IMG/VR virus record: IMGVR_UViG_3300042430_001364
Direction: 5' to 3' (one strand)
Length of the DNA stretch: 20,000 bases
Origin: an uncultured virus (IMG/VR IMGVR_UViG_3300042430_001364)
Taxonomy: Duplodnaviria; Heunggongvirae; Uroviricota; Caudoviricetes
The notes beneath the pieces are model-generated. The model saw nothing but the letters and a program-made list of their open reading frames with translations, did no database searches and was not told where the DNA came from. This document shows, in pieces, positions 1-20,000 of the stretch (its first letter is position 1; the number at the start of each line of letters is the position of its first letter). The position numbers were made by a program, and so were the translations under genes.

Positions 1-525
1 AAGAATAGCAAAGAAACAAAAAAAGTTTCTTCTGAAAAAGATAAAGTTGAAGACAAGAAAGACGACAAATCAAATAAGAAAGCTGGAGACACTAAAACTC
101 AAGTGGCGCAACAAACTGCTGCTGAATCAGTAGCAGAAGCCGCAAGCACAACAACAGATGCCCCGCCTCCAGCTAAACAAGAAACAGAAGTTGCCCAAAT
201 AAAACTAGATGCTAAAATAGAAGCTCCAACAGTTGAAGCTCCAAAAGTAGAAGTTCAAACACCAGTGGTTGTTAAAGAAGTTCCTAAAATTGAAGTTCCT
301 TCGATCACGAATCCAATTCAGACAAATAATATAACATCAGGAACAACTACCGTTAACAACGGATTCACTACTGATGGAAAGTACGCTTCATTATATTTAT
401 CTACTGATAAAGGTGTAATCAGATTTACCACCAAATACGACGCTAACTCTACCGTTACCGTTAACGGTCAAGCTTATGTTTTAAACTTTGGGGAAAAAAG
501 TAAAGTTTACATTACTCAGAGATGA
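1..525 (+). CDS. C-terminal part of a protein with a K/E-rich then A/P/E/V-rich linker and beta-rich tail; possibly a FecR-type partner of the downstream cyclase (5' partial)
   Basis: Frame 1 is open from base 1 (KNSKETKKVSSEKDK...), so the track start at 103 is internal. The stop overlaps the cyclase ATG (ATGA 522-525). FecR identity is inferred only from context, because CHASE2 cyclases often sit next to FecR-domain genes. Confidence 0.6.
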   Translation, partial: KNSKETKKVSSEKDKVEDKKDDKSNKKAGDTKTQVAQQTAAESVAEAASTTTDAPPPAKQETEVAQIKLDAKIEAPTVEAPKVEVQTPVVVKEVPKIEVPSITNPIQTNNITSGTTTVNNGFTTDGKYASLYLSTDKGVIRFTTKYDANSTVTVNGQAYVLNFGEKSKVYITQR

Positions 526-2570
526 AGAAATATAAAATCTATACCGCAATAGCTTCGCTGTTAGTTTTGATCTGCCTCTTAACTTTAAGAGTTAAAGACC
601 CATTTTTCGTTGAGACTGCAAGACTAAAAACGCTAGATTACTATCAAATCACTCAAGAGAAAGTAAAAAGCGAAAGTGTTGTAGTTGTTGAGATAGATGA
701 GAAAACTCTTGAGAAGCATGGTCAATGGCCTTTCCCAAGACAAATCTTAGCTAGCGCAATAACAAAAGCATTTGATAACGGCGCAGAGATTGTTGTGTTG
801 CCAATTATCTTTGCTGAGAACGACAGATTCAATGGAGACTCTGCGCTAAAAGAAACTTTCGGCAAATATCCTGTAATCATTAGTCAGTCTGCGGCAAATA
901 AAGGAAAAGGCTCGCCTGTGCCTAGAGGAGTGTCAGTAATCGGCGGCGGCATAGATGAGTGGCTATTTGATTATCCTGCGGCGATTGGGCCAACAAAAGA
1001 GCTTGGCGAAGCTGCGGCTGGCGTTGGTATGCTGCTAACAGCTCCAGAAGTTGACGGCGTAGTTAGAAGATTGCCGCTTATCGTGCAAGTGAACAAAGAA
1101 CTTTATCCAACACTGCCATTAGAAATCTTGCGCGTAGCTTCTAATGATCCAAGCTATCAAGCAAAAGTTAATCAATCTGGCGTAGCTGCAATTCGCATTC
1201 CCAAATTTAAAACAATTAAAACTGACGAGAATGGGCGAGTTTGGTTGAACTTCAAATACACTTTTGATTCTTTTTCCTTCACCAAAGAAGATTGGTCTGA
1301 GGTTAAAGGCAAAATTGTTATGATTGCGCCAACGGCAGAAGGTCTTTCAAACACTGTTGCAACATCAGTTAACATTAAGAATGGCTACGAAATTCCTTTG
1401 TTTGCCGCACAAATGCTTTTAGATGACTCAAGATTAGAAAGACCATCAGAGTTTAACACTTACGAGATTCTTTATGGTTTAGTCGCGGCGTTAGTTGTTA
1501 TCGTCGCTTTCATTTGGCTGAACTACTTAATTTGTGCTGGGCTATCTATCGCTTTGATGATTGCGCCTGTGGCCTATGGCGTCAAAGCTTTTAGCAACGG
1601 ACTTCTTTTTGATTACAGTTGGATAGTTGCCGCTCTTTTCATCTGCTTTTCTGTGTCTGCGTTTATGCGTTTCATCAATGAATTTAAACAGAAACAACAA
1701 ATTAGAAAGCAGTTTGAACACTATCTTGCTCCTGCAATGGTCAAAAAGCTGCAATCTAATCCAGAGCTTTTAAAACTTGGCGGCGAAACCAAAGACTTGA
1801 CGATCTTATTCTCTGATGTTCGCGGATTTACAGCACTTAGCGAGCACTTTAAAACTGACCCGCAAGGTTTAACTTCTCTAATAAACCGTTACATGACTCC
1901 TATGCTAAAATTAGTTATGAGCAAAGATGGAACTGTTGATAAACTGATTGGAGATGCAGTAATGGCTTTTTGGAATGCTCCTGTTGATGTTGCTCGCCAC
2001 AAAGAATTAGCTATCGAGTGTGCCGTTGAGATGTTCACGAAACTTGATGAGCTAAATAAACAACTTGCATTGGAAAAATTACCGCAACTTTCGATTGGCG
2101 TAGGAGTCAATTCTGGTTCAGTTGTAGTTGGAAACATGGGTTCCGAAAATCGCTTTGACTATACTTGCCTTGGAGACGCTGTTAATCTTTCGTCGCGTTT
2201 AGAAGGCCAAAGCAAGCCTTACCACGTTGAAATTGTTATCGGCGAGCAAACCGTGAAAGGCATCGAGAACTCTTTCAATTTCCTAGAGTTAGACAACATT
2301 GCCGTCAAAGGCAAAAAAGAAGGCGTCAAAATCTATACCGTAATTGCGAACGACGAGAAGGCAAATAAGATTGTTTCTCATCACAAGAAGATGATGGAGT
2401 TCTACTACGAGATGAACTGGCAAGAAGCGGAAATCTATTTGACTAGACTAAAAACGGAAAACTCAAAGATGATGAGGTACTACGAGATGATGGAAAGCCG
2501 AATTTCTGAACTCAAAACCGCAAACTTGCCTAAAGATTGGGATGGCGTTTATCACGCAACTAGCAAGTAA
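522..2570 (+). CDS. CHASE2-domain transmembrane class III adenylate/guanylate cyclase, probably ATP-specific
   Basis: N-terminal TM, then CHASE2 motifs (VVVVEIDEKTL..GQWPFPR, DGVVRRLPL), about 3 TM helices, and catalytic motifs TILFSDVRGFT, VDKLIGDAVMAFW and GVNSGSVVVGNMGSENRFDYTCLGDAVNLSSRLE. The K in DKLIGD and D in RFDYT are the adenylate-type specificity residues. Confidence 0.95.
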   Translation: MKKYKIYTAIASLLVLICLLTLRVKDPFFVETARLKTLDYYQITQEKVKSESVVVVEIDEKTLEKHGQWPFPRQILASAITKAFDNGAEIVVLPIIFAENDRFNGDSALKETFGKYPVIISQSAANKGKGSPVPRGVSVIGGGIDEWLFDYPAAIGPTKELGEAAAGVGMLLTAPEVDGVVRRLPLIVQVNKELYPTLPLEILRVASNDPSYQAKVNQSGVAAIRIPKFKTIKTDENGRVWLNFKYTFDSFSFTKEDWSEVKGKIVMIAPTAEGLSNTVATSVNIKNGYEIPLFAAQMLLDDSRLERPSEFNTYEILYGLVAALVVIVAFIWLNYLICAGLSIALMIAPVAYGVKAFSNGLLFDYSWIVAALFICFSVSAFMRFINEFKQKQQIRKQFEHYLAPAMVKKLQSNPELLKLGGETKDLTILFSDVRGFTALSEHFKTDPQGLTSLINRYMTPMLKLVMSKDGTVDKLIGDAVMAFWNAPVDVARHKELAIECAVEMFTKLDELNKQLALEKLPQLSIGVGVNSGSVVVGNMGSENRFDYTCLGDAVNLSSRLEGQSKPYHVEIVIGEQTVKGIENSFNFLELDNIAVKGKKEGVKIYTVIANDEKANKIVSHHKKMMEFYYEMNWQEAEIYLTRLKTENSKMMRYYEMMESRISELKTANLPKDWDGVYHATSK

Positions 2571-2822
2571 TCAAAAAATTGCACCAGCATCTTTGTGCAT
2601 CTTGATGATCTTGTCAAGCACTTGCAAAGCTAAACCAAAATTCATGCTGTCAATAGCGCTAATTAAAAGCTTTTTTAAATCGTAAAGTTCGCTTTGATCT
2701 ACTCCAACAGTTTCGGTTTTCTGCGGAGAAACTAAACCCACAGGCGAATTTCTAGCGTACATTGAAGCCGCATCTTTAATGTTTGGCCCAAAAGAGATAG
2801 AATTGACAGGAGAAATCTGCAT
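2571..2822 (-). CDS. Hypothetical protein, 83 aa
   Basis: Fills the gap exactly, with its stop abutting the cyclase stop. ATG is preceded by the GTGTAA motif shared with the other - strand genes. Confidence 0.7.
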   Translation of the reverse strand: MQISPVNSISFGPNIKDAASMYARNSPVGLVSPQKTETVGVDQSELYDLKKLLISAIDSMNFGLALQVLDKIIKMHKDAGAIF

Positions 2823-2839
2823 TCTAATTTATTTTACAC
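2823..2839 (-). promoter_or_regulatory. GTGTAA motif, candidate phage-specific (late) promoter
   Basis: - strand reads GTGTAA-AATAAATTAGA-ATG(2822). Confidence 0.55.
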
Positions 2840-2854
2840 TTTTTTCAAGAAAAA

Positions 2855-2897
2855 TCCTAAAAACGCTTGACACACCTGCAAAAATCACTTTGATCTA
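2855..2897 (+). promoter_or_regulatory. Sigma70-like promoter (-35 TTGACA)
   Basis: TTGACA at 2867-2872 preceded by A-tracts and 39 nt before ATG 2906. The -10 element is ambiguous. Confidence 0.55.
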
Positions 2898-2905
2898 CCT
2901 TGTAA

Positions 2906-3307
2906 ATGAAATTCACTCCCGAAAATATATCTTCTCTTGAGCCTCACCAAATCTTCGTATTTGGCAGCAATTTAGCTGGAATTCATGGTGCTGGAGCTGC
3001 TGCTCTTGCCCACAAGAAATTCGGCGCAATTTGGAAAAAAGGCGTTGGGCTTTATGGCCAATCTTACGCTTTGCCAACCAAAGATCATCAAATCATTACT
3101 TTGCCGCTTTCTGACATTGAATACCAAATCGACTTGTTTTTAGGTACAGCTAGTCTCTTTCCTCAACTTGAGTTTTTGGTAACTAAAATTGGCTGCGGTC
3201 TTGCTGGATACAGCGTTGAAGATGTTGCCGCTTTATTTAAAGGAAAAGAAATTCCTTCTAACGTTATTTTGCCAGAATGCTTTCACAAAATTATATATGA
3301 AAATTAA
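2906..3307 (+). CDS. Macro-domain-like phage protein (A1S_2505-like family)
   Basis: Motifs IFVFGSNLAGIHGAGAA, GQSYALPTK and FLVTKIGCGLAGY. Confidence 0.8.
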   Translation: MKFTPENISSLEPHQIFVFGSNLAGIHGAGAAALAHKKFGAIWKKGVGLYGQSYALPTKDHQIITLPLSDIEYQIDLFLGTASLFPQLEFLVTKIGCGLAGYSVEDVAALFKGKEIPSNVILPECFHKIIYEN

Positions 3308-3518
3308 AATCACCAAAGAACAGCGAGCAAAGATTGCTGAGATTAGAAAACTAATTGCAGCTCATCAACTAGAGCAAGATAAGATTGTTGATAGCTTTAT
3401 CGCATCTATGAATTTAGGAGATGAAGTTGTTAACACGGGCACTTACGTTTGTAAGAAACAAGAAGTTGTTTGGGATTACATCTACAATGATTCAAAATGG
3501 ATGGTTGAACTGGAATAA
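3297..3518 (+). CDS. Hypothetical protein (MKIKITKEQ...)
   Basis: Start corrected to the ATG at 3297, which overlaps the end of the upstream gene. Confidence 0.75.
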   Translation: MKIKITKEQRAKIAEIRKLIAAHQLEQDKIVDSFIASMNLGDEVVNTGTYVCKKQEVVWDYIYNDSKWMVELE

Positions 3519-3522
3519 CTTT

Positions 3523-3717
3523 ATGCAGCCCGACTTTATTGATTTTTTGCTTATTTTGTGGCTTTTAATGGGACCCAGCATATACATGGAAACACATATG
3601 TCTGTAAATCTTAGACCTCAAAGAATTATCCTGTTTATTCTTTGCGGACCCGTCATGTGGTTTCTTGCATTGTTAAAATTAATACTATCTCCATTTTACC
3701 TCTGGATGACAAAATAA
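3523..3717 (+). CDS. Small membrane protein, about 2 TM
   Basis: Start corrected to 3523 (MQPDFIDF...). Two hydrophobic stretches. Confidence 0.65.
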   Translation: MQPDFIDFLLILWLLMGPSIYMETHMSVNLRPQRIILFILCGPVMWFLALLKLILSPFYLWMTK

Positions 3718-3724
3718 TAAATTT

Positions 3725-3937
3725 ATGAAAGCAACACTAGAATTTAACTTACCCGAAGATAACTATGAGCATATGCGAGCTATTCATTGCAATCAAGCAT
3801 GGCACTCATTGTATGAAATTGATGCTATGTGCCGCAATTTATTGAAGTATGGCAACAATGATTGCAAAACTGTAGAACAACTTGCTCAAGCTATCCGAGC
3901 AGAAGCAGGAAATGCTCTTCATCAGGTCGAGGAATAA
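3725..3937 (+). CDS. Conserved phage hypothetical protein (MKATLEFNLPED type)
   Basis: N-terminal motif typical of small phage proteins; tiles with its neighbours. Confidence 0.8.
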   Translation: MKATLEFNLPEDNYEHMRAIHCNQAWHSLYEIDAMCRNLLKYGNNDCKTVEQLAQAIRAEAGNALHQVEE

Positions 3938-3939
3938 TT

Positions 3940-4140
3940 ATGAAACTATTTCAACGCTCTATCGGTCATTACATTTTTTGGGTTGGCTTTATTTACTTTT
4001 GGGTAGGCATGTACAATCTGTTCATCGACAAATTCACCGATATATTTATTATTCAAATTGTCTGGTTGTTCATAACGGCTCTTCCCCTTTGGTTTAAACC
4101 TCTTGCTAAATTTTTAAATACAACTACATTATTCCAATGA
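3940..4140 (+). CDS. Small membrane protein, 2 TM
   Basis: Start corrected to 3940 (MKLFQRSIGH...). ATGA overlap with the next gene. Confidence 0.7.
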   Translation: MKLFQRSIGHYIFWVGFIYFWVGMYNLFIDKFTDIFIIQIVWLFITALPLWFKPLAKFLNTTTLFQ

Positions 4141-4358
4141 AAAGCAAAATCCAACAACTTGAAGAAGAAATACATGAACAATGTGTATTGAACGGTAAGG
4201 GTGCTGAACGTGAAGCAGCTTTGCTTAGCAAAGTCGAGCGTCTTGAGAAGGACAATGCTATCTTGAAGAAAAGGTATAATATTTTATTCCAATATACGAC
4301 AGATACGGATGTTAAAATACATAAGGCAATAATGGGCGCGCTTGACGTTGGTGAGTAG
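4137..4358 (+). CDS. Hypothetical coiled-coil protein
   Basis: ATGA coupling with the upstream gene and a heptad-like pattern. Confidence 0.75.
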   Translation: MKSKIQQLEEEIHEQCVLNGKGAEREAALLSKVERLEKDNAILKKRYNILFQYTTDTDVKIHKAIMGALDVGE

Positions 4359-4365
4359 AAACATC

Positions 4366-4393
4366 TTGACATTATATAAAAATTATACATTAT
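4366..4393 (+). promoter_or_regulatory. Sigma70-like promoter, probably leaderless
   Basis: TTGACA-16 nt-CATTAT, then 7 nt to ATG 4401. Confidence 0.7.
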
Positions 4394-4400
4394 ACACACT

Positions 4401-5000
4401 ATGAAAACAGAATTAGAACAAAAACTATTTGAGAAGTATCCAAAGATTTTCGGCGACCGTACCAAGCCAAAGACCGAGAGCTGTATGTGTTGGGGTCTTG
4501 AAGTGGGCGATGGTTGGTATGATCTTATTGATATTCTTTGCGAAGCTCTTACCTACACCTACACTACTTCTATCCAAGTAGATAAAGAAGATGGTGAGCG
4601 TCTTGGTATCACACCGTTTATTAACAAGGACGAGGAAGCTACCTATTACTTTACAGTGCGGCCACCGCAAGTTATTGCAGAGCAAGTTAAAGAGAAGTTT
4701 GGCACACTTCGTTTTTATTATCGTCTTGAGTTTGACGAGAAAAACGTTTCTCTTTTAAATACTAAAAAGTATCCTGAACTTCAAAAAATCAATGATCGGT
4801 TTAGTAATTATCTTGATGGCACCATTCATTTTGCGGAGACCGCTTCTGGCAAAACTTGTGAAGCGACGGGTCAACTTGGTGAACTGCATTCGCGTGGCGG
4901 GTGGTTAAAGACATTGAACAAACAATTCGCAAAGACTAATGTGACAACTCAAAACTATCTTCCTTACTCGGAGATTGTTAAAAATGAAAATTGTAATTAA
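4401..5000 (+). CDS. Conserved phage hypothetical protein (GWxxLI / QVKEKFGxLRFY family)
   Basis: Motifs GDGWYDLI, QVKEKFGTLRFY and SGKTCEATG. Confidence 0.85.
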   Translation: MKTELEQKLFEKYPKIFGDRTKPKTESCMCWGLEVGDGWYDLIDILCEALTYTYTTSIQVDKEDGERLGITPFINKDEEATYYFTVRPPQVIAEQVKEKFGTLRFYYRLEFDEKNVSLLNTKKYPELQKINDRFSNYLDGTIHFAETASGKTCEATGQLGELHSRGGWLKTLNKQFAKTNVTTQNYLPYSEIVKNENCN

Positions 5001-5259
5001 CACTTGTCACGGTGGCTTTGGGCTTTCTAAAGAAGCTCTTGCCCTTTATAATGAACGCGCTGGTACTGCGATTAAATATGAGGATGACATTAAGCGTAAC
5101 GATCTTATTCTAATAGAAATTGTAGAGCAGCTAGGAGAAGCTGCTAACGGGGGTTTTGCAAAACTTAAAGTTGTAAAGATTCCCGATGATGTTCAATGGC
5201 AGATTGAAGAGTATGACGGCGTCGAATGGGTCGCTGAAAAACATAGAATTTGGAATTAA
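4984..5259 (+). CDS. Conserved phage hypothetical protein (KIVIN..GGFGLS / EYDGxEWVAEKHR family)
   Basis: Characteristic motifs; paralog of 15366-15722. Start set to ATG 4984. Confidence 0.85.
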   Translation: MKIVINTCHGGFGLSKEALALYNERAGTAIKYEDDIKRNDLILIEIVEQLGEAANGGFAKLKVVKIPDDVQWQIEEYDGVEWVAEKHRIWN

Positions 5260-5260
5260 T

Positions 5261-5485
5261 ATGAAAAATAATAAAGACATGAAAGTAGAAATTGATCCAG
5301 ATACAGCTGACGGTATTGTTCGCGCTTCCTTAAAGCAGACTATTGAATACCTTCATGAAGACATTGCAGACCTCAAAAAGAAAAAGAAAACCGAGTATTA
5401 TCAAAAACACGAGTTGGGTGAACTCATTATAACTTTGGACGCTATGGAAAAGACTTTTGATTATTACGGAGGTAACTTAAAATGA
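5261..5485 (+). CDS. Hypothetical protein
   Basis: Start corrected to 5261; tiles with its neighbours. Confidence 0.75.
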   Translation: MKNNKDMKVEIDPDTADGIVRASLKQTIEYLHEDIADLKKKKKTEYYQKHELGELIITLDAMEKTFDYYGGNLK

Positions 5486-5772
5486 TAATCCAAGTAACAC
5501 AAAAAGATATTGACAAAGGACTCAAATCAACTTGTTATGAATGTCCAGTCGCTCTTGCGTTTAAACGTAAAGTTAAAAATCAAATTCGTTATGGATTCGC
5601 TGTTAATGCTGAATCCATAGAACATTTTACCAAAGACATGTGGTATATTTACGCTCTACCTAAAGAGGCAAAAAAATTCATTCAACGATTCGATCACGAT
5701 CAACCTGTAAAACCATTCACATTTGAAACACAAAAAGACAAAGTGAAAAACCATCCACTTTCGAAGTACTAA
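5482..5772 (+). CDS. Hypothetical protein with CxxCPVALA motif (tandem paralog 1)
   Basis: Clear similarity to 5780-6046. Confidence 0.8.
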   Translation: MIIQVTQKDIDKGLKSTCYECPVALAFKRKVKNQIRYGFAVNAESIEHFTKDMWYIYALPKEAKKFIQRFDHDQPVKPFTFETQKDKVKNHPLSKY

Positions 5773-5779
5773 AGACAAA

Positions 5780-6046
5780 ATGAAAATTAAAGTTACTCTT
5801 AAAGATATTGAAGAAGGATATAGAGGGAGTTGTTATGATTGCCCCGTAGCTCTTGCATTTAAACGGGAAGTTAAACCGACAACCCAAATTGGGTTGAATG
5901 TTGGCGCTGAACGAATACTTCATCGCGAAGTACATGAATGGGACACATACACGCTGCCTAAAAAAGCGCAAACTTTTATTAAACGATTTGATGATGGGAA
6001 ACCGGTTAAGCCATTCACTTTTGAAATTGAAAAGGATTTAAAATGA
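5780..6046 (+). CDS. Hypothetical protein with CxxCPVALA motif (tandem paralog 2)
   Basis: Shares VTxKDIxxG, CYxCPVALAFKR and LPKxAxxFIxRFD...PVKPFTFE with the previous gene. Confidence 0.8.
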   Translation: MKIKVTLKDIEEGYRGSCYDCPVALAFKREVKPTTQIGLNVGAERILHREVHEWDTYTLPKKAQTFIKRFDDGKPVKPFTFEIEKDLK

Positions 6047-6522
6047 AAAAGAATAAAGATTTAGAATACTATCAGAACGAATGCCAACGTCTTCGTTCCG
6101 AACTTAACTATAAGTTCCAGACTGATCCGGTAACTGCAAGTGCAGCCGCCAGAGAAGACCAGCGGCTTTACCGTAAGGTGGGCAAGAAGTTCATTCCTGC
6201 AAATGACCCATACGCTTATGATGGTCTCCGTGAAGGCTTTTGGCTCATTCATATTACACAAGGATGCACTTCTATTCGTCAGCAAATTTATCCAGAGAAG
6301 TCTGCAATTACTGCGGCGGCTCGTCTTATGGAAAATAAGCTAGTTGATATTATCCGTAAAGCATGTGAGGCTCGTCCTGCCAAAATTACTCTATCTCCCG
6401 AAGAAAAGAAAGATTGGGATAAATTTGTTGCGAAACACGGTGACTCGTTTAATACTCTTTGCTATCCTTCTATTCAAGAGAATGCAGAGAAGATTGTTGC
6501 TGCTTTGGTTGATAACAAATGA
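6043..6522 (+). CDS. Hypothetical protein, 159 aa
   Basis: ATGA overlaps at both ends. Confidence 0.8.
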   Translation: MKKNKDLEYYQNECQRLRSELNYKFQTDPVTASAAAREDQRLYRKVGKKFIPANDPYAYDGLREGFWLIHITQGCTSIRQQIYPEKSAITAAARLMENKLVDIIRKACEARPAKITLSPEEKKDWDKFVAKHGDSFNTLCYPSIQENAEKIVAALVDNK

Positions 6523-6812
6523 AAGCTGAACAACAAAGAATCGCCATTGCTGAAGCGACAGGATGGAAGTGTAGCGAATACTCGCACGAATTGGGGCGAC
6601 TTGTCGCGCAGTTCATCCCCGACTTCATTCACGACTTGAACGCTATGCAATCGGCGGAGAACACTCTCAGTGTTAGAGACAAACAGGGTTATATCTCAAT
6701 TTTGCGCAATATTTGCACAGTCGCAGGGTGTTGGCCGGAAACGGCCACCTCCGCCCAACGCGCAGAAGCTTTTCTCCGCACGATTGGCAAATGGGAGGAC
6801 GACAAATGTTGA
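6519..6812 (+). CDS. Phage protein resembling the phage ABA sandwich family
   Basis: Motifs RIAIAE..GW, PDFIHDLNAM and ATSAQRAEAFLRTIGKW. Visibly GC-richer than its flanks. Confidence 0.65.
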   Translation: MKAEQQRIAIAEATGWKCSEYSHELGRLVAQFIPDFIHDLNAMQSAENTLSVRDKQGYISILRNICTVAGCWPETATSAQRAEAFLRTIGKWEDDKC

Positions 6813-7177
6813 GAGAAGCCGATAGAGTTATGGAATGGAGAAAAAAGTACGAAGAATTGGAAGAGTATCTTCGCTTTATCGGCAAACAAATTCCTTGTAA
6901 TACTGGCGGCACGTTTGAAAATGATCCGCCCGATGCTATTATGGATGCTGTTGTAAGAGCATTAAACGCAGCGAGAGTGGAACCTATATATAATAAAGAA
7001 GTATTCGACAACACTTTAGAGTCATTGCGTTATAATGTTGAACGCACTAAAGTATTTGAAGAAATTGCTGATATGCTTTATAAAGCAGGATATGATCAAA
7101 GAGATGCTGTTAAAAAGATTTACGAGATCGTAAGAGAGAAATATCCAATTGGTGTATATGGTCCTTCTACTCAATAA
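6806..7177 (+). CDS. Hypothetical protein
   Basis: Start corrected to 6806 (MLREADRV...). Confidence 0.7.
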   Translation: MLREADRVMEWRKKYEELEEYLRFIGKQIPCNTGGTFENDPPDAIMDAVVRALNAARVEPIYNKEVFDNTLESLRYNVERTKVFEEIADMLYKAGYDQRDAVKKIYEIVREKYPIGVYGPSTQ

Positions 7178-7188
7178 CAAATAAATTT

Positions 7189-7404
7189 ATGTTTCAATAC
7201 ATTATCAAAGGAGATTGTTTTAAAGCCGTAGCTGTTAAATCAGAAATGAATCATATGGAGATGGGGGATTATGTGCGTGAACATAGCAAGAAAATACATA
7301 ACGAATCGTATGATAGGGTATTTTCTCTTGGTGCTATAGATATAGTTAACCCAAAAGTTATGTCTCCTAATGATTTTGCGAATTGTGGACCTTATATTAT
7401 TTAA
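7189..7404 (+). CDS. Hypothetical protein
   Basis: Tiles between its neighbours; AT-rich sequence before the start. Confidence 0.65.
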   Translation: MFQYIIKGDCFKAVAVKSEMNHMEMGDYVREHSKKIHNESYDRVFSLGAIDIVNPKVMSPNDFANCGPYII

Positions 7405-7408
7405 ATTT

Positions 7409-7828
7409 ATGTACGCATCAAACTATAGTAAAAACCTCATTACAGCGGAAGAGAAAGTAGCCGAGTTAATGAAGCAACGTGACGCACGCGAGGCCGAGTA
7501 TATTCGCGGCGCACGAATGGTTGCCGAGTCCGCCTCCGCGTGGCAAGTCCGCGCCGAGAAAGCCGAAGAGCGTCTTGAATGGCTTGAAAGATTTCTTCAA
7601 GCTGGAGGCACGAGCATAAATACCGTGTCTTATTATACTGTTGAAAATCATCCTGATGACACCGATGAAACACGTTTCAATATGCCATTTAAAATCGGCA
7701 TGAGTGTGGAAACTGAGAATCGTGGTTGCTACCGGTGGGTTGAGTTTAGTAACGGCGCAAAAGGTATTTGCCCAGCTATTGATGCCGCTAAAATCAAATA
7801 CGATGAATGGCGGCGAGAACAATTCTAA
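7409..7828 (+). CDS. Hypothetical protein with N-terminal coiled coil
   Basis: Start corrected to 7409 (MYASNYSK...). Confidence 0.75.
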   Translation: MYASNYSKNLITAEEKVAELMKQRDAREAEYIRGARMVAESASAWQVRAEKAEERLEWLERFLQAGGTSINTVSYYTVENHPDDTDETRFNMPFKIGMSVETENRGCYRWVEFSNGAKGICPAIDAAKIKYDEWRREQF

Positions 7829-7893
7829 AAAAAGTCATTAGAAACACTTGACATCTAATGTAAAATAAGTAGGTTCTCTTTTGTTCTTTCACA
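7827..7893 (+). promoter_or_regulatory. Sigma70-like promoter followed by a boxA-like antitermination element
   Basis: A-tract, TTGACA (7848-7853), 16 nt, TAGGTT (7870-7875), predicted +1 near G7883. TGTTCTTTCACA (7882-7893) matches E. coli rrn boxA TGCTCTTTAACA at 10 of 12 positions. Confidence 0.65.
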
Positions 7894-8420
7894 TCTTCCC
7901 TTCTGTGTTTATGCAGACCGCTGTATTCGCGTTTATAAAGTAAGCTCCATGTTGCTACGAAACTGGGTGATCTCTTGAAAAGATTCACGTTTCTTTACAT
8001 CGTTTAAGAATTAGCGCACACAAGTGCATTCATCTTCTGGAAATGTTCTGGAAGACTTGTGTGGCAGGGGGAACCAATTTTGAATAGCAGCTCGGAATGT
8101 AGAAGGTTGTTTCCATCTTCGGTACGAGCACGGGGTCTAACCGTCAGCGGAAAAGCATGGAAGTCACGAAAAGCCTCTGGGTTCATAACAGCACGTTTAT
8201 GGGGAAATGTTAAACGTGTTGGAACCTATGCGTAAATAAGAAACTCGCTGAAGTGTAGTTATATAAAGCAAAACTACATCTATTCAAATAATTTAACATA
8301 CACAGTAGTCCTCTTGATTCACGTCAATGACAATAATGGCTGTGTGCAATTTCCCTACCTGCATTGAAAGTCGGGTTCATCCGTGAAAGCAGAAATGCTT
8401 CTAGGTGCATGGTGGGGATT
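7883..8420 (+). ncRNA. Large structured non-coding RNA of about 540 nt; GOLLD/ROOL-like candidate, family not assigned
   Basis: Only long + strand stretch without an ORF or an antisense gene. It has its own promoter and about 15 nested helices, e.g. 8017-8024/8056-8063, 8079-8087/8280-8288, 8190-8199/8211-8220, 8254-8260/8272-8278, 8352-8359/8411-8418 and a GAAA-capped 8387-8391/8396-8400. It ends 20 nt before tRNA-Trp. Confidence 0.75.
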
Positions 8421-8440
8421 CAATTTAAAATTTAATTTTT

Positions 8441-8515
8441 GCGGACGTGGTATATTAGTAGTGCAGCAGCCTCCAAAACTGCCTTATGAGGGTGCGATTC
8501 CCTCCGTCCGTGCCA
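8441..8515 (+). tRNA. trnW: tRNA-Trp (anticodon CCA)
   Basis: Acceptor GCGGACG/CGTCCGT, discriminator G, encoded CCA. Anticodon loop CTCCAAA; T arm GAGGG-TGCGATT-CCCTC. Confidence 0.9.
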
Positions 8516-8590
8516 ATTTCAAACACGAACTAAAAAATCGCAAATAAGATATACATTAGAACCAAACGCGAACACTTTTAGGGCAAATAA

Positions 8591-9094
8591 ATGATAGAGA
8601 TAGACTTACATCCACAGCTCGTCGCAACCGCATTAGAATTAGCGGAAGATAAGCCAAAATTAAAAAACTCCATACGAGATGGTGATGGCTGGAAAATCGC
8701 CATGATCTCTGACCTAATGGTTCAAGAAGCTCTGGGCGGCGAAATCATTTCTCACGAAGACTACAACTCTGATTGGAAGTCAAACAAAGGAAAACGCTTT
8801 GAGATCAAAGCTAAAGAAAGAACAGTTAAGCCAAAGCCCCATTACAACTGCACCGTTTATCAGTTCAATACCTTACAGAAGTGCGATTACTATTTATTCA
8901 CCAGTATTCTCAAAGACTATTCTAAAGGTTACATTCTTGGTTACATGAATAAAAAATCATTTTTAAATCAATCTTTGAACTGCAAAAAAGGAGAACTGGA
9001 CGAATCTTCTCCTGCTCACAAGCCTTATCTCTATCCAGCAGACTGTTTGAACTTGCGTATCAGTGAACTGCAAAAATTCAGCCTTGGCCAGTAA
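8591..9094 (+). CDS. Putative PD-(D/E)XK (restriction endonuclease-like) nuclease
   Basis: DYNSDW...RFEIKAK (D...ExK) with CDYYLF and GYILGY, a pattern seen in phage restriction-endonuclease-like proteins. Confidence 0.6.
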   Translation: MIEIDLHPQLVATALELAEDKPKLKNSIRDGDGWKIAMISDLMVQEALGGEIISHEDYNSDWKSNKGKRFEIKAKERTVKPKPHYNCTVYQFNTLQKCDYYLFTSILKDYSKGYILGYMNKKSFLNQSLNCKKGELDESSPAHKPYLYPADCLNLRISELQKFSLGQ

Positions 9095-9099
9095 AACCA

Positions 9100-9130
9100 T
9101 TGACAAGCTAGACGCTTTCTGATCTAGCTC
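9100..9130 (+). promoter_or_regulatory. Sigma70-like promoter of uvsE
   Basis: A-tract then TTGACA (9100-9105), 37 nt before ATG 9137. The -10 element is weak. Confidence 0.55.
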
Positions 9131-9136
9131 TTTTAC

Positions 9137-10042
9137 ATGAAACTATCTCTTTGCTGCATCTCTGAAATTCTTGCCGAACAAAAAGGCTTCAAGTTTGAGA
9201 CGATGACTTTCACTCGTTTCGTCTCTTTAGATCGAAGCGAAGCTATTCGCATTCTTAGTCGGCGCATTCTCAATAACTTTTTCGTTACGCATCAGATCAT
9301 TAAGCATTGCCACAGCTACGGCATTGCTGGCTACCGTTTGTCCTCTAGCTTAACGCCTGTTATCAATCATCCTAGCGTTAATCTTCGTTTGCAAGACTTA
9401 CCTGATTGGCCTGATATGCGTGACGCTTTGCACAAAATCGCCAACGAGATCAAAGTTAGCGGCGTTAGAATCTCCGCTCATCCTTCCGAATACATTACGC
9501 TCACTAGCGAAAATCCTGACGCAATCAGCAACAGCGTGCGCGATTTGATTTCTCACGCTGAGTTGTTTGACTTGCTTGAGTTGCCCCAAGATTACCGCTC
9601 ACCGCTCAACATTCATTGTCGTCAAGATGGTGACTGCGAAGAAATTTCCAAACGCTTTCTCGCCAATTATCACACGCTCCCACACAACGTAAAGTCGCGT
9701 TTAGTTGTTGAGGTCAATGACAACGTTAATGGCTCATGGAACATCTCTAATCTCTGCAAACATTTTTTCCTCACCAGCGGAATTCCTGTGACCTACGACT
9801 CTCTTCATCGTCAATTCTGCAACGCTGGCACCACCGATGAACAAGACTTTAACCTCGCTTATTCTACTTGGAACACCGCTCCTTTATTCCACTTTTCCGA
9901 GGGCGTCAATGACACGCGCAAGCACGCTGATATGCCGATTGGCAAGCCCAACGCTTACGGCAAAGACGTTTTCTTCGACGTGGAACTCAAGGGTAAAGAC
10001 AAAGCTATTTTCAAACTTTTAAATTTACAATACCATCTATGA
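9137..10042 (+). CDS. uvsE: UV DNA damage endonuclease (UVDE/UvsE family, TIM barrel)
   Basis: Family motifs YRLSS, RISAHP, LNIH, RLVVEVND, PVTYDSLH, PLFHFSE, RKHAD and DVELKGKD. Confidence 0.9.
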   Translation: MKLSLCCISEILAEQKGFKFETMTFTRFVSLDRSEAIRILSRRILNNFFVTHQIIKHCHSYGIAGYRLSSSLTPVINHPSVNLRLQDLPDWPDMRDALHKIANEIKVSGVRISAHPSEYITLTSENPDAISNSVRDLISHAELFDLLELPQDYRSPLNIHCRQDGDCEEISKRFLANYHTLPHNVKSRLVVEVNDNVNGSWNISNLCKHFFLTSGIPVTYDSLHRQFCNAGTTDEQDFNLAYSTWNTAPLFHFSEGVNDTRKHADMPIGKPNAYGKDVFFDVELKGKDKAIFKLLNLQYHL

Positions 10043-10401
10043 ATTTTCAAGCAGAACTAGACCTAGTAACCAAGAGAACCACTGACTTTCTCTTCAAAGA
10101 GAAGATCGGATTCAGGACTGGGCCAATGCCCTTGGAAGATTCCGTCAGCAAAAAAGAATACCTTGGCACAGAAATTCACACTGAACATCTTTACTCGATC
10201 ATTTGCCCAAATTACAGAAAGAACACGGTTGAATTTTTGGTGCTGAATAAAAATCAGATGATGAACATGATCTCACAAGGTTTCAGTGACAAAGAGATTG
10301 AACAGCATGGAAAAGTGTGGATTCATTTGGAAAAATTCGCCGATTACGTTAATATGATTCAGCAAGCAAACGACCCAAAATTCGGGTTAAAAATCAATTA
10401 A
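10039..10401 (+). CDS. Hypothetical protein
   Basis: ATGA overlap with uvsE. Confidence 0.75.
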   Translation: MNFQAELDLVTKRTTDFLFKEKIGFRTGPMPLEDSVSKKEYLGTEIHTEHLYSIICPNYRKNTVEFLVLNKNQMMNMISQGFSDKEIEQHGKVWIHLEKFADYVNMIQQANDPKFGLKIN

Positions 10402-10403
10402 AA

Positions 10404-10652
10404 ATGAACACCAAACACCAAATTTTCTCCTCTAAAAACCTCTCAGAAGTTTACGGCATTTACGAGCAGGTTTCAGATCAGTTTTTGAAGCAGTTCAAGT
10501 TTCACGCTGAGTTTATGATTTCGAGCTACACTTCTGATAAAAATTCGGTGCTTTCTGTTATTTGCGAAAATTCTTCGCAAGTTAAGTGGCTTGAAAACAA
10601 GGCTTTAGAACTTTCTCAAAGAAACTCAAAAAAAGTTGTTCAAAACGCTTGA
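10404..10652 (+). CDS. Hypothetical protein
   Basis: Tiles with its neighbours; the stop TGA lies inside the -35 element of the next promoter. Confidence 0.7.
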   Translation: MNTKHQIFSSKNLSEVYGIYEQVSDQFLKQFKFHAEFMISSYTSDKNSVLSVICENSSQVKWLENKALELSQRNSKKVVQNA

Positions 10653-10676
10653 CGGATAAGAAAAGTGTGGTAGAGT
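10649..10676 (+). promoter_or_regulatory. Sigma70-like promoter of the rII genes with extended -10
   Basis: TTGACG-16 nt-(TGn)TAGAGT with upstream A-tracts. Confidence 0.7.
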
Positions 10677-10710
10677 GGTTGCAGATTAAATTACTAAACA
10701 AATTGCTAAC

Positions 10711-12798
10711 ATGATCATTAAATCCATCCAGAAAAACGTTGTTGAGTCTCACGATTTCAAATCTGAAATCGCTACCATTGATGCGAGCGAGATGCGTTAC
10801 ATTTCGTCTCTTCTTCGTAACAATTATTCCGACACCATTCTCGCCACTGTGCGCGAAACTTGGGCAAACGCTGTTGACGCTAACAGCGCGGCGAATTCTG
10901 CCACTCCAATCAAGATCAGCTTTCCAACTCATCTCGCTCCTACCTATTCGGTGCGCGACTTTGGCGGCGGCTTGTCTGAGGAAGAGTTGTTTGGCCTTTA
11001 CACCAAGTATGGTCGCTCTAGCAAGCGCGGCAGCAACAACGCAATCGGCGGTTTCGGTATTGGCCGCTTCTCTCCCTTGTCTTATACCGACTCATTTACC
11101 GTAGTTTCCTGCAAAGATGGCGAAAAGATCATTATCTCTGTTTATGTGGATGAAAGCGGCGACACTCGCTTTACCAAGCTCGCAGAAGAATCTACCACTG
11201 AGCCAAATGGTGTGGAAATTTCTGTTGCTGTAAAAAACGAAGACATTGCTAAGTTTATCGAAGCTGGTCACAAAGTTTTAAAGTTCACCTCCGCGCCTTT
11301 TGTTTCTTCTGGCATCCAATCTTTGGAAACTCTTGATTGGGTGATAAAGAACAACACTTGGGGTGTATTAAAACATCTTAATAATGGCAGCGTCTATAAT
11401 CGTAGATCAGATTCTCCAGTGATTGTTATGGGCGGCATTTCTTACCCACTTAATCTTGAAATGTTGTCTGATAGACTATCTTCGCTCTCAATCTACAAAT
11501 CTCTCAGAGGTACTAGCGCAGCCTCTTTCTTCGTGTTTTTCTTTCCTGTTGGCTCGCTTTCTCTGCATCACTCCAGAGAGAGTTTAGAGTACAACGAACT
11601 CACTAAAAAGAATCTCGTTTCGTTCTTCTCAAATCTTGAATATGAAATCAGAGAAGTGTTTCAAAAGACTTTAAATGATATTTCAGACGTAGAGCAGTTT
11701 ATGGCCAAGGTGAATAGCATTAGCGACAATTACGTTTTGCAAAATGTTGCTAGTGATATACCAATGATCTTTAACGCCTCTAATGGCGACAAAATTCAAG
11801 TTCAGCCAAACCTCCATTACGAAATTACGCATGGTTATTGCGTTAATCGCAACGGTAATTTCCGAACTATTAGCATTTCCGACAAGAGAAGTCTTAGTCC
11901 TTCACTGTTTTATTCTAACAGCAATTATTGTATTCTCATCGCGGACAAAAAAAAGAGTCTTTTCGCCAAAGCTCGCTGGATTCAAAAAAATTCAATTCTT
12001 GGAGACAAAAAAGGTTTTTCCGTCGTTGTTCTTCCTCCAGAAGAAGCTAAAGCATTTTTAACTTCTTACACTACTTGCAATCGCATTTTCCTTTCTTCTA
12101 CTACCAAAGAATTGAAATCTGATCAGGCGAAGGCTTCTCAGGCTCGCATTGTATTTGCCAAAGCCATTTATGGTTATCGGCCTTTTGTTACTCAAGCTAA
12201 CCTTCCAGAAGGTAAGTTTTATTACGTTAAACTGCAAAACAAAGATCGCCGCTTTTATTGTGAGATTGCTGGTCAAGAATTTACCAGAGATCACTCTTTC
12301 GAGTTCTTTACCAAGCTGCATGAATTGAAAATCCTTGACCAAACTTATGTTTATGGTGTTCAAGATGATTCGGATTTGGGCGACGAAGCAATCAACCTTG
12401 CAACTCTAGTTGAGGATTACATTAAAAAACAATTAAAAATGCACGGTAGCGCAATCTCTCAAAATCTCGAAAACAATTATCGCGCATCTAAATTTAGAAG
12501 TTACGTAAAAAGTATCGCTGATAGGCTTGACAAGAAGCATCCTTTGAATATGTTCTACGGAACTGAACCTGTAACTGATAAACAATTCTCTCTTGAACAA
12601 GAGAGTATTATGGAATTGCTTCGCTTGACCCGCCAATCTTTTTCAGAAACTATTGACAAAACTAAAATTGATGCTGAACATGATGCTCTCGTTAAGAAGT
12701 ATCCAATAGTAATGATGTTCTCAAACTACTATGGTTACCATAACGAAGAGCACTGCAAAAACATGGTCGATTACATTTCCCTGATTGATAAACAATAA
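10711..12798 (+). CDS. rIIA: RIIA-like protein with N-terminal GHKL/HATPase domain
   Basis: Motifs YSDTILATVRETWANAVDA, VRDFGGGLS and SSKRGSNNAIGGFGIGRFSPLSYTDSFTV; directly upstream of rIIB. Confidence 0.9.
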   Translation: MIIKSIQKNVVESHDFKSEIATIDASEMRYISSLLRNNYSDTILATVRETWANAVDANSAANSATPIKISFPTHLAPTYSVRDFGGGLSEEELFGLYTKYGRSSKRGSNNAIGGFGIGRFSPLSYTDSFTVVSCKDGEKIIISVYVDESGDTRFTKLAEESTTEPNGVEISVAVKNEDIAKFIEAGHKVLKFTSAPFVSSGIQSLETLDWVIKNNTWGVLKHLNNGSVYNRRSDSPVIVMGGISYPLNLEMLSDRLSSLSIYKSLRGTSAASFFVFFFPVGSLSLHHSRESLEYNELTKKNLVSFFSNLEYEIREVFQKTLNDISDVEQFMAKVNSISDNYVLQNVASDIPMIFNASNGDKIQVQPNLHYEITHGYCVNRNGNFRTISISDKRSLSPSLFYSNSNYCILIADKKKSLFAKARWIQKNSILGDKKGFSVVVLPPEEAKAFLTSYTTCNRIFLSSTTKELKSDQAKASQARIVFAKAIYGYRPFVTQANLPEGKFYYVKLQNKDRRFYCEIAGQEFTRDHSFEFFTKLHELKILDQTYVYGVQDDSDLGDEAINLATLVEDYIKKQLKMHGSAISQNLENNYRASKFRSYVKSIADRLDKKHPLNMFYGTEPVTDKQFSLEQESIMELLRLTRQSFSETIDKTKIDAEHDALVKKYPIVMMFSNYYGYHNEEHCKNMVDYISLIDKQ

Positions 12799-12824
12799 CA
12801 ACAAAACTAAACTAAGTTATCTAT

Positions 12825-13946
12825 ATGAATAAGCCAGCCTACATTATGCGCGATGATTCCATTACCGTTTTCGTTAATGGTCGTCCTTATACCGTCGAGA
12901 AGTCTAATCCAAACTTCTTTGCTCTACGCAAAGCCTTGATCGACGCGAACTATGCCGATATTCCTAGTCTTGTGAGCGTTGAGCACAAGATCGTCAACTT
13001 CTCTCATGGCAAACTTCGCGTTGCTGATGGCGAAGTGTTCTATGGCACTGAAAAGCTACATGGCGTTGTTGTAACGAAGTTGCTTGAGCTGTTGAAGGCT
13101 GGAGCTAAAGATGCTGAGCCTTTGCTAAACTTCATTAGCAATCTCATGTCTAACGTTTCGGCCAACTCAGTCAACGAACTCTATTCGTTCTTGTCTTACA
13201 AGTCGCTTCCAATCACGCCAGAAGGAAATTTCCTCGCTTACAAAGGAGTTAAAAATGATTTTTATTCCAGCAGCGGCAACACTTCAACCGTTGTTGTTCA
13301 AGGCAAAGTGAACGAATCAGGTCACATCTTGAACGCTATTGGCTCTACTATCGAAGTTGCTCGTCGCTCTGTTGACGACAACAAAGACAATCACTGCTCG
13401 TTTGGCTTGCACGTTGGTAGCTTTGATTACGCTCAGAACTGGGCTGGGCCAACTGGACGTTTGCTCGTTGTGGAGGTTAATCCAGCCGATGCTGTGAGCG
13501 TTCCAACTGACTGCTCTTTCCAAAAACTGCGCGTGAGCAAGTACAAAGTTATCTCTGACATTACTCCAGAGCGCAAAGAGATCAGCGAGCCTATCTATAA
13601 CGAAGGTGATTGCGATGATTGCGACGAGTGCGGCTGCGATAGCGTCGATGATAGTGGCCTCGATAGAGCTGAACGGGTGGACGATAACAACGATTCTCGT
13701 GACATTGATTGGCGTCACGAAGCTATCAAACTTAAAGTTGGCAATTACATCGAAAATGCTATCAACAATGAAATTTATCCATCGTTGTCTAGTATTATGA
13801 ACGATGCTATTAATGGATATGATGTTGAGTACGATGAGCTTGCTGACATCATCTTTGAGTTGGGCTACGACACCAACGAAAACACTCTTCGTGCCGATGG
13901 CTCTCGCGTCAGCACGGATGACGCGGTGATCGTTGAGTCATTCTGA
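12825..13946 (+). CDS. rIIB: RIIB-like protein with acidic C-terminal extension
   Basis: Motifs LYSFL..LPITPEGNFLAYKGV, VDDNKDNHCSFGLHVGSFDYA and VEVNPADAVSVPTDCSFQKLRVSKYKV. Confidence 0.92.
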   Translation: MNKPAYIMRDDSITVFVNGRPYTVEKSNPNFFALRKALIDANYADIPSLVSVEHKIVNFSHGKLRVADGEVFYGTEKLHGVVVTKLLELLKAGAKDAEPLLNFISNLMSNVSANSVNELYSFLSYKSLPITPEGNFLAYKGVKNDFYSSSGNTSTVVVQGKVNESGHILNAIGSTIEVARRSVDDNKDNHCSFGLHVGSFDYAQNWAGPTGRLLVVEVNPADAVSVPTDCSFQKLRVSKYKVISDITPERKEISEPIYNEGDCDDCDECGCDSVDDSGLDRAERVDDNNDSRDIDWRHEAIKLKVGNYIENAINNEIYPSLSSIMNDAINGYDVEYDELADIIFELGYDTNENTLRADGSRVSTDDAVIVESF

Positions 13947-13947
13947 T

Positions 13948-14256
13948 ATGAAACTTAATCCACTTGTTCAAAAACTAGAAAATGCGAATACGACTGAACT
14001 CGATATTGCCTTTGCTCTCTTAAAGTATAAAGAGATCGGCATTTATCGTAAGATTCAAGCCTTGTGCTTGAGCTTCAACCTGAATCTTGATGAAGTCCTT
14101 CAAGGGCTTCCTCAAGAGGAAGGGCGAGTATTAGATTGGGACACTCGCCATTTTATTCATCACTACATGATTATCAGAGCAAATGAGCTTCAATCTATTG
14201 ATAGAACGCAATATCCTCACGATATTGTTAAGCAATCTTTTCACGAACAAAACTAA
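13948..14256 (+). CDS. Hypothetical protein
   Basis: Start corrected to ATG 13948; TAATG overlap with the next gene. Confidence 0.75.
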   Translation: MKLNPLVQKLENANTTELDIAFALLKYKEIGIYRKIQALCLSFNLNLDEVLQGLPQEEGRVLDWDTRHFIHHYMIIRANELQSIDRTQYPHDIVKQSFHEQN

Positions 14257-14567
14257 TGGACACACTACAACTCACAACTAATGGAGTAGCAGCTAACAAG
14301 AACTGGTTTGAGATTTGGAATCTTGAACGAGACGGTACGCTTCGCAACTGCATTAACTTCTATGATTTCGCTTTGGACAATGCCGCAGCATGGGCGGCGC
14401 ATTGCTTCACCTCAGAAACGGCGCGAACAGAGGAGCCTTATCAAATCGTTCACGCCTTTAAAGACGACTCTGGCAAGATTCAGCGCAACGTTCCTGTTGT
14501 GGTGGATTCTAAAGACGTTGCTTCTTTACTATCTAGGGTGAGATCAAAAGTTATCAAGGGCGAATAA
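14256..14567 (+). CDS. Hypothetical protein
   Basis: Translationally coupled to the upstream gene. Confidence 0.75.
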   Translation: MDTLQLTTNGVAANKNWFEIWNLERDGTLRNCINFYDFALDNAAAWAAHCFTSETARTEEPYQIVHAFKDDSGKIQRNVPVVVDSKDVASLLSRVRSKVIKGE

Positions 14568-14589
14568 TTTAAATTAATTTTTATTCACC

Positions 14590-14934
14590 ATGAATAGACA
14601 AGACCTGTTTGAGCATCACCAAACGCTCTGCAAGCGAGCGTTTGAGATCATGCAAGCCAAAAACAACGACTATGCTGGGAGCAAAGGCGACGTTCCGTTT
14701 GCCAACTTTCAGCGGTGCGAAGCTATGGGAGTCTGCACTACTGAACAAGGTTTTCTTGTTCGTATCATTGACAAGGTATCTCGTCTTAGCACGTTTGCCC
14801 AAGATGGAAAGCTCTTGGTTAAAAACGAAAGCTATGAAGATGCTATCTTGGACATCTTAAACTACTGCGTCTTAATGTCCGCTTACATCAAAGGTAAGCA
14901 AGAAAGCAAATCAACTGATAGCGATGCCAGTTAA
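14590..14934 (+). CDS. DUF1599 / nucleotide-modification-associated domain protein (all-alpha NTP pyrophosphohydrolase-like)
   Basis: Motifs KNNDYAG, PFANF, VRIIDKVSRL and NESYEDAILDILNY. Confidence 0.75.
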   Translation: MNRQDLFEHHQTLCKRAFEIMQAKNNDYAGSKGDVPFANFQRCEAMGVCTTEQGFLVRIIDKVSRLSTFAQDGKLLVKNESYEDAILDILNYCVLMSAYIKGKQESKSTDSDAS

Positions 14935-15174
14935 TCTATAACCAGCATCAAAAGGTCGAATAAATAAGCCTGTTGGCATTCCCAACACATCAATCTTATG
15001 ATTGTATTCTCTAACTAAATGATCGGAGAAGTCCCCGAAAGTTCCATTGCCAGAAGCAGCGTAACCAGTAGCAGAGTAAAGTCCAGTGATTTGTGTCTTG
15101 TAGCTAGACCAATCTCCAGACACAATGCTATAATTATTATGTATATCTGCTTGTAATAATCGGGGACTATCCAT
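14911..15174 (-). CDS. Hypothetical protein, 87 aa (MDSPRLLQ...)
   Basis: Start set to ATG 15174, 8 nt after GTGTAA. Overlaps the 14590-14934 gene convergently by 24 nt. Confidence 0.7.
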   Translation of the reverse strand: MDSPRLLQADIHNNYSIVSGDWSSYKTQITGLYSATGYAASGNGTFGDFSDHLVREYNHKIDVLGMPTGLFIRPFDAGYRLTGIAIS

Positions 15175-15188
15175 ATTATATATTACAC
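15175..15188 (-). promoter_or_regulatory. GTGTAA motif, candidate late promoter
   Basis: - strand reads GTGTAA-TATATAAT-ATG. Confidence 0.6.
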
Positions 15189-15283
15189 TTAATGTTATCA
15201 ATCTTGATTTTCATAATAGTGCTATGCCACTTATGGAATCGCCCAAACTATTTTACTAGACGAGATCGTTGGTAAAACAATTA

Positions 15284-15358
15284 GCTTCAGTAGCTCAGTG
15301 GTAGAGCACTCGCCTTGTAAGCGAGCGGTCATCGGTTCGACTCCGATTTGAAGCTCCA
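15284..15358 (+). tRNA. trnT: tRNA-Thr (anticodon TGT)
   Basis: Acceptor GCTTCAG/TTGAAGC, D arm GCTC/GAGC, anticodon arm CTCGC-CTTGTAA-GCGAG, T loop TTCGACT, encoded CCA. Confidence 0.95.
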
Positions 15359-15365
15359 TTTTTAT

Positions 15366-15722
15366 ATGCAAAAAATACTCATAAACCCAGAAGTTGGCGG
15401 ATTCTATATGTCTCTGGAAGCTAAGGAAATGTATCTCAAAGCGAAAGGTATTCCTTACACAATAGAAGACGGTTACGCTGGCGACGGTTACGCTGGCGGT
15501 AAATATGTTCGTAGCGAAGTTGTTTTTTATAATTTAAAACGCGACGATGAAACTTTGTTAAAGATTTACGAAGAGATTGGTTGCGAAAGGTTTTCTGTTC
15601 TTCATGTTTGTATTCGTATCGTAGAAGTGCCAGATGATGTTGAATGGATAATTTGCACAACTGATTATGGTCACGAATGGGTCGCCGAAAAACATCGCAC
15701 TTGGTTTTACAAAGAACAATGA
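15366..15722 (+). CDS. Conserved phage hypothetical protein, paralog of 4984-5259
   Basis: KILIN..GGF, RDDETL and VEVPDDVEW...DYGHEWVAEKHRTW. Start moved past the tRNA. Confidence 0.85.
   Translation: MQKILINPEVGGFYMSLEAKEMYLKAKGIPYTIEDGYAGDGYAGGKYVRSEVVFYNLKRDDETLLKIYEEIGCERFSVLHVCIRIVEVPDDVEWIICTTDYGHEWVAEKHRTWFYKEQ
15468..15497 (+). repeat. Perfect 15-bp in-frame tandem duplication (DGYAG x2)
   Basis: GACGGTTACGCTGGC twice. Confidence 0.9.
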
Positions 15723-15952
15723 ACTCCGAATGGACAAAACAAAATCCTGATAGTGCAGCGCAGTTGATTCACGAACTGCTCTTAACTCAAGATGATTGGC
15801 GAACAATGGCAGAAGATATGTTTGAGCACGTCTGCGAACTTCGCGCTATAAATTCATGGATGGAAGATACCACCGAAGGAAACGCAAAAGAATTAAAAAT
15901 TCTTGACGATGTGATTAAAAGATTTCAGGAACTAAAATCAAAATCTCCTTAA
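15719..15952 (+). CDS. Hypothetical protein
   Basis: Start corrected to 15719 (ATGA overlap). Confidence 0.75.
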   Translation: MNSEWTKQNPDSAAQLIHELLLTQDDWRTMAEDMFEHVCELRAINSWMEDTTEGNAKELKILDDVIKRFQELKSKSP

Positions 15953-15964
15953 AAAGTGTTGACT

Positions 15965-16387
15965 TTAATTCTTTTTCCTCCATCCATCAGTAATGGAGTG
16001 ACAATTTGGGCAAAGCAATTTTAAATTTAAAGGATCATTATTTGTTCTATTTTTATCAACATGATGAATTTCAAGTTTTATTAGTTGCCCTAACCATTCA
16101 GTATTTTCGCAAGATTCACAAGCATGACCTCTTTCTTTTATTAAATGCGGTTTTACATAAGACGCTCTAGAATAATTAGACCAACCTTTTAATCTCTTAC
16201 CTTTATTCCATTTAGAACCAGTCCAATGAGAAGTATCTATTTCCAATTTCTCTATTAAAGAATGAATTGTGTAGTAATTTCCCCCGACGCATTTTAAATT
16301 TAAATTTCTAAGAAGTTCAGCAATACTCTTGACTTTCTTCGCCAAATCAATAACTTGCTCATCAGTGTAGTTTCTGTATTTTCTCAT
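15965..16387 (-). CDS. Free-standing HNH endonuclease with N-terminal HTH-like DNA-binding domain
   Basis: YTDEQVIDLAKKVKSIAELLRNL N-terminus, CESC, and LEIHHVDKNRTNNDPLNLKLLCPNCH (HNH with Zn finger). Start set to MRKYRNY. Confidence 0.9.
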   Translation of the reverse strand: MRKYRNYTDEQVIDLAKKVKSIAELLRNLNLKCVGGNYYTIHSLIEKLEIDTSHWTGSKWNKGKRLKGWSNYSRASYVKPHLIKERGHACESCENTEWLGQLIKLEIHHVDKNRTNNDPLNLKLLCPNCHSITDGWRKKN

Positions 16388-16401
16388 ACTGTATATTACA
16401 C
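16388..16401 (-). promoter_or_regulatory. GTGTAA motif, candidate late promoter
   Basis: - strand reads GTGTAA-TATACAGT-ATG. Confidence 0.6.
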
Positions 16402-16450
16402 CAATAGGCAATCGTTTCTACTAAAAACTTATCGCATTACAAATCTTTTT

Positions 16451-16538
16451 GGCCGAGTGATGGAACTGGCTATACATAAGCGACTTAAAATCGCTTGCCC
16501 TTTAGGGATTATGGGTTCGACTCCCATCTCGGCTACCA
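16451..16538 (+). tRNA. trnL: tRNA-Leu (anticodon TAA)
   Basis: Acceptor GGCCGAG/CTCGGCT, discriminator A, encoded CCA. Anticodon arm AGCGA-CTTAAAA-TCGCT, long variable arm CCC-TTTA-GGG, T loop TTCGACT. Confidence 0.95.
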
Positions 16539-16545
16539 TTTTACA

Positions 16546-17127
16546 ATGAAAACATTCTTTACTAGCGATACCCATTTTGGGCACGCGAACATTATCAAAT
16601 ACTGCAAACGCCCTTTCTCTTCGACAGAAGAGATGGACAATGCCCTTATTCATAACTGGAACAGTGTTGTTGGTCCAGAAGATACAGTGTATCATCTTGG
16701 CGACTTTGCTGTGGGTGGCGGTCCTGCCGCTCCTTATCTTCGTCGCTTAAATGGCAAAATTCATTTCTGCTTAGGCAACCATGATAAACGTCTTGTTAAG
16801 ATGTATCTTGATATTGAATTGGAGCTTCAAAGCTATCTAAATGAAGCGGTTCAGTTCGGGACACCATACCTCCGAGAAGTAACAGTTGAGAAACAAAAGA
16901 TTATCTTGTGTCACTATGCTATGAAAGTATGGAACGGCAGTCACAAAGGTAGCTGGCAACTTTACGGACACTCGCACGGCACTCTCCCTGACGACCCAAA
17001 TGCTCTTGGCTGCGATGTTGGCGTAGATTGCTGGAACTACTTTCCAGTATCTATGGAACAACTTCGCGCCAAGATGAAAACTAAGAATTACAAATCTATT
17101 GATCACCACGGTTCACAAACTTCATAA
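16546..17127 (+). CDS. Calcineurin-like metallophosphoesterase
   Basis: Motifs SDTHFGH, VYHLGD, GNHD, LCHY and GHSH. Start moved past the tRNA. Confidence 0.92.
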   Translation: MKTFFTSDTHFGHANIIKYCKRPFSSTEEMDNALIHNWNSVVGPEDTVYHLGDFAVGGGPAAPYLRRLNGKIHFCLGNHDKRLVKMYLDIELELQSYLNEAVQFGTPYLREVTVEKQKIILCHYAMKVWNGSHKGSWQLYGHSHGTLPDDPNALGCDVGVDCWNYFPVSMEQLRAKMKTKNYKSIDHHGSQTS

Positions 17128-17131
17128 CTAT

Positions 17132-17407
17132 ATGAAAATCAAATTTAAACCAAAATTTTCTCCTGAGTTTGAGGCGGAGCATCTTGATACATTGGACTTT
17201 CAATGGTCTGGAGTGGACGAAGATGGATATCAGCATATGTACTGTAACATAGCACAGGTTATTGAAGAAAACGGAGAAATGTTTATTGAGTGGAACGGAA
17301 GAAAATATCCGGCATATCATTTTTTACATTGCGATCATTTGGATGATTATTTTTCTATGGACTCTGTAAGAGTTGTTAAAGGCGGAAAATACATAACACA
17401 TGAATAA
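17132..17407 (+). CDS. Hypothetical protein
   Basis: Start corrected to 17132 (MKIKFKPK...). Confidence 0.7.
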   Translation: MKIKFKPKFSPEFEAEHLDTLDFQWSGVDEDGYQHMYCNIAQVIEENGEMFIEWNGRKYPAYHFLHCDHLDDYFSMDSVRVVKGGKYITHE

Positions 17408-17729
17408 CAAACAAAAAGAAATTGTGCAGTTCCCAAAAGGACTTCATATTTACCACTACAATCGAAAAAATCAGAAAGTTGGCGTGTTTGCCGCTACTGA
17501 AACAAAATCTCTTGAAGGCTATTACAGCATTGGTTGGTCTTTATGTAACGTTAATACCGGCGACGTTTTCGATAAGAACTTGGCCAAGAAGATTGCGTAT
17601 GATCGCGCCATTGCGTTGTCTAGTGCTGCGCTTCCAATCTCTATGCTAGACTCCTATTTTAAATTCAATTTAATTGCCGCCAAGTATTTCAAAGACAAAA
17701 AATTCATTGGTAACGTTTTTTGTGGATAA
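17400..17729 (+). CDS. Conserved phage hypothetical protein (GWSLC..GDVFDKNLAKKIA type)
   Basis: Motif common in small phage proteins; tiles with its neighbours. Confidence 0.75.
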   Translation: MNNKQKEIVQFPKGLHIYHYNRKNQKVGVFAATETKSLEGYYSIGWSLCNVNTGDVFDKNLAKKIAYDRAIALSSAALPISMLDSYFKFNLIAAKYFKDKKFIGNVFCG

Positions 17730-17735
17730 AAACTA

Positions 17736-17763
17736 TTGACATTCTCAAAAACTCTGCTACTTT
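17736..17763 (+). promoter_or_regulatory. Sigma70-like promoter, probably leaderless
   Basis: TTGACA-16 nt-(TGn)TACTTT, then 7 nt to ATG 17771. Confidence 0.75.
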
Positions 17764-17770
17764 TCTAAGT

Positions 17771-17950
17771 ATGAAACTTAACCCTGACAATCGTTACATT
17801 CAAAAGTTCTTCAATTACGATTATGAAAAATGGGATGATGAGATTATCAAGAACAATCCATCTTGCATCTTTCATCTGATCGAGGTTGTGAAGAATAACC
17901 CAGATGACGAAAACAACTTGTTACGAAAATTTAATCTTGACTTTCTGTAA
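17771..17950 (+). CDS. Hypothetical protein, 59 aa (MKLNPDNRY...)
   Basis: Start set by promoter position. Confidence 0.65.
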   Translation: MKLNPDNRYIQKFFNYDYEKWDDEIIKNNPSCIFHLIEVVKNNPDDENNLLRKFNLDFL

Positions 17951-17965
17951 AAACCGCTCTACTCT
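17937..17965 (+). promoter_or_regulatory. Sigma70-like promoter, probably leaderless
   Basis: TTGACT-17 nt-TACTCT, then 7 nt to ATG 17973. Confidence 0.75.
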
Positions 17966-17972
17966 TCTGCTC

Positions 17973-18281
17973 ATGGAAACTTATAAAGTAATTGTTGACG
18001 AAGATAAAAACATTTATTGGTCTAACGATAAAGACCAACTCCATCGCCTTGATGGACCCGCTGTTGAATATGCTGATGGCTCTAAAGAATGGTATGTTGA
18101 TGGTAAACTCCATCGCCTTGATGGTCCAGCTATTGAATATACTGATGGTCATAAAGCATGGTATGTTAATGGTGAAGATATGACCGAAAAAGAATTCAAT
18201 GAATACATCAAACCCAAGCCATCTTGTGAAGGTAAGGTTGTTGAAGTGGATGGGGTCAAGTATAGGTTAGTTAAAGTTTGA
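17973..18281 (+). CDS. LHRxDGPA-repeat protein
   Basis: Two 23-aa repeats LHRLDGPA(V/I)EY(A/T)DG..WYV.G and a C-terminal SCEGKVVEVDGVKYRL motif. Confidence 0.85.
   Translation: METYKVIVDEDKNIYWSNDKDQLHRLDGPAVEYADGSKEWYVDGKLHRLDGPAIEYTDGHKAWYVNGEDMTEKEFNEYIKPKPSCEGKVVEVDGVKYRLVKV
18039..18174 (+). repeat. 69-bp imperfect coding tandem repeat, 2 copies
   Basis: CTCCATCGCCTTGATGG starts at both 18039 and 18108. Confidence 0.9.
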
Positions 18282-18305
18282 CTTTCGCAAAAACTTTGAC
18301 ACTGT
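18278..18305 (+). promoter_or_regulatory. Sigma70-like promoter, probably leaderless
   Basis: TTGACT-16 nt-(TGn)CACTGT, then 7 nt to ATG 18313. Confidence 0.65.
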
Positions 18306-18312
18306 ATATTCA

Positions 18313-18498
18313 ATGAAAAATATATATATGCTTTATAGTAACAACGACGGTGAATCAGTTGCGTTTGGTGATATCCAATACATTTCCGAACATATATCAA
18401 CAGCTAAACCGAATCTCAAATCGGTATTGAAAATACTTAACGCACAAGACGATCTTATGCTTATGCAAGTTGTATCCAAACATGGACAAGAAAGCTGA
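18313..18498 (+). CDS. Hypothetical protein, 61 aa
   Basis: Directly follows the promoter. Confidence 0.65.
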   Translation: MKNIYMLYSNNDGESVAFGDIQYISEHISTAKPNLKSVLKILNAQDDLMLMQVVSKHGQES

Positions 18499-18640
18499 AA
18501 CACATTTATTTTGGACAACATCCTCAAGTTCAGTTGGCGCATCGCGGTGGCGTAGCTTTGTGCGTAAAGCCGATTACGATCTCGCCATCAAAAAAATTCA
18601 ACAACTCGAAAAACAATTAAAAAGAATTAAAAATACATGA
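18482..18640 (+). CDS. Small hypothetical protein, 52 aa, absent from the ORF track
   Basis: Translated by hand as MDKKAETHLFWTTSSSSVGASRWRSFVRKADYDLAIKKIQQLEKQLKRIKNT. Fills the gap and ends in an ATGA overlap with 18637. Confidence 0.7.
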   Translation: MDKKAETHLFWTTSSSSVGASRWRSFVRKADYDLAIKKIQQLEKQLKRIKNT

Positions 18641-18642
18641 AA
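18625..18642 (+). repeat. 18-bp direct repeat, copy 1 (AATTAAAAATACATGAAA)
   Basis: Identical to 19267-19284. Confidence 0.85.
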
Positions 18643-19263
18643 ACAACCGCAGAAGTTCGTTATGAGTTCAAAACCAGCGTTTCACTTGGTTATTCCAGTA
18701 TGGACGCACCATCAGGTATTACTGAGATCGAAGGCAAAGTTTATGCTGATATTTTCGATAAATCTTTGGACGATACTCTTTCAAAGCTGATAGGAAACTT
18801 CAAAGTCATAAAAGCAGATCCAAATTTTGAATTTTATTCAACTATGGACCACGATCAAAATATAAATGATATTGCTAATCATATCTTTGAGGAAAACCAA
18901 ACCTCAAAACTTGAAGACCATTTTGGTTCAATTTATTTCGTAGAATCGTTCTTTATTGAAAAACAATGGCGTGGACGAGACATTTCTTTGATGGTTATGC
19001 AAGACTTCATGGAAAAACGCTCCGAAAATTGCTCTGTTTTTGTTCTTTGTCCTTATCCTCTTGACGAGCACGTTGCAAAAAATACAACAGAATCAGAAAC
19101 AAAAGCTATTTCAAAGAAGTTAATCAAGCATTGGAAAAAGCTGGGCTTCGAAAAATTATTTGATGGTTATTACTATTTGAATAATGCTTACGAGATGAAA
19201 AAAACAAATTTTAATTTTCAATTTGAAATCGAACCAATCACTCAAATCGCGCCTTCCGTTTAA
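18637..19263 (+). CDS. GNAT-fold acetyltransferase-like protein
   Basis: FIEKQWRGRDIS resembles GNAT motif A (RGxG); KKLIKHWKKLGF resembles motif B. Confidence 0.65.
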   Translation: MKTTAEVRYEFKTSVSLGYSSMDAPSGITEIEGKVYADIFDKSLDDTLSKLIGNFKVIKADPNFEFYSTMDHDQNINDIANHIFEENQTSKLEDHFGSIYFVESFFIEKQWRGRDISLMVMQDFMEKRSENCSVFVLCPYPLDEHVAKNTTESETKAISKKLIKHWKKLGFEKLFDGYYYLNNAYEMKKTNFNFQFEIEPITQIAPSV

Positions 19264-19266
19264 AAC

Positions 19267-19284
19267 AATTAAAAATACATGAAA
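19267..19284 (+). repeat. 18-bp direct repeat, copy 2
   Basis: Identical to 18625-18642. Confidence 0.85.
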
Positions 19285-19473
19285 GACGATACTCCAGCTA
19301 TAATTGCTCTCCTCTTTGTTCTCGCTGCTCTTTGTTTTATGTTTGGTACTTTTATAGGCTCTAAGCTAGAAAGAGATCAAAAAAATATCGAAGCTGTAAA
19401 ACGCGGCCATGCAACTTGGGTTGTCTCGACAGATGGGAGCACCACTTTTCAATGGAAAGAGAGCTGCAAATGA
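19279..19473 (+). CDS. Small membrane-anchored protein
   Basis: N-terminal TM, then EAVKRGHATW...FQWK. Confidence 0.75.
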   Translation: MKDDTPAIIALLFVLAALCFMFGTFIGSKLERDQKNIEAVKRGHATWVVSTDGSTTFQWKESCK

Positions 19474-19691
19474 AACCGCAAATCAACGACGGAGGACCAG
19501 CTTTCCCCATGACTGGCGAAGGATGCCATAATCCGCTTTACTCTCAACCCGGAATGACGTTACGAGATTATTTCGCAGGTCAGGCTTTGGCGGGTATGCC
19601 GTGGTCTTATGAAATTTCGCGCAAAGACCAAGCCCAAAAATGTTTTCAAATTGCCGACGCTATGCTCGCAGAACGGGAGACCAAAAAATGA
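19470..19691 (+). CDS. Conserved phage protein (GGPAFP...GMTLRDYFA family)
   Basis: Motifs DGGPAFP, GMTLRDYFAGQAL and IADAML. Start corrected to 19470. Confidence 0.85.
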   Translation: MKPQINDGGPAFPMTGEGCHNPLYSQPGMTLRDYFAGQALAGMPWSYEISRKDQAQKCFQIADAMLAERETKK

Positions 19692-19894
19692 AACATCATA
19701 CTTTCGATGAAATCCAAGCTAAAGCCTATAAGCTAAACAACTTATGGAAAGAGTTTATAGCTTTGCTTGAGACCACAGAAGAAAGCGACTCTGGTAACGA
19801 GTTTCGCCCAAATTATATTGGTTCTTGCCGCACATTAGATGCCGACAGAATGAATCAAATCATCAAAGAAGCTAAAAAAGAGATTAGCAAATGA
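19688..19894 (+). CDS. Hypothetical protein
   Basis: Start corrected to 19688 (ATGA overlap). Confidence 0.75.
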   Translation: MKHHTFDEIQAKAYKLNNLWKEFIALLETTEESDSGNEFRPNYIGSCRTLDADRMNQIIKEAKKEISK

Positions 19895-20000
19895 AGACTT
19901 TAAAAGAATTAAAAATCGAAATGGAATTGGCTAGGGAAACTTACAACGAACACCTTAAAACCCTTGAGCCGTACAAACGAACCTATATTAAAGCTCTTGA
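19891..20000 (+). CDS. Hypothetical protein (3' partial)
   Basis: ATGA overlap; MKTLKELKIEMELARETYNEHLKTLEPYKRTYIKAL stays open to the window end. Confidence 0.65.
   Translation, partial: MKTLKELKIEMELARETYNEHLKTLEPYKRTYIKAL

Follow-up and report, generated by a model that had tools for sequence, protein, structure and literature searches.

That phage tRNA clusters can encode RNAs other than tRNAs has been clear since species 1 and 2 of T4, a phage whose precursors are cut by RNase P. GOLLD and ROOL (Rfam; Breaker laboratory), in turn, are single RNAs of ~500–800 nt or longer, which assemble into homo-oligomeric cages. In T4, tRNA-Arg, rnaD (species 2, 119 nt) and rnaC (species 1, 139 nt) are contiguous on the same strand, and the parts of PMC3014915, PMC9697503 and PMC12685909 dealing with rnaC and rnaD report their roles as unknown. 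According to passages of PMC11143913, RNase P also cleaves non-tRNA substrates as well as T4 dimeric precursors with spacers of <5 nt, with a preference for a 3′ CCA, and the paired ends and 3′ tail (in some cases RCCA) of pre-4.5S RNA, pre-tmRNA and the C4 antisense RNA precursor of P1/P7 permit maturation by this enzyme. GOLLD and ROOL are often found near tRNA islands, as stated in part of bioRxiv 10.1101/2024.12.08.627333. Sections of Fremin and Bhatt 2023 (PMC10690425) describe 8495 unnamed structured-RNA candidates from IMG/VR, some of them tRNA-like; a search for six contig numbers in the supplements of that study, three files excepted, gave no match.

Here, we analyzed a 20,000-nt stretch of DNA (the window) from an uncultured Caudoviricetes virus (IMG/VR IMGVR_UViG_3300042430_001364), in which the region upstream of a tRNA-Trp gene consists of four self-closed modules, M1 to M4 (Table 1). 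Their closest precedent is T4 rnaC and rnaD, which, like M1–M3, are non-tRNA RNAs whose genes share the strand of the surrounding phage tRNA cluster, with spacers of a few nucleotides. Like M1, rnaD ends in ..CACCA, and the T4 RNAs are absent from Rfam, as are M1–M4. However, rnaC has a true T arm whereas M1–M4 have none, M1 (177 nt) and M2 (210 nt) are larger than both T4 RNAs, and the window RNAs, unlike those of T4, precede the tRNA and have a promoter-like block of their own. Searched at E ≤ 1 with a covariance model of M2 (R1), the tRNA region of T4 gave no match. Judged by sequence, the modules resemble the non-tRNA substrates of RNase P in their paired ends and 3′ tail, with a CCA in M1 only. 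M1–M4 also resemble GOLLD and ROOL in being phage-borne, elaborately folded, of unknown function and near tRNA genes; GOLLD and ROOL, however, are single large RNAs, whereas the modules described here are separable, measure 52–210 nt and have no Rfam match. A literature search on structured RNAs in tRNA arrays returned no description of the M1–M4 families.

A non-coding locus ahead of tRNA-Trp

The first-pass annotation had read 7883–8420 as a single ~540-nt multi-domain RNA without a credible ORF, encoded on the + strand upstream of a tRNA gene and downstream of a promoter at 7848–7875. The region is indeed non-coding: 7832–8590 contains no ORF with support, and the four overlapping ORFs (54–64 aa) have no Pfam match. 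Its position upstream of a tRNA gene is likewise confirmed by ARAGORN and the Rfam tRNA match. ARAGORN and Rfam RF00005 call a cloverleaf only at 8441–8515 and not in M1–M4, and neither ARAGORN nor Rfam reported a tmRNA. In a cmscan of the whole window against Rfam 15, only tRNA reached the gathering threshold, and the same search of 7780–8600 at E ≤ 10 yielded tRNA plus three chance-level matches and nothing else; the Rfam comparison that the annotation had proposed thus identified no known family except tRNA. The tRNA-Trp gene itself is missing in two relatives (L002 and L004) and replaced by tRNA-Gly(tcc) in others.

Table 1 Features of the locus in window coordinates
Feature	Position	Strand	Description or support
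Promoter-like block	7848–7875	+	TTGACA, 16 nt, TAGGTT; alignment of 13 intergenic versions
5′ leader	7876–7899	+	Between promoter-like block and M1; outside the conserved module
M1, ~177 nt	7900–8076	+	48 consensus pairs, 13 compensatory, 99.6% paired
ATTT spacer M1/M2	8077–8080	+	Same (A/C/T)TT(T) spacer as after array tRNAs
M2, ~210 nt	8081–8290	+	54 pairs, 11 compensatory, 99.6% paired
M2 kissing loop, 5′ half, GTTTCC	8109–8114	+	Pairs with 8203–8208
M2 kissing loop, 3′ half, GGAAAT	8203–8208	+	Pairs with 8109–8114
ATTT spacer M2/M3	8291–8294	+	Sequence
M3, ~52 nt	8295–8348	+	13 pairs, 1 compensatory, 20 distinct sequences
M4, ~70 nt, three-way junction	8353–8422	+	24 pairs, 4 compensatory, 6 distinct sequences
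Spacer	8423–8440	+	ATTT then A/T-rich, ahead of tRNA
tRNA-Trp, CCA anticodon, encoded 3′ CCA	8441–8515	+	ARAGORN; Rfam tRNA, 47.9 bits
ATTT after tRNA-Trp	8516–8519	+	Sequence

The promoter motif of the annotation is present, the block 7839–7880 is near-invariant among relatives at the window locus (13 intergenic versions aligned), and TTGACA-N16-TANNNT occurs at four + strand sites in the window compared to 0.36 expected (0/200 shuffles), but a scan with a stricter promoter consensus selects TAGAAA-16-TAAAAT at 7839–7866 rather than 7848–7875. A 16-nt promoter pattern was found at 66 viral loci, only 17 of which are similar to the intergenic region. In copies of M1 from tRNA arrays, homology begins at 7900, and the position of the leader is taken by the tRNA or module that comes before, with its terminal CCA + ATTT. 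A terminator scan found none within the region and none after tRNA-Trp, so that the transcript may continue into the ORF at 8591–9094.

RNA-library contigs from four runs in four studies map to 7774–8426, although they are assembled, so that ends, strand and level are not readable, and RNA libraries can hold DNA. One 382-nt contig covers 7912–8272 and crosses the M1/M2 border, which fits a precursor, an unprocessed RNA or a single RNA equally well. Two further contigs (7913–8068 and 7926–8067) match the window at every base. Adapter sequence directly adjoins the contigs where they end at 8272, 7926 and 8067, positions that differ from the predicted module borders. No contig maps to the flanking ORFs (7400–7773 and 8427–9100), an absence that we do not count as evidence.

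Comparative support for the folds

Comparative data are decisive for a structured RNA, whereas thermodynamics alone gives a weak signal. The + strand folds with a minimum free energy of −149.2 kcal/mol (z = −1.84), which 5 of 100 shuffles equal, and the − strand is similar (z = −1.72); the folding-energy comparison suggested by the first-pass annotation is thus not decisive. For M1 (15 sequences), 99.6% of cells are paired compared to 93.1% in shuffles and 36–43% with slid partners, and the compensatory changes comprise 53 cells. For M2 (19 distinct sequences), 99.6% of 1026 cells are paired, whereas shuffles give 95.4 ± 0.4% (0/500 reach the observed value) and slid partners 31–39%; changes on both sides affect 50 cells in the 11 covarying pairs. 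Support from covariation is thus strong for M1 and M2 and moderate for M4, with almost no covariation in M3, where the sequence is near-invariant and only one pair covaries as a consequence. G-U pairs account for 104 of 1026 cells in M2 and 102 of 672 in M1; since they would be mismatches on the − strand, we assign the RNA to the + strand, as the annotation had done on the same grounds.

M1 is closed by a terminal stem of 7–8 bp (7899–7906/8064–8071) and contains a branched arm (7919–7924/8012–8016) and a long hairpin (8017–8025/8055–8063 with 8034–8041/8047–8054). Its 3′ tail is A-N-CCA, with the CCA (8074–8076) invariant in 15/15 sequences and the two preceding bases variable. Four relatives lack 7928–8010, and a short loop closes the arm there. 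In M2, a terminal stem (8080–8087/8280–8287) and four arms surround a single junction: arm 1 (8090–8094/8125–8129 with 8102–8107/8115–8120), arm 2 (8130–8133/8141–8144), arm 3 (8146–8150/8245–8249, continuing to 8178–8184/8222–8228 and 8189–8198/8212–8221) and arm 4 (8253–8258/8274–8279). The junction linkers measure 2, 0, 1, 3 and 0 nt, lengths that are tRNA-like, and the 3′ tail is AATA. The kissing loop is paired in 114/114 cells, with covariation in pairs 34/136 (GC 10, UA 6, GU 2, AU 1) and 38/132 (CG 14, UA 5). M1 and M2 additionally contain conserved unpaired stretches. The M2 covariance model scores 261.8 bits on the window and finds one copy per array.

M3 is a 7–8-bp stem (8299–8306/8339–8346) enclosing a TTGAT/ATCAA hairpin. 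In M4, the outer stem (8353–8359/8411–8417) is continued by 8360–8365/8404–8409 and leads to the hairpins CGGG-TTCA-TCCG (8372–8383) and AAGCA-GAAA-TGCTT (8387–8400), the latter with a GNRA loop retained as GAAA, GTAA or GCAA; the 3′ tail is ATTCA.

All but two of the helices drawn in the first-pass annotation reappear in these consensus folds. In its domain I, 7919–7923/8012–8016, 7967–7973/7981–7988, 8017–8024/8056–8063 and 8033–8037/8051–8055 were recovered exactly or within 1–3 nt, as was the closing helix 7896–7906/8064–8073 in its conserved part, the terminal stem of M1. The same tolerance of 1–3 nt covers 8079–8087/8280–8288, 8090–8094/8125–8129, 8130–8133/8141–8144, 8145–8149/8246–8250, 8180–8184/8222–8226, 8190–8199/8211–8220 and 8254–8260/8272–8278 in domain II, the hairpin 8299–8306/8339–8346 and the 3′ three-way junction. 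The exceptions are 7991–7995/8006–8010 and 8155–8159/8227–8231, the consensus having 8163–8165/8229–8231 instead of the second.

tRNA arrays and shared punctuation

We compared the modules with copies at 29 other IMG/VR loci (the array set, not de-duplicated). In 28 of these loci, at least three tRNA genes lie on the same strand within 2.4 kb, and distances between modules are like those between tRNA genes. One array reads tRNA-Trp, 4 nt, M1, 4 nt, M2, 4 nt, M3, 8 nt, tRNA-Asp; in another, tRNA-Arg is followed at the next base by the start of the M2 alignment, inside a T-rich spacer. All 28 tRNAs examined from four arrays have an encoded CCA and then a spacer starting with (A/C/T)TT, and the ends of M1, M2 and M4 show the same T-rich spacer pattern. 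The punctuation of the modules is thus that of the tRNAs: a terminal stem of 7–8 bp, a short tail and a T-rich spacer. A CCA tail is confined to M1, where two bases rather than one separate it from the stem, and is absent from M2, M3 and M4. Among other gaps in the arrays, end-pairing of at least 6 bp occurs in 12 of 20 compared to 36% of 380 mismatched controls, a modest excess. The ORFs adjoining M2 in arrays encode an HNH endonuclease, a cytidylyltransferase-like protein and an 80-aa orphan, with no consistent partner. HNH homing endonuclease genes occur in or near the tRNA regions of these phages.

This shared punctuation would also be expected if the modules were cis-acting parts of tRNA operons, that is, structured spacers or leaders whose only task is to direct, time or safeguard how neighboring tRNAs are processed, with no function in trans. 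M3 could serve tRNA-Asp in this way, as it lies within 10 nt upstream of that gene in 14/29 array loci and its sequence is near-invariant. Elsewhere, however, M3 precedes M4 and then tRNA-Trp (window), tRNA-Gly (L183) or tRNA-Arg (three loci). M1 and M2, with 180–210 nt, unpaired stretches that are conserved and a tertiary contact that covaries, exceed what a spacer needs, and L002 and L004 keep all four modules without any tRNA. We therefore regard a purely cis-acting role as unlikely.

Independent exchange of modules

The 13 versions of the intergenic region at the window locus differ by whole modules. In most relatives, an unrelated module of ~150 nt stands in the place of M2, whereas M4 is the sole module in one relative (L012) and missing in one; in L089, M4 occurs in another context, as the first among several modules. 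In the array set, M2 is present at 29/29 loci and M1 at 14/29 (leaving 15 with M2 but without M1), with 10 loci in which M1 adjoins M2 and 4 in which the two are apart. M3 comes right after M2 in 9 loci and farther downstream in 5; it lies upstream of M2 in 10 and is absent in 5. BLAST homology to the arrays breaks at the module borders (7900, 8076–8080, 8294 and 8352), and all helices found are intra-module.

These data do not bear out the single ~540-nt RNA of the first-pass annotation, which had been interpreted as a compact GOLLD/ROOL relative or a new class of large "ornate" RNA working as one molecule. Such an RNA would be in line with one promoter-like block upstream and no internal terminator, with the contig across the M1/M2 border, and with the location of GOLLD and ROOL, which part of bioRxiv 10.1101/2024.12.08.627333 also places near tRNA islands. 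M1, M2 and M3 are, moreover, contiguous and in this order in the window lineage as well as at 9/29 array loci, and may thus act as one functional unit. We nevertheless consider a single RNA quite improbable, because its parts are swapped, lost and reordered independently, every helix stays within a module, the borders carry tRNA-gene punctuation, and no GOLLD, ROOL or other large-RNA family matched even at E ≤ 10. A scan for inter-module covariation in eight distinct M1-M2-M3 sequences (from two clades only and thus of little power) gave nine candidate stacks, which are wobble-rich or clash with well-supported helices.

It is very improbable that the conservation reflects a DNA-level or coding feature (decayed small genes, recombination or homing sites, replication elements) rather than RNA structure, since, despite the nearby HNH homing endonuclease genes and the behavior of the modules as recombination units, compensatory changes hold 99.6% of cells paired, 10–15% of paired cells are G-U and pair only in + strand RNA, intergenic indels at the window locus have lengths that are not multiples of three, and the overlapping ORFs have no family match.

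Distribution of the modules

A blastn search with 7830–8590 found nothing among 50,697 GenBank phage records. G001, the record closest to the window, begins only within the tRNA. Where more distant relatives of the ORF at 8591–9094 occur (43 loci, 34–50% identity), the site contains neither an intergenic array nor a tRNA. Scanning metagenomes with an M4 pattern returned 20 loci; only 6 of them contain genuine M4, in each case of a known type. Locus L083 was rejected as a chance match to the pattern. A scan of 185,579 species genomes with an M2 17-mer returned 13 loci, none extending beyond 18 nt, and hence no bacterial or prophage copy by exact word. A further candidate, L195, has the M2 word but is not M2 and was discarded.

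Proposed maturation and function

We consider it probable that 7848–8519 is a small operon of stable RNAs, in which a promoter-driven polycistronic precursor containing M1–M4 and tRNA-Trp is cut by the tRNA-processing machinery. The promoter-like block would drive one transcript comprising the four separately folded non-tRNA RNAs and the tRNA, and the modules belong to families that occur in related lake phages as regular components of large tRNA arrays. With their paired 5′ and 3′ ends, single-stranded tails (A-N-CCA in M1, ATTCA in M4, AATA in M2) and T-rich spacers, the modules mimic the ends of tRNA genes. An endonuclease of the RNase E type would cut in the T-rich spacers, RNase P would cleave each terminal stem on its 5′ side, and trimming of the 3′ ends would release four discrete stable RNAs plus the tRNA. 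As M1–M4 lack a T arm, recognition by RNase P is a guess.

Our best guess for the function of M1–M4 is that they are trans-acting compact RNAs that ride on tRNA maturation, as T4 RNAC and RNAD do, and bind a host or phage factor involved in tRNA biology or translation. One speculation is that they serve as decoys for enzymes that recognize tRNA shape. In a bolder version, to which we assign a low probability, M2, and perhaps M1, would be the first example of a new class of "super-cloverleaf" RNAs, compact and derived from tRNA, that are mass-produced via tRNA maturation and act in trans on host machinery recognizing tRNA shape, as decoys for tRNA-cleaving defense nucleases or for processing and modification enzymes, or that are new ribozymes cutting arrays. 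If true, this class would offer the first functional handle on the 50-year-old puzzle of T4 RNAC and RNAD. Its 210 nt, five-helix junction and covarying loop-loop contact make M2 a clearly defined subject for structure probing, cryo-EM and pull-down experiments.

The window locus shows a far richer repertoire of tRNA-cluster RNAs in lake phages, with at least four families here and more visible in arrays. The folds of the M1–M4 families are well determined, Rfam 15 contains none of these families, and genomes exchange them as cassettes. If maturation by RNase P and action on host factors that recognize tRNAs are both correct, "tRNA arrays" would be mixtures of tRNAs and tRNA-shaped effectors.

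Genomic setting and absence from catalogues

The window DNA is phage: PHROGs identifies rIIA-like and rIIB-like proteins (see the table), together with a phosphoesterase and an endonuclease. The structured region occupies a 760-nt gap between ORFs 7370-7828 and 8591-9094, and the public runs containing it are lake-water metagenomes. The first-pass annotation had seen no credible ORF here, and indeed the small ORFs overlapping the gap gave zero family matches in Pfam. The RNA is uncatalogued, with Rfam 15 returning nothing except tRNA in the region, at the gathering threshold and at E<=10 alike, and GenBank phages containing no similar sequence. We found no published description of the families of M1-M4, the four self-closed modules upstream of tRNA-Trp; PMC10690425, a catalogue that lists 8495 structured-RNA candidates drawn from IMG/VR, none of them named, was compared in part.

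A promoter had been proposed at 7848-7875, where we find a + strand promoter-like block, TTGACA-N16-TAGGTT; a strict consensus promoter scan favours 7839-7866 instead. The looser motif TTGACA-N16-TANNNT, a candidate for a promoter type shared within this phage, has four + strand sites in the window (2803, 7848, 12527 and 17736) vs 0.36 expected (0/200 shuffles).

Coordinates of the modules and other features in the window
Feature	Coordinates	Followed by	Remark
Leader	7876-7899		
M1	7900-8076	ATTT	
M2	8081-8290	ATTT	
M3	8295-8348	(A)ATTT	
M4	8353-8422	ATTT and an A/T-rich run	
tRNA-Trp	8441-8515	ATTT	
rIIA-like protein	10711-12798		PHROGs
rIIB-like protein	12825-13946		PHROGs
ORF, 96 aa	14911-15201		minus strand
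tRNA-Thr	15284-15358		
ORF, 148 aa	15965-16411		minus strand
tRNA-Leu	16451-16538		

Four folds on the + strand and their compensatory changes

Structure is not demonstrated by folding energy alone, for which 5/100 shuffles were as good as the + strand (z -1.84; - strand, z -1.72). We therefore rely on covariation among relatives collected from IMG/VR via two flanking proteins (14 and 63 loci) and via conserved words (M4 word, 18 contigs; M2 word, 34; M1 word, 11). M2 has 54 consensus pairs, 11 of them with compensatory changes across 19 distinct sequences; 99.6% of 1026 cells are paired, compared with 95.4% in column shuffles (0/500 reach the observed value) and 31-39% when the partners are slid. 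For M1 (48 pairs, 13 compensatory, 15 sequences) the proportions are 99.6%, 93.1% and 36-43%, respectively. M4 contributes 24 pairs with four compensatory among six sequences, and its GNRA loop stays GAAA, GTAA or GCAA despite changes in the stem. Only one of the 13 M3 pairs covaries (20 sequences), because the sequence hardly varies. G-U pairs, summing to 104/1026 cells in M2 and 102/672 in M1, identify the folded strand as +, as had been proposed. Almost all helices drawn in the first pass were recovered, some shifted by 1-3 nt, with the exception of 7991-7995/8006-8010 and 8155-8159/8227-8231.

M2 consists of a terminal stem, a 2-nt linker, two arms, a long arm and a final arm that stacks on the stem with no linker between, a connectivity like that of an overgrown class II cloverleaf. 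It also contains a tertiary contact between loop GTTTCC (8109-8114) and GGAAAT (8203-8208), paired in 114/114 cells and covarying at two positions (GC/UA/GU/AU and CG/UA).

GTGTAG occurs twice in M2 (8097-8102 and 8253-8258), and either copy can pair with CTACAY (8274-8279). The duplication might allow an alternative pairing or a switch; a covariation scan gave one such stack, in which a single pair covaries. M1 has a further candidate helix, 7939-7943/7993-7997 (alignment columns 56-60/120-124), that would enclose the two inner hairpins. Its strands are AAAG/CTTT in the window but AAGG/CCTT in related sequences, and forming it would displace a 3-bp helix present in the consensus.

Modules are exchanged as separate units

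Aligned in 13 distinct versions, the intergenic region differs by whole modules. At this locus M2 is confined to the window type and L006 (L numbers denote viral contig loci compared with the window), while the M2 slot of the other nine versions (L007-L010, L023-L033) holds an unrelated ~150-nt module whose ends pair CATCC/GGATG (L007 3512-3663, equivalents in L008-L033). An extra module of about 130-135 nt, with ends TTACTGCA/TGCAGTAA, is present in L006 (about 3526-3660) and L176 (602-732). Four versions are missing the inner 80 nt of M1, the 7919/8016 stem being closed by a short loop; L012 has M4 only, and L006 is without M4. The tRNA slot (8427-8519) is likewise polymorphic, with Trp in the window type, Gly(tcc) in other relatives (L006-L033 range), and nothing in L002 and L004, which are about 84 nt shorter.

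M2 is carried by 33/34 contigs with the M2 word; L195 was rejected as a chance match of that word. We mapped 29 M2 loci, not de-duplicated, leaving out L195 and four window-type duplicates. All 29 contain M2 (the L171 copy is cut by the contig end), and M1 is present in 14, adjoining M2 in 10; in the remaining four, 92-266 nt of different sequence lies between the two. M3 lies directly 3' of M2 in nine loci, 280-360 nt after it in five and upstream in ten; none was seen in five. BLAST homology between the window and the M2-word contigs begins at 7900 and is interrupted at 8076-8080, at 8294 and at 8352, which are module borders. R1, the M2 covariance model, detects a single M2 in each array and gives zero matches among other modules. 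We conclude that the "domains" of the first pass are separate genetic and structural units. An inter-module helix scan over eight distinct contiguous M1-M2-M3 sequences, a sample of little power, gave candidates that were wobble-rich or clashed with established helices.

Modules follow the punctuation of tRNA arrays

In 28/29 loci the modules lie inside dense same-strand tRNA arrays (for example, 13 tRNAs within 2.4 kb in L173), with spacing resembling that of tRNA genes. All 28 tRNAs in four inspected arrays have an encoded CCA and then a spacer starting (A/C/T)TT, mostly NTTT. Module ends follow the same rule: a 7-8 bp stem joins both ends of each module, and one array reads tRNA-Trp ..GCCA, attt, M1 ..A-T-CCA, attt, M2 ..stem plus AATA, attt, M3, aaacttta, tRNA-Asp. 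The CCA of M1 is invariant in 15/15 sequences, the two preceding bases being variable. Since the window has this grammar too, its phage carries a small piece of array behind its own promoter-like block.

Besides tRNAs, the arrays contain more modules of this build, whose paired ends are followed by a short tail (ATTCA, AATCCA, AATTA) and then ATTT: three in L173 (reverse-complemented, 755-1011) and another in L164 (reverse-complemented, 1035-1199), with which we also group gaps of 104-107 nt in L177, L169, L171 and L179. The terminal stem of one ~100-nt module covaries (GAGTAG/CTACTC vs GAACAG/CTGTTC), and array gaps show a modest excess of end-pairing (12/20 vs 36% in controls).

In L089 a sequence shaped like a tRNA lies at about 1385-1312 (- strand), downstream of an M4 copy. 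Its T arm and acceptor stem are good, but its anticodon loop is only 3 nt, and ARAGORN makes no call.

Just upstream of tRNA-Leu, in otherwise + strand surroundings, the 148-aa ORF probably encodes a homing endonuclease, judging from weak HNH matches (Pfam HNH_3, E 5e-4; HNH, E 3e-3). Its placement resembles that of segB, which sits in the T4 tRNA cluster. Array locus L167 also contains an HNH ORF. The gap that precedes tRNA-Thr holds the 96-aa ORF, and a similar TATATTACAC-type motif (+ strand reading) precedes both minus-strand ORFs.

A proposed processed precursor, as in T4

In phage T4, RNase P and further nucleases of the host free the small RNA species 1 and 2 from a shared precursor. 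The T4 record shows three genes head to tail: tRNA-Arg, rnaD (119 nt; species 2), whose sequence ends ..CACCA, and rnaC (139 nt; species 1), which has a T arm. RNase P is reported to process T4 dimeric precursors with spacers <5 nt, to favour a 3' CCA and to cleave several non-tRNA RNAs as well (PMC11143913). The T4 RNAs are described as late RNAs confirmed by Northern blot, of unknown function (PMC9697503) and biological role (PMC3014915), and a convergent SNP is reported in rnaD of a T4-like phage (PMC12685909). Rfam holds no family for them, and R1 gave no match in the T4 region. M1-M4 are of the same kind; the families appear to be new, the kind already known. GOLLD and ROOL are likewise described as phage RNAs near tRNA islands, but as single large cage-forming molecules (bioRxiv 10.1101/2024.12.08.627333), whereas the window RNA is modular, not a giant, and matches nothing in Rfam besides tRNA; a compact GOLLD/ROOL relative, as first suggested, is thus not supported. 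The initial observation is confirmed and its interpretation partly supported.

Six RNA-library runs contain part of the region, and contigs from four were compared. They cover 7774-7924, 7912-8272, 7967-8272, 8289-8426, 7913-8068 and 7926-8067; two are identical to the window and one spans the M1/M2 border. As assemblies they are silent on ends, strand and level, and absent cover of neighbouring ORFs carries no weight. They are compatible with transcription and an M1-M2-spanning precursor, and equally with one RNA or several.

The observed folds and their strand, together with the modularity, the array context and the punctuation shared with tRNA genes, lead us to infer, with moderate confidence, a single transcript that would start from the promoter-like block. 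Host tRNA-processing enzymes would cut it in the T-rich spacers and on the 5' flank of every terminal stem, yielding tRNA-Trp together with M1, M2, M3 and M4 of about 177, 210, 52 and 70 nt, respectively, M1 having a CCA end. That the modules are instead purely cis-acting processing elements seems unlikely. A single large RNA, the ~540-nt multi-domain molecule first proposed, would accommodate the library contigs equally and is rather improbable, as modules are swapped, lost and reordered between versions and arrays. Compensatory changes leave next to no room for a DNA or coding artefact. Speculatively, the mature RNAs may be trans-acting and target factors able to recognise a tRNA-like shape.
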